64,000 bases of DNA from Nitrosopumilus sp. (GTDB lineage: Archaea; Thermoproteota; Nitrososphaeria; Nitrososphaerales; Nitrosopumilaceae), in NCBI GenBank assembly GCA_965205215.1, contig OZ242041.1:1024001-1088000 (forward strand). Direction: 5' to 3'. Shown here one piece after another: positions 1 to 64,000 of the stretch. The position numbers were made by a program, and so were the translations under genes. The stretch's first letter is position 1; every line of letters begins with the position of its first letter. The notes under the pieces are model-generated. The model made no database searches. It was not told the DNA's origin and saw only the letters and a list, made by a program, of their open reading frames with translations.

Positions 1-60
1 ACCTACGAGTACCACTGCACCATACATCCGTGGGCAAAGGCCGTCGTAGTAGTCAGATGA
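1..60 (+). CDS. 3' end of a cupredoxin/plastocyanin-like blue copper domain protein (partial)
   Basis: Frame 1 reads TYEYHCTIHPWAKAVVVVR*, matching the thaumarchaeal cupredoxin C-terminal motif Y-x-C-x2-H-P-W. Confidence 0.8.
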   Translation, partial: TYEYHCTIHPWAKAVVVVR

Positions 61-361
61 GCCGGTGCGCGCGTCATCAGGCATATCTGTCCGGCCCACT
101 TGCCTGTTCTGGGGGATAAACCGCGAGCGTCCAAGCTGCGCGCGATGGCATAACATGTTGCATAATCCCACAATCCGCCCTGCTCTAAGGGTGCCGCCCT
201 GCGGCGGCGCGGGCCCGTCCAAAACGGCGGACAACATCTCGCAGCGTGCGGCCATGGGGGAGGGAGGGAAGGGGGGGGGGGGGAGTGGGCAAGGTGGCCG
301 AATGGCCGCCCCGCATATCATCTCAAGGGTTAATTGGGGGCCCTGAAAGTGCCAACCACGT

Positions 362-434
362 GGCCTTTGTAGTACAGTGGTTAGTATAGAGGATTGTGGA
401 TCCTCGGACAGGGGTTCGATTCCCCTCAAAGGCC
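362..434 (+). tRNA. tRNA-His (GTG), with genomically encoded G-1
   Basis: Acceptor GCCTTTG/CAAAGGC, anticodon arm GAGGA-TTGTGGA-TCCTC, T-loop GGTTCGATTCC, discriminator C434. Confidence 0.95.
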
Positions 435-580
435 CCTCCATTACCACATGCAGCCCACCTTCTGCACGGGCCTGATCCAGTTGTGAAGCCTAAAGGCGTG
501 TGTGCGGGGGAGGGGGAGGAGAGACGACGCGCGTGATTCCCGGAGCCGGGCGCACACGCTGCAGCCCCGCGGAGCACGGG

Positions 581-967
581 CTAGAATATGCCAAACTTGC
601 TTGACTCCATCTCCTCTTTTATGGCGAGCTTGAACCGGGGCGCGTCGCCGTCGCCGTATGCCGCCACGTTTCTCTCAAGCCACGTGAGGAATTTCTTGTC
701 AGGCCCCTTGCCCCTGAGGCTGTCAAAGTCGGCGGGGCCCATGACCTCGCGGAGTCTCTGTATGAGGGACCTGTTGACGCTCAGCACGAAAAAGTGCCAC
801 CCGAATGCAAACTCCGAGTCGGTCATGGCAAACTCGTCTTCCGTGTGCGTCATCTGTTCGAGCATGACCATCTGCCTGGTCAGGGCCTTGCTGGCGCTGT
901 CGTAGTCGACTGCAGAGACGTTGATGTTGAGCCTCCCGTCCGCAAAGTCTCCCGCGCCAGTTGCCAT
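581..967 (-). CDS. Conserved hypothetical protein (thaumarchaeal type)
   Basis: 128-aa ORF with globular composition, co-oriented with neighbours. Confidence 0.75.
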   Translation of the reverse strand: MATGAGDFADGRLNINVSAVDYDSASKALTRQMVMLEQMTHTEDEFAMTDSEFAFGWHFFVLSVNRSLIQRLREVMGPADFDSLRGKGPDKKFLTWLERNVAAYGDGDAPRFKLAIKEEMESSKFGIF

Positions 968-1009
968 ACGTAAAGTATGCCCGCCGCCGATAAAAATATT
1001 GCACCGCCC

Positions 1010-1831
1010 CTAGGGATCCTTTTGCTGATCCCTTGCCAGCAGGTGGTCAAAGTCTATGTCAAAGTTCATCTTCATCAGCTTTACGTACGTGGATATGGGC
1101 TCCGGTATCTCCTCGCCGCACGCTATGCCCAGCCGCCACGCGTTCGTCCATATGGTCAGGGTCTGTATGATGGTCAGAAACCTGTCGTTTGCGGTGCCGG
1201 GGGGCCCCAGCGCCTTCGTGTATCTCTCTGCATGCTCCCACGCCGTAACAAAGTCCACGCAGTCCCTCTTGAATACGGCCTTCAGCTGCTCGCCCACGTC
1301 TTTTGCGGGCCGGAGGGGGGTCTTGCACATGACGTACGGAAAGTCCACGGCGTCCGGCAGGCATCCGGGCAGCGGGCCCCACACGGTGAGTATTCGCGTG
1401 CCGTCGTCAAGCGAGCCGAACCTCTCTGCCATCGCGTCGATGAGGTCCGAGTCGTTTGCAAACCAGAACAGTATCACTGTCGCGTCCGACATGTCCGCGT
1501 CGCGTATGTCGGCGCACTCGAGCCGGTACCTGTCGCGCAGGCCCGCATCCTGCGCGGCGTCACCCTCCTGCATCCATTCCTCAAGCAGGGCGCGCGCGTC
1601 GCGAATCTTTGACGCGTCAGAGTCCACGCCCACCGCGCGCCTAGCGCCAAACTCTGTGAGAGCGATTCTGATGCCCTCTGCGGATCTGCCGCACCCGAGG
1701 TGATACACCGTGTCGCCGGCGCCAAGCCCTGCCAGCCTGAACATATCCCTGAGTGATCGCTGGCTCAGCTCGGCGTCCGCGCCGCTCAGCATGTCGTCCG
1801 GAAGCGTACTTAGGTATTCTTCTATCTTCAA
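1010..1831 (-). CDS. Class I SAM-dependent methyltransferase
   Basis: Motif I YHLGCG, acidic motif II (GVD), CADIRDAD-MSDATVI; TTG start. Confidence 0.85.
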   Translation of the reverse strand: MKIEEYLSTLPDDMLSGADAELSQRSLRDMFRLAGLGAGDTVYHLGCGRSAEGIRIALTEFGARRAVGVDSDASKIRDARALLEEWMQEGDAAQDAGLRDRYRLECADIRDADMSDATVILFWFANDSDLIDAMAERFGSLDDGTRILTVWGPLPGCLPDAVDFPYVMCKTPLRPAKDVGEQLKAVFKRDCVDFVTAWEHAERYTKALGPPGTANDRFLTIIQTLTIWTNAWRLGIACGEEIPEPISTYVKLMKMNFDIDFDHLLARDQQKDP

Positions 1832-1945
1832 CTGTCAAGTCACCGCTATCGCCGCCCGTCTTTTTTTTCTTTGTGCGGGCCTGCCGGCACGCGCGCACGC
1901 AGCTGCCGGCGCGCCTCGGCGCGCCGCACCCGCCTGCCGCCGGTC

Positions 1946-2215
1946 CTACTCCCTTATGCTCTCCAGCTTTGATACTGCCTGCCAGAGCTGCGTCCTTACG
2001 TACGAGGGCATGTTGGGATCCTGCGTGACGTCATCAAGCATGCTGATTGCGTTTGCCGCCCTGACTGACAGCGAGTATTCTGTGCCGTTGAGCTCGGTTA
2101 TCAGTTCCATGATGGATTTCTTGATGGTCTTGGGGGTGGTGCCGCTCTCCGCTATCTGCGTGAGTGTCTCCAGGGAGTCCTTCATGGCCTCCCGGTTCTG
2201 TGCATCGTCTGCCAT
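1946..2215 (-). CDS. UPF0147 family protein
   Basis: Archaeal UPF0147 signature SVRAANAISMLDDVTQDPNMPSYVRTQLWQAVSKLE. Confidence 0.9.
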   Translation of the reverse strand: MADDAQNREAMKDSLETLTQIAESGTTPKTIKKSIMELITELNGTEYSLSVRAANAISMLDDVTQDPNMPSYVRTQLWQAVSKLESIRE

Positions 2216-2275
2216 GTATGACTCGTCTTTTTGGGTAGTAATATAGTTAAAGACGTCCGGGCCTTCTTGGCGCCG

Positions 2276-2617
2276 TCACACCTCTACGAAGAGGCTGCCT
2301 GATTCTGCCGTCACCTTGTACGAGCCAAGGTCCCGTATGGGCGCCGGGAACTTTGCAAGCTTGCCCGTGGCGCAGTCAAACTCCGCCTTGTGCCACCCGC
2401 ATACTATGGTGCCGCACGCGCCGCCGTCCTCGCCCTTCCCTTCTTCCTGCCTCAGCGTGCCCTCCGAGAGGGACGCCCCGGAGTGCGTGCACGTGTCGTC
2501 AGTCGCGTAATAGCTGCCGTTTACGTTGGCCACCAGTATGTCGAGCCCGTTGACGGTGGCCTTTAGCATGCCGCCGGATGCTATGTCCGACTCGCTGCAT
2601 ACGAGGTGCTTTCCCAT
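2276..2617 (-). CDS. Rieske-type [2Fe-2S] ferredoxin
   Basis: CTH...CGWH ligands; start taken at MGKHLVC (2617), downstream of an AT-rich promoter-like stretch. Confidence 0.9.
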   Translation of the reverse strand: MGKHLVCSESDIASGGMLKATVNGLDILVANVNGSYYATDDTCTHSGASLSEGTLRQEEGKGEDGGACGTIVCGWHKAEFDCATGKLAKFPAPIRDLGSYKVTAESGSLFVEV

Positions 2618-2663
2618 GGATTTTGTTTTTAACTCTGGCGTCTTAAGTCTTGCCACGGGGCGC

Positions 2664-3692
2664 ATGATGGTGAGGGTTCGCAGGGTTCATGAGGGGGATC
2701 GCGGGTTTGTCCTGGGGTACTGCCGGGACACGTTCGGCTGGGGCGACTACATAGGCGACGTCTGGGACGACTGGCAGTCTGACGGGGAGTTTCTGGCGTG
2801 CGAGGACTGCGCGCCCGCGTCCCCTTCGCCGCAGGATCCCGTCGGCGTCTGCCACGTGCACATGTCGCCCGGACAGGCCTGGATAGAGGGAATACGGGTC
2901 CATCCGCAGTACCGCCGCCGCGGCATCGCCACGTTCCTTGTGAGGGAGGCCGAGCAGATGGCGCTTCGGCGGCTGCGGCCGTTGTTACAGCAGCAGCAGC
3001 AGCAACCACAACAACAACCACAACAACAACCACAACAACAACCACAACAACAACCACAACAACAACAACCACGGCAGCAGCAGCAGCGCCGCCCCAGCCC
3101 CCCGCCTCGCGACGTGGCAGAGGATGGCGGGCTGGCGTCTGCCATGATAATCGATGCTAGGAACGAGCCGTCGCTTGCAATGGTGCGGCTGCTCGGATAC
3201 GATGTCATGAGCGCGTGGACGTACCACAGGCTGCCCCCGCGCAGCCCCGACGCCGGCGCGCGCCGCAAGATCACCGTGCTGCGCGATCTCGACTGCGCCG
3301 CATACCCGCATTTTGTAAGGGAGTGGAGGTGGTTTGAGACCCGCAGGCTGGGCGCGCGCGGCGCTCTCTCGGGAGACCCCCCCGTTGTAGTCACGGCGCG
3401 TCCCACGCGCCCGGACGGTGGGGCACCGGACGGTGGCGGCCGGGCAGCGGCCGTCTCCGTGCTTGCGGCCGGCAAGACGGTCGACGGACCGGGCAGAACC
3501 CTGTACGCCACACTCTATCCGGGCGCGGATCCCGCCGGCACGGATGAGATGATTGCGTTTCTGGCCGGTGCGGCGGCCTCCGAGTCGTGCGCGGCGGCCA
3601 ACGTCTTTACGCTGGGCGGGCTGCCGCCCGGCTGCCGGGAACGGCCGCGGCACTTTTTTGAGTTCTGTCTGGTGAACAAGAGGCTGGCATGA
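2664..3692 (+). CDS. GNAT family N-acetyltransferase with an internal poly-Q/P insertion
   Basis: WIEGIRVHPQYRRRGIA acetyl-CoA motif A, NEPSLAM..LGY motif B; start at ATG 2664. Confidence 0.85.
   Translation: MMVRVRRVHEGDRGFVLGYCRDTFGWGDYIGDVWDDWQSDGEFLACEDCAPASPSPQDPVGVCHVHMSPGQAWIEGIRVHPQYRRRGIATFLVREAEQMALRRLRPLLQQQQQQPQQQPQQQPQQQPQQQPQQQQPRQQQQRRPSPPPRDVAEDGGLASAMIIDARNEPSLAMVRLLGYDVMSAWTYHRLPPRSPDAGARRKITVLRDLDCAAYPHFVREWRWFETRRLGARGALSGDPPVVVTARPTRPDGGAPDGGGRAAAVSVLAAGKTVDGPGRTLYATLYPGADPAGTDEMIAFLAGAAASESCAAANVFTLGGLPPGCRERPRHFFEFCLVNKRLA
2988..3087 (+). repeat. Coding microsatellite (CAG)n-(CAACCACAACAACAA)n-(CAG)n
   Basis: Directly visible; encodes QQQQQQP(QQQP)n. Confidence 0.95.
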
Positions 3693-3704
3693 GCGCGGCG
3701 CCCG

Positions 3705-4610
3705 TCACGACGGCACCTTTCTTACCGTGTTGCGGATGGAGCCGAGCCCCTCTATCTCCATGTCGATGGTGTCCCCGTCCTCCAGGTACGGGGTGCCGGG
3801 ATTCTTCAGCGCGACGCCGGCAGGCGTCCCTGTCGATATGACGTCCCCCGGCTCGAGGCTCATGACCCTCGAGAGCTTTGATATTATCTGCGGTATCTTC
3901 AGCAGCATCATTTCAGTCGACGAGTCCTGCCTGGACTCCCCGTTGACCCTGGTGGCGAGCCTCAGGCCGTGCGGGTCGGCTACCTCGTCTGCCGTGGTGA
4001 TCCAGGGCCCGCAGGGCGCAAAGTCGTCAAACCCCTTTCCCCTGGTAAACTGCTTGTCCTGGAACTGTATGTCGCGGGCCGAGACGTCGTTTAGTATCAT
4101 GTATCCGAACACGTACTCCATGGCCTCCTCGGCGGCAACGTTCTTGCACCTGCCACCGCCGCTACCGTTCCCGACCACCACTGCAAGCTCGACCTCGTAG
4201 TCGAGCTGCCTCACAAAGTCCGGGCACCGTATCTCCGCGCCCGTGCCTGTCAGGGCGGTCCTCGGCTTTATGAACAGCACGGGATCCTCGGGGGCGTCGA
4301 GTCCCTGCTCCCTTGCGTGGTCCGTGTAGTTGAACGTGAGGCATACTATCTTGCCGGGGTTTGGGAGTGGGGCCAGCAACTCGTAATCTGACACGTGGCT
4401 GTTGTACGGGATCTCCTTCTGCCTTGTCTTGTCGTACCACCCGCCAAAGAGAAACTCCGCAACGTCTCGCGGTATGGGCACGCCGGTGGCAAACGTGATG
4501 TCGTCCCTGGTCGCAATCCTGCCGCCTCCATCAACGAGCCCGTACGTCTCCCTGGACGACCACTTGTCGGACCGCTCGTTTTTGCGCGGCATAAGGCGGG
4601 CTACTCTCAT
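3705..4610 (-). CDS. Fumarylacetoacetate hydrolase family protein
   Basis: NYTDHARE, LDYEVELAVV, NDVSARD, RGKGFD, GDVISTGTPAGV motifs. Confidence 0.93.
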   Translation of the reverse strand: MRVARLMPRKNERSDKWSSRETYGLVDGGGRIATRDDITFATGVPIPRDVAEFLFGGWYDKTRQKEIPYNSHVSDYELLAPLPNPGKIVCLTFNYTDHAREQGLDAPEDPVLFIKPRTALTGTGAEIRCPDFVRQLDYEVELAVVVGNGSGGGRCKNVAAEEAMEYVFGYMILNDVSARDIQFQDKQFTRGKGFDDFAPCGPWITTADEVADPHGLRLATRVNGESRQDSSTEMMLLKIPQIISKLSRVMSLEPGDVISTGTPAGVALKNPGTPYLEDGDTIDMEIEGLGSIRNTVRKVPS

Positions 4611-4612
4611 GT

Positions 4613-6748
4613 CTAACCGTGCGTAAAGATCACGCGCCTGCCGGTGTCCTTCCTGCAGTATCCGAACCTGACAAACTGGATCTCCGCGCCCTCCTCCACG
4701 TTTTCAAAATGCGGCTCAGTATAAACTTCTGTCTCCTCCAGGCTATTCTCGTCAAACTCCTCCCCGTCAAACGGCCTCTTTGGTATGGTAAGCCTTATCC
4801 TTACGGCAGTCTCCCTGGAGACCCATTGCATCTTGGCGTCCTCTGCGGTCTCCTGCTTTTTCCTCCTTGCCGGCTCTGCCGCGGCCTCGTCTTGCAGCGC
4901 CCTTTTTTTGGCAGGCGGCATCTCGATCTTCATCTTTTCAAAATAGTCCAGTATGTCGCCTGCCCCGAACGGCTCGTCTATGTCCGCGACGTACCTGGCG
5001 TATGCGTCCACGTCCTCCTCCCTGCTTTTGACGCCGCCACCACTGTCGCCGTACGGGATGCTCCTCGTGCCGCCGCCAAGACCATGGCGTGTCATACCGC
5101 CGCCGCCGCCGCCGATCCCGAACCCCTCTTTGGCGTCCCGTCCGGGCAGCTTTGTTATGACCACGTATGCCAGTCCCAGCAGCCTTACTATGGAGCCCTC
5201 CTCCAGCCTGTCAAAGTCGCCGCCGGGTATGTACACGTCGCCGCTTGCAGGCATCGCCCTCTTGCCCATTCCTTCGTGCAGCGGATGGTTCGGCACCCCT
5301 GTCCGATCTTCCATCTGCTTTTGCGCTTCCGTGTCGTCGCGTATCACGAGCCTCCTCGGGTTCATTGCCATGAACAGCCTGGTGCTCTGCGCGTCTATCA
5401 TGCTGCGGTTTATGGACTCGAGTGTCTCGAAGGGCGCTACTGTGTCTGCCTTTGTCATCCCAAGCGACTCGATGAACTTTCTTACCGCCTCGGGCCTTAT
5501 CCCCCTGCGCTTGAGGCCGCCCAGGGTCGGAATCCTGGGATCGTCGTACCCCGTTATGCGGCCGTCCTCCATCAGCGGCTTTATCACCCTCTTTGATGTC
5601 GGCATCCCCTCAAAGGCCAGCCTTGAAAAGTAGTGCTGCTCGGGCTTCCTCATTCCCAGCGCGTCAAGTATCTCGCCGATCAGCTCGGCCCTCGTCTCGA
5701 ACTCCTTTGAGCGGAACGCGTGCGTGATGCCGTGTACGCTGTCCTCCACTGCCACTGCCATGTCGTAGCTCGGCCAGACCCTGTATTTGGCGCCCTGCCT
5801 GTAGTGCGGCGTGCTGATTATGCGAAACAGCACGGGGTCGCGCATCACGGCGTTGTCGGCCTTCATGTCGCCGCGGAACCTCATCACGGCGTCGCCGGCC
5901 TTGATCTTTGCACTGTGCATCTTGCTCCACCTCTTGTAGTGCTCGTCGGGGTCGTCCTTTCTGCAGCACTTGCACTCTGTCCGCTCCCTGCGGTTCCTGC
6001 TGATGGCATCCTTTTTGCAGGTGCAGACGTACGCCATGCCGGACGTTATCAGACTCTCCCCCTTCTCGTACATGATCTCTATGTCGTCTGACGTGTACCT
6101 GACGTCCTCTTTCTTGAACTCGAGCCCCAGCCACTCGAGCCCCACGTTGATTCCGGCAAGGTACTCTTTTCTCTCGGCGTCGGGGTTCGTGTCGTCGATT
6201 CGCAGTATGCACCTGCCGCCGTACTTGGCCGCATAGTCCCAGTTTATGATGGCCGCCTTTGCGTGGCCTATGTGGGGGTACCCGTTGGGTTCCGGGGGAA
6301 AGCGGGTGACGACGGCCCCCTGCTGCGCGCCCTCGAGCTGCGGGAGCCACGCGCCGGGCGCATCGTCCTGACTTGGCGGCTTGTCTGCATCGGGTTCCGC
6401 CTGCTGCGCGCCTGCTTCCCGCCTTGCCGCCTCCAGCCTTCTGCCCTGCTCGTCGGCGGGCATGGCGTTTACCTGAGACACCACGCCTGCCACGATTCTT
6501 GACACCCTGGGAATAGAGTCGCGGAGATCCCGCCTTGTCCCGAGTATCTTTCCCAGTATGTTCTTGTCTCTGGTCCGGCCGCCGTGCGCCGCGGCGTTCT
6601 CCAGCGCCAGGTACATGATGTGGGCCTTCAGCTGTTCGTCACTGCCTCCATTGTCGGCGTCATTCATGCCGGGCTCCGCATCTGGTTGCTTGGACGGCAG
6701 TGACTCTGATGGCAGTGACTCTGATGGTGATGATTCTGATACCATCAC
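4613..6748 (-). CDS. gltX: Glutamate--tRNA ligase (archaeal type)
   Basis: TRFPPEPNGYPHIGH, RIDDTNP, DDPRIPTL, QFVRFGYCR; exact start uncertain because of the low-complexity N-terminus. Confidence 0.96.
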   Translation of the reverse strand: MMVSESSPSESLPSESLPSKQPDAEPGMNDADNGGSDEQLKAHIMYLALENAAAHGGRTRDKNILGKILGTRRDLRDSIPRVSRIVAGVVSQVNAMPADEQGRRLEAARREAGAQQAEPDADKPPSQDDAPGAWLPQLEGAQQGAVVTRFPPEPNGYPHIGHAKAAIINWDYAAKYGGRCILRIDDTNPDAERKEYLAGINVGLEWLGLEFKKEDVRYTSDDIEIMYEKGESLITSGMAYVCTCKKDAISRNRRERTECKCCRKDDPDEHYKRWSKMHSAKIKAGDAVMRFRGDMKADNAVMRDPVLFRIISTPHYRQGAKYRVWPSYDMAVAVEDSVHGITHAFRSKEFETRAELIGEILDALGMRKPEQHYFSRLAFEGMPTSKRVIKPLMEDGRITGYDDPRIPTLGGLKRRGIRPEAVRKFIESLGMTKADTVAPFETLESINRSMIDAQSTRLFMAMNPRRLVIRDDTEAQKQMEDRTGVPNHPLHEGMGKRAMPASGDVYIPGGDFDRLEEGSIVRLLGLAYVVITKLPGRDAKEGFGIGGGGGGMTRHGLGGGTRSIPYGDSGGGVKSREEDVDAYARYVADIDEPFGAGDILDYFEKMKIEMPPAKKRALQDEAAAEPARRKKQETAEDAKMQWVSRETAVRIRLTIPKRPFDGEEFDENSLEETEVYTEPHFENVEEGAEIQFVRFGYCRKDTGRRVIFTHG

Positions 6749-7801
6749 TCACACACTTCTCTTTACGACAAAGTCCAGCAGAGCCTCTAGCTCCCCTCTT
6801 GCCCTCCTGTTTGGATAGGACGCCAGACTGCCCCTTGCCTTCTCCGCGTGCCGCATGGCCATCTTTCTTGCCCTCTCTTCCACCCCGAGCTCGCGTACGG
6901 ACTCGACTGCGCTGTCAAGCATGGACCTTGATGCGCGCGGGTTCCCAAACGCGCTTGATATCGTCCTTCGGTGCTTGGTGCCGGACGACGCCTTGATTGC
7001 CATCAGTATGGGAAGCGATTTCTTGCCCTCCCTGATGTCGTTTCCCACGGGTTTTTTCGTGACTGACGCGTCGCCCGTCACCCCTATCAGATCGTCTGTT
7101 ATCTGGAATGCGATCCCGAGACTGCGCCCGAACCGCGAGAGGTTCTTGACATCCTGCGCCCCCGCGCCGGCGCATATGGCGCCCATGGCGCACGACACGT
7201 CAAAGAGGGCCGCGGTCTTCTTGCCTATCATCGTGATGTACTCCTTTTGGGACGGCAGCCTCTTTGCCTCTGCCATTTTGATGTCGAGCATCTGGCCCTC
7301 GCACACGTCAACGCACGCCGTCGCAAGGCGCGACACGAGCTCGTGCGTCTGCCTCTCCCTTCTGGGGTCGTCAGGCCCGGAGCCCCTTCCGCTCCCCCTT
7401 CCGGCAAGCGTCTGGTACGCCTTTGAGAAGAGTATGTCGCCTGCAAGTATGGCCACCGGCACGCCGAATCTCTTGTGGACGGTGGGCACGCCGTGGCGCA
7501 CGTCGTCGTTGTCCATTATGTCGTCGTGAAGCAGGGTAAAGTTGTGCACCATCTCTACTGCCGACGCCGCCCGGCGGGCGTCTGCCACGCTGCCTCCGAG
7601 TATCTGGCAGCTCTTTATCACCATGTAGGGTCTCAGGCGCTTTCCCCCGTGTATGATCAGGTGCCTTGCCGCCCTGTACAGCTCGTCGGGGCTTCCGGCC
7701 AGGCTCCTTGTCAGGTGCGCGTCCACCGCGCGGGCTGTCCTCTTCATGCTGTGGCCCGCGCCGCCGTCGCCAACGCCGCTTCGCGCCCCCGCCTTCTTCA
7801 T
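6749..7801 (-). CDS. gds: Geranylgeranyl diphosphate synthase (polyprenyl synthetase)
   Basis: GGKRLRP, FTLLHDDIMD, FQITDD, GNDIREGKKS; ATG at 7801 overlaps the idi stop (ATGA). Confidence 0.93.
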   Translation of the reverse strand: MKKAGARSGVGDGGAGHSMKRTARAVDAHLTRSLAGSPDELYRAARHLIIHGGKRLRPYMVIKSCQILGGSVADARRAASAVEMVHNFTLLHDDIMDNDDVRHGVPTVHKRFGVPVAILAGDILFSKAYQTLAGRGSGRGSGPDDPRRERQTHELVSRLATACVDVCEGQMLDIKMAEAKRLPSQKEYITMIGKKTAALFDVSCAMGAICAGAGAQDVKNLSRFGRSLGIAFQITDDLIGVTGDASVTKKPVGNDIREGKKSLPILMAIKASSGTKHRRTISSAFGNPRASRSMLDSAVESVRELGVEERARKMAMRHAEKARGSLASYPNRRARGELEALLDFVVKRSV

Positions 7802-8508
7802 TGCTCGACCAGCCTCCAGGACTCTTTTGGCATGTGGCTTGATATGGCGCCAAGAAGCGAGTCCTTTACCTCCGCGGTCATCCACGGGTCCAGTATTCCG
7901 GAGTGCTTTTCGAGCGCTGCGCGGTCGGATTTGTCAAGCAGGTACAGGGCCACCAGCATCCACGGGCAGTACGCGCCGGGGTTCTCGGCCGCGTCGGCCG
8001 CCACTTGGCCTGCCGACACGGTGCGGACTCCGTCTATCTCCCCCCTTACCTGCACCACGTCTGACGCGTCGCGTATGGTGCCGACCAGCGTGCCGCATAT
8101 CTCGTTCTCGGATCCTATGTCTTTGTACGGCACGTGGTACTCGAACTTGTGCAGATAGTCAAACTCGGCAGTAACCCCGAGCTCCTCTGGCATCCTCCTC
8201 TGGCATGAGGACACGTAGGTCTCCGACTCGCGCGGGTGGCTTGCAAAGGTGCCGTCCCAGTATCCGGGCCAGAGCATCTTCTCCCCCGCGCGCCGCCCCA
8301 GTATCAGGCCGCCGCTCTTCTCCTCAAAGAGCAGGGCGGTAAACGCCCTGTGCAGCTTGCCGTCGGGCAGATGGCACCTGACCTTTTCCTCCATGCCGAT
8401 GGGGTTGTCGTGCTCGTCGACCAGTATTACGTACTCTTCATGCGGCTTGTCCTGGCCCGAGGCGGCAGCAGCAGTAGTGGCAATCGTAGCGTTCGCGGCT
8501 GCAGTCAT
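7798..8508 (-). CDS. idi: Isopentenyl-diphosphate delta-isomerase, type 1 (Nudix fold)
   Basis: LHRAF, WPGYWDGTFASHP, RRMPEELG, ENEIC, CPW; located in the isoprenoid cluster. Confidence 0.92.
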   Translation of the reverse strand: MTAAANATIATTAAAASGQDKPHEEYVILVDEHDNPIGMEEKVRCHLPDGKLHRAFTALLFEEKSGGLILGRRAGEKMLWPGYWDGTFASHPRESETYVSSCQRRMPEELGVTAEFDYLHKFEYHVPYKDIGSENEICGTLVGTIRDASDVVQVRGEIDGVRTVSAGQVAADAAENPGAYCPWMLVALYLLDKSDRAALEKHSGILDPWMTAEVKDSLLGAISSHMPKESWRLVEQ

Positions 8509-8510
8509 CC

Positions 8511-9356
8511 TTACTTGATCCTCCTCTTGGCCCTCTTGGATGCCGTCCTTTTACTTTTTTTCCTTTTCCCGTCTTTTGTGGCGGTGTCTGCCTCAAAGAG
8601 CGTCCCCCGGAACTCCTTGGATGCCGCCGCGTCGCGTATCCTTCTTGGATGGTTGCCGTTTACGAGCGCGACCTGTATGCCGTATCCTGCAATGCGGGCG
8701 GCCTCTGCCACCTTGCGCGCCATTCCGCCCGTCACGTCCATCGCGCCGCCCCTCGGGGAGCTGAGATCCGATGCCGCCGCCCGGCCCGCGCCCGCGGGTA
8801 CGCGCTCCACCAGCCTCTTTGACTCCATGTCCGTATAGAGCCCGTCCTCGGCGAGCGCAAATATGCAGAGCCTCGGCCTTGCAATGCGCGCCATGTGTGA
8901 CATTATCTTGTCGCCGGACAGGATGTACGTCTTGGAGCCGTCCCCGTACCATACCGCGTCCCCGTACGTGACGGGGGTCATCTCCGATGCGGCGGCTATG
9001 TCTGCGACCTCGCGCACCCTTGAGGGGATGGGCCTCGGACCTGTCATGAACCCGGAGGGCGCCATCGCGTAGGGCCTGAGGCCGCCCCTGAGCAGCTCCT
9101 CGAGGATTATCAGGTTCAGCTGCACCATGGAGTTCTTTACCACCGAGACGCCCCTCGGGTCATAGTCGCGCTCTGCAGTGTGCATGTCGTACTTGACTGA
9201 CCAGTAGTGTCCAAACGACCCCCCTCCGTGCACTATGATTGCCGGCTCCTCGATTTTTGCAATCGCCCTTGCCATGCCGGCAATCTTGGGCCTCGACGCG
9301 GAGAGCGGCTTTGACTTGTCGGTTATCACCGAGCCCCCCAGTTTTATGAGAATCAA
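8511..9356 (-). CDS. ipk: Isopentenyl phosphate kinase
   Basis: KLGGSVITDK, VHGGGSFGH, ILSGD, DVTGGM. Confidence 0.93.
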   Translation of the reverse strand: MILIKLGGSVITDKSKPLSASRPKIAGMARAIAKIEEPAIIVHGGGSFGHYWSVKYDMHTAERDYDPRGVSVVKNSMVQLNLIILEELLRGGLRPYAMAPSGFMTGPRPIPSRVREVADIAAASEMTPVTYGDAVWYGDGSKTYILSGDKIMSHMARIARPRLCIFALAEDGLYTDMESKRLVERVPAGAGRAAASDLSSPRGGAMDVTGGMARKVAEAARIAGYGIQVALVNGNHPRRIRDAAASKEFRGTLFEADTATKDGKRKKSKRTASKRAKRRIK

Positions 9357-9391
9357 TTATGCATCTTCCGGGCATTCGGTTAAAAAAGTAT

Positions 9392-10477
9392 TCAAACCGC
9401 GGTGCATCCGCTGTAGTCTATGCCGGCCGCAAAGCAGTCGTGCCCCCTCGATGCCAGGTCCGCGGCCGCGCCCCTCATGCCGTCCGGATCCGTAAACGCA
9501 ATGGCGCAGCCCCCGCCGCCTGCGCCCGTGATCTTGGAGCCGTGAGTGACCCCGTTCATCTCGTCTATCATCTTGTCTAGCTTGGCGTTTGAGACGCCTA
9601 TCCTGCTCAGGTATGACTGGTTGAGAGAGGCCCACCTGCCCAGCATGGATGCAGTCGACTCCCTGCCGCCGCGTCCGGCGGTTTGGGGCTGCTCTGGCGG
9701 CGCCGACGATCCCGCCATATCGTCCGGCAGCGCACCGGACACCAGCAGTTCGGTGACGTCTGAGACCAGCCTGGACTCCATCCGGCTCAGCTCCTCGAAC
9801 TCTTCGGGATGATCTCCCCTGAACCCTGATACCATACCGACTACCGACTCCGTGTTGTGCTTGGTTCCTGAATCGGACACGACTAGCCCGAACCCGGGGC
9901 CCCCCTCCTGGCGCCTTATTGCGGCCCATCCTGACTTGATGTCGTATGTAATCATCCCTCCCAGGGCCGACGCGGCCGTGTCCGCCCCCGACGCGTTTGG
10001 AAACGTAGTCCTCTCGGCCTCGGCCGCGACGCGCATGACGGTGTCTATATTGTGCCCGGGGTGCTGCCCCAGGACTCCGAGGGCGGCGGCTGCTCCCGCG
10101 ACGCAGCACGCCGAGGACGAGCCGAGGCCCGCGCCGGGCGGTATCTCGGACTTTACGTCAAGCGTGATCCCCCCGCCGCTGCGTCCCGCCATCCTGCAGG
10201 TTTCCTTTGCTATGTGGTACAGGGGCCTTAGGACGGGATCCACGTCTGCCGCGTCGCGGCTGAACGACTCGCACTCCAGCGTTCCCAGCTCGGAGGTTAT
10301 CCGTATGTCGTCTGACTTTGCGGCCCCCACGTGCACGCGCCTGTCTATTGCGCACAGTATGGCGCTCGAGCCGTACACGACAAAGTGCTCGCCGAACAGT
10401 ATGACCTTGCCGGGCGCGGACGCGACTATCCGCCCGCCACCGCCGACGCCCGCCCTAGCGCCATCCTGCATGCCCAT
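9392..10477 (-). CDS. mvk: Mevalonate kinase
   Basis: APGKVILFGEHFVVYG, PPGAGLGSSSA, SGADTAAS, SKITGAGGGGC. Confidence 0.95.
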   Translation of the reverse strand: MGMQDGARAGVGGGGRIVASAPGKVILFGEHFVVYGSSAILCAIDRRVHVGAAKSDDIRITSELGTLECESFSRDAADVDPVLRPLYHIAKETCRMAGRSGGGITLDVKSEIPPGAGLGSSSACCVAGAAAALGVLGQHPGHNIDTVMRVAAEAERTTFPNASGADTAASALGGMITYDIKSGWAAIRRQEGGPGFGLVVSDSGTKHNTESVVGMVSGFRGDHPEEFEELSRMESRLVSDVTELLVSGALPDDMAGSSAPPEQPQTAGRGGRESTASMLGRWASLNQSYLSRIGVSNAKLDKMIDEMNGVTHGSKITGAGGGGCAIAFTDPDGMRGAAADLASRGHDCFAAGIDYSGCTAV

Positions 10478-10654
10478 GTCTTGCCGTGCTTTTTTGTGCT
10501 ATTATTGATGTTGTCCTTTCTCTTATTCTCAGACGTTGCCGCCTCCGCGGCCTTGGCGTCGTGGTGATGCTGCTGCTGCCATTGTTGCCGTGCAATAACG
10601 ACGCTGGCGCGCCGCCGGAAATAATGCGCGTGCGTTCCTGACGCCGCGGGGCTA

Positions 10655-11332
10655 CTACTCTATGTCTTCCTCGTTTGCCTTTGTCTCAAAGTCGTCGATC
10701 TCAAAGCCCACCGGGTCGTTCTCGCCGATCTCGCCGCGCTCTATCATGATCTGGCGCACGAGCAGCCAGTAGATGGTGGCCAGCGCCTTGCGCCCCCTGT
10801 TGTTTGCGGGTATTATCAGGTCGAGATCCGACGTGATGTTGTCGGTGTTTGCAATCCCGATGACGGGGATTCCCGCGTTCTTGGCCTCCGTTACGGCCTG
10901 CTCGTCCATCTGGGGATCCGAGACGAGCACGAGCTTGGGCTCGATATAGTACGGCAGCGACGGGTTTGTCAGCGTGCCCGGCATGAACCTTCCGGTCAGC
11001 ATCTTTGAGTTGAGCCTCTCGCAGAACTTTTCGATGGGCGTCGCGGCGTACTGCCTTGCGGAGCACACTATGAGGTTCTCCGCCCCGATCCTGTTGATGA
11101 ACTTGGCTGCCGTCTTTATCCTCTCAAACGTCTTGTCCAGGTCAAGCATGTAGAGGCCGTCGGTGCTGGCCTTTGTGATGAACTGCCTCATGAACTTTGT
11201 CTTTACCTGCGTCCCGACCCTGATTCCGGTTACGAGTATCTTTTTCTGTATGTCGGTGGTCTCCAAGGACTGCTGTTGCTGCTGTTGTGGTGGTGATTCT
11301 GCCTCTGGGGGCTGCTGCTGTTGGCTACTCAT
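10655..11332 (-). CDS. rps2: 30S ribosomal protein S2 (uS2)
   Basis: GRFMPGTLTNP, PANNRGRKAL; start could be 11341 (GTG) or 11332. Confidence 0.96.
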   Translation of the reverse strand: MSSQQQQPPEAESPPQQQQQQSLETTDIQKKILVTGIRVGTQVKTKFMRQFITKASTDGLYMLDLDKTFERIKTAAKFINRIGAENLIVCSARQYAATPIEKFCERLNSKMLTGRFMPGTLTNPSLPYYIEPKLVLVSDPQMDEQAVTEAKNAGIPVIGIANTDNITSDLDLIIPANNRGRKALATIYWLLVRQIMIERGEIGENDPVGFEIDDFETKANEEDIE

Positions 11333-11337
11333 GGATT

Positions 11338-12633
11338 TCACAACTCTGCCATGCCTTGTATTAAATCATGCTCCGTGCCGTCCTGGGACTCTGCAATCCT
11401 GAGCAGCTCGTTGAGCTTTGCCACCCTCTCGCCGCCTACCACCCCGACCTTGAGCATCTTTGATCCCGTCGCTATCCCTATGTGCGAGATGTGCGACTCG
11501 GTGGACTCCCCGGAGCGGTGGGACGTCACGAGGCTGATGCCGTTTCTGGCGCCTGTGGCGGCAAACTCGAGCGCGTCGTAGAGCCCGCCCGCCTGGTTTA
11601 CCTTTAGTATCGCCGCGTTGCAGGACCCGCCGCGCGCCGCCTTTTCGAGTATGGACGCGTTCGTAACGGTGAGGTCGTCGCCCGTGACCAGCACGTCCGG
11701 GAAGCGCGCCCTTATCTGCGCCATGTCCTCAAACGCCTCCTCGTGCACGGCGTCCTCCGCGTATATCAGCTTGAACCTGGATATCAAATCCGACGCAAAC
11801 TCGATCTGCTCCCCCGGGTCGTTCTCAAAGCCGGCCCTGTCGTACACGTACCTTGACCTCGACGCGTCCCACTGGGTGGACGATGCAAAGTCGACGCCAA
11901 GCGAGACCTCCCTGCCGAGCGTAAACCCCAGGTTCTCGCATGCCTTGGCAGCTGCCTGCAGCGCCTTTTCGTTGTCGAGCTTGGGGGCCCATCCGCCCTC
12001 GTCTCCCTTTCCGCCCGAAAAGCCGGGGTCCAGTTTCTGCAGGACCCTGCGCAGCTCCGAGTGGACCTCGAGGTTTGTCCGTATGGCGTCCTGTACGGTG
12101 TCCGAGCCCGTGGCGCAGATCAGGATCTCCTGTATGTCCGGCGTCCCGGGTCCAGCGTGCGCCCCTCCGCCCAGTATGTTTCCAAGCGGGAACGGGAACC
12201 TGTATCGCTTTGCCGACGACGACGCCGACGACGCGGACGCCAGCGGCGCCTGCTCCCCTAGGAACCTGTAGAGCGGCTTGCCTGCTGACCTAGCCGCGGA
12301 CTCCGCGGCCGCTATGCTCAGCGCAAAGGCGAGGCTGCCGCCCATCTTGGGGTACCCCGGCTCCGGGTCGATCTCCCTGATTACTTTGTGCATGGCGCCC
12401 ACGTCCCCGGGGTCCGCGCCCGATATCCTGCCGGCGTTGTCGTTGAGTATCTGGAGGCTCGCGGCCACGCCGCCCTCCGGAAAGCTTGCCGTCTCGTGGA
12501 TCCCGACGCTTGCGCCGGAGGGGGCCGCGGCCCTGCCCGCGTGCCTGTCATCCGTTGTTATGTCGACTTCTATGGTGGGACTGCCCCTGCTGTTGTATAC
12601 GAGACGGCCCCTTACCGCCGTTATGGCAGGCAT
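11338..12633 (-). CDS. eno: Enolase
   Basis: NSRGSPTIEV, PSGAS, GDEGG, LKVNQ, SHRSGES. Confidence 0.96.
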   Translation of the reverse strand: MPAITAVRGRLVYNSRGSPTIEVDITTDDRHAGRAAAPSGASVGIHETASFPEGGVAASLQILNDNAGRISGADPGDVGAMHKVIREIDPEPGYPKMGGSLAFALSIAAAESAARSAGKPLYRFLGEQAPLASASSASSSAKRYRFPFPLGNILGGGAHAGPGTPDIQEILICATGSDTVQDAIRTNLEVHSELRRVLQKLDPGFSGGKGDEGGWAPKLDNEKALQAAAKACENLGFTLGREVSLGVDFASSTQWDASRSRYVYDRAGFENDPGEQIEFASDLISRFKLIYAEDAVHEEAFEDMAQIRARFPDVLVTGDDLTVTNASILEKAARGGSCNAAILKVNQAGGLYDALEFAATGARNGISLVTSHRSGESTESHISHIGIATGSKMLKVGVVGGERVAKLNELLRIAESQDGTEHDLIQGMAEL

Positions 12634-12875
12634 TACTCCATCTCTGTCTGGATCTCTGTCTTCCGCCTATGCATAGCCTCATAGAACGGGATTATCTGCT
12701 GGATTGTCTCCACGGTGGTTAGAAGCATCCTCCTGCAGCAGTACCTCTCAATGCCGAGCTCGTCTAATACCTTGTCTGGACTCACTCCTGCCGACTGCTG
12801 ACTCTTTTCCTGATATTCGTAAAACCTGTCTGAAATCAGGTTCCCGCACGTAAAACACCTGACGGGAACAAGCAT
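12633..12875 (-). CDS. rpo10: DNA-directed RNA polymerase subunit N (Rpo10)
   Basis: MLVPVRCFTCG...RYCCRRM zinc motif. Confidence 0.96.
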   Translation of the reverse strand: MLVPVRCFTCGNLISDRFYEYQEKSQQSAGVSPDKVLDELGIERYCCRRMLLTTVETIQQIIPFYEAMHRRKTEIQTEME

Positions 12876-12925
12876 ACGGCCGAAACCGACCAAGGATTAT
12901 AAAAACCATGCAAGGGCTTCCCCTT

Positions 12926-13013
12926 GCGGGCGTTGCCCAGCCTGGCCAAAGGCGCTAGCTTGAGGGGCTAGTCTCTCAGGAGTTCGTGGGTTCAAATCCC
13001 ATCGCCCGCACCA
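12926..13013 (+). tRNA. tRNA-Leu (GAG) with encoded CCA
   Basis: Acceptor GCGGGCG/CGCCCGC, anticodon arm CTAGC-TTGAGGG-GCTAG, long variable arm, GGTTCAAATCC. Confidence 0.96.
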
Positions 13014-13106
13014 CATGATCTTGCAAGTACGGACTGCCGCCGCCGCCGCTGCTGCTGCGCGTGCAAAAATATACGATTCATAAGCCGTTTCGAACCATCC
13101 GGTGCA

Positions 13107-13778
13107 ATGCGTAAATGGATGTTTGAGGTGCGGTCCCGTCCATTCGTACTGCTTGCCGCCCTGTTTGCGGCAGTCTCGCTCATGGTGTACGGCGGAGCGA
13201 CCGCGCCGCTCGACGAGGCGGTGCAGTCCGCGCTGTATCATGCCGTAGGTGACCCCGCACTCGACGGGATAATGCAGTACGTCACGGAGGCCGGCGACGT
13301 GTTCAACATGATGGTCTTTGCGATTGCCATACTGCTGATTCCGCGCACGAGGCGCATCGGGATCACCCTAATGATACTGATTGTGATCTCCACCCTGCTT
13401 GCGGGGTACGTAAAGTGCGGGGTGGACAGGAACGGCCCTGAGTACGAGTTTGAGGGCGTCCCGTTCCCGGTCAGCATAAGCAGGGACACCTTTGCGCTGT
13501 TCTGCGAGGGGAGCATTGCCGCGTCGTATCCAGCGGGGCACGCGGCGCGGGCAATGGCGCTTGCCGCGGTCCTGGGGTATGCCCTGTCCGGCCGCTTCCC
13601 GCGCGGAGCGTACCTGATACTGCTGTATCCTGCGTTGATGTCAGTCAGCCGCGTCTATGTCATGCAGCACTATGTGATGGACGTAGTGGGCGGCGTCATA
13701 ATGGGCGCCATGCTTGCCGGCGTGCTGATGCACAAGACAAAGCTGTACCGCATGTTTGAGGAAAAGAACGGCGGCTAG
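13107..13778 (+). CDS. PAP2 family membrane phosphatase
   Basis: K...R, SYPAGH, SRVYVMQHY..DV motifs; several TM segments. Confidence 0.88.
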   Translation: MRKWMFEVRSRPFVLLAALFAAVSLMVYGGATAPLDEAVQSALYHAVGDPALDGIMQYVTEAGDVFNMMVFAIAILLIPRTRRIGITLMILIVISTLLAGYVKCGVDRNGPEYEFEGVPFPVSISRDTFALFCEGSIAASYPAGHAARAMALAAVLGYALSGRFPRGAYLILLYPALMSVSRVYVMQHYVMDVVGGVIMGAMLAGVLMHKTKLYRMFEEKNGG

Positions 13779-13819
13779 GGCAGCCGCGGCGGCCCCGATG
13801 CCGACCCCGGCGCGACGCG

Positions 13820-14140
13820 CTAGTCCCCAAACCCCAGATCCTCAAGCGCCCCGCTGCCTATCAGAACTATGGCGTAGTGGCCTTCGTCGTGGTGATACGT
13901 CCAGTATTTGATGTCGCGCGTCTCGTTTGCCTGCCGCAGCCCGTGCGTCACGCCGGTCGTCACGGCATAGCCTATCCTCTTTGCCAGCTTGGAGTTCGCC
14001 TTTGGCATTATCACCCTGAAGCCCCCCTTCTTGCCCTTGAATCCGAGGTGCACCATGTCCTCTGCTGCCTCTGCAGCGTCTCCCTCGTCCTTTACGTCGT
14101 ACGTTTTGAGCACGGGCACGTCCCTTGGGTGGAACTCCAT
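13820..14140 (-). CDS. Conserved hypothetical protein (thaumarchaeal type)
   Basis: Start at MEFHPRD (14140); globular composition. Confidence 0.7.
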   Translation of the reverse strand: MEFHPRDVPVLKTYDVKDEGDAAEAAEDMVHLGFKGKKGGFRVIMPKANSKLAKRIGYAVTTGVTHGLRQANETRDIKYWTYHHDEGHYAIVLIGSGALEDLGFGD

Positions 14141-14266
14141 GAGGCTCGTTGCGGCCCGCGCTATAATAAGAAGAGTCCGCGGCCTCAAGGCCGGCATACT
14201 TTCGCGCGGCGGCCGTGCCGCGATGCCCGTCCGGGTGAGGACGGCCGGCGGCCCGTGCGCGCGGCG

Positions 14267-15145
14267 CTATGCTCCGATCTCGCGCGCCATGGTCTCAAAC
14301 GCGCCCTGGACGGTGTGCACCTCTGATATGACGTTGTGCGTCACGCCCTTCTTTTTGAGCTCGTCTGCCGTAAACGGGCCTATTGCCACCACGGCCGTGC
14401 GGGACAGCTTTTCTGTCAGTGCGTCCGCGCCAAAGTCCTTTGACATTATCTCCACAAACCCCCTCACGGATGACGCGCTCGTAAACACGATTCCGTCTAT
14501 CCGGCCCCCGGCAAACTCCGTTCTGAAGTCGTTCCACGTGTCAGTGTCGGAGAACGCGCACACGTCGTACAGGTGCAGCTCCACCACGTCAAGCCCGATC
14601 TTCTCGAGCAGCTCCCTTAGGAACGGCGTCGATGCGCCGCTACGCGGCACTATGACCTTGCGGCCCACTGCGCTCAGTCCTGTGAACAGCTCGCCCACTC
14701 CGACTGACGAGTACGTCTTTGGGGGCATCTCGTTGACCCTTATCCCCTCCGACTCGAGCGCGTCGCGCGTCTTTGGACCCACCGCGACAACTGTCATGTT
14801 TGCGACTGCGAGTCTGAGCCTCTCGTATGTGGATCCCGGCTGTGCGGCGGATCCGTCGCCCCTGTCCAGCTTGCGCGCGGTATCAAAGAGGAGCCTTACC
14901 GCCTTTGAGCTCATGAATACGGCATAGTCGGGAGACTCCGTCCTTGCGGTGTCGAGGAACTCGTTTACTATCTTGTCTCCCTTGCTGACGAGCTGTATGG
15001 TGGGCAGGGCGTGCGCCCTGATGCCCCTGCCGCGTGCCATCTCCAGAAACTCGGCCGCGTCATCCGGCGAGCGTGTTATTGCAACGGTCCTTTGCTGCGC
15101 CGGCGCGCTGCTGTTGCCCGCCTCGGCCTGGACGTCCTGGCTCAT
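14267..15145 (-). CDS. hemD: Uroporphyrinogen-III synthase
   Basis: VAITR, FMSSKAV, AVGPKT, FTSASSV, AIGPFTA; ATG overlaps the cobA stop. Confidence 0.92.
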   Translation of the reverse strand: MSQDVQAEAGNSSAPAQQRTVAITRSPDDAAEFLEMARGRGIRAHALPTIQLVSKGDKIVNEFLDTARTESPDYAVFMSSKAVRLLFDTARKLDRGDGSAAQPGSTYERLRLAVANMTVVAVGPKTRDALESEGIRVNEMPPKTYSSVGVGELFTGLSAVGRKVIVPRSGASTPFLRELLEKIGLDVVELHLYDVCAFSDTDTWNDFRTEFAGGRIDGIVFTSASSVRGFVEIMSKDFGADALTEKLSRTAVVAIGPFTADELKKKGVTHNVISEVHTVQGAFETMAREIGA

Positions 15146-15912
15146 CTGTCCCCCCTCCATCCTATCTCGCCTGCAAGCCCGACTACGCTTCCTATGATTA
15201 TGTTGGCCGGCGGCCTGACCCCCGCCCTCTTTACCTTTGACTGTATGCTGGAGAGGCTGCCTGTTATGGTCCTGTGCTTTGGCGTGGTGCCGTCCTGTAT
15301 CACCGCCACGGGCGTCTTTGGATCCATTCCGCCTGCGACCAACTCGTCGCATATCGCGCCGATTCTTGAGAGCCCCATCATCACCACTATGGTGTCGACT
15401 GACCTTGCCAGGCGCTTCCATTTTACGGCCTCCCTTCTCTTCTCCGGATCCTCGTGGCCCGTGACAAAGGCCACGGAAGACGAGTGCTTTCTGTGCGTGA
15501 GCGGTATCCCGGAGTACGTGGCCGATCCGATGCCCGACGTGACGCCGGGCACAATCTCGTACCTTATGCTGTTGCGCCTGAGGAATTCGGCCTCCTCGCC
15601 GCCCCTGCCGAACATCACCGGGTCGCCGCCCTTCAGCCGTACTATGCGCCTCTTCCTCCTGGCGTGCCTCAGCATCGCCTCGTTCGTGTCGTTCTGGTGG
15701 GTCGTCGGGTCGCCTACTGCGCGGCCCACGTATTCCTTCTCCGCGGACTTTGGCGCCATGTTCAGGATCTTTCTGCTTACGAGCCTGTCGTACAGTATGA
15801 CGTCGGCCTTTTGCAGCAGCTCGACTGCGCGCATGGTTATCAGCTTGGGGTCGCCGGGGCCCGCCCCCACCAGGTAGACGGTGCCGGTGTTCGCGCTCTT
15901 CTTTCCTCTCAC
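15142..15912 (-). CDS. cobA: Uroporphyrinogen-III C-methyltransferase
   Basis: VYLVGAGPGDP, LYDRLV, VRLKGGDP..FGRGGEE, PGVTS; GTG overlaps the hemC stop. Confidence 0.95.
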   Translation of the reverse strand: MRGKKSANTGTVYLVGAGPGDPKLITMRAVELLQKADVILYDRLVSRKILNMAPKSAEKEYVGRAVGDPTTHQNDTNEAMLRHARRKRRIVRLKGGDPVMFGRGGEEAEFLRRNSIRYEIVPGVTSGIGSATYSGIPLTHRKHSSSVAFVTGHEDPEKRREAVKWKRLARSVDTIVVMMGLSRIGAICDELVAGGMDPKTPVAVIQDGTTPKHRTITGSLSSIQSKVKRAGVRPPANIIIGSVVGLAGEIGWRGDR

Positions 15913-16949
15913 CCTCGGTTCCACTCTGCTAGCCCCTCCCTCCATTTTAACCCAAGTCTGGAGACACCCTTTGCCATCATCTCCATGCCGGCCCGTCTTC
16001 CGACGTCTGCAGCGGCATCGGGGGCCCGTCCCCCCGCCACGTCCACGGTGATGTGGTCGCTGCCGTCGATGGAGAACGCGTCGGCCTTGATTGCAATGCC
16101 GCCCCCGGTGTGTCGGGCCAGGGCGCCTACGGGAAACCTGCACCCCGAGCCCACCGCGTCTGACAGGGCCCGCTCCGCGTCGGCCTCTGCCCTGGAGCCC
16201 GCGTGCTCTATGCCCCCGAGCATCGCCGCGGTGTCCGCGTCCCCCGCCCTCGATATGACTGCAAGGGCGCCCTGCCCCGGAGAGGGCAGGAAGCCGTCTA
16301 GTGGCAGTACGGCGTACCTTGCGTCAAGGTTCAGCCTTGCAACCCCCGCGTATGCCAGGACGACCCCGTCCACTGCAGCGGCCGCACTGTCGCCGCTGTT
16401 GTTGTTGTTGTTACTGTTGTCACCCCCCCGTATCTTTCCTATTCGCGTCTCCACGTTTCCTCGGATGGGCTTGACCACCACGTCTGGGCGAGCCCTTGAG
16501 ATCTGGACTGCCCGCCTCAGGCTGCTTGTCCCAATGACGGCGCCCGGGCGCATCTCCTCGAGAGTGCTGCCGTCTGCCGTTATCAGCACGTCGTCTGGCC
16601 TCTCGCGCTCCGGAACGCACGCCAGCGCGAGCCCGTCGGGGAGCTCGGACGGCACGTCCTTCATGCTGTGCACCGCAAAGTCCGCCCTCCCGTCTGCGAC
16701 TGCCTTGTCCACCTCCTTTTCGAATATGCCTTTCTGGTCTATGGTAAAGAGCGGGCGCGCGTCAGTGTCACCCCTCGTGGTTATGGTGGTTACCTCGTAT
16801 GACGTGCCGGGGTTCGCCTCCTCAAGCCGCCTTATCACCGCGCCTGCCTGGGCAAGCGAGAGGCGGCTGCCGCGCGCGGCCACCACGTATCTCGGCTTTC
16901 CCGCCGGCGCCGTCCCGCCGGCGCCACTTCCCGCGTCAGTCCCTTCCAT
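15909..16949 (-). CDS. hemC: Hydroxymethylbilane synthase (porphobilinogen deaminase)
   Basis: RGSRLSLAQ, KGIFEKE, AVHSMKD, GTSSLRR, RGNVETR, GQGAL, GC..PVG. Confidence 0.95.
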   Translation of the reverse strand: MEGTDAGSGAGGTAPAGKPRYVVAARGSRLSLAQAGAVIRRLEEANPGTSYEVTTITTRGDTDARPLFTIDQKGIFEKEVDKAVADGRADFAVHSMKDVPSELPDGLALACVPERERPDDVLITADGSTLEEMRPGAVIGTSSLRRAVQISRARPDVVVKPIRGNVETRIGKIRGGDNSNNNNNSGDSAAAAVDGVVLAYAGVARLNLDARYAVLPLDGFLPSPGQGALAVISRAGDADTAAMLGGIEHAGSRAEADAERALSDAVGSGCRFPVGALARHTGGGIAIKADAFSIDGSDHITVDVAGGRAPDAAADVGRRAGMEMMAKGVSRLGLKWREGLAEWNRG

Positions 16950-18234
16950 TGTCCCTTACCGCCCTGAGCCCGGCCCCGTACGCGTCGGCAACGCGCTCGA
17001 CGTCCCTGCCGTCGTGGGCGTCTGACAGGAACGCGACCTCAAACTGGGACGGGGCCACGAACACTCCCTTTTTGAGCATAGTCCTGCACAGTATCTGGAA
17101 TTTCTCCCTGTTGCACCTGAGCGCGTCGGCGCTGCTGCCAACCTTTTGCTGGCCCGTAAAGAATACCTGCATCATGGATCCGACGCGGTTCGTCACGTGC
17201 GGTATTCCATATGACGACGCGGCATCATCCACCGCGTCTGCTATGTGCCTAGAGTTCCTGTCGAGCCTCGCGTACATGGCGCTTCCCAGCCTGTCCATGA
17301 CCCTCAAGGACGCGACGGCGGCGCTTACTGCAAGCGGGTTTCCTGCAAAGGTGCTTGCCTGGTATACGGGGCCCGACGGCGCAAGTTTCCGCATTATCCT
17401 CCTTCTGCCCCCGACGGCCGCGATCCCGAACCCGTTGCTCATGGCCTTTGCCATGGTGGTGATGTCGGGACTCACGTTGTAGTGCTGCTGAGCCCCGCCG
17501 GGCGCGACCCTGAAGCCGGTCACGACCTCGTCGAACACCAGCAGTATGCCGTTGTCCCTTGTAACCTTGCGCAGCCTCCTTAGGAACCCCGGCTTTGGGG
17601 GTATCAGCCCCATGTTTGCCATTACGGGCTCCACTATAACGCACGCAATCTCGTCGGCGTGCTCCTCGATGACGCGCTCTGCTGCCTCTGTGTCGTTGTA
17701 CTCGGCCACTATGGTGTCCCTCGACACGCTCTTTGGCACGCCTGCCGATGCGGGCACCCCGTAGTGGGCGGCGCCCGAGCCGGCCCCCACCAGCACGGAG
17801 TCGTGTGCCCCGTGGTAGCAGCCCTCGAACTTTAGCACCTTGCTGCGGCCCGTGTAGCCCCTTGCAAGGCGTATCGCGGTCATCGTCGCCTCGCCCCCCG
17901 TGTTTACGAGCCGGACCATCTCCACCGACGGATATCTTGATATGATCATCTCTGCAAGCTCCGACTCTGCGTCGGTGGGGGCGCAGTAGAGGGTTCCGCG
18001 TCTCAGCTGGGCCTCGACGGCCCTTATGATCTCCCTTCTGCGGTGTCCCAGGAGGAGGGCCCCGTACCCGCAGCACATGTCGGTGATCTTTCTCCCGTCG
18101 GCGTCCCACATGTGGCTCCCGCCGGCCCTTCTTACGAAGAACGGGTACGGCTCAAAGTAGCGCACCGGACTGGTCACGCCAGACGGCATGGCCTTTTTGG
18201 CCCTCTCAAACAGGGCCGCCGATCTTTCTGCCAT
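16936..18234 (-). CDS. hemL: Glutamate-1-semialdehyde 2,1-aminomutase
   Basis: GVTSPVR, KFEGCYHG, FDEVVTGFR, TFAGNP, PSQFE. Confidence 0.95.
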   Translation of the reverse strand: MAERSAALFERAKKAMPSGVTSPVRYFEPYPFFVRRAGGSHMWDADGRKITDMCCGYGALLLGHRRREIIRAVEAQLRRGTLYCAPTDAESELAEMIISRYPSVEMVRLVNTGGEATMTAIRLARGYTGRSKVLKFEGCYHGAHDSVLVGAGSGAAHYGVPASAGVPKSVSRDTIVAEYNDTEAAERVIEEHADEIACVIVEPVMANMGLIPPKPGFLRRLRKVTRDNGILLVFDEVVTGFRVAPGGAQQHYNVSPDITTMAKAMSNGFGIAAVGGRRRIMRKLAPSGPVYQASTFAGNPLAVSAAVASLRVMDRLGSAMYARLDRNSRHIADAVDDAASSYGIPHVTNRVGSMMQVFFTGQQKVGSSADALRCNREKFQILCRTMLKKGVFVAPSQFEVAFLSDAHDGRDVERVADAYGAGLRAVRDNGRD

Positions 18235-18322
18235 GCGTTGCGTGGGGTGCCGCTCTATTAATTTCTAGTAGGGGCCGCGGGCCGGAACGGGAACCGCGGC
18301 GCGCGGTGTCGGCGCCCCCGCA

Positions 18323-19066
18323 TCAGGACGCGTCACCATCGCCGTCACTACCACTACCACTGCTGCTGCTGCCGTCGTCACCACCACCTCCGCCGCGTAC
18401 TGCCTGCGCCCGGAACCTGCGCCTTGCCAGTATAGCCGCGGCCACCGTCCCTGCAAAGGGGGCGGTCCAGTACAGCCACAGGTCGGCGACTGCGCCCGAG
18501 AGCACGGCGGGGGCGAGCGCCCTTGCGGGATTCATGGACGCGCCCGACACGTTTCCCATAAGCAGTATGTCGAGCGCCACGATGCCCCCTATGGCCGCGC
18601 CGCCAAACCCGCGCAGGCCCTTTGTGTACACCACGTACAATATGACGCCCATCAGCATGGCGGACACCAGCACCTCGGCCGGAAACGTCACGATAGCCGG
18701 CAGGTCTCGGTTCGGGGCGTTTGCGCCAAGGTCGGCATCCGTCCCTATGAACGTCATGACAAACAGGGAGCCGAGCACGGCCCCTGCTATCTCGGCCGAC
18801 AGGTACCACGCCAGCTGGCCCCTCTTTGTGTGCCCGGTCACATAATACGCGATTGTCACGGCTGGGTTGAAGTGGGCAAGCGACACCTTTGCGAACAGGC
18901 CCACGCATATGACCAGAGCAACAAAGGGCCCCGCGGCCGCGATATACAGCCCGTAGACTCCACCCACTTGGGCGTCATACACTATGGTGCCCGTCGCAAG
19001 TACCACGAGGACAAAGGTGCCTATCAGCTCCACTGCAAATATCTGCGCGTTGGTGTATCCGGACAT
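18323..19066 (-). CDS. Aquaporin (MIP family), probable arsenite channel by context
   Basis: Two NPA motifs (HFNPAVT, SMNPAR); start MSGYTN at 19066. Confidence 0.9.
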   Translation of the reverse strand: MSGYTNAQIFAVELIGTFVLVVLATGTIVYDAQVGGVYGLYIAAAGPFVALVICVGLFAKVSLAHFNPAVTIAYYVTGHTKRGQLAWYLSAEIAGAVLGSLFVMTFIGTDADLGANAPNRDLPAIVTFPAEVLVSAMLMGVILYVVYTKGLRGFGGAAIGGIVALDILLMGNVSGASMNPARALAPAVLSGAVADLWLYWTAPFAGTVAAAILARRRFRAQAVRGGGGGDDGSSSSGSGSDGDGDAS

Positions 19067-19146
19067 TGCGGTCACCCTGAAGTCTCGCGGCGCCCGCCGC
19101 CGTGGGCCGCTGCCGCTGCGCGTACGCGTGCCATGCCCCGCCTGCC

Positions 19147-19560
19147 CTACTCTCCGTCCATTTCCCCTACGAGCGCCCGGACCCTGTCCCTTATCTGGTC
19201 CCGTATGGCCCTGACCTGCCCTGCGTCCGCACCCTTCGGGTCGTCGATCTTCCAGTCTGCCACGCCTTCTGCAAACAGGGCCGGGCACGCCTCCCTGTCC
19301 ATGCACCCCATGTTTATGACAGCCGACCCTGCAAGCATCTCCTGCGTCACTTCCTTCGGCTCTTGCCCTGAGATGTCGATCCCGACCTCCCGCATGGCCC
19401 TGACTGCCTCGGGGCTTACCTGCGCGCCGGGCCTGGTCCCTGCGCTCTGCACCCTGATGTGGGGCGCCATCTGCCTCAGGAAGCCCTCTGCCATCTGGCT
19501 GCGGGCGGAGTTCTCCACGCACACGAAAAGCACGCCTCCCTCGGCGGCGGGTCCTGTCAT
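19147..19560 (-). CDS. arsC: Arsenate reductase (LMW-PTP fold)
   Basis: P-loop CVENSARSQMAE, SAGT, resolving Cys pair GCMDREACP, DDP. Confidence 0.88.
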   Translation of the reverse strand: MTGPAAEGGVLFVCVENSARSQMAEGFLRQMAPHIRVQSAGTRPGAQVSPEAVRAMREVGIDISGQEPKEVTQEMLAGSAVINMGCMDREACPALFAEGVADWKIDDPKGADAGQVRAIRDQIRDRVRALVGEMDGE

Positions 19561-19583
19561 GCCATTGATATAAATTATAGTTT

Positions 19584-19603
19584 ATATAAATCTAGATTTA
19601 TAT
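19584..19603. promoter_or_regulatory. Perfect 20-bp palindrome, putative ArsR operator
   Basis: ATATAAATCT|AGATTTATAT between divergent arsC and arsR, overlapping the arsR start codon. Confidence 0.7.
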
Positions 19604-19967
19604 GAATGACGATGGTTTGGACGCAGGCGGCAGCGGCGCATGGCTCCTGAGGTGCATATGCGACGAGACGCGCTTTGCCATGCTGGAGATGCTCCAAAAG
19701 GAGAAGGAGATGTGCGTGGGTGACTTTGTCTCACACCTCCAGAGGGACCAGCCGCTGGTATCGCACCACCTGAAGAGGCTCAAAGAGTGCGGGATCCTGA
19801 CGTCGAGGCAGGACGGCAAGAAGGCGATGTACCGGATATCAAATCCGCGCCTCGCGGGACTGATCGCGGACATTGCCGATGCCGGACGGCAGATTCCGAA
19901 CCTGTGCGGCGACAACGGCGGCAGCGGTGACGGCATGGGTTCGGACGGCCGCGCGTGCGGATGCTGA
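19602..19967 (+). CDS. arsR: ArsR/SmtB family transcriptional regulator
   Basis: DETR..ML..L, MCV, QPLVSHHLKRLKECGIL, YRI; Cys-rich termini. Confidence 0.88.
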   Translation: MNDDGLDAGGSGAWLLRCICDETRFAMLEMLQKEKEMCVGDFVSHLQRDQPLVSHHLKRLKECGILTSRQDGKKAMYRISNPRLAGLIADIADAGRQIPNLCGDNGGSGDGMGSDGRACGC

Positions 19968-19981
19968 CGGGGGCGCTACAC

Positions 19982-21532
19982 TCAGAGCGCGACGCATCCG
20001 TTGTTCTCGCCGTTTATCACGCTGTCGTGCCAGTGTGCAAAGCGGTCGCTGTGCTCCGTATGTATCGGAATTATGTTCTTTGCATTGGACCCCTTTGCCA
20101 CCCTCTTGATCTGATCCCCCGTTCCGTGCCCGGAGACGTGCAGCGTAATCCACGACTCTTCGTCCCTGATCAGCCCAAAGTGGTGCAGCCACCGCTTTAT
20201 CCTGTCGTGGCCAAGCTCCATCTCGTCGCTGAACGGCTCCGTGGACGAGTGTATGTACGACGAGCCCCCCTCCGGGCGTATGTCGATCAGCTGCTGCAGG
20301 TTGTAGTCGTTGCAGTACAGGACGTACCCCTTCTGCGCTGCCTTTACGTCTGAATACGTGGCCTGCTCCGCCTTGCCGTTGATTATCTCCTTTTTCCATT
20401 TTTCCGAATAGTCCCCCATCATCAGGCTGTCGTCCCACGCCCCCTTCTTGGCCCCTACCAGGCCCTTGCTCATTCTGGGCAGGAAGATCTTGATGTTCGG
20501 ATCGTCCAGGCGCGGGTACGCGCCCCTGTTCTCCTTTGAGGACTCGAACCGCTTTAGCAGGTATGCCTGCTTGAAGTCGATCAGCATGTACCTGCCGGAC
20601 CTCACCGCCGCGTTGTACAGCGACAGGAACCTGTCGAGATCCCTTACCGGATACGACACCACCGACAGCTTTTCTGTGTTCTGCATGACCTCGAGCGCGT
20701 CCTCCTCCACGCTCTCCTCGGTGGGCGAGGACCTGACGTCGACGCGCGTCCCCTCGCACAGCATATAGTCCGGCTTCTCGGAGCCGCACGCGTCGACGAA
20801 CCTTTCTGTCTCCTTTTTGCGCCTGCCGTGGAACCTGAGATCCCCGGTATACGCGATCGAGCCTGCCGACGTGTGTATCATGAACCCGCATGCCCCCGGA
20901 AGCGAGTGGTCCACCGGGAGGGGCTCGAACTCGATGGAGTCTATCCTGTACTTTTTGTACGGCTTTACGAGCGATATGTTGCGGCCGCGCTCCTCCCTGT
21001 TCTTGCTGCTCGTGGCCCAGCTGGCGCTGCCCTTTGTATTGGTGTACGTCTTGAACTCTTCTTTGTACGTGACAAAGTGGCCGCCTCCCATCCCGGTGTC
21101 CTGGAGCGCCTGCATGATGATCTTGGTGGCCTCCGTGCAGTATACCGGGATGTCGGGCCTCAGGTAGTGTATGTACTCGCAGTGGTCCACGTGGGCGTGC
21201 GTGAGCAGCACGCCGTGTATGGAGTCCTCTGACTTGCTGTCCTTTTTGAACCACCCCTTTGGATCCGGCCCTTTTGCGAGGTGCCCTGTGTAGTCCCGCC
21301 TGTATATGCCCCTTATCCGGGGGAGCAGCCCGAACTCAAACAGGTCCGCCAGCGCACTGCCCTTTCTGGGGCCCATCATCATGTCGTAGTACTTGCCGTG
21401 CAGCCCCATCTGCATCCCGAAGTCCAGGAATATCCTAGTCCCCTTGTCCTCGAGCAGGAACTTGTTGCCGCCTATCTCGTTCATCCCCCCGTAAAACGTG
21501 ATTCTTGGGCCCCTTGCGGCTGCCAATGCCAT
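19982..21532 (-). CDS. MBL-fold / beta-CASP hydrolase (RNase J-like)
   Basis: GGMNEIGGN, LDFG, THAHVDH, DHS, YTGDLRFHG, HVSGH, PIHTE. Confidence 0.85.
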   Translation of the reverse strand: MALAAARGPRITFYGGMNEIGGNKFLLEDKGTRIFLDFGMQMGLHGKYYDMMMGPRKGSALADLFEFGLLPRIRGIYRRDYTGHLAKGPDPKGWFKKDSKSEDSIHGVLLTHAHVDHCEYIHYLRPDIPVYCTEATKIIMQALQDTGMGGGHFVTYKEEFKTYTNTKGSASWATSSKNREERGRNISLVKPYKKYRIDSIEFEPLPVDHSLPGACGFMIHTSAGSIAYTGDLRFHGRRKKETERFVDACGSEKPDYMLCEGTRVDVRSSPTEESVEEDALEVMQNTEKLSVVSYPVRDLDRFLSLYNAAVRSGRYMLIDFKQAYLLKRFESSKENRGAYPRLDDPNIKIFLPRMSKGLVGAKKGAWDDSLMMGDYSEKWKKEIINGKAEQATYSDVKAAQKGYVLYCNDYNLQQLIDIRPEGGSSYIHSSTEPFSDEMELGHDRIKRWLHHFGLIRDEESWITLHVSGHGTGDQIKRVAKGSNAKNIIPIHTEHSDRFAHWHDSVINGENNGCVAL

Positions 21533-21577
21533 GGTGGCGTCGCGGGCGCTAATAAGGCTGGCGTGCTGCCGCGTGCG

Positions 21578-22198
21578 CTAGTGCTTGCCGCTTACGATGT
21601 AGTTGACCGCCCTGCTCATGTGCATGGCGTGATCCGCAATCCTCTCGAGGTATCCGAGCAGCAGCGCCTCGACTAGCGCGCACCTCTTGTCCGTGCCGGA
21701 TGCGCCCAGCATGGGGAGCCTCTCCTTGTATATCTTGTCCACGTACTCCTCGTTGACTGCTATCATGCCCGCCTTGCCCGTGTCGAGCATCGCAAATGAC
21801 TGCAGCGCACCCTTTGCCATCTGCATAGTCTCGTTTGTCACCTGGTGGAGCCACTCGTTGTTGCACGACGATATGTCCCCGAACTTGTCGCGGACAAACG
21901 TTATGTCATACGAGTACCTGCCGAACCTGTGGAGCGCGTACGATATCTCGATTGCCGACCTGATGAACCTAAAGTCAGATGCCACGGGCTGAAACTTTAG
22001 CATCGTGGTGAATACCAGCTCCCCCACCTCGTGGTATTTTTCGGTAATTTCGTCTGACATGTCCTTGACCTCCGTGATGGGGTTCGTCCCCTTGAGGTAC
22101 GAGTTGATCGCCGTCTCCAGGCTCTGTATGGCCAGGTCGCCCATCTCCGACATCAGCGCGGACAGCTGGTGCAGGTTGGGGTCCATGAGCCGCGTCAT
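21578..22198 (-). CDS. phoU: Phosphate signalling complex protein PhoU
   Basis: QPVASDFR, YLERIADHA; directly downstream of pstB. Confidence 0.9.
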   Translation of the reverse strand: MTRLMDPNLHQLSALMSEMGDLAIQSLETAINSYLKGTNPITEVKDMSDEITEKYHEVGELVFTTMLKFQPVASDFRFIRSAIEISYALHRFGRYSYDITFVRDKFGDISSCNNEWLHQVTNETMQMAKGALQSFAMLDTGKAGMIAVNEEYVDKIYKERLPMLGASGTDKRCALVEALLLGYLERIADHAMHMSRAVNYIVSGKH

Positions 22199-22324
22199 TT
22201 TCACAGCTTGTATCATGCCCTGATACTTTAATCGTGCGCGTCAGGGGTCTGTGCCGGACTCGCGTCCGGCCCGCCCGCCGTGATGAATCTTGGTTTGCCG
22301 CGCAGTCACTTGGCCGCGTGGTTG

Positions 22325-23158
22325 TCAGCCGAACTGGCCTTCGACGTACTTTGCGGTCAGCTCGTTTCTGGGGTTTTGGAATATGTCGTCGGTCCTTCCG
22401 TGCTCTATGAGGTCGCCCAGGTACATGAACGCGGTGTAGTCCGAGCACCTGATTGCCTGCTGCATGTTGTGCGTCACTATGATGATGCAGTACTCGCTTG
22501 AGAGGTCCTTTATCGTCTCCTCGATCTTCTGGGTCGCAATCGGGTCCAGCGCGGACGCCGGCTCGTCCATCAGCAGTACCTCCGGCTGTATCGCAAGGGC
22601 CCTTGCAATGCACAGCCTCTGCTGCTGGCCCCCCGACAGCTCGATTGCGGGCCTCTTGAGGTCGTCGCTCACCTCGTCCCACAGGTACGCCATCTTCAGG
22701 CAGTCCTCCACGATCTCGTCGAGTATGGCCCTGTCCCTCACCCCGTTGAGCCTTACGCCGGACACGACGTTGTCGTATATGGACATGGTGGGAAACGGGT
22801 TCGGCTTTTGGAACACCATTCCGACCTTTCTCCTGTGGTATATGGGGTCTATGTTGGAGTCGTACAGGTCCGTCTGGTCTATCGTGACCCTCCCCTCCAC
22901 GCGCGAGCCCGGGGTCATGTCGTGCATGCGGTTAAGGCAGCGCAGAAAGGTGGTCTTGCCGCATCCTGAAGGCCCTATCAGCGCTGTGATGGAGTTCTCC
23001 GGGAACTTTAGGCTGATGTCCTTTACTGCCCTGACGTCGCCGTAGTATACGTTGACGTTTTCTGTCACCATCTTGAAGCGCTTGTTTGCAAAGACGCCGC
23101 CCTGCTTTTCGTCACTCGGTGCCCGCTTTTGCGGCTCGGCCGTTATGATGTTGCTCAT
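22325..23158 (-). CDS. pstB: Phosphate ABC transporter ATP-binding protein
   Basis: [49 protein letters not shown]. Confidence 0.96.
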
Positions 23159-23161
23159 AAC

Positions 23162-24169
23162 CTATGCACTGCCTCCCCTCATGTTTGGCAATAAACCTTT
23201 GCGCGATCTCCTGCCGCCGTTTGCCCCGATGCCGCCGCCCCTTCTCCCCTGGAAGTAGTACCGCACGCCGACGTGTATTGCAAGTATTATAATCACCAGG
23301 ACGAGCGCGGCCCCCCACCCGGCAAGCCTGGCCTCCTCGTACGGCAGCAGCGAAAAGCGCCATATGCGCAGGGGCAGCGCGTCCATGGGCGCGTCAAGCG
23401 ACGAGAAGAACTGGCTGCTTCCCAGTATCGTCATTATGAGCGGGGCCGTCTCGCCGCCTATCCTTGACACGGACAGCAGCACGCCGGTCAGGAGCCCGCG
23501 CTTTGCGGTTGCAAGCACTATGCGGAACGCGATCGTGGCCTTCTTGAGGCCCAGCGCAGTACCCGCCTCCCTGTACGTCCAGGGCACCATCTTGAGCTGC
23601 TCCTCCGTGGCCCTTGCGACTATGGGGAACATGATGAGCGAGAGCGCAAAGGCGCCGGCCCATATCGAAAAGTGTCCCAACAGCAGGACGATTGCCAAAA
23701 ACGCGAACAGCCCGAGCACGATGGACGGCACCTCCATGAACACGTCAAGCAGGAACCTCATCTGCTTTGCCAACCGGCTGCCGCTGCCCACCTCTGAGAG
23801 GTACACGCCGGCGCCGATTCCTATCGGTATGCCTATCAGCGACGAGAGCCCGATGATGATTATGGTGCCCTGTATGGCGGGCCCCACGTTTATCGTGCCC
23901 GCGCCTATGGCCCCGGGCTCCTCTGTGAAGAATTCGACTGAGAGGGCGGGGGCCCCTCCTACTATGAGCTGCCCGAGTATCCAGAAGAGCGGCACTATGG
24001 CGACTATGGCGCACGCCGTAATCCCGCCCACCATTATGCGGTCCACCTTGAGCCTGCCGCTCACGTTTGACTTGAACATGGCCCTGATCTCGGCCCGCCG
24101 CCGGCTTCTTGGGGTGGATGCCGTGGCCGCCGCCCCGCCGCCCCCGTAGTGCGCGTCGCCGCCGGTCAA
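23162..24169 (-). CDS. pstA: Phosphate ABC transporter permease PstA
   Basis: VPSIVLGLF, EAGTALG, SRIGGETAPL. Confidence 0.93.
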   Translation of the reverse strand: MTGGDAHYGGGGAAATASTPRSRRRAEIRAMFKSNVSGRLKVDRIMVGGITACAIVAIVPLFWILGQLIVGGAPALSVEFFTEEPGAIGAGTINVGPAIQGTIIIIGLSSLIGIPIGIGAGVYLSEVGSGSRLAKQMRFLLDVFMEVPSIVLGLFAFLAIVLLLGHFSIWAGAFALSLIMFPIVARATEEQLKMVPWTYREAGTALGLKKATIAFRIVLATAKRGLLTGVLLSVSRIGGETAPLIMTILGSSQFFSSLDAPMDALPLRIWRFSLLPYEEARLAGWGAALVLVIIILAIHVGVRYYFQGRRGGGIGANGGRRSRKGLLPNMRGGSA

Positions 24170-25152
24170 TTCCTAATCGCCCCCTCCCTCACCTTTAGCA
24201 TCCTGGTTACGATATAGTGCGCTATCACGTTTACCGCCATGGCCACGAGCAGCAGGACGAGTCCGATACCTATGAGCGCCGGCAGGTGTATGGACGCGGG
24301 CGACGCCTCGATGAACTCGTTTGCTATAATGCTTGACATGGTCTGGCTGGGGTGGAACAGCGACTGGGGTATGGCGGCCGCCCCTATCGTGTTTCCTATC
24401 AGCATCGTCACCGCCATCGTCTCCCCGATGGCCCTGCCCAGGCCGAGTATGGACGCGCCCATAAGCCCCGCCTTTGAGTACGGGAAGACCGCCAGCCTGA
24501 ACATCTCCCACGTGGTGCTTCCCAGCATGTATGCGGCCTCCTTCTGCTGCTGGGGTACTGCCATCATCACCTCCCTTGAGACCGCGGATATGGTGGGTAT
24601 GATCATTATGGCCAGTATGATACTGGCCGAAAGCACGTCGAGCCCGAACGGGGCCCCGGAGAACAGGAATATCGAGTCGCCAAACGCGTCGTGCAGCGGC
24701 TCCTCTATCCAGTCCCTAAAGTATATCCTGAATATGAACAGCCCCCACAGGCCGTACACCACGCTTGGCACCGCCTCAAGCAGCTCGATGAGGTATCCCA
24801 TGGGCTGGCCGATCCTCCTTGGGACGATCATGACGAACATCGCTATGCCGATGCTCAGCGGCAGCGCTATCGTCATGGCAATTGCTGACGTGATCAGCGT
24901 CCCCAGTATGTACGGCAGGGCCCCGTACGACTCGCGGCCCTCCACCGCGTTCCAGTCCGTCCCGGTGATAAAGCCCACCACCCCCTCCTCCTGCCAGACC
25001 GGCCCGGACTCCCATCCGAGCTGCAGCACCATGATCAGTATGATCGCGAGGACGTAGACGCCCGCGAGGGCTGTTCCCACCTTGAACAGCTTGTCCACGA
25101 GCGGGGGCCGCCCCTCCCGCGCAATCCTGCCACCGAGGCGGTCCTTCTGCAT
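24166..25152 (-). CDS. pstC: Phosphate ABC transporter permease PstC
   Basis: VPSVVYGLWG, EAAYMLG, GRAIGETMAV; start uncertain (25152, 25185 or 25221). Confidence 0.93.
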   Translation of the reverse strand: MQKDRLGGRIAREGRPPLVDKLFKVGTALAGVYVLAIILIMVLQLGWESGPVWQEEGVVGFITGTDWNAVEGRESYGALPYILGTLITSAIAMTIALPLSIGIAMFVMIVPRRIGQPMGYLIELLEAVPSVVYGLWGLFIFRIYFRDWIEEPLHDAFGDSIFLFSGAPFGLDVLSASIILAIMIIPTISAVSREVMMAVPQQQKEAAYMLGSTTWEMFRLAVFPYSKAGLMGASILGLGRAIGETMAVTMLIGNTIGAAAIPQSLFHPSQTMSSIIANEFIEASPASIHLPALIGIGLVLLLVAMAVNVIAHYIVTRMLKVREGAIRN

Positions 25153-25382
25153 GTAACAACGGGCGCGCCTGGGGATATCTGCCATTGAGCTATAGTCTAT
25201 GGTCTTACCGTACGCAGCCATATTCTATATAGTATATTTTAACGAGCGGCATAGTCCCGCTGTTCTGTGATGGAGCGGCCGTGTCCCCCGCGTGCGTGGC
25301 GGCCCGCAGCGCGCGGTGACGGTTCGGTGGTGGCAGTGACGACAGCGGCAGCGGCACTGATCGCGGGGGTGGCGCGCGGGCC

Positions 25383-26234
25383 GTGCTAGGGGCAGTGGCA
25401 GGCTCCGCCGAGGAGCTTGTCATACTAGGGGCAGCGGCACTTGCGATCGGCTTTGTGGGGGGAATGGTGGGGCTGGTGCTTGGCGTCGTGCGCTATCCCA
25501 TAATCCTGGGCGCAGAGTCCTCTGCGTTTGTGGCGGCCGGCACGAACATAGGGGTCAGCACGGCGGGCGCGATATCTGGCGCGGTCGGGCACCTCCGCTC
25601 AAACCGCTTCCACCTGAGGGTATTTTCCGTAATGGCGGTCACGGGAGCGGCAGGCGGCTTTGCAGGCAGCTTTGCCACGTCGGCCGTCCCGGCGTACGCG
25701 CTTCTGGGGCTGGTGCTGTGCATAGTGTGCTACGAGTCGTACTCCCTTGCGCGCCCAGGCAGGGGGGCCGGGGCGGCGGACTCGCGCGGCAGCGCCGCTG
25801 AGCCGGGCGGTGCCTCCGCGGCCGATTCGGATTCGGACGGCGCAACTCTCTCAAGGTCCCGGATTGCAAAGGAGGCGTCGATAGGGCTGGGGGTCGGCCT
25901 GCTGGGGGGCATGGTGGGGCTCGTGCTTGGGAGCGTCAGGCTGCCTGCGATGATGCGCATCCTGCGCATGCGCCCGCGGGTGGCGGTTGGGACGAACCTT
26001 GCCGCGTCGGCCGTCATGGGCGCCGCGGCCGTCGCGGGGCACCTCATAAACGGGGGCATCAGCATCCCGATGCTTGCGGTCATGGCCCCGGCCGCGATGG
26101 CGGGGGCGTATGCGGGCTCACGGTTCACGGGGCGCTTTGATGACGGCACGCTAAAGCGCGTGATAGGCGTGGTCCTTGCGGGCGTGGCCGTGTTCCTTGC
26201 GGCGCGGCTTGCCGCGTCGCTCCAGCTTGCCTGA
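25383..26234 (+). CDS. TauE/SafE (TSUP) family membrane exporter
   Basis: Two internal repeats GxxGGMVGLVLG...AxGTN; about 8 TM segments. Confidence 0.82.
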   Translation: MLGAVAGSAEELVILGAAALAIGFVGGMVGLVLGVVRYPIILGAESSAFVAAGTNIGVSTAGAISGAVGHLRSNRFHLRVFSVMAVTGAAGGFAGSFATSAVPAYALLGLVLCIVCYESYSLARPGRGAGAADSRGSAAEPGGASAADSDSDGATLSRSRIAKEASIGLGVGLLGGMVGLVLGSVRLPAMMRILRMRPRVAVGTNLAASAVMGAAAVAGHLINGGISIPMLAVMAPAAMAGAYAGSRFTGRFDDGTLKRVIGVVLAGVAVFLAARLAASLQLA

Positions 26235-26397
26235 CTGCGGGGGCCGCGGGCTTCTTTGCGACGGCGGCCGCACGTGATAGACCCTGGCGTGCCGGTGCCG
26301 GCCCTGCGCACGCGCGTTATATGGCGGGCGCCCCCATCCTGTCATCCGAGCCAAAAAACAAAAAATTATTGCTGTTGTCGCGTCTAGCCGTACGTCA

Positions 26398-27678
26398 CTA
26401 TTCGACTATTATGATTCCCTCTTGAATCAAAAACTGCAGGGCGCCTATCAGGTCAGCGTCTGATATGCCCCCCTCCGCATAGTATCCGAAGAGGGTCTTT
26501 ACCCACGACGGGATGAGTTCCCCGTCGCCGCTGTCTGACCCTGCCGGCTCTGCTGCAACGCTGGTCGGCCCCGTGTATACGGGCTGTCCCTGGTATGTGA
26601 TCTTGGAGAGTCCCTCCAGTCCGATGTTCTGCACGGGTGCCGAGATCGGCACGTACAGGAGGTCCGCGTTGTACTGCTGCCCGTCGGTGATTATCCACGC
26701 GATGAGGTTTGCCACCTCCTTTGCGTGGTCGTAGTCCCTGACCGAGCCGTCGAGATCGGGATGCACAATCAGGTACGAAAAGCTCGTAATCGGGTACGAG
26801 TTCTCGCCCGGTGCCGCAAGCAGGTCGACTCCCCTCCAGCTCTCGTGAGCCCCTGGGAGCGTCGGCGCCGCCCCGCCCGATGCGGCCGACGCGCTGTCCA
26901 GCGTCGGCATCACAAAGCCGGTCCTGTCGCCGTTCTGGATTGCCGCCACCGTCGTGTCTTCCTGGAACGCGTATGCAAGCGTGATGTAGCCGATTGCGCC
27001 CTCGTTGGTCTTTACCAGTGCGGCGACGCCCTCGTTTCCGGGCGCGCCGAATCCTGTGCGCCACTGGACGCTCTTGCCTGCCCCGACCTCTTCCTCCCAT
27101 TCCGGGCACACCTTTGTCAGGTAGCTGGTAAAGGCGAACGTCGTTCCGGAGCCGTCGGATCTCTGCGCCACAAACACGTTCTTCTCAGGCAGGCTTACGC
27201 CCGGGTTGTGCTCTGTTATCCTTGGATCGTTCCATTCTGTGATCTCTCCGAGGTAGATGCCGCAGAGCGCCTCCTCTGTCAGCTTCAGTCCCGTATCCAC
27301 CCCTGGCAGGTTGTACGCCAGTGATATGGCACCTATCATCTCCGGTATGGTAATTGATCCGGGGGCTAGCTCGTACTCAGAGTCCCTGAGCGGCGCGTCT
27401 GATGCCGCAAAGTTGACCGTCTTCTCGATGTGCTGCTTTACCCCGCCCCCGCTTCCGATCGACTGGTAGTTGAGCTCGATATGCGGATTGATCTCGGCAT
27501 ATTTTACCCTCCACAGGTCCATCAGCGGGAACGCGAACGATGCGCCCGCAGCGTCAATCCTGACGGTGTCTGCCTCCTGCGCCTGCGCCGCCTGCATGGC
27601 TCCGCCCGAGGTGTATGTGGGCAGGAGCGAAGTCATTAGTACTGCGATCAGTGCTATTGTTGCAATTCGTTTCGTCAT
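26398..27678 (-). CDS. pstS: Phosphate ABC transporter substrate-binding protein with a C-terminal thaumarchaeal surface domain
   Basis: GASFAFP, SIGSGGG, FAASD, RSDGSGTT, YPI; signal peptide; C-terminal IPSWVK...FLIQEGII. Confidence 0.94.
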   Translation of the reverse strand: MTKRIATIALIAVLMTSLLPTYTSGGAMQAAQAQEADTVRIDAAGASFAFPLMDLWRVKYAEINPHIELNYQSIGSGGGVKQHIEKTVNFAASDAPLRDSEYELAPGSITIPEMIGAISLAYNLPGVDTGLKLTEEALCGIYLGEITEWNDPRITEHNPGVSLPEKNVFVAQRSDGSGTTFAFTSYLTKVCPEWEEEVGAGKSVQWRTGFGAPGNEGVAALVKTNEGAIGYITLAYAFQEDTTVAAIQNGDRTGFVMPTLDSASAASGGAAPTLPGAHESWRGVDLLAAPGENSYPITSFSYLIVHPDLDGSVRDYDHAKEVANLIAWIITDGQQYNADLLYVPISAPVQNIGLEGLSKITYQGQPVYTGPTSVAAEPAGSDSGDGELIPSWVKTLFGYYAEGGISDADLIGALQFLIQEGIIIVE

Positions 27679-27874
27679 TACACCCCTGCTCTCTAAAGGC
27701 TACTTAGTCCTGTAGTGTATAGTCTATGTATGCGTATGATGAAACATGTGGGGTATGATCTGCCCTATATGCATATGGTTGCGGGGTTCTGCTGTGAATT
27801 CGTGAGCCGGGCGCGGCTGGCCCCTGAAGGTCATATGGCCGTACAAAAACCGAATTCTTGAAAACGGAATCGTC

Positions 27875-28885
27875 TCACAGGTGCTTTACCACGAATCCGG
27901 ACTCCTTGCAGCCGTCATAGTTGTGGCGTATCTCTGTGGGCCAGCCCTTTCCCGTATCGAGAAGATCAAGCGATTTTCTCATCTCCCTGAGCCGGTCGTA
28001 ATAGCCGTGGTTTCTCTCAATCAGACACTCTGTAAACTCTGGTTGTACAAGCGAGTCGCTCTTTCGCAGGTTGCAGTTCTGGCAGCTGAGAACCAGGTTC
28101 CAGGGATCGTCGTCAAACATGTAGGACCACGGTATGAAGTGGTCGACGTTTATGTAGTGCCTCTCCAGTCTTGCCCGGCAGTAAAAGCAGTGGGTGGAGT
28201 CCCTGAACATGGTGCGGTACTTGTTGAGGCTGCCCCTCCTCGCGTTGGCATTCTCCAGCTTTGAGATTAGCTTGGGCATGGTGTTTATCTTTTCAAGATA
28301 CCGTGTCCACTCCACCAGGACTGCCTTTAGCAGCACATCGTAATGGCTGCTCAAAAACTTGGATATTCCATCCTTGAGGTGGATCATCTTTTCCTTGTCG
28401 CTGTGGGTGTAGAATACGCCTGCCTCCTCCTTGCTGAGCCCCCTGATGTTCTGGAACCTGGGAACGACTTGGGATGTGCCGTTGTTTTCGTTTCCAAACA
28501 CCCTCTTCATCATGCTCTCTTCTGCCGCCTCCTTGGCCTCTCTGTCGACGTCCTTGAACAGCTTGGCGGGATCGCTTCCAAACCTCTCCTGAATGATCTG
28601 CACGGCATGGGGCATGCTTTTCGTGCTAAAGCTCTGTTTTATTCTGAATAGGGACTCCTGGTGCCAGTAGTACTTTACAAAGGATTCTGCAAGATAGTCA
28701 TACGGCACGTGATCCCTAATGCTAGGATCTGATCCGTAGTCCGCCTGCTTTCTACAGTGTTCGAGCAGGGCCCGGGCCAGCGCGAACTTGTACGTGTTGC
28801 TCTTGCTACCCTTGGTTAGTATGCGCAGGAATGCCTTACGTAACTCGGCATCCGACGGAACCCCGGATCCCATGGGTGAATTCAT
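27875..28885 (-). CDS. HNH endonuclease domain protein (putative restriction/defence nuclease)
   Basis: N-terminal TYKFALARALLE; C-terminal CFYC...VDHFIPWS...NLVLSCQNCNLRKSD; lower GC than flanks; start uncertain. Confidence 0.85.
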   Translation of the reverse strand: MNSPMGSGVPSDAELRKAFLRILTKGSKSNTYKFALARALLEHCRKQADYGSDPSIRDHVPYDYLAESFVKYYWHQESLFRIKQSFSTKSMPHAVQIIQERFGSDPAKLFKDVDREAKEAAEESMMKRVFGNENNGTSQVVPRFQNIRGLSKEEAGVFYTHSDKEKMIHLKDGISKFLSSHYDVLLKAVLVEWTRYLEKINTMPKLISKLENANARRGSLNKYRTMFRDSTHCFYCRARLERHYINVDHFIPWSYMFDDDPWNLVLSCQNCNLRKSDSLVQPEFTECLIERNHGYYDRLREMRKSLDLLDTGKGWPTEIRHNYDGCKESGFVVKHL

Positions 28886-28943
28886 ACCAGAGACCAATAT
28901 ATTCTGGTATGCGGTAGCGGGTTGTGGTTACGGCCGCGGCCGG

Positions 28944-29013
<70 letters not shown>

Positions 29014-29035
29014 AACGCATGTAAACCTCCGGCTT

Positions 29036-29160
29036 CAAGCAGCGCCGTTGGCTGACCCCTACCCACACATGGCACATGATGCCTTGTTGTTGAATGGGGC
29101 GATCCGAGCTGCGGCGATAGTGGGGCACGACCCCTGATAGATGGGTGCAGCTTCCAGCCT
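29036..29160 (+). ncRNA. Putative bridge/seek RNA of the IS110 element
   Basis: By-eye fold: a 5' hairpin plus two stem/internal-loop/hairpin arms; loop sequences match the target flanks (10/10 and 8/8 nt) and partly the donor junction; ends approximate. Confidence 0.72.
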
Positions 29161-29189
29161 ACAAAGTGAAAGAAAAGGGAGGTGAGAAA

Positions 29190-30266
29190 GTGAAAAGCAT
29201 AGGAATCGACATCGGAAAGAAGAGATGTGTCTATTGCATACTGAACGAGGAGGGGGCGATACTTGAAGAATCAAGCTACGCCAACACAGTGGCCGACGCG
29301 CGCGCAGTGGCAGATAACGTGACGGCAAGATACGGCGCGTGCCAGGCCGTCTGCGAGTCCACCGGAAACATGTGGCTGAAGACGTACGAGGAGTTTGAGA
29401 AGGGCGGCATCCCGATCAAGCTTGCAAACCCGCTCAAGACAAGGGCCATAGCGGAGGCGAGGATAAAGACGGACAGGCTTGATGCAAGGATTCTTGCCCA
29501 CCTGCTGAGGACCGAACTCGTGGCGGAATGCCACGTGCCCGCGTCACACATACGCGAACAGAAACAGATCCTCAGGCACAGGGAGAGCCTGGTGCAGGAC
29601 AGGACCCGGGCGGCAAACAGGATACACAGCCTGCTTGACAGGTACGATCTTTGCATGCCCAAGGCAGGTAGCGGCATTATGGGCGCGGCCAACATGAAGT
29701 GGCTCGAGGGACAGATGCTTCCGTCGGAGCACAGCAACCACGTGATGCGCCAGTCCCTCAGACAGATACGACAGATCAGCCGCGACATAAGACAGCTTGA
29801 GAAGACCGTCGACAGGATGGCCCTGGACAACGAGGACGCCAGAAGGATAATGAGCCTGACAGGGTTCAATTCCTTCGGGGCCCTGCTGATAGCGCTGGAG
29901 ATTGACGGCATCGGGAGGTTCCCCACGCCCAGGCAGCTCGTGTCGTGGATGGGGGTGTGCCCGACCATACACCAATCCGGAGACACGCTGCACCACGGGA
30001 GGATGAAGAAGGACAGCAACAGGAGGGTGAACTGGATGATGATACAGGCTGCGCAGACCGCCTCGTTCAAGGACGAGAGGATGAAGGCAGTCTATGAGAG
30101 GGTGAGAAAGAACCACCCGCACGGAATTGCCGTAAGCCACGTGGCAAACAAGATGGCGACGATAATCTGGCACATGCTGACGTCAAAGACGCTGTACGAG
30201 CAGAGAAAGGATGCGCTCTACAAGACAAAGCTTAAGAAGATAGCAAAGCAGAGGAACACAGGCTGA
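29190..30266 (+). CDS. IS110 family DEDD transposase/recombinase
   Basis: IGIDIGK, CESTG, KTDRLDA (DEDD tetrad), PTIHQSG (catalytic Ser region), VANK; GGAGGTGA Shine-Dalgarno before GTG 29190; intact frame. Confidence 0.95.
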   Translation: MKSIGIDIGKKRCVYCILNEEGAILEESSYANTVADARAVADNVTARYGACQAVCESTGNMWLKTYEEFEKGGIPIKLANPLKTRAIAEARIKTDRLDARILAHLLRTELVAECHVPASHIREQKQILRHRESLVQDRTRAANRIHSLLDRYDLCMPKAGSGIMGAANMKWLEGQMLPSEHSNHVMRQSLRQIRQISRDIRQLEKTVDRMALDNEDARRIMSLTGFNSFGALLIALEIDGIGRFPTPRQLVSWMGVCPTIHQSGDTLHHGRMKKDSNRRVNWMMIQAAQTASFKDERMKAVYERVRKNHPHGIAVSHVANKMATIIWHMLTSKTLYEQRKDALYKTKLKKIAKQRNTG

Positions 30267-30313
30267 AAGTAACCAGGATGGCCGTGGAACGACGCCGCCG
30301 GAGTTTACATAGA

Positions 30314-30366
30314 TGTGTGGTTGTGTGGTTGTGTGGTTGTGTGGTTGTGTGGTTGTGTGGTTGTGG
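30314..30366 (+). repeat. Tandem repeat (TGTGTGGT)6 + TGTGG, right flank of the IS
   Basis: Counted directly. Confidence 0.95.
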
Positions 30367-30389
30367 CCGGCTGGAACAAGCAGTCGCGA

Positions 30390-32054
30390 TCACTGCGCCG
30401 CGCAGCTGATTATGAGGTCCATCTCGCCTGTGTCATGGCAGGTGTCCTGCGCGCCGTCCGGCCCCCCGCCGTCAAGGACGTTTGCGCCCGTCCCGCCGAT
30501 TATGATGTCGTCGCCACTGCCGCCCCTGAGTATGTCGTCGCCGCCTCCTCCCATTAGGTGGTCGTCGCCGGGGCCTCCCAGTATGACGTCGTCGCCGCCG
30601 CCGCCGAATATGCAGTCACTGCCGCCACCGCCGTACACTATGTCCCTGCCCTCCTGGCCGAATATGAGGTCCGGCCCGTCCGTCCCGTTGATTATGTTGT
30701 TGTCAGAGTCGCCGGCTATGTGGTTGTATGCCGTGTGCTGGATGCCGCACGCCGTGACGTTCACGTACTGGTGGGCCACTGCTGCGTTCCCGTGGCCGTC
30801 AATCGCGGTCCACGTTATGGTCGTGATCCCGACTGGGAACGCGTCCGGGGCGTCTGAACGTATCTCCGCTATGCCGCCATCGCCATGGGCGTCCGCCGAG
30901 CCCGTGTCCACGAGAGTGAGCATTCCGGTCGCGTTGACGGTTATGTCAGGCGGGGCCTCGACGGTTGGCGGGGTTCTGCCCTGCTGCTGTCCCTGCTGCT
31001 GCAGCGTTTGCGATGACGTGTCGTTGCCCGCCGCCTGCTCGTGGGATGACGCATTGTACTGCGGCGTCCTGAACGCGTGTATGGTATGGCCAAGCGAGTC
31101 CACCACGTACAGCTGGCCGTCTATCCCCACCTCCACGTCGGTGGGGAATACGATATCCGAATAGATCAGTCCAAGCCGCTCGAACACGCTGATCGGCTCC
31201 GAGCTGGCGCTCAGGTTAAGGTGCATCACGTTTTGCGAATGGGCGTTTATGACGCGTATCATGCCGTTGCCGTCCAGCTTTATGCTCTCGGGCATGAACT
31301 GGAACGGGCCCGACGCATAAAACACGTGCGACTCGACGTACGTCCCGTTTGCCGTATAGTGGTCTATCCTGCCGGCGCCCCTGTCCGATACGTACAGGCC
31401 GCCATCTGCGGCCACGTCTATGGAGTGCGGCGTCACGAATCTGCCCGGCTCCGTGCCGGAGCCGCCAAAGGAGAGCACAAACTCGCCGTCGGACGTGAAC
31501 TTTTGCACGCGTTGGTTGCCCGTGTCCACCACGTACACGTGCCCGTCGGCGCCGACTGCCACCCCGGTCGGCATGCTCATCCTGCCCTCCGCGTTGCCGC
31601 CGCTTCCCCACTGGGCCACGTAGTTGCCGTTTGCGTCGAACTTTTGCACGCGGTTCAGATCCCTGTCGGCCACGTATATGTAGGCGCCGTCCGTCGCGAT
31701 CCCGGACGGGTACCTGAACTGCCCGTCGGCGCTCCCCTGTCCTCCCCACGCCGCAAGGAACGCGCCGTGCGAGTCGAACTTTTGCACGCGCTTGTTGCCC
31801 AGGTCGGTGACGTACACGCTGCCCTGCCCGTCCACTGCTATGAACTGCGGGTGCGCAAAGAGGCCCTCCCCGCCTATCCCGTACGAGCCCCACTCGTACA
31901 GGTGCGTGCGCCATCCGTCGCTGAGGGTCGCATGCGCGGTAGCAGTAGCGGCGCCGGCCCCGTACTGCATCGGGTTGTCAACTGCCGCCATGGCCGCCGC
32001 CGCGGCCACGCATGCTGCGGCAATGGCATATGTCGTAGTGCGCGCGCCCGTCAT
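30390..32054 (-). CDS. Secreted NHL-repeat beta-propeller protein with HYR-like domain and RTX-type Ca-binding repeats
   Basis: Signal-like N-terminus; repeats of F..P.GIA.D..VYV.D..N.RVQKFD; PVGITTITWTAIDGHGN; GGxGxD nonapeptides. Confidence 0.87.
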   Translation of the reverse strand: MTGARTTTYAIAAACVAAAAAMAAVDNPMQYGAGAATATAHATLSDGWRTHLYEWGSYGIGGEGLFAHPQFIAVDGQGSVYVTDLGNKRVQKFDSHGAFLAAWGGQGSADGQFRYPSGIATDGAYIYVADRDLNRVQKFDANGNYVAQWGSGGNAEGRMSMPTGVAVGADGHVYVVDTGNQRVQKFTSDGEFVLSFGGSGTEPGRFVTPHSIDVAADGGLYVSDRGAGRIDHYTANGTYVESHVFYASGPFQFMPESIKLDGNGMIRVINAHSQNVMHLNLSASSEPISVFERLGLIYSDIVFPTDVEVGIDGQLYVVDSLGHTIHAFRTPQYNASSHEQAAGNDTSSQTLQQQGQQQGRTPPTVEAPPDITVNATGMLTLVDTGSADAHGDGGIAEIRSDAPDAFPVGITTITWTAIDGHGNAAVAHQYVNVTACGIQHTAYNHIAGDSDNNIINGTDGPDLIFGQEGRDIVYGGGGSDCIFGGGGDDVILGGPGDDHLMGGGGDDILRGGSGDDIIIGGTGANVLDGGGPDGAQDTCHDTGEMDLIISCAAQ

Positions 32055-32167
32055 GGCGCAGGATGGCCGAATCCGACAATAAGGCGCCGGGTTTGCAATG
32101 GTTCTCCATTTTGTCAAATTTTTGTCAGTACCTGCAGGCCGCCGCCGCCGCGGCCGCCGCCAGGCCT

Positions 32168-32974
32168 TCAGAACGGCTTGTTGACGTCCCTCGTGAACAC
32201 GTAGCCTGCGACCACCGTTATGCATGCGACGAAGGCCGATATTATCCCGAGCCCGGCCAGCATGGCTATGCCGCCCTCCGAGACCCCCGTCATCATCTCC
32301 CTTATGAGGAGCACCGCGTACGTGACGGGGTTGAACTTTGCAAGCGTGGCGAGCCACTCCGGCAGCAGCTCGAGCGGGAAGAGGGCGGGGCTGAGCATGA
32401 ACAGCGGCATGCCGAGCATGTTTATCAGCCCCCAGAAGGTCTCCTGCGACTTTGCAGTGGCCGCCACCGTCACGGATATCCCGGCGAACCCCAGCGAGAA
32501 CAGTACGACGATGCCCATTATGGGGGCGATCATCAGGGGGTCCTCGAACGTGACCCCTATCGCGAGCGCGATTCCGAGTATGAGGCTGGCCTGCAGCGCG
32601 GATATCAGGGAGATTGCCGCCATCTTGCCCAGGGCGATCGAGGAGCGCGAGATCGGCGTGGTGAGCACCTTGTTCATGAACCCGTACCGCCTGTCCCACA
32701 GCGTGTTGACGCCGCCGAATATGCTGGTGAATATCGCCGTCAGCACTATCACGCCGGGCGCCATGAACTCGATGTACTGGCCGTCGAACCCGACTGACTC
32801 TATGAGCGGCTGGGTTCCGGCAAACGTGTTGCCCACGACTATTATCCATATGGCCGGCTGGATGAGCCTGATGAACACCCCGCTCTTTGACTTTTTGTAC
32901 CGCTTTATCTCGCGCCAGAATATCGTGTACGCGTCGTACGCGGCCGACGCGCGGAGCGGTGCGCCGGGGGTCAT
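32168..32974 (-). CDS. ABC-2 type transporter permease
   Basis: FMAPG, DRRYGF, FPLELLPEWL...NPVTY. Confidence 0.9.
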   Translation of the reverse strand: MTPGAPLRASAAYDAYTIFWREIKRYKKSKSGVFIRLIQPAIWIIVVGNTFAGTQPLIESVGFDGQYIEFMAPGVIVLTAIFTSIFGGVNTLWDRRYGFMNKVLTTPISRSSIALGKMAAISLISALQASLILGIALAIGVTFEDPLMIAPIMGIVVLFSLGFAGISVTVAATAKSQETFWGLINMLGMPLFMLSPALFPLELLPEWLATLAKFNPVTYAVLLIREMMTGVSEGGIAMLAGLGIISAFVACITVVAGYVFTRDVNKPF

Positions 32975-33990
32975 GGCGCCCCGACCCCCCTCCTCCTCCT
33001 CTTCCTGGCAAGATCCAGCCCCCGGCTGAACCCGGAGTCCTCCTCGTCCCTGATCTCGTGCCCCGTATGGTGCAGGAACACGTCGTCAAGCGTGGGCCGC
33101 GTCACGCTGATCGCGTCTATCGCGACGCCGCACCTTGACGCGGCCCCGAATATCTTGGGGACCGCCCCGGTTCCGTCTGACGCCACCATGGTTATGGCCC
33201 CCGAGCCGCCGTCGCGCCTTATGCCGGACAGCATCCCGTCCATGCCCTGCAGCTCCCGCAGCATTCTGTCAGAGTCGGCCCGCGGCACCTCTATTGAGAT
33301 CATCTCGCTGCCGAGCGCGTCCTTCATGCGCCCCGGGCTGTCTATGGCCACTATCCTGCCGCCGTCTATTATGCCGACCCTGTCGCAGAGGCTGTCTGCC
33401 TCCTCCATGTAGTGGGTGGTCAGGAAGACGGTCACGCCGTACTCCGAGTGTATCCTCCTGATATAGTCCCATATCTTCCTGCGCGTCTGTATGTCGAGCC
33501 CGACTGTCGGCTCGTCGAGGAACAGCACGTCGGGCATGTGGAGCAGCCCCCCCGCTATGTCAAGCCTCTTGCGCATGCCGCCGGAGTAGCCCACCACCTG
33601 CTCGTGCTGCTTTTGCTCCAGCTCCACCAGGCTGAGCATCTCGTCTATGCGCGGCTCCGCCGTCCTTTTCGGCATGTGGTTGAGCCTCGCGTGCAGCTGG
33701 AGGTTCTCCCGCCCCGTCATGTACTCGTCCACTGCAATGTCCTGCTGGACGTATCCTATCTTCTGCCTGACGCTCTTGGGTTCCCTTGAGACGTCGGCGC
33801 CACCGACAAAGGCCTCGCCTGAGGTGGGCCTGAGCAGGGTGGTGAGGATCATCATGGCGGTGCTCTTCCCGGCGCCGTTGGGGCCTAGGAACCCGAATAT
33901 CTCCCCGCTCTTGACGCTGAATGATACGTCGTCGACCGCGGTTACGCGGCCAAACGACTTTGTCAGGTGCCTGGTCTCTATGGCGTCCAT
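32971..33990 (-). CDS. ABC transporter ATP-binding protein (DrrA-like)
   Basis: GPNGAGKST, YSGGMRKRL, FLDEPTVGLD, TTHYMEEAD. Confidence 0.93.
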   Translation of the reverse strand: MDAIETRHLTKSFGRVTAVDDVSFSVKSGEIFGFLGPNGAGKSTAMMILTTLLRPTSGEAFVGGADVSREPKSVRQKIGYVQQDIAVDEYMTGRENLQLHARLNHMPKRTAEPRIDEMLSLVELEQKQHEQVVGYSGGMRKRLDIAGGLLHMPDVLFLDEPTVGLDIQTRRKIWDYIRRIHSEYGVTVFLTTHYMEEADSLCDRVGIIDGGRIVAIDSPGRMKDALGSEMISIEVPRADSDRMLRELQGMDGMLSGIRRDGGSGAITMVASDGTGAVPKIFGAASRCGVAIDAISVTRPTLDDVFLHHTGHEIRDEEDSGFSRGLDLARKRRRRGVGAP

Positions 33991-34246
33991 CGTACGCGTG
34001 GACGGAGCCGGGCCCAATTATAACTTGGTAGATCCGGGCGGGTGTCCCGCCATCGCCACCATCCCCGCCGCACCGTCACCTCGCTGCTTGCATGCGCGCA
34101 TCGTATCGTGGCCGGCGTCTCTGGCGCGCCTGTCCCGAGCAAAGTCAAAAAAGCCGACCAGCGTGCCGTGCCGGCCGTCCGGCGTCGGGGCAAAAATACT
34201 GGATGGTGCGCCGCGTGCGGGAAAGAAAAGGCGGCGGCAGTAGCCG

Positions 34247-34699
34247 TTACTCCATCCGTTTGAACTCTTTTTTGGACATCCTGAGGATCACCCTCTCGCC
34301 GATCCCCCATATCTCTGACTTTGAGACGATCTTGGTGTTTGTCAGGCCGTCCGTGATCTCTATGGACTCTATCTCCTCCGTGTCGGGGTTCTTGTGAAGC
34401 CGCTTTATCTTGCCCAGCTTGTGGCGGTCCCCGTCGATGACAGTGGCCCCTGTCCTTATGGGCGGCCTGCTCAGGTGCAGCGTCTCCTTTGAGAACTCGT
34501 CTATGTAGTCGCTGGTCAGGTAGTAGTCCTTGCCGAACCCCTCGTGTATGGTCACTCCTGAGACCACCAGCGTCTCCGGGTTGATGTGTATGTGCCGTAC
34601 CTTGCCATACTCCACTCCCTCCCTGTCGATGACCTTTTTGCCCTTGAACGTGTCGGCCGTCATCATGCCCTCGGGCACGTCCTCGAGTCTTACTGACAT
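34247..34699 (-). CDS. Tandem PRC-barrel domain protein
   Basis: GKKVIDREG.EYGKV and GATVIDGD..KLGKI repeats. Confidence 0.78.
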   Translation of the reverse strand: MSVRLEDVPEGMMTADTFKGKKVIDREGVEYGKVRHIHINPETLVVSGVTIHEGFGKDYYLTSDYIDEFSKETLHLSRPPIRTGATVIDGDRHKLGKIKRLHKNPDTEEIESIEITDGLTNTKIVSKSEIWGIGERVILRMSKKEFKRME

Positions 34700-34786
34700 G
34701 ACGTCTGGTGGCAAAGTTTGCTTATCAACTCGAGCATTGTCAAATTCCACCAATGGCGTTAAATTACTTGACTTGGAACCCGTGGC

Positions 34787-35215
34787 ATGCCCCCCTCGGA
34801 CCCTGCCGCATGCGCGACCGGGCCGCCGGGGCCGGCAGGCAGTCCGGCGGTACTGGGGGCGCCGGACGAGGCTGCGTTCAGGGCCGTTCTCGTGACCAGG
34901 GGGCGCCGCACGAACAGCGAGCACGCCGTCCCGCTCAGGGCCGTGTCCCGCTCGGGCAAGCTCTACTTTTCAAGGCACCTGCCGGACGGGGACTGGTACC
35001 TCAACGCGGCAGCCAACCCCGACGTGGCGGTGATCCGCGGGGAGCAGAGCGCGCGCGGCACGGCGCGTATAGTGTCCGACGAGGGGCTGCTGCGGACCAT
35101 CTCGGAGCTAAAGTATCCGGGGCAGGAGAGGGCAAGGGAGCGCAGGGTTGCAATAGAGGTGTCGCTTGACGAGGGCCGCGGCGGCGGCGGCGGCGGCCCT
35201 GCCGCTACCGTATGA
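34787..35215 (+). CDS. Split beta-barrel flavin/F420-binding protein (PNPOx / Ddn-like)
   Basis: LVTRGRRT...H.VPL, DWYLNAAANPDV. Confidence 0.7.
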   Translation: MPPSDPAACATGPPGPAGSPAVLGAPDEAAFRAVLVTRGRRTNSEHAVPLRAVSRSGKLYFSRHLPDGDWYLNAAANPDVAVIRGEQSARGTARIVSDEGLLRTISELKYPGQERARERRVAIEVSLDEGRGGGGGGPAATV

Positions 35216-35315
35216 CGCGGCCGCAGATGCGCGCGGCTTTACGGCAGAGAACCAAACCCGCACCTTTAAATCCACTTTATAGGATCTTTTACTTGGGAAT
35301 GGAGATTATAAAATA

Positions 35316-37688
35316 ATGAATATTGTAATTCTGGCCATCGTCATCGGTATCGTTGCAATTGGAATCGGGGCCGCCCTTGTGCTTGCCCCTGCCGGCGATA
35401 CTCCGCCGCCTGTAGTTGAGCCGGCGCCGGAGGTGCCCCCCACCGGCACCGGCACGGATGCCGACACCACCCTAAATGCAACCGAGCCGGCGCCAGACGC
35501 GCCGTCAGTCGCTGTCCCCTCCACGCCCTCTACGGACATGCCCCTGGACAATGACACGTCGGCGGTAATGGCAGATCCCGTCCCACTCTCCCCGGCGCAT
35601 GGGACCGAGGGGGCCTTGGAGATAACCACAAGGGAGCAGCTTGTCGACCTGATAAACGCGGCGTCCTTGCAGGATCAGTCCGCGGGCAGGTGGCAGGCCG
35701 GCTTCGGCTCGGAAATGATGATGCTTGCAAGATCCGCCGAGATGATGGTAGAGCCGGAACCCGAGATGATGTTCGATGATGCCGCGAGCCAGGACGGCGG
35801 GGGTGGCGGCACCGACTATTCGACTACGAACGTGCAGGTAGAGGGCGTCGACGAGCCGGACTATGTAAAGACCGACGGCCAGTACGCATACGTGGCGGCG
35901 CGCAACATGCTTACGATCGTAGACGTGTGGCCTGCCAGCGACATGGGCGTAGTCGCAAAGGTGGCCCTTGACATTGATCCGGACTACATCCGCGACATAT
36001 TCCTCAACGGCGACGATCTGGTTGTGTTCTACACCTCGCAGAGCGACGATCTCGTGATACGGGAGTACGACTTTGAGCCGCGGCGGTCGTACAAGCCCGT
36101 CACGCACGCGGTCGTACTGGACGTGTCGGACCGCTCGGCGCCCGAGATCCGCACCAAATACTCGATAGACGGGTGGTTCGAGGACGCCCGCATGATAGGC
36201 GACCGCGTCTACGTGGTGGCCACGAGCCACGTGGACTATGACTACCCGGACTTTCCCATAATCCTGCGAAACTCGGAGGAGGTCGCGCCCCGGATCTTTT
36301 ACTTTGACGACGAGTGGAACCTCTCGACGTTCACGACCCTCGCCGAGATAGACCTCTCCGGAGACTCCATCTCGTCTGAGACGTTTTTGATGGGCAACAC
36401 GGGCACGTACTATGTGACGCACTCGTACTTTTACCTGACGTACCTGCAGAGCGTGCCTCCGGACTACAACTACGAGCAGGCCGCCAAAGAGCGCTTCTTT
36501 GAGGCGATCGTCCCGCTGCTGCCGGCCGAGATACAGCGTGACATACTCGACGCGCAGGAGGCCGAGTGGCTTGAGGGTTCGCGCGGCCAGTGGAGGGCGA
36601 TTGCCGAGATACTTGAAAACTACTACAACAGGCTTGGGGCCGGCGAGCGCGACAGGCTCTTTGAGCGCATACAGGACGCGCTGATATCGTACGACTCGGA
36701 GCTTGAGAGGGACCGCACCAAGACCATAATTCACAAGGTCTCGATAGGCGGCGGGGGAGAGGACGGCATCGAGTACGTGGCGCGCGGCTCCGTGCCCGGC
36801 AGGCTCCTCAACCAGTTCTCCCTCGGAGAGAGCGGAGGCGGCGAACGGCTACGCGTGGCCACCACGACTGAATACTATACAGAGTACGGCGGCTTTAGCA
36901 GGTCAAACGGGGTCTACACGCTTGACCGCAACCTGGAGGAGGTCGGCTCGCTTGAGGGCGTAGCGCCCGACGAGAGCATATACTCGGCCAGGTTCATGGG
37001 GGACAGGCTGTACCTTGTAACGTTCCAGCAGGTGGACCCGTTCTTTGTCATTGACATATCCGGCGACACGCCGCGCATACTCGGCGAGCTCAAGATTCCG
37101 GGCTTTTCAAACTACCTGCACCCGTACGATGAAAAGCACGTGATCGGGGTGGGCCGCGACACCACGCTTAACGACGACAGGTGGGTCAGGCAGCTGGGGC
37201 TCAAGATAGCCTTGTTCGACGTCTCTGACGTCTCAAACCCGTCAGTCGCAGACGACCTGATAATAGGGGACATGGAGACGTATTCGGACGCGCTGTCGAG
37301 CCACAAGGCCTTCTTCTTTGACGGTTCGCGCGGCATACTGTCGATGCCCGTCAAGGGCCCCTACCAAGAGCTTGGCGACACCCTGCACCCGTCAGAGTCC
37401 GAGAACGTGATTGAATACGACGACTACTACAGGGACTATTGGTCGGGATTCTACATCCTAAAGGTGGACGCGGAAAACGGCATTGGAATACGCGGGACCG
37501 TCTCGCACTCTGCCGTGTCAACTGACCCGTATCGCTACGCAGACGGATCCGCCAGGACGTTCTACATAGAGGACGTCCTGTATACAATATCCGACGGCGT
37601 GATGGTCGCCAGCGACACGGACTCCCTTGAGCGGCTCGGGTTCGTCAGGCTGTCCGGGACGGGCGCGCTCGTGGGATACCTGGACTGA
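35316..37688 (+). CDS. Membrane-anchored beta-propeller domain protein (Beta_propel family)
   Basis: YSTTNVQVEGVDEPDYVKTDG, GRLLNQFS, LRVATT, ESIYSARFMGD, VDPFFVID, GELKIPGFSNYLHP. Confidence 0.9.
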   Translation: MNIVILAIVIGIVAIGIGAALVLAPAGDTPPPVVEPAPEVPPTGTGTDADTTLNATEPAPDAPSVAVPSTPSTDMPLDNDTSAVMADPVPLSPAHGTEGALEITTREQLVDLINAASLQDQSAGRWQAGFGSEMMMLARSAEMMVEPEPEMMFDDAASQDGGGGGTDYSTTNVQVEGVDEPDYVKTDGQYAYVAARNMLTIVDVWPASDMGVVAKVALDIDPDYIRDIFLNGDDLVVFYTSQSDDLVIREYDFEPRRSYKPVTHAVVLDVSDRSAPEIRTKYSIDGWFEDARMIGDRVYVVATSHVDYDYPDFPIILRNSEEVAPRIFYFDDEWNLSTFTTLAEIDLSGDSISSETFLMGNTGTYYVTHSYFYLTYLQSVPPDYNYEQAAKERFFEAIVPLLPAEIQRDILDAQEAEWLEGSRGQWRAIAEILENYYNRLGAGERDRLFERIQDALISYDSELERDRTKTIIHKVSIGGGGEDGIEYVARGSVPGRLLNQFSLGESGGGERLRVATTTEYYTEYGGFSRSNGVYTLDRNLEEVGSLEGVAPDESIYSARFMGDRLYLVTFQQVDPFFVIDISGDTPRILGELKIPGFSNYLHPYDEKHVIGVGRDTTLNDDRWVRQLGLKIALFDVSDVSNPSVADDLIIGDMETYSDALSSHKAFFFDGSRGILSMPVKGPYQELGDTLHPSESENVIEYDDYYRDYWSGFYILKVDAENGIGIRGTVSHSAVSTDPYRYADGSARTFYIEDVLYTISDGVMVASDTDSLERLGFVRLSGTGALVGYLD

Positions 37689-37700
37689 CGCGCGCGGCGC

Positions 37701-38372
37701 TCACACGATGTGCACTATGGTGGTCAGGCCCCTCTTCTCGATCTCGCTTCCGTCCGAGTCCACCTCTGCAAACGTTATCGTAAACGAGACGAGGTCCCTG
37801 CGCTGGGCGCCCTCCGCGTGGAGGGTCAGGCGCGCGTCGAGCATCTCGGAGGCGTCCGGTGGCAGCCCCTCGTCAGAGAGGTGCGCGCCGCACGTGGACT
37901 CTGTCCTGAACCTGTCATCCTTGAAGTGGAACCCGATCTTGATCCTCCTGCCCTGCCTGGCGGCCCCCTTTGCGACCACCTCTATGGGCCCCGCCTTGGC
38001 CTCCGTGTACCCGGACATCTTGTTTACAAAGACCCCTACCTCGAGGGGCCTGCCTGCCGTCGCCTCCGCCATCTTCTGCAGGCCGTCGTTCATCGCGATG
38101 TCCACCGACTTTATGGTCTGGGCCACCTTTGCTATCCACTCGCAGCTCCTCTCGACTGCGGCCCGTATCCCCTCGCGCCTGCGGGCGTCCTCGTCCTCGG
38201 GCAGCTTGTAGTAGTCGACCCAGCCCTCGTAGTCGTGCTGTATGTCCTTCACAAAGTCTATGCAGATGCGCCTGTACTCGTTGACGTCGTCGGTCCTCTC
38301 CGACTCGTCCTCCGTATACATGGCGGCGCTGGCGCCGCTGTTGTCGTCGCTGTAGTCTGCCGGCATCGCCAT
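37701..38372 (-). CDS. Hypothetical protein
   Basis: 223-aa ORF with genome-like codon usage; no recognisable motif. Confidence 0.6.
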   Translation of the reverse strand: MAMPADYSDDNSGASAAMYTEDESERTDDVNEYRRICIDFVKDIQHDYEGWVDYYKLPEDEDARRREGIRAAVERSCEWIAKVAQTIKSVDIAMNDGLQKMAEATAGRPLEVGVFVNKMSGYTEAKAGPIEVVAKGAARQGRRIKIGFHFKDDRFRTESTCGAHLSDEGLPPDASEMLDARLTLHAEGAQRRDLVSFTITFAEVDSDGSEIEKRGLTTIVHIV

Positions 38373-38719
38373 GGCGTGGGTGCGGCACGGGTGTAAAAAA
38401 ACCCTTATCACTCAAGGCGCATATTCACTGTATGTTAATAATTATTTGAGACTGTATAATAATGATGGACAAATCTACTAGATGGGCTTCGCGACGGGTC
38501 GGGCTGGCGCTTGATCTGATGCTGGCTCTGTCCAGAAATATGAGAAAGAGAACAGGGTTCCCCGGGATGGGTAGGCGCACTGCGGGCGCGGGTACGCGGA
38601 AAATCCACTAGCGGCAGCAGAAAGCCACTTCTTTTTACCTAGAATGGGGTGGGGGGGAAAAGAGGCGTATTCTTCGCACTGCCTTGTCAACATTATTTAA
38701 TCTTGTGTCTTATGTGCCA

Positions 38720-41700
38720 ATGTACCAAAAAATCAATGTGCTGACTTTCCCTGATTTAGCCGCAGCCGCTGTCGGCCGTGCCAGGTTCCGGAGACAGTCG
38801 TCAGGCTGGTCGTTGGCCGTATTTGTGGTGCTGGTGGCGGCAGCAGCGGCTGCCGGGTCGTTTGTACTGCTGCCCGGCCTGCCGGGCGCGCCACAGGCAG
38901 GCGATGGCGGACCGGAGTGGAGGGTGCCAGATGCACTGTCGGCGCAAGACAGCGGCGATGCGCCTGCGCGGTCATTCCAAGGCGCACTGGCGCAGGCACT
39001 GCATGCGGCCGGCGCGGCGGGCGCCGAGCTGCCTGCGGACTTCGCGTCTGCCACGGTTTGGCCTGAGCTGACGGGCGCGCCGGGGCATGCGGCACTGCTG
39101 CCGCAGGCGCACGCGCAAACGCCTGACACTGGCGCCTTTGTCACCACGTGGAACACCACCGGGGAGTCTATCGGCACTAAAAGTCTGGCGGGTATCGGAT
39201 TTCACATAGGCGTGGCATCCGGCGGCCAGGTGACCATAGACTGGGGGGACGGTAGCCCGCCACAGTCGTACAACGCATCCGGATACGTGAACCCCTATTA
39301 CATATACGATGGACCCGCCGTACTCAGAAATTCCACAGTGTCGATCTCCGGCGACTTGACGCGCTTTTACTTTCACTACTATGATGTTGCCCGAACCTTT
39401 GATACCCCAAAAATGCTCCTGTCACTGGACCAGTGGGGGGATACTAAATGGTCCGACATGACTGAGATGTTCAAGGGTGCCACAAACATGCAGTACCGGG
39501 CAACTGACGCACCAGATCTCTCCTCCCAACCCTCCGTGCTTAACATGTTTTACAACACGTACGTTGACGGCGACCTGTCCAGCTGGGACGTGTCCCCAAT
39601 GACCAGCACAAGATACATGTTCAACAAGGCTTACGGCTTTGACGGCGACCTGTCCAGCTGGGACATGTCCAGCGTGACTGACATGACGTACATGTTCTCT
39701 GACGCCCACGCATTCAACGGCGACATCTCCGGCTGGAACGTCTCCTCCGTGGAACACATGACGCAGATGTTTCAGGCCGCAACTTCCTTCAACGGCGACA
39801 TCTCCGGCTGGAACGTCTCCTCTGTGGAGGACATGTATGCAATGTTCTCTGGCGCCCTCGCATTCAACGGCGACATCTCCGGGTGGAACGTCTCCTCCGT
39901 GGACAGCCTGCACGGCATGGCTTACATGTTTAATTTCGCCCACGCCTTTGACAGGAATCTGGGACCGTGGTTTGTCGTCCTAGAAGACACGTACGTAGAC
40001 CACGGCGGGACGATAGTTGCGAGCATATCCCCGCAAGTCGGGTTTGATACGGGCGTTGACAACTACAACATTACGGGCGTCGACGCTGATCATTTCACGA
40101 TTATGGACGGACGCCTTGTCCTCAATTCCGCGTCCGACCACCACTCCAAATCCGAGTATCACATAACGATAACTGCCAACACCACCGAGGTGAACCTCAT
40201 TTCTCCTGCTGTGGAGAATTCCATCTCTCCCACCATCAGAGTCAACTCCCCTTCCCAATCGGCCCCGACTCTCGGCTCCATCACGAGGCACGACCCCACC
40301 GTCGCCACCACCGACAGCGGCACGCTCGTGTTCAACGCGACGTTCAGCAAGGCCGTGACCGGCGTGGACGCGGGCGACTTTGAGCTTGCCCCGGGCAGTC
40401 CGGAAGCCGACACCCTGAGATACGAATACTCCAGCTCGCCGGCCCTGTACGTGCCGTATAATGTATACAAGAATGACACGATTACCGTCACCGACTCCGG
40501 CGCGGCCTCGTCCGTGTCCGTGTCCGTGGACATCGAGCACGACTACATCGGCGACCTCTTGGTGCAGCTCGTGGCGCCCGACGGCACCGCCCGGACGCTG
40601 CACGACCGCGCCGGCAGCGGCGATGACGACATAACCGAGACCTACGAGGTGGACTTTGGCGGCGTCGAGATCGGCGGGGACTGGGCGATGCGCCTCCACG
40701 ACAACTTCAACGGAGACGAGGGCACCCTGAACAGCTGGAACCTGACGCTCGGGGTGGACATCGACCAGGTGACTTCCGTGACCGGCTCGGGCAGCCAGTA
40801 CTACGTCACCGTCGCGTCGCCGCAGGCAGGCACGTACAACCTGGACATCGCGCAGGACAACGACATCGTGGACGGTTCCGGCCGCGCGCTGCTGGGCCTT
40901 GCCCCGACGGGCGACGACCAGTCCTATACTGTCACCACCTCGGTCCTGCCGGTTATCACGCTGGCCGGATCGCCGACGGTGTCCGTGCCAATCGGTTCTG
41001 CGTACGCGGACGCCGGAGCCACGTGCGATGACGGCAACGGCAACGACATCTCGTCCAGGCTGGTCACGACAAACCCCGTAAACACGGATGCCGCCGACAC
41101 GTACACCGTGACGTACGACTGCACGTCAGACTCCGGCAAGTCCGCCGCCCAGGTGACCCGGACGGTGACCGTGTCGGATCCGCCGCCCTCCGTGGCGTCC
41201 ATCACGAGGCACGACCCCGCCACCGCCACCGCCACCGACAGCGGCACGCTCGTGTTCAACGTGACGTTCAGCGAGGCAGTGACCGGCGTGGACGCGGGAG
41301 ACTTTGAGCTTGCCCCTGGCAGTCCGGGAGCCGACACTCTGAGATACGAATACTCCAGCTCGCCGGCCCTGTACGTGCCGTACGACGTGTACAAAAATGA
41401 CACGATCACCGTCACCGACTCCGGCGCGGCCTCGTCCGTGTCCGTGTCGGTGGACATCGAGCACGACTACATCGGCGACCTCCTGGTGCAGCTCGTGGCG
41501 CCCGACGGAACCGCCAGGACGCTGCACAACCACACCGGCAGCAACGATGACGACATAACCGAGACCTACGAGGTGGACCTTGCCGGAACTGAGATAAACG
41601 GGAACTGGACTATGCGCCTCTACGACAACTTCAACGGAGACGAGGGCACCCTGAACAGCTGGAACCTGACGCTCGGGGTGGACGCCGACCCTGAGATTTC

Positions 41701-44059
41701 AGTGACAGGCTCAGATAGCCAGTACTACGTCACCGTCGCGTCGCCGCAGGCAGGCACGTATAACCTGGATATCGCGCAGGACAACGACATCGTGGACAGC
41801 TCCGGCCAAGCGCTGTCAAGCCCTGCCCCTACAGGCGACGACCAGTCCTACACGGTCACCGTTACACCACTGCCGGTTATCACGCTGGTCGGGACGCCGA
41901 CGGTGTCCATGCTGACTGGCTCCGCATACGCAGACGACGGCGCCACGTGCGATGACGGCAACGGCAACGACATCTCGTCCAAGCTGGTCACGGTAAATCC
42001 AGTAAACACGAGTGTAGCCGACACGTACACCATAACGTACGACTGTACGTCGGACTCCGGCAAATCCGCCGTACCGATGACCCGGACGGTGACCGTGTCA
42101 GAACCGCCGCCCTCCGTGGTATCCATCACCAGATACGACCCCGCCGTCGCCACCACCGACAGCGGCACGCTCGTGTTCAACGTGACGTTCAGCAAAACCG
42201 TGACCGGCGTGGACGCGGGAGACTTTGAGCTTGCCCCTGGCAGTCCAAACATCCTGAGATACGAATACTCCAGCTCACCGGCCCTGTACGTGCCGTACGA
42301 CGTGTACAAGAATGACACGATCACCGTCACCGACTCCGGCGCGGCCTCATCCGTGTCCGTGTCGGTGGACATCGAGCACGACTACATCGGCGACCTCCTG
42401 GTGCAGCTCGTGGCGCCCGACGGAACCGCTAGGACGCTGCACGACCACACCGGCGGCAGCGATGACGACATAACCGAGACCTACGAGGTGGACCTTGCCG
42501 GAACCGAGATAAACGGGAACTGGACGATGCGCCTCCACGACAACTACGATGCGGACGAGGGCACCCTGAACAGCTGGAACCTGACGCTCGGGGTGGACGC
42601 CGACCCTGAGATTTCAGTGACAGGCTCAGATAGCCAGTACTACGTCACCGTCGCGTCGCCGCAGGCAGGCACGTATAACCTGGATATCGCGCAGGACAAC
42701 GACATCGTGGACAGCTCCGGCCAAGCGCTGTCAAGTCCTGCCCCTACAGGCGACGACCAGTCCTATACTGTCACCACCTCGGTCCTGCCGGTTATCACGC
42801 TGGCCGGGCCGCCGACCGTACACGTACCAATCGGTTCCGCCTACGCAGACGCCGGCGCCACGTGCGATGACGGCAACGGCAACGACATCTCGTCCAGGCT
42901 GGTCACGACAAACCCCGTAAACGCGGATGTCGCCGACACGTACACCATAACGTACGACTGCACGTCGGACTCCGGCAGATCCGCCGTACCGATGACCCGG
43001 ACTGTAACCGTGTCGGATCCGCCGCCCTCCGTGGCGTCCATCACGAGGCACGACCCCGCCGTCGCCACCACCGACAGCGGCACGCTCGTGTTCAACGTGA
43101 CGTTCAGCAAAACCGTGACCGGCGTGGACGCGGGAGACTTTGAGCTTGCCCCTGGCAGTCCGGGCGCCAACCATCTGGTTCGCGCATACTCCAGCTCGCC
43201 GGCCCTGCACGTGCCGTACGACGCGTACACGACTGACACGATCACCGTCACCGCCTCCGGCGCGGCCTCGTCCGTGTCCGTGTCCGTGGACATCGAGCAC
43301 GAACACATCGGCGACCTCCTGGTGCAGCTCGTGGCGCCCGACGGAACCGCCAGGACGCTGCACGACCGCGCCGGCCGATCCTCTGACAACATAACCGAGA
43401 CCTACGAGGTGGACCTTGCCGGAACCGAGATAAACGGGAACTGGACGATGCGCCTCCACGACAACTACGATGCGGACGAGGGCACCCTGAACAGCTGGAG
43501 CCTGACGCTCGGGGTTGGTGTCGACCCAAACATTTCAGTGACAGGCTCGGATAGCCAGTACTACGTCACCGTCGCGTCGCCGCAGGCAGGCACGTACAAC
43601 CTGGACATCGCGCAGGACAACGACATCGTGGACAGCTCCGGCAGCGCGCTGTCGGGCCTTGCCCCTACAGGCGACGACCAGTCCTACACGGTCACCGCCA
43701 CGTCTGGATCCAAAACGTTCACGCGTACCAGCTCGCCGGCCCTGCACGTGCCGTACGACGCGTACACGACTGACACGATCACCGTCACCGCCTCCGGCGC
43801 GGCCTCGTCCGTGTCCGTGTCCGTGGACATCGAGCACGAACACATCGGCGACCTCCTGGTGCAGCTCGTGGCGCCCGACGGAACCACCAGGACGCTGCAC
43901 GACCGCGCCGGCCGATCCTCTGACAACATAGCCGAGACCTACGAGGTGGACCTTGCCGGAACCGAGATCAACGGAACATGGATGCTGCGCCTCCACGACA
44001 ACTACAACGGAGACGAGGGCACCCTGAACAGCTGGACACTTACGATCGACTACGGGTGA
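38720..44059 (+). CDS. Giant surface protein: DUF285/BspA-like repeats, Ig-like domains with proprotein-convertase P domains, DUF5011-like domains
   Basis: 25-aa FNGDISGWNVSSV..M..MF repeats; five copies of DIEH.(Y/H)IGDL.VQL.APDGT...G.W..RL.D....D.GTLNSW.L; three copies of PVITL.G...Y.D.GATC.D; start uncertain. Confidence 0.9.
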   Translation: MYQKINVLTFPDLAAAAVGRARFRRQSSGWSLAVFVVLVAAAAAAGSFVLLPGLPGAPQAGDGGPEWRVPDALSAQDSGDAPARSFQGALAQALHAAGAAGAELPADFASATVWPELTGAPGHAALLPQAHAQTPDTGAFVTTWNTTGESIGTKSLAGIGFHIGVASGGQVTIDWGDGSPPQSYNASGYVNPYYIYDGPAVLRNSTVSISGDLTRFYFHYYDVARTFDTPKMLLSLDQWGDTKWSDMTEMFKGATNMQYRATDAPDLSSQPSVLNMFYNTYVDGDLSSWDVSPMTSTRYMFNKAYGFDGDLSSWDMSSVTDMTYMFSDAHAFNGDISGWNVSSVEHMTQMFQAATSFNGDISGWNVSSVEDMYAMFSGALAFNGDISGWNVSSVDSLHGMAYMFNFAHAFDRNLGPWFVVLEDTYVDHGGTIVASISPQVGFDTGVDNYNITGVDADHFTIMDGRLVLNSASDHHSKSEYHITITANTTEVNLISPAVENSISPTIRVNSPSQSAPTLGSITRHDPTVATTDSGTLVFNATFSKAVTGVDAGDFELAPGSPEADTLRYEYSSSPALYVPYNVYKNDTITVTDSGAASSVSVSVDIEHDYIGDLLVQLVAPDGTARTLHDRAGSGDDDITETYEVDFGGVEIGGDWAMRLHDNFNGDEGTLNSWNLTLGVDIDQVTSVTGSGSQYYVTVASPQAGTYNLDIAQDNDIVDGSGRALLGLAPTGDDQSYTVTTSVLPVITLAGSPTVSVPIGSAYADAGATCDDGNGNDISSRLVTTNPVNTDAADTYTVTYDCTSDSGKSAAQVTRTVTVSDPPPSVASITRHDPATATATDSGTLVFNVTFSEAVTGVDAGDFELAPGSPGADTLRYEYSSSPALYVPYDVYKNDTITVTDSGAASSVSVSVDIEHDYIGDLLVQLVAPDGTARTLHNHTGSNDDDITETYEVDLAGTEINGNWTMRLYDNFNGDEGTLNSWNLTLGVDADPEISVTGSDSQYYVTVASPQAGTYNLDIAQDNDIVDSSGQALSSPAPTGDDQSYTVTVTPLPVITLVGTPTVSMLTGSAYADDGATCDDGNGNDISSKLVTVNPVNTSVADTYTITYDCTSDSGKSAVPMTRTVTVSEPPPSVVSITRYDPAVATTDSGTLVFNVTFSKTVTGVDAGDFELAPGSPNILRYEYSSSPALYVPYDVYKNDTITVTDSGAASSVSVSVDIEHDYIGDLLVQLVAPDGTARTLHDHTGGSDDDITETYEVDLAGTEINGNWTMRLHDNYDADEGTLNSWNLTLGVDADPEISVTGSDSQYYVTVASPQAGTYNLDIAQDNDIVDSSGQALSSPAPTGDDQSYTVTTSVLPVITLAGPPTVHVPIGSAYADAGATCDDGNGNDISSRLVTTNPVNADVADTYTITYDCTSDSGRSAVPMTRTVTVSDPPPSVASITRHDPAVATTDSGTLVFNVTFSKTVTGVDAGDFELAPGSPGANHLVRAYSSSPALHVPYDAYTTDTITVTASGAASSVSVSVDIEHEHIGDLLVQLVAPDGTARTLHDRAGRSSDNITETYEVDLAGTEINGNWTMRLHDNYDADEGTLNSWSLTLGVGVDPNISVTGSDSQYYVTVASPQAGTYNLDIAQDNDIVDSSGSALSGLAPTGDDQSYTVTATSGSKTFTRTSSPALHVPYDAYTTDTITVTASGAASSVSVSVDIEHEHIGDLLVQLVAPDGTTRTLHDRAGRSSDNIAETYEVDLAGTEINGTWMLRLHDNYNGDEGTLNSWTLTIDYG
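39566..39940 (+). repeat. Five 75-bp DUF285 coding repeats
   Basis: Units start at about 39566, 39641, 39716, 39791, 39866. Confidence 0.85.
40277..44056 (+). repeat. About 920-bp near-identical intragenic modules (about 4 copies plus a terminal P-domain copy)
   Basis: Module starts (SITRHDP/SITRYDP) at about 40277, 41198, 42122, 43037. Confidence 0.9.
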
Positions 44060-44378
44060 CATGTCTGAACAACCCGCCTCCGATGACCAAACTTGCAGGT
44101 TACAACGAGCATCGTCCTTTGGCGCTGTGACCGGCCAGAACCATACCAACTTGTGCGAGCAGGCGTATTCGAGGTGGTGCCTGTGTGGGTGCTGTAGAAC
44201 GCGCAGGCGGGGAGGTTGGGGGATCCGCGGATGGAAACCCCAGATCCTTCGACAAGCCGGTTGCAGGGAGGTCACTTGCCTTCCGCCGTCCAGCCCATTT
44301 TTCTACAGATCATTAAACCCGATTGCGCGCCCGCCACCGCTAGGTAGGTATATCAAACGAGGCCGCCGGCCCCGTGTG

Positions 44379-44858
44379 ATGGCTGCATTCTCGCAGATTA
44401 CCGCCGATTTACAGAGTCAGCTCAAGCGCGATCTGGCCCAGATAATGTTGCTGCTGAGGCGCAACCCCGCGCTGGGATACGCGCGCATAGTGGAGATCGG
44501 AAAAAAGGTAGGCCGCAAGTACAACATGAACCTGGTGGTGAACTTTCCAAAGGAGGGGCGCATAAACGAGTACGACATGTACGGCAGGCGCGACCTCAGC
44601 ATGATAATAGACTACGAGCGCAAACGGTTTCCGATAGACCGGGACGTGATAAAGTCAAGGGCCCGCGAGATATTCGGGGACTCTGTAAAGATACAGGACG
44701 CGTACATGTACGAGGACAAGGAGGGGGTGCGGGTGTATACGGAGGGGTGGAAGATAGACATCCTGCCCCACTCGCTGCACGTGTGGACCGTGTTCGACGA
44801 GCGCGTGACGGCCCTGTGCGACTGGCTGCTTGACGAGGTGTACGCGGTCAAGGCCTAG
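44379..44858 (+). CDS. Conserved hypothetical protein (thaumarchaeal type)
   Basis: Start MAAFSQ at 44379; globular 159-aa product. Confidence 0.75.
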   Translation: MAAFSQITADLQSQLKRDLAQIMLLLRRNPALGYARIVEIGKKVGRKYNMNLVVNFPKEGRINEYDMYGRRDLSMIIDYERKRFPIDRDVIKSRAREIFGDSVKIQDAYMYEDKEGVRVYTEGWKIDILPHSLHVWTVFDERVTALCDWLLDEVYAVKA

Positions 44859-44882
44859 GGCGCCGCCCCCCGGCGGAGCCCG

Positions 44883-45230
44883 CTATACGCCCTGCAGCTC
44901 GTCGAGGAGCGCCTGCGCCTCCGCGTCGTCGGGGTCTGCCTCCAGGATGCGGCTGATCATCGTCAGGGCCTCCTCCTTTTGGCCCAGCGACAGGTGGGCG
45001 TTCGTCTTTAGCTTTAGCGCCTCCGCGTCGTCGGCCTTGAGGTCCAGGGCCTTCTCAAAGTACGTTATGGCGTTCTTCGCGTCCTCCACGATAAAGTACG
45101 CGCTCCCCATGATGAACATAAAGTCGTGATCCTTCTCGTACTTGGGTTCCAGCTGCCTGCCAAGCGCGATGGCCTCGCGGTACTCCCCGTCGGCAATCAT
45201 CTTTCTCATCTTTCTCTTGGGGTATAACAT
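44883..45230 (-). CDS. Tetratricopeptide repeat protein
   Basis: MGSAYF...AITYFEKALDL..DDAEAL TPR pattern. Confidence 0.85.
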   Translation of the reverse strand: MLYPKRKMRKMIADGEYREAIALGRQLEPKYEKDHDFMFIMGSAYFIVEDAKNAITYFEKALDLKADDAEALKLKTNAHLSLGQKEEALTMISRILEADPDDAEAQALLDELQGV

Positions 45231-45272
45231 GTCCGTTCAGTCTCTCATGTCGTCGTCGCATCCGGCCGCCGG

Positions 45273-46850
45273 TCAGGATATTGTCATTATCCCGTTCTGT
45301 ATGAGGTACTGTATCCCCTGTACGAACGAGTTGTCGTCTATGAGGCCTTCTGCCCACCATCCGGCGTTGGTCTTTATCCAGCCGGGTATCTCAGCTGCCG
45401 CGTCGGTGCCGCTGCTGCCACTGCCCGGCTCCGTCGCCGGTATCTCTATTATTCCCTGCTTGATCAGGTACTGTATCCCCTGTACGAACGAGTTGTCGTC
45501 TATGAGGCCTTCTGCCCACCATCCGGCGTTGGTCTTTATCCAGTCGGGTATCTCCGCTGTTGTCTGTTCCGGATCTGGCTGGTCGCCGCCGCCCGCGCTT
45601 ACGTCGCCGGGATCCTGTATACCCAGCATTGGATTCTCGTATATTACAATTGGAATCTCCACATAGTCGACCGTATCGGGTGACGTGCGTATGTTCTCCG
45701 GCGACAGGCCGTACACCAATATTACATAGTTTGTCGTGCCGGGCTCCTCGTCTATGGGAATCTCAATCAGGTACTGCCCTGATGCCGAGTACAGGAACTG
45801 CTTCCCATCCTCTGCGGCAAGCGATCTTGCGAGCTTTTGTTCCTCGTCAAATGTCAATACGTCAAACTGCACTTGGTTTAGGAACTCGGTCTCGTCGTAC
45901 TTGCTGATGAACTTTATCAGCCACTCCATGCTGCACCCCTGCTTTGGATCCTCGGGGCCGTACGCCACGTGTATCTGGTACATCGCACCCACCGTGGATT
46001 TCTTGAACACGGTGTCCTTGTCAAAGCCCGTCTCGCATCCCTGGGCCGCCATGAGCTCCGTTGTTGGTATTACGTCTGCAAACGGGTCCTCCGTCACGCC
46101 CTCCTTGTAGTCCAGCAGTATGAACTCGTACTCGGTGGGGGGGATTCCCTCCGACACGTGCGTGTACGTCTTTGCCTTTATCGGGAACGGGAAGTCGTCG
46201 ACTATCCAGACGTTGCTTGACGCGCCGCCGGTCTTCCACCCTATGCGCACCGTCTCCCAGGTCTCTCCGGCGGCCCTCACGTCTTCCACTGCCAGGGGCA
46301 GCACCTGCTCGCCCCCTATGTTGCCTATCTTGCCCCACGAGGTGTCGCTGAATGCCTTTGGTCCCTTGCCGCCCTGGTCGCTGTCTGCAGTCGCGAATGC
46401 GGACAGCCACACCACGGAGGACTTGAACGCGCCGCGGTACACCCCCAGTTCTTCCGTACCGCCAGTGGGCTCTGGCGCGATCTTGCCCAGCTCCATGTTT
46501 CCCTTTGTTATACGGTTTCCGTCGTATACGACTACCTGCGCGAGCCATTTTGTCTCGCTGCCGACCTGTATGTCACCCTCTATCCACAAATCGAGTCTGA
46601 ACTTGGCGCATTCCTTGTAGTCCACGTGGCACATCGAGTATGAGAAATAGTCTCCGTGCTTGAGGCCCTCGCCTGCATGCCACGTGCCCTCCTTGTCCAC
46701 GCCGCCCGTCTGGAACTGGGCGTAGGCCTCGGGTACAAGGCCGCCCGCGCCTGCCGACGCCACAAGTAGCATTGATGCGGCCGCCATAACGGCATATGTC
46801 GTGGCAGTCGATCCCCTGACTGCCGCGCCGGCCAGACTGCAAATCTCCAA
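45273..46850 (-). CDS. Secreted surface protein with two C-terminal IPxWIKxNAGWW domains
   Basis: Signal peptide ending AYA; duplicated IP.WIKTNAGWWAEGLIDDNSFVQGIQYLI; start uncertain. Confidence 0.82.
   Translation of the reverse strand: MEICSLAGAAVRGSTATTYAVMAAASMLLVASAGAGGLVPEAYAQFQTGGVDKEGTWHAGEGLKHGDYFSYSMCHVDYKECAKFRLDLWIEGDIQVGSETKWLAQVVVYDGNRITKGNMELGKIAPEPTGGTEELGVYRGAFKSSVVWLSAFATADSDQGGKGPKAFSDTSWGKIGNIGGEQVLPLAVEDVRAAGETWETVRIGWKTGGASSNVWIVDDFPFPIKAKTYTHVSEGIPPTEYEFILLDYKEGVTEDPFADVIPTTELMAAQGCETGFDKDTVFKKSTVGAMYQIHVAYGPEDPKQGCSMEWLIKFISKYDETEFLNQVQFDVLTFDEEQKLARSLAAEDGKQFLYSASGQYLIEIPIDEEPGTTNYVILVYGLSPENIRTSPDTVDYVEIPIVIYENPMLGIQDPGDVSAGGGDQPDPEQTTAEIPDWIKTNAGWWAEGLIDDNSFVQGIQYLIKQGIIEIPATEPGSGSSGTDAAAEIPGWIKTNAGWWAEGLIDDNSFVQGIQYLIQNGIMTIS
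45304..45543. repeat. Two identical 78-bp direct repeats (45304-45381, 45466-45543)
   Basis: Direct comparison. Confidence 0.9.
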
Positions 46851-47161
46851 GTTACTTCATTTTACGCAGTCGATTAGTTAAACCTTTTTTGCCCGTCTGC
46901 CGGACCAGGCCGGCAAGCGAAGAGAAAGATGCAGCCGTTCATCCCGTCCACGTGACTGCATCTGGACATGTGCGGTGGAACCTGCGACCAAACTCTTGTG
47001 GCCCCCCCTTACAGGTACGTTTTCCTTCCGATCATCCTCCCTCCTGCTCTCTGCAGGCGGCAGGCGCCATTTCCGTCTGCGGAGAGCGCCGCTGATGCAA
47101 CATATAGGATCTGGTGCACGGCACAGTGTGTGTCAAGGACGCGGCTGCCGGCGCCCCGGGG

Positions 47162-48700
47162 TCATCTGCAGACTAGGGTGCGCTGCGTGTCAGCTGGCTC
47201 GTTGATGAACAAGGTGACGGGTGCAGAGTTGCCGGACATTCCAGTGCTGTCTGAGGCGATGGCAGATATGAAGTGCAGTCCGTTTGGAACCTCGAGTTCA
47301 GCCGACCATGCACCGCTGCCGTCTGCGGTGGCGGTGGCGATCTCCGTCACATAGTTGACTATTGAAATGTCGGCGCCGGAGCGGGCAGTCCCGGATATAG
47401 TGATGGTGCCGTCTGCGTGTGTCGAGATCGGGCCCGGACTGCTTATGACGGGCCTCTCCGTTATGGTCGCGCCAGAATCCACGTATACGAGTGACAACAG
47501 AGAGTGTCCGGACTCTTGGCTGCCGCGAAAGGATGTTGCCGTAAGCGTGTGGAACCCGTCTGCAAGATCTACTGTCATGGACCACGCTCCAGAACTGTCC
47601 GCAATGGTCGTGCCTATGGGCGCAATGTCCAGTCCGGTTACCATGACGACGGTATTTGGCGCGGCCGTCCCGCGTATCACTACGCCGTCACCGTCAGTTA
47701 TAAGGGCGCCAGTGCCAGGTGACGCAATCGTGGGTATCTGAAGTTCGCCGGGGGCGTGTCCGTCACCTAGGCTGACGTAGACTAGGAACGGGTCGGAATG
47801 AAGCGGCCTAGAGTCGGCTGTTGTGGAAATGGCAAAGAAGATGTGTATGCCGTCGGCGTTGGTGGCCTGAACGGACCACGCCCCGTCCGCATCGGCAACG
47901 TCCCTGCCCACCTCTCCGGTAAACAGGTCCGAAATTACGATCAAGGCTCCCGGTGCCGACGTACCTGTTACCGTAAACGTGTTGCCCGGTACGGCGGCCC
48001 CGCTGACCGGGGACGTCACGACGGGGTGTCCGGGAGTGGTCGGCATGCCGTCGGTTATGAACATAGTGACTGTGTCCGTGCCCAAGATCGTTGGGACGCC
48101 ACCTGCGATCGACGTTGCAAGGGCGGTAAAGGTGTGCATGCCGTCGTTGTGACCAAACTCTGCCGACCACGTGCCATCGAGGCCGGCAGCTGTCGTGGCC
48201 AGGCTGGTTCTGGTAAGATCAAGTATGCTGACAAGGGTGCCCGGATCTGCCGTCCCGCTTATGGAGACCGTCTCGCCGGTCAATATGTGGCCGTGGGTGG
48301 GGGACGTGATGCTGATTGCGGGTTCTGGTGCCCGGAAGTCGTCGTTGCCACTGACGGTTATTACCAGTGGGGTCGACCGCACCAAAATGTTCAGATTACT
48401 GGGATCCGGAAACGTACTCGCTACTATGGTGTGCCCGCCGTTTGGCAGCATGACCTCGACTGACCATGGACCGCCTGGCGTGAGGACCACCGCGCTTCCA
48501 AGCACCGTTGTCAGGGACGGATCACTCACAACGACCAGTCCGGGCGCCGAGGTTCCGGATACGGTAAACGTGTTCGATGTGATGACCTCGTTGGGTGCGT
48601 GGGACGTGATTGTCGGTGCGGGAACCGTCTGCGCGTATGCAGTAGAGCCGAAGAGGCCCGCGCAGACCGCGATTGCCAAAAGCGCCAAGATTGCTCTCAT
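47162..48700 (-). CDS. Secreted protein with five bacterial Ig-like repeats
   Basis: Signal peptide; repeats P.ITSP...SGT..PG...AD..GAWS...DG.H...A; different codon usage from flanks. Confidence 0.83.
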   Translation of the reverse strand: MRAILALLAIAVCAGLFGSTAYAQTVPAPTITSHAPNEVITSNTFTVSGTSAPGLVVVSDPSLTTVLGSAVVLTPGGPWSVEVMLPNGGHTIVASTFPDPSNLNILVRSTPLVITVSGNDDFRAPEPAISITSPTHGHILTGETVSISGTADPGTLVSILDLTRTSLATTAAGLDGTWSAEFGHNDGMHTFTALATSIAGGVPTILGTDTVTMFITDGMPTTPGHPVVTSPVSGAAVPGNTFTVTGTSAPGALIVISDLFTGEVGRDVADADGAWSVQATNADGIHIFFAISTTADSRPLHSDPFLVYVSLGDGHAPGELQIPTIASPGTGALITDGDGVVIRGTAAPNTVVMVTGLDIAPIGTTIADSSGAWSMTVDLADGFHTLTATSFRGSQESGHSLLSLVYVDSGATITERPVISSPGPISTHADGTITISGTARSGADISIVNYVTEIATATADGSGAWSAELEVPNGLHFISAIASDSTGMSGNSAPVTLFINEPADTQRTLVCR

Positions 48701-49000
48701 TTCTTACTTGTATCGTTAAATGCTCGTATAAAAGCATTGATGAAAGTGTACATTATCTGGACGGCAGTTGATTCCTGCCAAATGCCGGCGCATTTTCCGC
48801 CGCCTGCCGCACTGCATGGGCGTGGACGGCAAACGGTTGTCGGTTCGGGCTTCTGTTCCTCTCCTCTCCAATACACACACCCGCACCGGTGAGCATATGG
48901 CAGGAGGCGTGTCCGGTTCTTGACAGGGAGTGAACGGATACAAAAGGCATGCTTGCCGCCTTCGTATAGGCAAATATAGCAGTGCCATGCACCCGATCGT

Positions 49001-49165
49001 ATGTGCGAATGCTCAAAGGTGCACCTCTTCGAGGTCGAGTTCAAGCTGGACGGCCTGGTGGTCGTACCCACGCACAAGAACTGCGGGTTCGCGCTTGACG
49101 AAAAGCAGGCAGAAAAGTTCCAAAAGGCACTGGTAAAGTCATGGGGCATGGAAGTCGAAGAGTAG
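49001..49165 (+). CDS. Small Cys/His protein (54 aa), below the ORF-track cut-off
   Basis: MCECSKVHLFEVEFKLDGLVVVPTHKNCGFALDEKQAEKFQKALVKSWGMEVEE*; TATA-like AAATATA about 25 bp upstream. Confidence 0.72.
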   Translation: MCECSKVHLFEVEFKLDGLVVVPTHKNCGFALDEKQAEKFQKALVKSWGMEVEE

Positions 49166-49244
49166 GCCGCGGACGCGCCACGTATCTGCAATGCCCGATT
49201 CGGCGCATCGACATCCTTTAAAGCTGCATGTCCGGACTGTTGTC

Positions 49245-49376
49245 ATGAAGGCAAGGTTTGCAAGTACGTGCCCGGCGTGCAATGACGCCATAAAGGTGGG
49301 CAGGGAGATAGCAAAGAACTCCGAGGACAAGTGGGTTCACAAGGCGTGCTCTGACATTGAAGAGGAGCTTCCCTGA
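49245..49376 (+). CDS. Small zinc-binding protein (43 aa)
   Basis: MKARFASTCPAC...WVHKAC (CxxC...HxxC); TTTAAA upstream. Confidence 0.72.
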   Translation: MKARFASTCPACNDAIKVGREIAKNSEDKWVHKACSDIEEELP

Positions 49377-49549
49377 CTCCCGGGCGCGTGCGCGGTACTG
49401 TTCTGACACCACCACAACTTGGAGGACAGGTTCTTGCACGCGGCGTGCATCTTGGAGCGTCACGTGGTACGGGGCGCGGCGCGTGCCCTGCGCGGCGGGC
49501 CGCCTGCATTCTGAACAAGTTATTTAAGTGAGGCTTCCAACCTACCGGC

Positions 49550-50002
49550 ATGGGCAGAAGCATTATGCTATTTGCAATCGTGGCCTCCATTGCCGCAGTC
49601 GGCGCCGTGTCTGTGACGGCCCCGGGCGACGCCATGGCGCACCCGTATCATCAGGGCGTGACAACCACGCCGATCAACGACGAGATCAGCATACAAAAGA
49701 CCGACGTGGTACTCAGCGTGCCTTCTGACAACGCGCTCCCGTGGGGGTTTGTGACAGGCCAGGCCTCTGAGCATGTGGCGGACTATCCCGTAATCATACA
49801 GTTCTACCAGGATGGCGAGCCCGTGCACATGGCGCAGGTCGACGTTAACGAGGACGGTTCCTACGAGTACCAGTTCAGGGTACTGTCAGTGGACCTCGAG
49901 ACGGGGCACACGACGCACATCTTTGAGGGCGACTATCTGGTGTCTATATTCAAGGTGGTTCCGACAGCGGCGCCGCCGGTTCCGATTGCCGGAACCGTCT
50001 AG
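49550..50002 (+). CDS. Secreted hypothetical protein
   Basis: Signal peptide, beta-rich body, TTATTTAA upstream. Confidence 0.75.
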   Translation: MGRSIMLFAIVASIAAVGAVSVTAPGDAMAHPYHQGVTTTPINDEISIQKTDVVLSVPSDNALPWGFVTGQASEHVADYPVIIQFYQDGEPVHMAQVDVNEDGSYEYQFRVLSVDLETGHTTHIFEGDYLVSIFKVVPTAAPPVPIAGTV

Positions 50003-50152
50003 ATCATTCTTTGCAGTCTTTTGCATCCTTTTTTTTTCGCACCTGTTTTTCACCTGGCCCTTCCCTTTCCATTCTTGCGGGCGCGATGCCGCCTGCGCCC
50101 CCTCCATTGTGTTTGGTTTTTTAATGGCCGCATGGGCGCCCACGTGTTGGGC

Positions 50153-51985
50153 ATGTCGCAATCATCCTTGCCGCCGGCTGGAGGCCGGCACAAGACGGGG
50201 CCGTGGAGCCTGGCAGAACTCGCGTCGGGGCCCCGCGACGTGCGGCTGTCACGCCAGGCGGAGCTCTTGCGCAAAAAGGCCGCGGCATTCGGAAAAAAGC
50301 GCAAGACGCTGTCGCCTGGGATGCCCGCCCGGAGCTTTGGCAGGGTCCTCCGCATGCTTGAGGACATAGTAGACCTGAGCAGCCGCACCGAGGGGTATGC
50401 GTCCCTGCTGCACGCGGCCGACACGCAGTCCGACGAGGCCACCTCGCTCCTGATGCGCATGTCAAAGCTCGACTCTGAGGTGTCAAACAGCATCCTGTTC
50501 TTCAGCCTGTGGTGGAAGCGCTGCGTCGACGACAGGAGCGCCGAGAGGCTCGCGTCCGGCTCGGGCGAGCTTGCCGACTACCTGCGTCACAAGAGGCGGC
50601 TTGCCAAGTACTCGCTAAGCGAGAAGGAGGAAAAGATCATCAACACGCTTGACGTGACCGGTGCCTCGGCGCTCGTAAACCTGTACGACAAGATAACCAA
50701 CGCGTACCAGTACAGGATGCGCGCGGGCAAGAGAACGCGCACCATGACCCGCGAGGAGATATCCAACTACGTGCGCAGCGCGAGCCCGCGGCTCCGCAGG
50801 GCCGCGTACGCCGAGCTGCTCTCAAAGTACGACTCTGAGAAGGGCGTCATAGGGCAGATATACCAGAACATCGTGCAGAACTGGGCCGACGAGACCGTGG
50901 GGATGAGGGGGTACAGGTCCGCAATATCGGCCCGCAACGTGGGAAACAACCTGGATGACCGCACGGTCGACTCGCTTCTTGCCTCGTGCCGGAAGAACGC
51001 GCCCCTGTTCCAGAAATTCTTCAGGACAAAGTCGCGGCTGCTCAAGGAGAGGCCGAAGAGGCTGCGGCGCTACGACCTCTATGCGCCTGCCGCGGCGGCC
51101 GGGAACAGGCGCAGGGGCGGCGCGGGGGAGAGGAGGTACTCGTACGACGCGGCCGTGCGCATGGTCCTTGACACGCTTGGCTCGTTTAGCCCCGCTCTCG
51201 GGGGGTTTGCAAGGAGCGTCATATCCGAGCGTCACGTGGACTCTGCCACGCGCCGCGGCAAGCGCGACGGGGCGTTCTGCAGCACGATATCGCCCGGCGT
51301 CACCCCGTACATACTGCTGAACTATACCGGGCGCATCCGGGACGTCTTCACGCTTGCCCACGAGATGGGGCACGCCGTGCACAGCATGGCGGCCGCCTCC
51401 CGCTCCATCCTGGTTCAGCACGCGCCCCTGCCGCTTGCGGAGACCGCGTCCACGTTCTCGGAACTTCTGCTGTATGACAGCATGGACAAGGGGCTGTCAG
51501 ACGGGGAGCGCCTCGGGATCCTGTCTGAGAAGATAGACGACATGTACGCGACCATAATGCGGCAGGCGTACTTTACGCTCTTTGAGGTAGAGGCGCACAG
51601 GATGATATCTGCAGACGGCGGGGCCACCATAGACGCGCTCTCGCAGGCATACCTGCGCAACCTGAGGGACCAGTTTGGCAGGTCCGTCGACGTGTCCGGG
51701 GACTTTGCTGTCGAGTGGAGCTGCATACCGCACTTTTACCACTCCCCGTTCTACTGCTATGCGTACTCGTTTGGCAACCTGCTGTCCCTCTCGCTCTTTC
51801 AGAGGTACAAGAGGGAGGGCGCCGACTTTGCGCCCTCGTATGTGGATATACTGGCGGCTGGCGGCTCGCAAAAGCCCGAGGATCTGCTGGCGTCACATGG
51901 GTTTGACATCACGTCCGAGTCGTTCTGGCAGGAGGGATTCGAGTACGTGTCCGAACAGGTCCGGTCGCTCGGCAAACTTGCCTGA
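50153..51985 (+). CDS. Oligoendopeptidase F (peptidase M3B)
   Basis: GKRDGAFC, FTLAHEMGHAVH, LAETASTFSE, IPHFYHSPFYCYAYSFG. Confidence 0.93.
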   Translation: MSQSSLPPAGGRHKTGPWSLAELASGPRDVRLSRQAELLRKKAAAFGKKRKTLSPGMPARSFGRVLRMLEDIVDLSSRTEGYASLLHAADTQSDEATSLLMRMSKLDSEVSNSILFFSLWWKRCVDDRSAERLASGSGELADYLRHKRRLAKYSLSEKEEKIINTLDVTGASALVNLYDKITNAYQYRMRAGKRTRTMTREEISNYVRSASPRLRRAAYAELLSKYDSEKGVIGQIYQNIVQNWADETVGMRGYRSAISARNVGNNLDDRTVDSLLASCRKNAPLFQKFFRTKSRLLKERPKRLRRYDLYAPAAAAGNRRRGGAGERRYSYDAAVRMVLDTLGSFSPALGGFARSVISERHVDSATRRGKRDGAFCSTISPGVTPYILLNYTGRIRDVFTLAHEMGHAVHSMAAASRSILVQHAPLPLAETASTFSELLLYDSMDKGLSDGERLGILSEKIDDMYATIMRQAYFTLFEVEAHRMISADGGATIDALSQAYLRNLRDQFGRSVDVSGDFAVEWSCIPHFYHSPFYCYAYSFGNLLSLSLFQRYKREGADFAPSYVDILAAGGSQKPEDLLASHGFDITSESFWQEGFEYVSEQVRSLGKLA

Positions 51986-52212
51986 TTGCGGACGTGCCGG
52001 TATGATGATGATGGTGATGATGATGGTTGTGATGGCTGTGACGGCGGCGCAACTGTTGCTGCTGCTGCCTGTGTAATGATAAAGGGGCCGGCAGTCCAAC
52101 GCACGAACTGCCGGCCTGTTCCCCGAACGGTTTGAGTTCGATGTCGCCGTGCGTGCGGCGGGGTGCGATTTAAACCTTAAACTTTATACTTCTTGCACGG
52201 GACGCGCAGCGC

Positions 52213-53466
52213 ATGATGGTGACGGCGGCGGCAGCGGCAATGTGCGCGGCGGCAGCCGTCACGGCCTGCCTTGTCGCGTTGCCGTACGCGTCTCCTGCCC
52301 CCGCGTACTCGCAGGGCGAGGTGGGGCTTGCAACGTTCCATGAGGGCGCCACCGTGCTCGTGGACAGGACGGGCTCGCACAACGTCTCCGCATCCGTCAC
52401 GCTGCAGAGCACCAGCATACTTGAGATGCGGGTTCCGCAGCCCCTTGAGAAGCAGCTGAGGGACGACGCGCTGATTACGGCCGTCGTCGTGACAAACCAG
52501 GGGCGTTGCGTCCTGGGCGTGGGCGACGACGAATCGTGCATACTGGTAAACATGGAGCGCGATCCCGAGGCGGCCGGAATCATATCATTGCAAGATTCCT
52601 CGCGCGAGAGGGCCGACGCGTACATCGGGGCGATAAACGAGGCGCTCGACACCGACGCCTCGTACCATTCTGTGTTCGTGCACTCGGGCGGCGACAGTTC
52701 CGGCGCGTCGGCTGGGCTGCCCGGCATTGCCTCGGGCAGGGCCACCGTGTCGGTGGTGTACGTGATGCCTATGGCGGACACCGACTGGATGTACCAAAAG
52801 ATGTCCTCAATACTACTTCCGGGGCAGATAAGGGAGTCCGGCGGGTTCTACGACGCGGCAGGGACCCTTGCGTCCCAGGGCAACGCAAAGATGCTATTTG
52901 CGATAATCCCGTCTGACTCCGGCTCGCTTTTGCAGCTAAAGGTGGCGTCTGCCAGGCCCATAAACGCGTCGGCAGCAGACGTCATCAGGCCGCTTGAGAT
53001 GATGGGGCTTGAGACGCTAGAGCGCTCCGAATACTTTTCGTCCGGGTTCTACCCTCTCAACTCGGTAGTCCAGGTGGCCATCTCCTCTGCAGACGCGGAA
53101 GTCTCCGTACGCGGCTCGGCGCAGGCAGAGCTTCCCACCCGGGTCGTGGACGGGGAGAAGATACCGACTGACGTGACGGGGGAAGGCTGGATATTTGACC
53201 CGGACCGCGGCAAGCTGATACATGCAAAGTACATCTTCGGGCAGCATAAGACTGCGCTCGAGCCGGGGGACCTTGAGATTGTGCTGGCCGCCGGCGGTAG
53301 CGGCGGCGGCGACACTGCCGACGGCATAGGCGGCGTGGATATTCCAGGTACTCAGACCGACGAGCAGCTGATGGTCGTGATTGCGGTGGTCGCGATTGCG
53401 GCCGCCGTCGCCATATTCTACCTGCGCGGCTATGGCGGGGCAAGGCGCAGGCAGCCTGTGTCGTAG
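52213..53466 (+). CDS. Membrane-anchored secreted hypothetical protein
   Basis: Signal peptide and C-terminal TM helix followed by a basic tail. Confidence 0.78.
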   Translation: MMVTAAAAAMCAAAAVTACLVALPYASPAPAYSQGEVGLATFHEGATVLVDRTGSHNVSASVTLQSTSILEMRVPQPLEKQLRDDALITAVVVTNQGRCVLGVGDDESCILVNMERDPEAAGIISLQDSSRERADAYIGAINEALDTDASYHSVFVHSGGDSSGASAGLPGIASGRATVSVVYVMPMADTDWMYQKMSSILLPGQIRESGGFYDAAGTLASQGNAKMLFAIIPSDSGSLLQLKVASARPINASAADVIRPLEMMGLETLERSEYFSSGFYPLNSVVQVAISSADAEVSVRGSAQAELPTRVVDGEKIPTDVTGEGWIFDPDRGKLIHAKYIFGQHKTALEPGDLEIVLAAGGSGGGDTADGIGGVDIPGTQTDEQLMVVIAVVAIAAAVAIFYLRGYGGARRRQPVS

Positions 53467-53553
53467 CCTCTGAGCCGCCGGCAGCCATCCGCGGCGCCCT
53501 TTTTCATCTACCCGCTTGCCCACCCTTGTCGCGCCGTGCGGGTCGGGGGTGCG

Positions 53554-54105
53554 TCACAGCAGCAGTACGGCCGCTGCAAACACAGTGGTCCACTTGCCGT
53601 CCCTGTCGCCCCGCGCGGCCTGCGTGATGTTGTGCGTGTTGTATATCTGCCCCGATATCGACCACTGCTGCCTCTTCTCGTCCCAGTTCTTGTCCACGTC
53701 AAAGGGTATTCCAAGCGACGACGCAAGCATCTGGGCCGCTATGTCCTCCGCATAGTCCCCCGCCTGCTCCTCGTTTTGCCCAAACGAGTCGTACTCTGAG
53801 AGGTATCCGTACCGGCCGGTGTCCTTTGGCCTTGCAAGTCCGACGGACGCGGCGCACATGCGGTGCGGCTCGTTTGTCTGGTTCTTCGAGTATATCGTAA
53901 ACAGTATCTGCCCGGGCTTGATCTGCTTGAGCCCCTCCCTCCTTGATACCATCTTGGCGCCCGGCGGGAATATGCTTGATATCAAAACAATGTTGGTCCC
54001 GGCAATTCCGGCGTCCCTGAGCGCGTACTCAAAGCTCGTGAGCCTGTCCTCGTGCACTCCCTTGCCCTTTGTCATAAAGAGTTTCTTCGCGACCAGATCC
54101 AGCAT
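53554..54105 (-). CDS. pdaD: Pyruvoyl-dependent arginine decarboxylase
   Basis: LTSFEYALRDAGI..NIVLISSIFPP, YGYLSE. Confidence 0.92.
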   Translation of the reverse strand: MLDLVAKKLFMTKGKGVHEDRLTSFEYALRDAGIAGTNIVLISSIFPPGAKMVSRREGLKQIKPGQILFTIYSKNQTNEPHRMCAASVGLARPKDTGRYGYLSEYDSFGQNEEQAGDYAEDIAAQMLASSLGIPFDVDKNWDEKRQQWSISGQIYNTHNITQAARGDRDGKWTTVFAAAVLLL

Positions 54106-54215
54106 GTCACGCCCTTTGGGAATTGTTATTTAAAATTTGGCCGCACACGGCAGCACCCGCGCCGGTGACCCAAACCCCTCACGACTGCTGGGCAGTCCAG
54201 TGTACTAACCGCAGC

Positions 54216-54473
54216 CTATTTTCTGCCGCCTGATTCGTCCCTGTCGTTTTCCCGCCTTTTCTTGCGCTTGCGCTTGTCCGGCGACCTCTCCTCCTGCGTC
54301 AGAAACACGTATGTGAAAAACGCGCCCAGGCCGATGTTGACTACTGCCATGAACGTGATTATCATCGTCACCGCCGGCGGCGCGACCCCGAGCCCTATTG
54401 CAATTCCCATCGTGCCTGTTCCAAAGAAGAGCATCGCAAGAATCTTGGCCTTGACAGGTGAGATGTAGCGCAT
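54216..54473 (-). CDS. Small two-TM membrane protein
   Basis: MRYISPVK start, two hydrophobic helices, basic tail. Confidence 0.72.
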   Translation of the reverse strand: MRYISPVKAKILAMLFFGTGTMGIAIGLGVAPPAVTMIITFMAVVNIGLGAFFTYVFLTQEERSPDKRKRKKRRENDRDESGGRK

Positions 54474-54764
54474 GAGCAAGGTGCCTCCTGCATGATTATA
54501 AAGCAAGTGCTTTGCCGTCGGCACCATCGCTGCTACTGCCGCGATTACCGCCGTCGCGCGCATGCAGCCACCACGTGGCGGCCGAGAATGGAAACGCAGC
54601 TTGCTCGGTTATTGGGGGGCGGGGCGGGGCGCCGACTATCCGTGCCTACGCCCGCCGGCTGTCCGCACCCCTGCGTCCGGCGGCGCGTTTTGCGCACCCC
54701 TGCACCGCTGATGCCCGCGGCGATTCGCAACATTTTAAATTTAAACGCCGCCGCCGCATGCCGT

Positions 54765-54839
54765 GCCAATGTAGCTCAGCCTGGTTAGAGCATTCGCCTT
54801 GTAAGCGAAAGGTCGTGGGTTCGGATCCCATCATTGGCT
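54765..54839 (+). tRNA. tRNA-Thr (TGT)
   Basis: Acceptor GCCAATG/CATTGGC, anticodon arm TTCGC-CTTGTAA-GCGAA, GGTTCGGATCC; TTTAAA box upstream and T-run downstream. Confidence 0.95.
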
Positions 54840-55046
54840 TTTGTAAAAAACGACTCGCCCGCGGCGCTGCGCAGCGCCGTGATCCGGCCCAGCCTGCCAC
54901 CGTCTGCGCCGCGCCCGCAGCGTCTGCCCGCTCTCGTGCAGCGCCACGATCTACCGCGCGTGACCGTCTGGTGCGTGCAACCGAACTTGTACCAGATAAA
55001 AAACTTCTCGGTACACCTTATATGGTCTGAACCGCTACTACATGCA

Positions 55047-56006
55047 ATGAAGACAAAGACGACAATACTGGTCCTCTTTGCTGCGCTCTCTGCATCGTTG
55101 GTGTTCGCGTCGGCCGCCCCCGCGTATGCGGAGGTCCCGTCGTGGATCAAGAACAACGCCGCATGGTGGGCCGAGGGGCAGATATCGGAGGCCGAGTTTC
55201 TTGCAGGAATCGCGTACCTGATATCGTCGGGAACCATAACCGTGCCCGCCGACCCTGCGCCCGGCGGAGGCCCGGCCGGCGCGCAGGAGGGCGGCGTCCC
55301 CGAATGGGTCAAGAACAACGCCGCGTGGTGGGCCGACGATCTGATCTCCGACGACGACTTCCTGAACGGGATACAGTATCTGGTAAGGGCCGGACTGATC
55401 GCCGTGTCTGTCCCCGCGGAATCCGGGGGCGCCGAGGAGACTGGCGCCGCAGACCCTGCGTCTTCGGAGACGGAAGGCGACTCCGCACTGGCCGAGCTCG
55501 AGGCTCAGCTTGCAGAATGCGCCAAGATAACAAAGGCGTACAAGAGGATCGACTGCGAAAAGCCCGTCAAGCAGGCCATCCTGCTGCACGACTATAGGAC
55601 TAACGCGGAGCTGTTCCCCGTGGGCCCGATAAACTACTACTGGTTCGGAATGGGAAGCGAGGGGAGCAGCTTTGAGATAAGCCCGTCGGGCCAGGCCCTG
55701 CTCTCCCTACGTATGCTCGCAGAGAACACGAGCGACGATATAGAGTCGCTTGACTGCACGAGTCCGTCCCTGTGCAACTACGACGTCTGGGACGGCTCCA
55801 CCGCGTTCAGGTACGCAGGCACCGACTTTACGAGCGGGCAGATAGTGCTGAACCCCGGGGACGCAAGGGAGTTTAACATACTGTTCGGCCCCAACGTTGG
55901 GTACGGCGGCTCGCAGTTCCTGTACGACGAGTCAAAAGAGTACCACTTCCGGATAAACGAGTCGTTTGGAAGCACGATGGTGCCGCTTGGACTTGGCCAA
56001 GACTGA
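55047..56006 (+). CDS. Secreted protein with two N-terminal VPxWxKNNAAWW domains and a C-terminal Ig-like domain
   Basis: Signal peptide ending AYA; VPSWIKNNAAWWAEGQIS..EF..GI.YLI and VPEWVKNNAAWW. Confidence 0.82.
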   Translation: MKTKTTILVLFAALSASLVFASAAPAYAEVPSWIKNNAAWWAEGQISEAEFLAGIAYLISSGTITVPADPAPGGGPAGAQEGGVPEWVKNNAAWWADDLISDDDFLNGIQYLVRAGLIAVSVPAESGGAEETGAADPASSETEGDSALAELEAQLAECAKITKAYKRIDCEKPVKQAILLHDYRTNAELFPVGPINYYWFGMGSEGSSFEISPSGQALLSLRMLAENTSDDIESLDCTSPSLCNYDVWDGSTAFRYAGTDFTSGQIVLNPGDAREFNILFGPNVGYGGSQFLYDESKEYHFRINESFGSTMVPLGLGQD

Positions 56007-56036
56007 GCCCGGATCGGCGCGGCGTGAGAGCCGGTT

Positions 56037-56333
56037 CTAGCCGGCCGTCCCGCGGAGCTGGCGCTCTGCGCTCTTTTTTACTCCCCTCTTCTTTTTTATG
56101 AGACTGTACATGATCATCCCGACGTTGATTATCGAGACTATCTCGATCAGGTCGACCCCGTACAGCAGCCAGTCAAGCACGGGGTGGACCCTTGAGACGT
56201 ATCCGGCCTCAAGCATCATGTCCGCGTTCCACACCATGTGGGGAATCTGGATGAACTGTATTACCGCGATTATTATCACGCTTCCCAGTATCTTGTCCTC
56301 GTACCAGTTCCAGAATTTATTCCATGCATTCAT
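56037..56333 (-). CDS. Small membrane protein
   Basis: 98 aa, two hydrophobic segments with QIPH and DLIE, basic tail. Confidence 0.75.
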   Translation of the reverse strand: MNAWNKFWNWYEDKILGSVIIIAVIQFIQIPHMVWNADMMLEAGYVSRVHPVLDWLLYGVDLIEIVSIINVGMIMYSLIKKKRGVKKSAERQLRGTAG

Positions 56334-56371
56334 GGAAATACTTGGCTGTACCGCATAATAAGCAGATTGAA

Positions 56372-56432
56372 AATTAGACTAGTCTAATTAGGATGCGCTA
56401 ATTAGGATGCGCTAATTAGGATGCGCTAATTA
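56372..56432. promoter_or_regulatory. Array of four TTAG-N6-CTAA boxes (palindrome plus 14-bp tandem repeat)
   Basis: AATTAGACTAGTCTAATT perfect palindrome followed by (CTAATTAGGATGCG)3. Confidence 0.6.
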
Positions 56433-56486
56433 AAAATATTAATTATTTGACACATTTACTTTTCCGGCAAGAAAAAATTAAACTGT

Positions 56487-56518
56487 CCTGCAAACCCGGC
56501 GCCCTGCAAACCCGGCGC
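56487..56518 (+). repeat. 16-bp tandem duplication CCTGCAAACCCGGCGC x2
   Basis: Direct reading. Confidence 0.85.
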
Positions 56519-56629
56519 CGCTGCGGCGCGCGTCTGTAGCCGTCGCGCAGTTGTTTTTCCGCCAGGTAAGAACGCAGCTATGCTCGGCTGCCGCCGCTTC
56601 GCATGCTGCTCCGCCAAATGCGCCGGGCG

Positions 56630-58093
56630 CTAGCTTCTGGCGTCTGCCCCTATCCTCTCCCGCTTGACCCACACAGTCTTGTCCCCGCGATCAAAGAGCT
56701 CCACGCGCCGCGCCCTGAGTCTGTCCCTTGCCGCGTCGGCCTCCTCGTATCGGCCCTGCCTTCTCAGGCCGTTGCGCGCCTCCACCTCGGAGTCGATTGC
56801 CGCGGCCTCGGCAGGATCCATGTCAGGCACCCTCAGGCCAAGAATCCGGGACATCCTTGAGAGCTCCGCCCACGCGCCGGCCGCCCACCCCGGGTCCAGC
56901 GCGCTGCCCGCGGCCAGGGCGTTTGCGTCGGACACCACGTCCATCACCGCCGACACTGCCAGGTGCGTGTTGAGGTCGTCGTCTAGCGCGGCATCAAACC
57001 TGCCTCCCGCATCGGCCAGCCTGCCTGCGGCGCCGGCATCTCCGGGGCCGTCCCCGCCTTTGCCGCCCGCATCCCCCGCCGCGTGCATCAGCTCGTAGTG
57101 GCACGCCTCTATCTGGCGCCACCTTGCAAGGCTCTCGCGGAGGTTTTCATCCGAATAGTCCACCGGCTTTGAGTAGTGGCCCGACAGGCAGAACAGCCTG
57201 ATCACGTTTGGTCCCCAGTCCTCCAGCGCGCGCCTCACCGACCTGATGTTGCCAAGCGACTTTGACATCTTCTCGCCGCCGATCGTCACCATTCCCACGT
57301 GCATCCATATCCTGGCAAACATGCTGCCCGTCCGGGTCTCGGACTGGGCTATCTCGTTCTCGTGGTGGGGGAATATCAGGTCGCGCCCCCCACCGTGTAT
57401 GTCTATGCAGTCGCCCAGGTATTTCGTACTCATCGCGGAGCACTCTATGTGCCAGCCGGGGCGCCCTGCCCCCCACGGGCTGTCCCACGACGGGTGCCCG
57501 GAATCGAACTTCCACAGGGCAAAGTCGAGCGGATCACGCTTTGCCTCGTCTACCTCGATGCGGGCGCCGGACCTCAGCTGGTCAGTTTTTTTCCCAGAAA
57601 GCTTGCCGTACTGCGAAAACTCCGACACTGCAAAGTAGACGCCGTTTTTTGCCACGTATGCCGCGCCCCTTCCGATAAGTTCCGCGATGAACCCTATGAT
57701 GTCCGGGATGTGCTCCGTGGCCCTCGGGTACGAGTCGGCCTTGAGCACGTTTAGCCTCTCAAACTCCTCGTGGTATCTCTTGATGTACCTCTCGCTAAGC
57801 TCCGAGGCCTGTATCCCCTCGTCTCGCGCCCGCGCTATTATCTTGTCATCGACGTCCGTAAAGTTCTGCACCATCGTGGCCCGTATCCCCCTGCCCTCGA
57901 GGTGGCGCCTCAGGACGTCGAACGTTATGATGGTCCTCGCGTGGCCTATGTGCGCGTCGTCGTATACCGTCACGCCGCACAGGTATATCGACACGGCATT
58001 GGCGCCCTGTCCTGACGGGCTTGACCTCTTCCCGGAGAGCGTGTCGTGTATCGTGATGCCGCCTGCGCCACTGTTGCCGCCGTCTGCCGCCAT
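56630..58093 (-). CDS. cysS: Cysteine--tRNA ligase
   Basis: CGVTVY...HIGHAR, NFTDVDDK, GRPGWHIECSAM, FPHHENE, KMSKS. Confidence 0.97.
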   Translation of the reverse strand: MAADGGNSGAGGITIHDTLSGKRSSPSGQGANAVSIYLCGVTVYDDAHIGHARTIITFDVLRRHLEGRGIRATMVQNFTDVDDKIIARARDEGIQASELSERYIKRYHEEFERLNVLKADSYPRATEHIPDIIGFIAELIGRGAAYVAKNGVYFAVSEFSQYGKLSGKKTDQLRSGARIEVDEAKRDPLDFALWKFDSGHPSWDSPWGAGRPGWHIECSAMSTKYLGDCIDIHGGGRDLIFPHHENEIAQSETRTGSMFARIWMHVGMVTIGGEKMSKSLGNIRSVRRALEDWGPNVIRLFCLSGHYSKPVDYSDENLRESLARWRQIEACHYELMHAAGDAGGKGGDGPGDAGAAGRLADAGGRFDAALDDDLNTHLAVSAVMDVVSDANALAAGSALDPGWAAGAWAELSRMSRILGLRVPDMDPAEAAAIDSEVEARNGLRRQGRYEEADAARDRLRARRVELFDRGDKTVWVKRERIGADARS

Positions 58094-58113
58094 GTCTCTG
58101 CTCCCCCCCTATG

Positions 58114-58926
58114 TTACCTGACGTCGTACGCCTGCCCGAGATCCTCCCTGGCCGGCGGCCCCCTCTTGTGTCCACTTGAGCGGTTCATCTCCAGAATGTC
58201 ACGCGCCCTTGCAACGTCGACCCGGGCCGCCTCCGCGGCCGCCTCTACGGGCATCCCCTTCTCGATGGCGCACCACAGCACGGAGTCGATCTCCTCGTAT
58301 GTGGCGCCGATCTCAGATTCCGCCTCGTCCCCCTTTCGCAGGAACGGACTGCTCTTCTTCCGTATTATGGTGTCCGGCACGCCCAGGTGTTCTGCCAGTT
58401 TCCTCACCTGCAGCTTGTAAAGCGAGACTATCGGGGCCACGTCTGACGCGCCGTCGCCGTACTTGGTAAAGTATCCGATCAGGTGCTCGCTCCTGTCGCT
58501 TGAGCCCAGGACGAGCAGGTTCTTTGCGTTCGCGTAATAGTACAGTATGTTTGCCCTGACCCTTGCGGCGAGGTTGGCCCTAGCGTCCCCGTTGGGCTCC
58601 AGGTACATGCTGTACTCGCGCAGTATGGGGGCGATGTCCACGAGCTTGTGCTGCATGCCCAGTATCGATATTATCCTCTGGGCGTCGGCCGTCTCCGACT
58701 CGGGGGTTACCGTCGTGTCCGGCATCATTATCGCGAGGGTCTTCTCAAGTAGCCCGTCTGCCCTGCACAGGTACGCCAGCACCGCCGAGTCGATCCCCCC
58801 GCTGAGGCCCAGCACGAGCCCGTCTGCGCGCGCCTCTGCAATCCGTTGCCGGATGTAGCCGCGTATGCGGCCCGCTATGCGGCCATAGTCCTGCTCCGTG
58901 ATCTCCGATGTGATATCCGCGCCCAA
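58114..58926 (-). CDS. nadE: NH3-dependent NAD+ synthetase
   Basis: GLSGGIDS, NLAARVR, GYFTKYGDG, LYKLQV. Confidence 0.95.
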   Translation of the reverse strand: MGADITSEITEQDYGRIAGRIRGYIRQRIAEARADGLVLGLSGGIDSAVLAYLCRADGLLEKTLAIMMPDTTVTPESETADAQRIISILGMQHKLVDIAPILREYSMYLEPNGDARANLAARVRANILYYYANAKNLLVLGSSDRSEHLIGYFTKYGDGASDVAPIVSLYKLQVRKLAEHLGVPDTIIRKKSSPFLRKGDEAESEIGATYEEIDSVLWCAIEKGMPVEAAAEAARVDVARARDILEMNRSSGHKRGPPAREDLGQAYDVR

Positions 58927-59031
58927 CGTGACACCGGGCGCCCCGTATCAGAATAAAGGTTATGTTGCTGTAGCTGTCGCTGTCGCCGCCGCACCGGGGG
59001 ACGCCGGCATTTATCACTCGGGCCGCGCGCA

Positions 59032-59334
59032 CTACACGTCGACGTATATGCCGTCATCCCTTACGTCCACCGCATACGTCTGCAGCTTTACGTCCTTCAT
59101 GTAATCCTTGAGCTCGCCGGTCCTGATGTTGTAGTGCCAAAAATGCAGGGGGCACTCTACGATGTCTCCCTCAAGCTTGCCCGGCGCGATAGATCCGTCC
59201 TGATGCACGCACAAGTCGTCCATGGCGTGGTATCCGTCCTGGTTGAAGAGCGCAATCTGCTTGCCGTCCACCTCAAAGGACCTGCCCTTGCCCGGCTGCA
59301 CGTCTCCCTTCTGGGCGATCTTCCTCCATGCCAT
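59032..59334 (-). CDS. Rieske-type [2Fe-2S] ferredoxin
   Basis: CVH...CPLH ligands. Confidence 0.9.
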   Translation of the reverse strand: MAWRKIAQKGDVQPGKGRSFEVDGKQIALFNQDGYHAMDDLCVHQDGSIAPGKLEGDIVECPLHFWHYNIRTGELKDYMKDVKLQTYAVDVRDDGIYVDV

Positions 59335-59608
59335 GAGTGTGCGCGTGCAGGGCGCGTATTTAGACTGTTTGGCCCGGGCCGGAAGCTGTGAACCGGCAGG
59401 CGCAAATGAGGGGCCTGTGATCGGCGCACACCCGCGTCAGAACGTCACGATTGGCATAGAGGAGTAGGAGAATCTGAAGCCCGGCGAAAAAACCCCGGTA
59501 CTGCGCGGCCGCCGTACCGGCGCTTCTCGAGGGATCTCCTGCCGCCCGGCAGTTTCACCGGACCCAGTCGGAGTGACGGCCGCGGCGCCGTATAGGATTT
59601 TATAGCAT

Positions 59609-60877
59609 GTGTCGGCGGGGCCAGCATTGAGCAAGGTAAAGGGCGGGGCCAAACTTGAGCGGCATGGCAAAACCTCGTACGAGTGGGCCAAATCTCACAT
59701 GCAGATACTTGACAATACCATATCCCGCCTCAAGAAGAGGGGCGACGGCAAGCCCCTCAGGGACGTTACGGTCGGACTGTGCCTGCACATCACAAAGGAG
59801 ACCTCCGTCCTGCTGATGGGCCTCAAGGGCCTGGGGGCCGAGGTGGCCTGCTGCGGGGGCAACCCGCTCACCACCCAGGACGACATTGCCACGTTTCTGG
59901 CATCGCAGGGGGTGCACACCTACGCGTGGAGCACCGAGACCCAGAAGGAGTACGACTGGTGCATCTCAAAGGTGTTGGGGCACAAGCCCTCCATACTGGT
60001 GGACGACGGGGCCGACATGAACATAATGGCGCACTTTGATCCGCGCTTTTCCAAACTTGACATAAAGGGGGCCACGGAGGAGACCACCGCGGGCGTCAAC
60101 CGCATACGCGCCGTGCAGAAGCAGGGCAAGCTGCGCTATCCGGTGATACTGGTAAACGAGGCCCATACAAAGCACCTCTTTGACAACCGCTACGGGACGG
60201 GACAGTCTACCATAGACGGCTACCTGCGGGCCATGAACCTGCTGATGGCATCCAAGCGCGTGGTGGTTGCCGGGTACGGCTGGGTCGGCAAGGGCGTGGC
60301 CGCCCGGTGCCGCGGCATGGGCTCGCGCGTGGTGGTGACGGAGGTCGACCCGGTAAGGGCCCTCGAGGCGTTCATGGACGGGTTCGACGTCGAGCCCATG
60401 TCAAAGGCGTGCAGGACGGGCCAGGTGTTCATAACCTGCACGGGCATGCGCGACGTCATCACGAGGGAGCACATAGACCGGATGCCGGACTCTGCCGTTA
60501 TGGGAAACGTGGGGCACTTTGACGTGGAGATTGACAGCGACTACCTACTGAACCGCTCCCGGTCGGTCCGGCAGGTCAGGCCCAGCCTCGACGAGTGCGT
60601 CCTGAAGAGCGGCAAAAAGGTCTATCTTGTGGGCAAGGGGCGCCTTGCAAACCTGGTCGCGGCAGAGGGGCACCCGCCGGAGGTGATGGCCCAGTCGTTC
60701 TCAAACCAGCTGAGCTCCGTAATGTACATACTGGAGAACCACCAGAACATGAAAAACGAGATACTAAACGTGCCCGAGTCGATAGACAAGCAGGTGGCCG
60801 TCGACGCGCTCGGCGCCCTGGGGGTCCGTATAGACAGGCTCACCAAGGAGCAGTCCCAGTACGCGGAGAGTTGGTAG
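59609..60877 (+). CDS. ahcY: Adenosylhomocysteinase
   Basis: NPLTTQD, DDGAD, EETTAG, KHLFDNRYGTGQS, GYGWVGKG, GHFDVEI, GRLANL..AEGHP. Confidence 0.96.
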   Translation: MSAGPALSKVKGGAKLERHGKTSYEWAKSHMQILDNTISRLKKRGDGKPLRDVTVGLCLHITKETSVLLMGLKGLGAEVACCGGNPLTTQDDIATFLASQGVHTYAWSTETQKEYDWCISKVLGHKPSILVDDGADMNIMAHFDPRFSKLDIKGATEETTAGVNRIRAVQKQGKLRYPVILVNEAHTKHLFDNRYGTGQSTIDGYLRAMNLLMASKRVVVAGYGWVGKGVAARCRGMGSRVVVTEVDPVRALEAFMDGFDVEPMSKACRTGQVFITCTGMRDVITREHIDRMPDSAVMGNVGHFDVEIDSDYLLNRSRSVRQVRPSLDECVLKSGKKVYLVGKGRLANLVAAEGHPPEVMAQSFSNQLSSVMYILENHQNMKNEILNVPESIDKQVAVDALGALGVRIDRLTKEQSQYAESW

Positions 60878-60908
60878 GCTTTTAACCAATGTGCCGCACA
60901 TCCAGTTC

Positions 60909-62759
60909 ATGAAATCGACTACAAGCGGCACGCCGCGCCGCAGGGCCATAATAACGAGCGCCCTCCCGTACGCAAACGGCGAGATACACCTAGGGCACGT
61001 CGCGTCCACGTACCTTCCGGCCGATGTCACGTGCCGCTACCTGAGGATGGCAGGTACGGAGGCGTATTATGTATGCGCGTCCGACGACTTTGGCACGCCC
61101 ATCCTGATACAGTCCGAGAAGGAGGGCGTAACGCCGCAGGAGTACGTGGCCGGGTGGAACAGGAGGGACAGGGAGGACTTTGAGGCGTTCGGCATCCGGT
61201 TTGACTGCTTTTCGCAGACCAGTTCGGAGCGCAACGTGGCGTTCGTCCAGGACGTGTTTACAAAGCTCGACGAGGCCGGGCACATATTCGAGCAGGACGT
61301 GGTGCAGTTTTACTGCGAATACGACTCAAAGTTCCTGCCCGACCGCTACGTCAGGGGCACGTGCCCCTACTGCGGGGCGCCCGACCAGTACTCTGACCTC
61401 TGCGAGGCCTGCGGCCGCGTCCCGGAGGAGATATCCGACCCAAAGTGCTCCATATGCGGGGCCGCCCCGACAAAGAGGCGCTCCACCCACGCGTTCTTCC
61501 GCCTGAGCAGCTTTGCAGGCCCGCTCTCCTCTTGGCTTGAGGGCAACGAGAACCTCCAGGCCGACGTCAAGCGGTACGTGCAGAACTGGATAACCTCCGG
61601 GCTCTCGGACTGGGACATCACACGCGACATCCCGTGGGGGGTGCCGGTGCCGCCGCGGCGTGACGGCGACGGCGGCGGAGCCCCCAGGGTCTTTTACGGC
61701 TGGTTTGACAACCATCTTGCGTACATATCGTCCGCGATGGAATTCCTCGAGTCGAGGGGAATGAACGGAAAAGAGTTCTGGAACTCGGCCGACATTTATC
61801 ATTTCATCGGCAAGGACATAGTATACCACCACTACCTGTTCCTCCCCGCGATGAGGCTGGGCATAAACTCCGAGTTCAAGCTGCCCGACTATGTCCCGAC
61901 GCGCGGGCACCTGACGCTGCAGTCAAAAAAGATCTCAAAGAGCCGCAACTGGTACATCGGGCTGCGCGAGTTTCTCCAGCATTACCCGGCCGACTATCTC
62001 CGGTACTATCTGGTGGCCATAAACCCGTACTCGCAGGACGACCTGAATTTCGACTGGGACGAGTTTGCGGCCAGGATAAACGCAGAGCTCATCGGGAATC
62101 TGGGCAACCTGGTCAACAGGGCGCTCGGGTTCACCACCAAGAAGTTCGGCGGCGCGGTGCCGGAGCCCGGCCCGTTCGACGACATGGATGAGGAGGCCGC
62201 GTCCCGGATCGCCAAACTTGCGGCCGAGACCGGCGCGCTGATGGACCAGAACCACCTTGACAGGGCGCTCAAGAAGATAATGGCATTCTCATCACACTTC
62301 AACCAGTACTTTCAGCACAAGGAACCGTGGAAGGCCGTCCCCAAGCAGGGATCCGAGGAGGTGGCGGATGCGGGGGCATCTGCAGACGCGGCAGCAGCGG
62401 CAGGCAGTATGCAGTCTGCCCAGACGTGCATGTACCTGTCGATCAACGCGGTGAGATCGATTGCAGTGACGGTGTGTCCGTTCCTACCAGAGTCGGCCGT
62501 GCGCATATGGGGCCAGCTTGGGCTTGACGGCAGCCCCGAGGACTCTGCGTGGGACGGCGCGTCGGACATGCTCATAAAGCCAGGCCACCGGCTCGGCTCC
62601 GTCTCCCCCCTCTTTGCGCGCGTCGAGGACGACGAGATCAAGAGGCACAAGGAGCAGCTTGGGCGCTTTGATGATGATGATTCTGCAACCGATCCCGCCA
62701 CCGATCCCGGGGGGAACCGCAGCGGCAAAGACGGCAACCACGCGTGCGAACCGCAATGA
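60909..62759 (+). CDS. metG: Methionine--tRNA ligase
   Basis: ALPYANG.IHLGH, Zn knuckles, FIGKDI, KISKS. Confidence 0.96.
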   Translation: MKSTTSGTPRRRAIITSALPYANGEIHLGHVASTYLPADVTCRYLRMAGTEAYYVCASDDFGTPILIQSEKEGVTPQEYVAGWNRRDREDFEAFGIRFDCFSQTSSERNVAFVQDVFTKLDEAGHIFEQDVVQFYCEYDSKFLPDRYVRGTCPYCGAPDQYSDLCEACGRVPEEISDPKCSICGAAPTKRRSTHAFFRLSSFAGPLSSWLEGNENLQADVKRYVQNWITSGLSDWDITRDIPWGVPVPPRRDGDGGGAPRVFYGWFDNHLAYISSAMEFLESRGMNGKEFWNSADIYHFIGKDIVYHHYLFLPAMRLGINSEFKLPDYVPTRGHLTLQSKKISKSRNWYIGLREFLQHYPADYLRYYLVAINPYSQDDLNFDWDEFAARINAELIGNLGNLVNRALGFTTKKFGGAVPEPGPFDDMDEEAASRIAKLAAETGALMDQNHLDRALKKIMAFSSHFNQYFQHKEPWKAVPKQGSEEVADAGASADAAAAAGSMQSAQTCMYLSINAVRSIAVTVCPFLPESAVRIWGQLGLDGSPEDSAWDGASDMLIKPGHRLGSVSPLFARVEDDEIKRHKEQLGRFDDDDSATDPATDPGGNRSGKDGNHACEPQ

Positions 62760-63685
62760 CTCCCAGACACGAACCCCTGCAAAACGCCGTGCGCGCGCAC
62801 CGCGTACCGCGAATCACCACGCGCGGCTGTTACAATTTGGTTGACGGCAGGTCCCTGCGCTCGGGCGTGACGTACCGGCTGTACCCGCGCCGCTACTTTG
62901 AGGACACAATTCGCGGCTCGCCCGAACTTGTCGTAATGGTACACGGGCTTCGCAACGACGACCGGGGCGCCTTGGAGAAGGTGGTGATTGCAAGGGACAT
63001 GCTCGCCCGGCTGGGCCGCGGCGCCCGAAAAGACACGCAGCTGCCCCCCGTGGTGGGGTTCAGCTATGACTCGAACACGCTGGGCGCGCACGTCAGGAAG
63101 CATCAGCGCAGGGCCCTTGAGGCCGGCAGGCGCATTGCAAGGGCAAACGGCAGGCACCTTGCCAAGTTTGTAACTGACTTCAAGCGGGATCGGGCAAACC
63201 TTGACACAAGAGTGCGGCTCCTCGGGCACTCGCTTGGCTCGGAGGTGATATTCCATTGTGTGATGCACCTGGCCTACGGCCCGCTGGGAGGCCCTCCTGC
63301 CGCCTCTGCTGCCGCCGGACTGCGCCCCTACTCGCGCGGAATCATAGAAAGCGTGCACCTCTTCGGCTCGTCCCTGCCTGCGGATGTGCAAGATGGCGCG
63401 GCGGCGCGACTCGCGATAGACCACGCCGTACGCGACAGGCTGGTAAACTGCTACGCCCCGTCCGACGACGTCCTGCTCCAGGCCGAATCCGAGGAGTTCT
63501 TCCCCGGCGGCGTCGGGCCGCTGGGCCTGCGCGGCGCCGCCTCCCGCTCCGCGGCGCTCCGCGGCTCGCCGCGCGGCCGCAGAAGGGAGGCGCCGGTTAC
63601 GGCCTCCAAGTACCGACAGAGGCTGCTACACCCTGCAAACCACCGGTTTGCAAGCTATGCCGACGCCCTGCAGTCGTTCCCGTAA
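62756..63685 (+). CDS. Alpha/beta hydrolase-fold protein (DUF726/DUF900-like)
   Basis: VHGL, GHSLG nucleophile elbow, SDDVL, C-terminal H; ATG overlaps the metG stop. Confidence 0.8.
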   Translation: MTPRHEPLQNAVRAHRVPRITTRGCYNLVDGRSLRSGVTYRLYPRRYFEDTIRGSPELVVMVHGLRNDDRGALEKVVIARDMLARLGRGARKDTQLPPVVGFSYDSNTLGAHVRKHQRRALEAGRRIARANGRHLAKFVTDFKRDRANLDTRVRLLGHSLGSEVIFHCVMHLAYGPLGGPPAASAAAGLRPYSRGIIESVHLFGSSLPADVQDGAAARLAIDHAVRDRLVNCYAPSDDVLLQAESEEFFPGGVGPLGLRGAASRSAALRGSPRGRRREAPVTASKYRQRLLHPANHRFASYADALQSFP

Positions 63686-63725
63686 CGATCGGCTGACTCT
63701 TAAGGGCACGTCGCGCCGGCCCTGC

Positions 63726-64000
63726 ATGGCTTCTGGCAAACGGGAGGGGCCGGCGTCGGTCAACTTTTGCGTCCTGGGCCGCAAGGAGACCGCGCTAGAG
63801 TTCGGCAAGGCGGGCACGTCCTCCGACATCACCATACACGACAAAAAGGCGCGCGACATCGTAAGGACGTGGGTGGTGGCAACAGGGTTTCCAGAAAAGA
63901 TCCCCCCCTTGTTCCAGGCCATCTTGATGTCAGAGTACGTGATCTTTCATGTCGATGCGCTGGACCGCTTTACGGGAGAGCAGATCGTCGCCCTGGACAC
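63726..64000 (+). CDS. SelB-like / EF-Tu-domain protein, N-terminal part (runs off window)
   Basis: Manual translation ...FGKAGTSSDITIHD...GFPEKIPPLFQAI..SEY...LDRFTGEQIVALD resembles archaeal SelB-like proteins. Confidence 0.7.
   Translation, partial: MASGKREGPASVNFCVLGRKETALEFGKAGTSSDITIHDKKARDIVRTWVVATGFPEKIPPLFQAILMSEYVIFHVDALDRFTGEQIVALD

Follow-up and report, generated by a model that had tools for sequence, protein, structure and literature searches.

A predicted bridge RNA and its IS110/IS1111-superfamily recombinase in an ammonia-oxidising archaeon

Descriptions of bridge-RNA and seekRNA recombinases, from bacteria, appeared in 2024. The window analysed here, a 64,000-nucleotide stretch of the Nitrosopumilus sp. 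contig OZ242041.1, contains a recombinase gene preceded by a non-coding region that repeats short sequences from the DNA on either side of it, and the question raised by this locus is whether an archaeon carries an intact element of the same RNA-guided kind. The element, referred to from this point on as E1, occupies window positions 29015-30311 (1297 bp), is of the IS110 family and has GA at both borders; all of its features are given on the + strand. We hold with high confidence that E1 is an intact, single-copy element of a Nitrosopumilus-like thaumarchaeon, that it belongs to the IS110/IS1111 superfamily, and that it encodes a DEDD/Ser recombinase and a bridge (seek) RNA. Judged from its sequence, this insertion sequence of an ammonia-oxidising archaeon is intact, real and probably functional. 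An earlier note on this DNA had proposed an intact RNA-guided recombinase element, a proposal supported here by the protein family, by a covarying fold, and by the matching of guides to flanks and ends against permuted controls. The coordinates that it gave for the element, the junctions and the loops were checked and agree base for base.

The recombinase gene (29190-30266) is an open frame of 358 aa with a GTG start, preceded at 29177-29186 by a conserved Shine-Dalgarno-like sequence, GGGAGGTGAG in E1 and AAGGAGGTGA in relatives. [quoted passage not shown] When the protein is aligned with the IS621 chain (offset +2), the catalytic residues D7, E56, D95, D98 and S263 of E1 stand opposite D11, E60, D102, D105 and S241 of IS621, the residues named as catalytic in PMC11208158. 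Pfam, NF033542 and the aligned residues agree on the IS110-family DEDD recombinase claimed at the outset.

The gene lies between a non-coding left end (LE) of 175 nt (29015-29189), which contains the predicted bridge RNA gene, and a right end (RE) of 45 nt (30267-30311). The core dinucleotide GA, read directly from the sequence, is present at both junctions as first described, at 29013-29014 on the left and 30312-30313 on the right. Subterminal inverted repeats of 14-15 nt, related by one indel, occur at 29019-29033 (ATGTAAACCTCCGGC, the longer copy by one base) and 30297-30310 (GCCGGAGTTTACAT); in the family, such repeats score at least 8/10 in 28 of 49 instances. The left target half (LT; TTGTTGTT, 29005-29012) is formed by the final units of a (TGT/GTT) array (28988-29013), and left flank plus core read TTGTTGTTGA (29005-29014). 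The right target half (RT; TGTGTGGTT, 30314-30322), whose first bases are TGTGTGG (30314-30320), is the opening unit of a (TGTGTGGT)6.5 array (30314-30365). Each of these two microsatellites is unique in the genome and composed of the half-sites that the guides would read. Tandem repeats in the flanks were also considered as a trait of the family and dropped, being found in 5 flanks (three left, two right) as compared with 16 of 1360 control 50-mers.

Upstream of the recombinase gene, a structured RNA of about 117 nt (29047-29163) with two internal loops is predicted. A basal stem, P1, in which GTTGGCTG (29047-29054) pairs with CAGCCTAC (29156-29163) and all eight pairs change on both sides, closes two arms. 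The target-binding arm (29056-29099) consists of an outer stem (CCCC/GGGG), an internal loop and a hairpin at 29071-29083 (GGCA/TGCC); the donor-binding arm (29107-29152) likewise has an outer stem (AGCTGC/GCAGCT, 29107-29112/29147-29152), an internal loop and a hairpin at 29122-29134 (GGGG/CCCC). The two-arm fold put forward in the earlier note is borne out by covariation. The small hairpin that it placed ahead of the arms (CAGC 29040-29043/GCTG 29051-29054) is not part of the conserved fold, being in reality half of the basal stem that closes both arms.

The covariation was measured in an alignment of 26 of 32 loci (L008-L010, L012-L040), from which L009 (the same as L010), L022 (near-identical to L021), L029 (at a contig end), L033 (with no such RNA), and L016 and L017 (cut by the 230-nt extraction) were left out. 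Compensatory changes on both sides are seen in 19 of 24 base pairs, and 92.8% of cells are paired, as compared with 78.2% for shuffled sequences and 35-47% when the partners are slid; none of 500 shuffles reaches the observed value on any covariation measure. The inner stem of the donor arm covaries, whereas its outer stem is nearly invariant and hence uninformative in this respect. As a check by covariance model, a model of the RNA (R1) matches 68 of 70 related recombinase loci, every time upstream of the gene and on the gene strand. Among 14 further loci it returns six matches, namely five thaumarchaeal-labelled records and one 1.8-kb contig labelled as Gemmatimonadales, with no credible match at the haloarchaeal, Rhizobium, Paracoccus, Klebsiella, Altiarchaeota and Planctomycetes loci, which so narrow a model is expected to miss. 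The count of 64 among 401 genomes takes in an unpublished one (G282), no sequence of which was analysed. No Rfam family matches at its gathering score (all seven matches score 11.6-17.3 bits, and their gathering scores are 42-100). Single-sequence folding of the E1 RNA gives an MFE z-score of -0.57, with 53 of 200 shuffles folding equally well, so that thermodynamics by itself is uninformative on this fold.

The internal loop of the target arm carries sequence from both sides of the insertion. On its 5' side, the right target guide ACCCACACAT (29061-29070) is antisense to the A of the core together with the adjoining right flank, matching at 9 of 10 positions, and within it CCACACAT (29063-29070) is, as had been noticed, the reverse complement of the core A followed by TGTGTGG. 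On its 3' side, the left target guide (29084-29093) has the same sense as LT plus core and is identical to them over all ten positions (29084-29091 being LT itself), again as first reported. The A at 29094, directly after this guide, equals base 1 of LE in a handshake-like manner, and the corresponding base does so in 21 of 24 unique pairs from the family.

Such correspondences extend across the family, in which guides track the flanks of their own element far better than those of other elements. Left guides match their own flanks at a mean of 7.5/10 over 59 unique pairs, as compared with 5.25 for unrelated guides; scores of at least 8 are reached by 56% with the own flank and 0.7% with unrelated ones, and the last seven positions match own flanks in 88-95% of cases. 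Right guides, in 54 unique pairs, have a mean of 6.2/9 against 3.4 for unrelated guides, with matches of 54-81% versus 23-31% at the variable positions 3-8; these permutation controls, left and right, overstate independence because the family sequences are related. The left test covers 66 of the 68 full RNA matches, leaving out L020 (without upstream DNA) and L077 (guide extracted short), and the right test the 58 instances whose right end is defined by the donor guide. In the same tests E1 scores 10/10 on the left and 8/9 on the right. The guide code that emerges from about 60 natural guide/target pairs has a fixed T-GA-TG centre, with about five programmable bases to its left and about six to its right.

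The donor loop stands in a similar relation to the ends of the element. Its right donor guide, GGCGA (29113-29117), is antisense to LE bases 1-5 (ACGCA), with the middle three of five positions pairing in E1, and its left donor guide, ATAGATG (29137-29143), matches in all seven positions and in the same sense the last 3 nt of RE, the GA and the opening 2 nt of the right flank. The ATAGA (29137-29141) and GCG (29114-29116) originally claimed for this loop are both present. Over 31 unique pairs the right donor guide scores a mean of 4.03/5, as compared with 2.52 against the ends of other elements. In 49 of 58 instances an exact copy of a 7-mer from the left donor guide lies downstream; by our own estimate, chance would give about 0.05 per 800-nt window. 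The left guide terminates in GA in 53 of the 56 family instances counted, and in 21 of 56 the left target guide and the left donor guide carry different cores. The IS621 model reportedly calls for matching cores.

Near-identical elements with different guides occupy different sites that match those guides. To illustrate, L021 and L051 are 97.5% identical across 1551 nt; of the 12 columns that differ between their RNAs, nine fall inside the two guide segments, and the flanks of the two elements have changed to match. Guide changes of this sort between near-identical copies read as clear cases of natural reprogramming. Copies of one element have only about 7-8 nt of flank in common on each side. 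Presence/absence polymorphism is seen at the E1 locus itself, where metagenome contigs from two studies (run X3, record 6, and run X9, record 27) connect the left flank to 30388, having 75 and 93 other letters between them and no element. Both runs also contain E1-like contigs, and other contigs of related populations hold copies about 97% identical. A left-flank query against 101 same-genus species genomes gave nothing better than weak partial matches, none of them an orthologous locus, and a search of JGI metagenomes by way of the neighbouring HNH protein gave 82 pattern matches, none of them relatives. The right end of a second element, E2, was not found in the genome.

Taken with what has been described for IS621, these features suggest how E1 would move. 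The bridge RNA would be encoded in the 5' leader of the recombinase transcription unit and, once transcribed, fold into a basal stem closing two stem/internal-loop/hairpin arms, of which the second (donor) arm would read the joined ends of the element in the same manner as the first reads its target. By analogy with IS621 we infer that RNA and protein bind each other, and that the complex would excise E1 as a circle with an RE-GA-LE junction. This junction would then synapse with a site fitting the guides, NNNNN-T-GA-TG-NNNNNN, and the strands would be exchanged at the core.

It may be asked whether E1 still moves at all. A structurally intact but inactive fossil, with element and RNA both real but immobile in this lineage, would agree with the single copy of E1 in its genome, where two sites with a good fit to its guides, near 946.6 and 952.8 kb, stand empty and decayed relatives persist (one a gene truncated at about 50 aa, the other a copy with a frameshift), and with the imperfect right donor guide, at 3/5. 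Nevertheless, the reading frame is open with all five catalytic residues in place, the two ends are intact, as are the four guides, and related populations show an element-free locus as well as the copies about 97% identical in other contigs; we consider a fossil unlikely.

A far less probable account is that the flank-sequence repeats in the left end act as DNA, whether as protein-binding sites or as single-stranded DNA hairpins, and not by way of RNA. Covariation alone does not tell whether the folded strand is RNA or single-stranded DNA. The stems, however, have frequent G-U and U-G pairs (for instance, UG in eight cases at pair 5-184), which would be A-C mismatches on the opposite strand, and the fold therefore belongs to the coding strand. 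The motif is, moreover, always on that strand and between the end and the start codon, and the relatives IS621, ISEc11 and ISEc21 use such an RNA, as demonstrated in PMC11208160, PMC11208158 and PMC11187229. That the matches arose by chance, from low-complexity flank arrays ((GTT)n on the left, (TGTGTGGT)n on the right) that are easily matched or from misplaced ends that leave the 'flanks' within the element, is scarcely credible and, as far as sequence analysis goes, already refuted: among 20000 shuffles of the 175-nt left end the antisense right-junction 8-mer appears in 203, but the left-junction 10-mer in one and both together in none, the same loop positions match non-repetitive flanks in dozens of relatives, the flanks common to copies of one element are no longer than stated above, and contigs from other samples lack exactly the E1 stretch.

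We return to E1 as an intact, probably RNA-guided element, and to its place among known systems. With IS621 of Escherichia coli (IS110 group; PDB 8wt6) it has in common a DEDD plus Ser recombinase and, following the descriptions in PMC11208160 and PMC11208158, an RNA in the left end upstream of the gene with the target loop before the donor loop, one guide per DNA strand in each loop with overlap at the 2-nt core, and a handshake-like base after the 3' guide. The two differ in loop order, which is described as left guide-hairpin-right guide for IS621 (PMC11208158, PMC11187229) and is right guide-hairpin-left guide in E1; in the core, CT in IS621 and GA (or GG) in the E1 family; in the subterminal inverted repeats, reported as 2-3 bp for the IS110 group as compared with 14-15 nt in E1; and in the covarying basal stem that closes both arms of E1, IS621 being described with a 5' stem-loop instead. 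Because the host of E1 is archaeal, a sigma-70 junction promoter, as for IS621, cannot apply. The domains, catalytic residues, two-loop RNA, target loop, donor loop and shared core are those of the IS110 superfamily, and the long non-coding region with its RNA upstream of the gene (LE 175 nt, RE 45 nt) is that of the IS110 group, whereas a left guide 5' of the right guide and repeats that are absent or of 2-3 bp, which mark IS110 in the narrow sense, are not features of E1.

IS1111-group elements are reported to have subterminal inverted repeats of 7-17 bp (PMC11208160, PMC11187229). [quoted passage not shown] The long non-coding region of the IS1111 group is downstream of the gene, whereas that of E1, with the RNA, is upstream. 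In guide order and repeats E1 is IS1111-like, and in RNA position IS110-like. A few IS1111-family elements with an upstream non-coding region, such as ISMtsp17, are mentioned in PMC11187229 and, going by that description, would have this upstream position in common with E1; ISHvo10 and ISAcp5 are given there as IS1111-type with long non-coding regions on both sides. The closest relative on a bacterial plasmid, from Rhizobium (31% identity), has the short-LE/long-RE layout of IS1111, a hint at an IS1111 placement of the recombinase. The best plasmid match (33.5% identity) is an IS110-family element of Halanaeroarchaeum sulfurireducens plasmid pHSR2-01 (NZ_CP008875.1, 52.8-54.2 kb), in which, by eye and in one copy with no control, the upstream loop resembles that of E1, its 5' strand being antisense to the right flank and its 3' strand repeating the left flank with GA, and in which RE ends in CATAGG and subterminal inverted repeats are present. 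Its RNA is missed by model R1.

A bolder joint reading, to which we give little credence, is that this archaeal clade (Nitrososphaeria and, by eye, the haloarchaeal plasmid) has a distinct, third bridge-RNA layout, and that the microsatellites were made by the element. This layout would have the polarity and inverted repeats of IS1111, but with the RNA shifted to the 5' side and a basal stem closing it; an archaeal TATA-like motif within the terminal repeat would drive transcription, and unequal cores would be tolerated. The microsatellites beside E1 could have arisen through repeated or abortive recombination by the element itself.

E1 is an archaeal example of the known RNA-guided 'bridge' recombinases, and for the specialist it is expected more than surprising. 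As far as we searched the literature, no thaumarchaeal bridge RNA is singled out there, and the supplements of large surveys may list some. We know of no routine genetic tools for ammonia-oxidising archaea. A compact native recombinase, with 358 aa and an RNA of about 120 nt, may be a reasonable starting point for one, favoured by the predicted fit of the system with archaeal transcription and translation signals. The mixed layout of E1 bears on the divergence of IS110 and IS1111, and the third layout, if true, would be an evolutionary link between the two groups. It bears as well on the proposal, put forward in bioRxiv 10.1101/2024.06.21.599552, that Nop5 descends from IS110 recombinases.

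The element E1 (window 29015-30311; 1297 bp, IS110 family) begins directly after one copy of a GA core dinucleotide (29013-14) and ends directly before another (30312-13). It comprises a non-coding left end of 175 nt (29015-29189), a recombinase reading frame with GGGAGGTGAG ahead of its GTG start at 29190 and a TGA stop at 30264-66, and a right end of 45 nt directly after the frame. Subterminal inverted repeats, absent from the earlier note, lie at 29019-33 (ATGTAAACCTCCGGC) and 30297-310 (GCCGGAGTTTACAT). The protein carries DEDD_Tnp_IS110 and Transposase_20 domains and scores 242 bits with the NCBI model NF033542 ('IS110 family RNA-guided transposase'), whose cut-off is 140. Among solved structures, those of the ISCro4 and IS621 recombinases are nearest to it (E ~1e-10). 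When aligned to the chain of IS621, an E. coli IS110-group bridge-RNA element, its residues D7, E56, D95, D98 and S263 stand opposite D11, E60, D102, D105 and S241, which are reported as catalytic (PMC11208158). Given these domains, the model score and the aligned residues, the recombinase gene is, judged by sequence, intact, as had been proposed.

The region 5' of the recombinase gene can be aligned end to end across E1 relatives. An RNAalifold consensus of 26 sequences consists of a basal stem (29047-54 pairing with 29156-63 in E1), a first arm, a short linker and a second arm, with each arm built of an outer stem, an internal loop and a hairpin. Standard pairs occupy 92.8% of cells in this alignment, compared with 78.2% in column shuffles, and the paired fraction falls to 35-47% once partners are slid by 1-3 columns. 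Both-sided changes occur at 19 of the 24 base pairs, and none of 500 shuffles reached any of the five structure measures. The five outer-stem pairs of the second, or donor, arm are near-invariant and thus uninformative either way, while the frequent G-U pairs in the stems imply a fold of the coding strand. The same alignment was used to build a covariance model (R1), which finds its motif at 68 of 70 loci, always 5' of the recombinase gene and on the same strand; the motif was not found at L033 and L074. Since folding of the E1 sequence by itself gives a z-score of only -0.57, and no Rfam family was found for the RNA, support for the fold comes from comparison and not from energy. The two arms drawn in the earlier note are therefore upheld by covariation, and its loop and stem positions all proved correct on re-reading, but conservation does not extend to the small hairpin it placed before them (CAGC/GCTG), whose 3' half belongs to the basal stem as its 5' strand. 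On this comparative evidence, the E1 RNA is a member of a conserved structured family. One member, at L018 in genome G152, has an 18-nt G-rich insertion (a G run, then AGAGGAGGAGG) in the linker between the arms and still scores 101 bits with R1.

The first loop of E1 corresponds to its insertion site, as the earlier note had claimed. Its 3' strand (29084-93) is identical over 10 bases to the left flank plus core, and in its 5' strand (29061-70), 9 of 10 positions are antisense to the core A plus right flank; when the left end was shuffled 20000 times, no shuffle had both matches. To extend the comparison to other copies, the guides of each element were scored against its own flanks and, by an identical procedure, against the flanks of elements with unrelated guides. 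The left guide matches its own flank at a mean of 7.5 of 10 positions, versus 5.25 in the control, with 56% of the 59 unique pairs scoring at least 8/10 (control, 0.7%). For the right guide, where the right end was positioned by the donor guide and hence independently of the guide being tested, the mean is 6.2 of 9 versus 3.4, with 44% of 54 unique pairs scoring at least 7/9 (control, 0.8%); because the sequences are related, these controls overstate independence. By position, 88-95% of pairs agree at the last seven bases of the left guide, and its first two are no better than background; the variable positions 3-8 of the right guide match in 54-81%, versus 23-31% in the control. The consensus target site reads as about five free bases, T-GA-TG, and about six free bases. 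The clearest evidence for guide/flank matching is provided by near-identical elements with different guides. To illustrate, L021 and L051 share 97.5% identity over 1551 nt, yet 9 of the 12 differing columns in their RNAs fall in the two guide segments, and the copies occupy sites ending CTACTGA and AATTGTGA, in line with those guides. The families in G152 and G036 follow the same pattern.

The second loop relates to the element's own ends. Its 3' strand repeats the last three right-end bases, then the core, then TG. For E1, the left donor guide formed in this way is ATAGATG (29137-43), with ATAGA followed by TG at the right junction. Within the 800 nt searched downstream, the 7-mer recurs exactly in 49 of 58 instances, against a chance expectation that we estimate at ~0.05 per instance. 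On the 5' strand, bases 1-5 are antisense to the opening five bases of the left end, at a mean of 4.03 of 5 versus 2.52 for the ends of other elements (31 unique pairs); E1 itself reaches only 3/5, which agrees with the weaker match described for this arm. The base following the left target guide equals left-end base 1 in 21 of 24 unique pairs (A/A 17, C/C 4) and resembles the handshake bases described for IS621 (PMC11208158). The cores in the left target guide (mostly GA) and left donor guide (GG or AG) are unequal in 21 of 56 family instances, and such elements have different dinucleotides at their two junctions, such as L023, with GA at the left junction and GG at the right.

E1 occurs once in its genome, a single contig of 2.10 Mb. 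A search for sequencing runs that cover the locus gave no RNA run. Contigs of four runs, each from a different study, were compared with window 27800-31500, and two of these metagenome runs each contain one contig that joins the flanks without E1: X3 record 6 joins 28764-28935 to 30388-31500 with 75 other letters between, and X9 record 27 passes from 28916 to 30388 across 93 letters. Both runs also contain contigs of the element itself, ~2.5-3% different, so that E1 is an insertion polymorphism among close relatives. It lies between the start of a gene for a 340-aa HNH endonuclease-domain protein (27875-28897, minus strand) and the end of one for a protein of 899 aa that carries NHL and RTX-type repeats (30390-33089, minus strand), and exactly between compound microsatellites at 28945-29013, a (CTG)15 array followed by (TGT)8.7, and 30314-30365, a (TGTGTGGT)6.5 array. 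Their units are the half-sites read by the two target guides; (GTT) of at least six units and (TGTGTGGT) of at least three are each found only here in the 2.1-Mb genome. Flanking repeats were rejected as a family trait, with only 5 flanks of relatives against 16 of 1360 control 50-mers.

Elsewhere on the same contig (G000:C1), two unoccupied sites near 946575 and 952771 (minus strand, near-identical contexts) fit the E1 guides, with the right half at 9/9 and the left half plus core matching in the last 6 of 10, and are predicted secondary targets. A second element, E2, whose recombinase is 43% identical to that of E1, has two identical copies of 1383 bp, inverted relative to each other and ~1.6 kb apart (~682007-683390, minus; 685029-686411, plus). 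Both left junctions fit the E2 left target guide and both copies end at the same base; both lack a right end, a whole-genome search having found neither a partner for the inverted repeat nor ATAGG. Bridge-RNA-like motifs without an intact gene occur at 1576778-1576895, 692248-692385 and 2000090-2000204 (all minus): one is followed by only ~50 recombinase codons, one is E2-like with a broken frame, and one is a weak match of 22.9 bits.

By protein search, relatives of the recombinase occur in 64 of 401 genomes of the class, a figure that also covers the window's own genome and an unpublished one left out of the analysis; 70 recombinase loci were collected for the RNA and guide comparisons. Close matches are labelled Nitrososphaerales, Nitrososphaeraceae, Nitrosopumilaceae or Thaumarchaeota, in support of the thaumarchaeal host first suggested, and include one 1.8-kb contig labelled Gemmatimonadales.

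Possible expression signals are also present. Within the terminal repeat, the A/T-rich part resembles an archaeal TATA box. At the right end it reads TTTACATA; at the left it reads ATGTAAAC and precedes the basal stem by ~25 nt. It could serve as a start for the RNA, either in the left end or through the circle junction. In the minimum free energy fold, the Shine-Dalgarno GGAGG is paired with CCTCC (29026-30) of the left repeat, which could silence read-through transcripts. Many relatives (L019, L020, L023-L027, L030, L032) have right ends of 130-200 nt with a conserved motif (AGCGTTAGCTATAAA, then AGGCACGGATC) that carries a TATA-like box facing the element's end, and this could be an outward promoter driving the RNA across the circle junction; E1, with its short right end, lacks the motif.

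E1 combines features of the IS110 and IS1111 groups. The guide order in its family (right guide, hairpin, left guide) is the reverse of that given for IS621 (left guide, hairpin, right guide; PMC11208158) and matches that reported for IS1111-type elements (PMC11187229). Also IS1111-like are the inverted repeats of 14-15 nt, with 6 and 3 bp beyond them if each end is taken to include the core, whereas an RNA upstream of the gene is an IS110 hallmark. Since 'a few' IS1111-family entries are described whose non-coding region lies upstream (ISMtsp17) or which have long ones on either side (ISHvo10, ISAcp5) (PMC11187229), the layout has precedent in the placement of the non-coding region. The best plasmid match, a Halanaeroarchaeum element (L107; NZ_CP008875.1, ~980-2375; 33.5% identity), shares the upstream-RNA layout by eye: GGCCTTGAC at its left junction is repeated in the loop, loop sequence GTGTCTAAACAT is antisense to the right flank TGTTTAGAC, and the right end terminates in TTCATAGG. 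The best bacterial match, from Rhizobium (31%), has the short left end and long right end usual for IS1111. Large bridge-RNA surveys have taken in archaeal genomes (PMC11208160; bioRxiv 10.64898/2026.10.21.760802), and NCBI has already named the protein family, which together place E1 in an already known type. In all features visible in its sequence, the E1 system appears to work like IS621 and the seekRNA elements of the IS1111 group.
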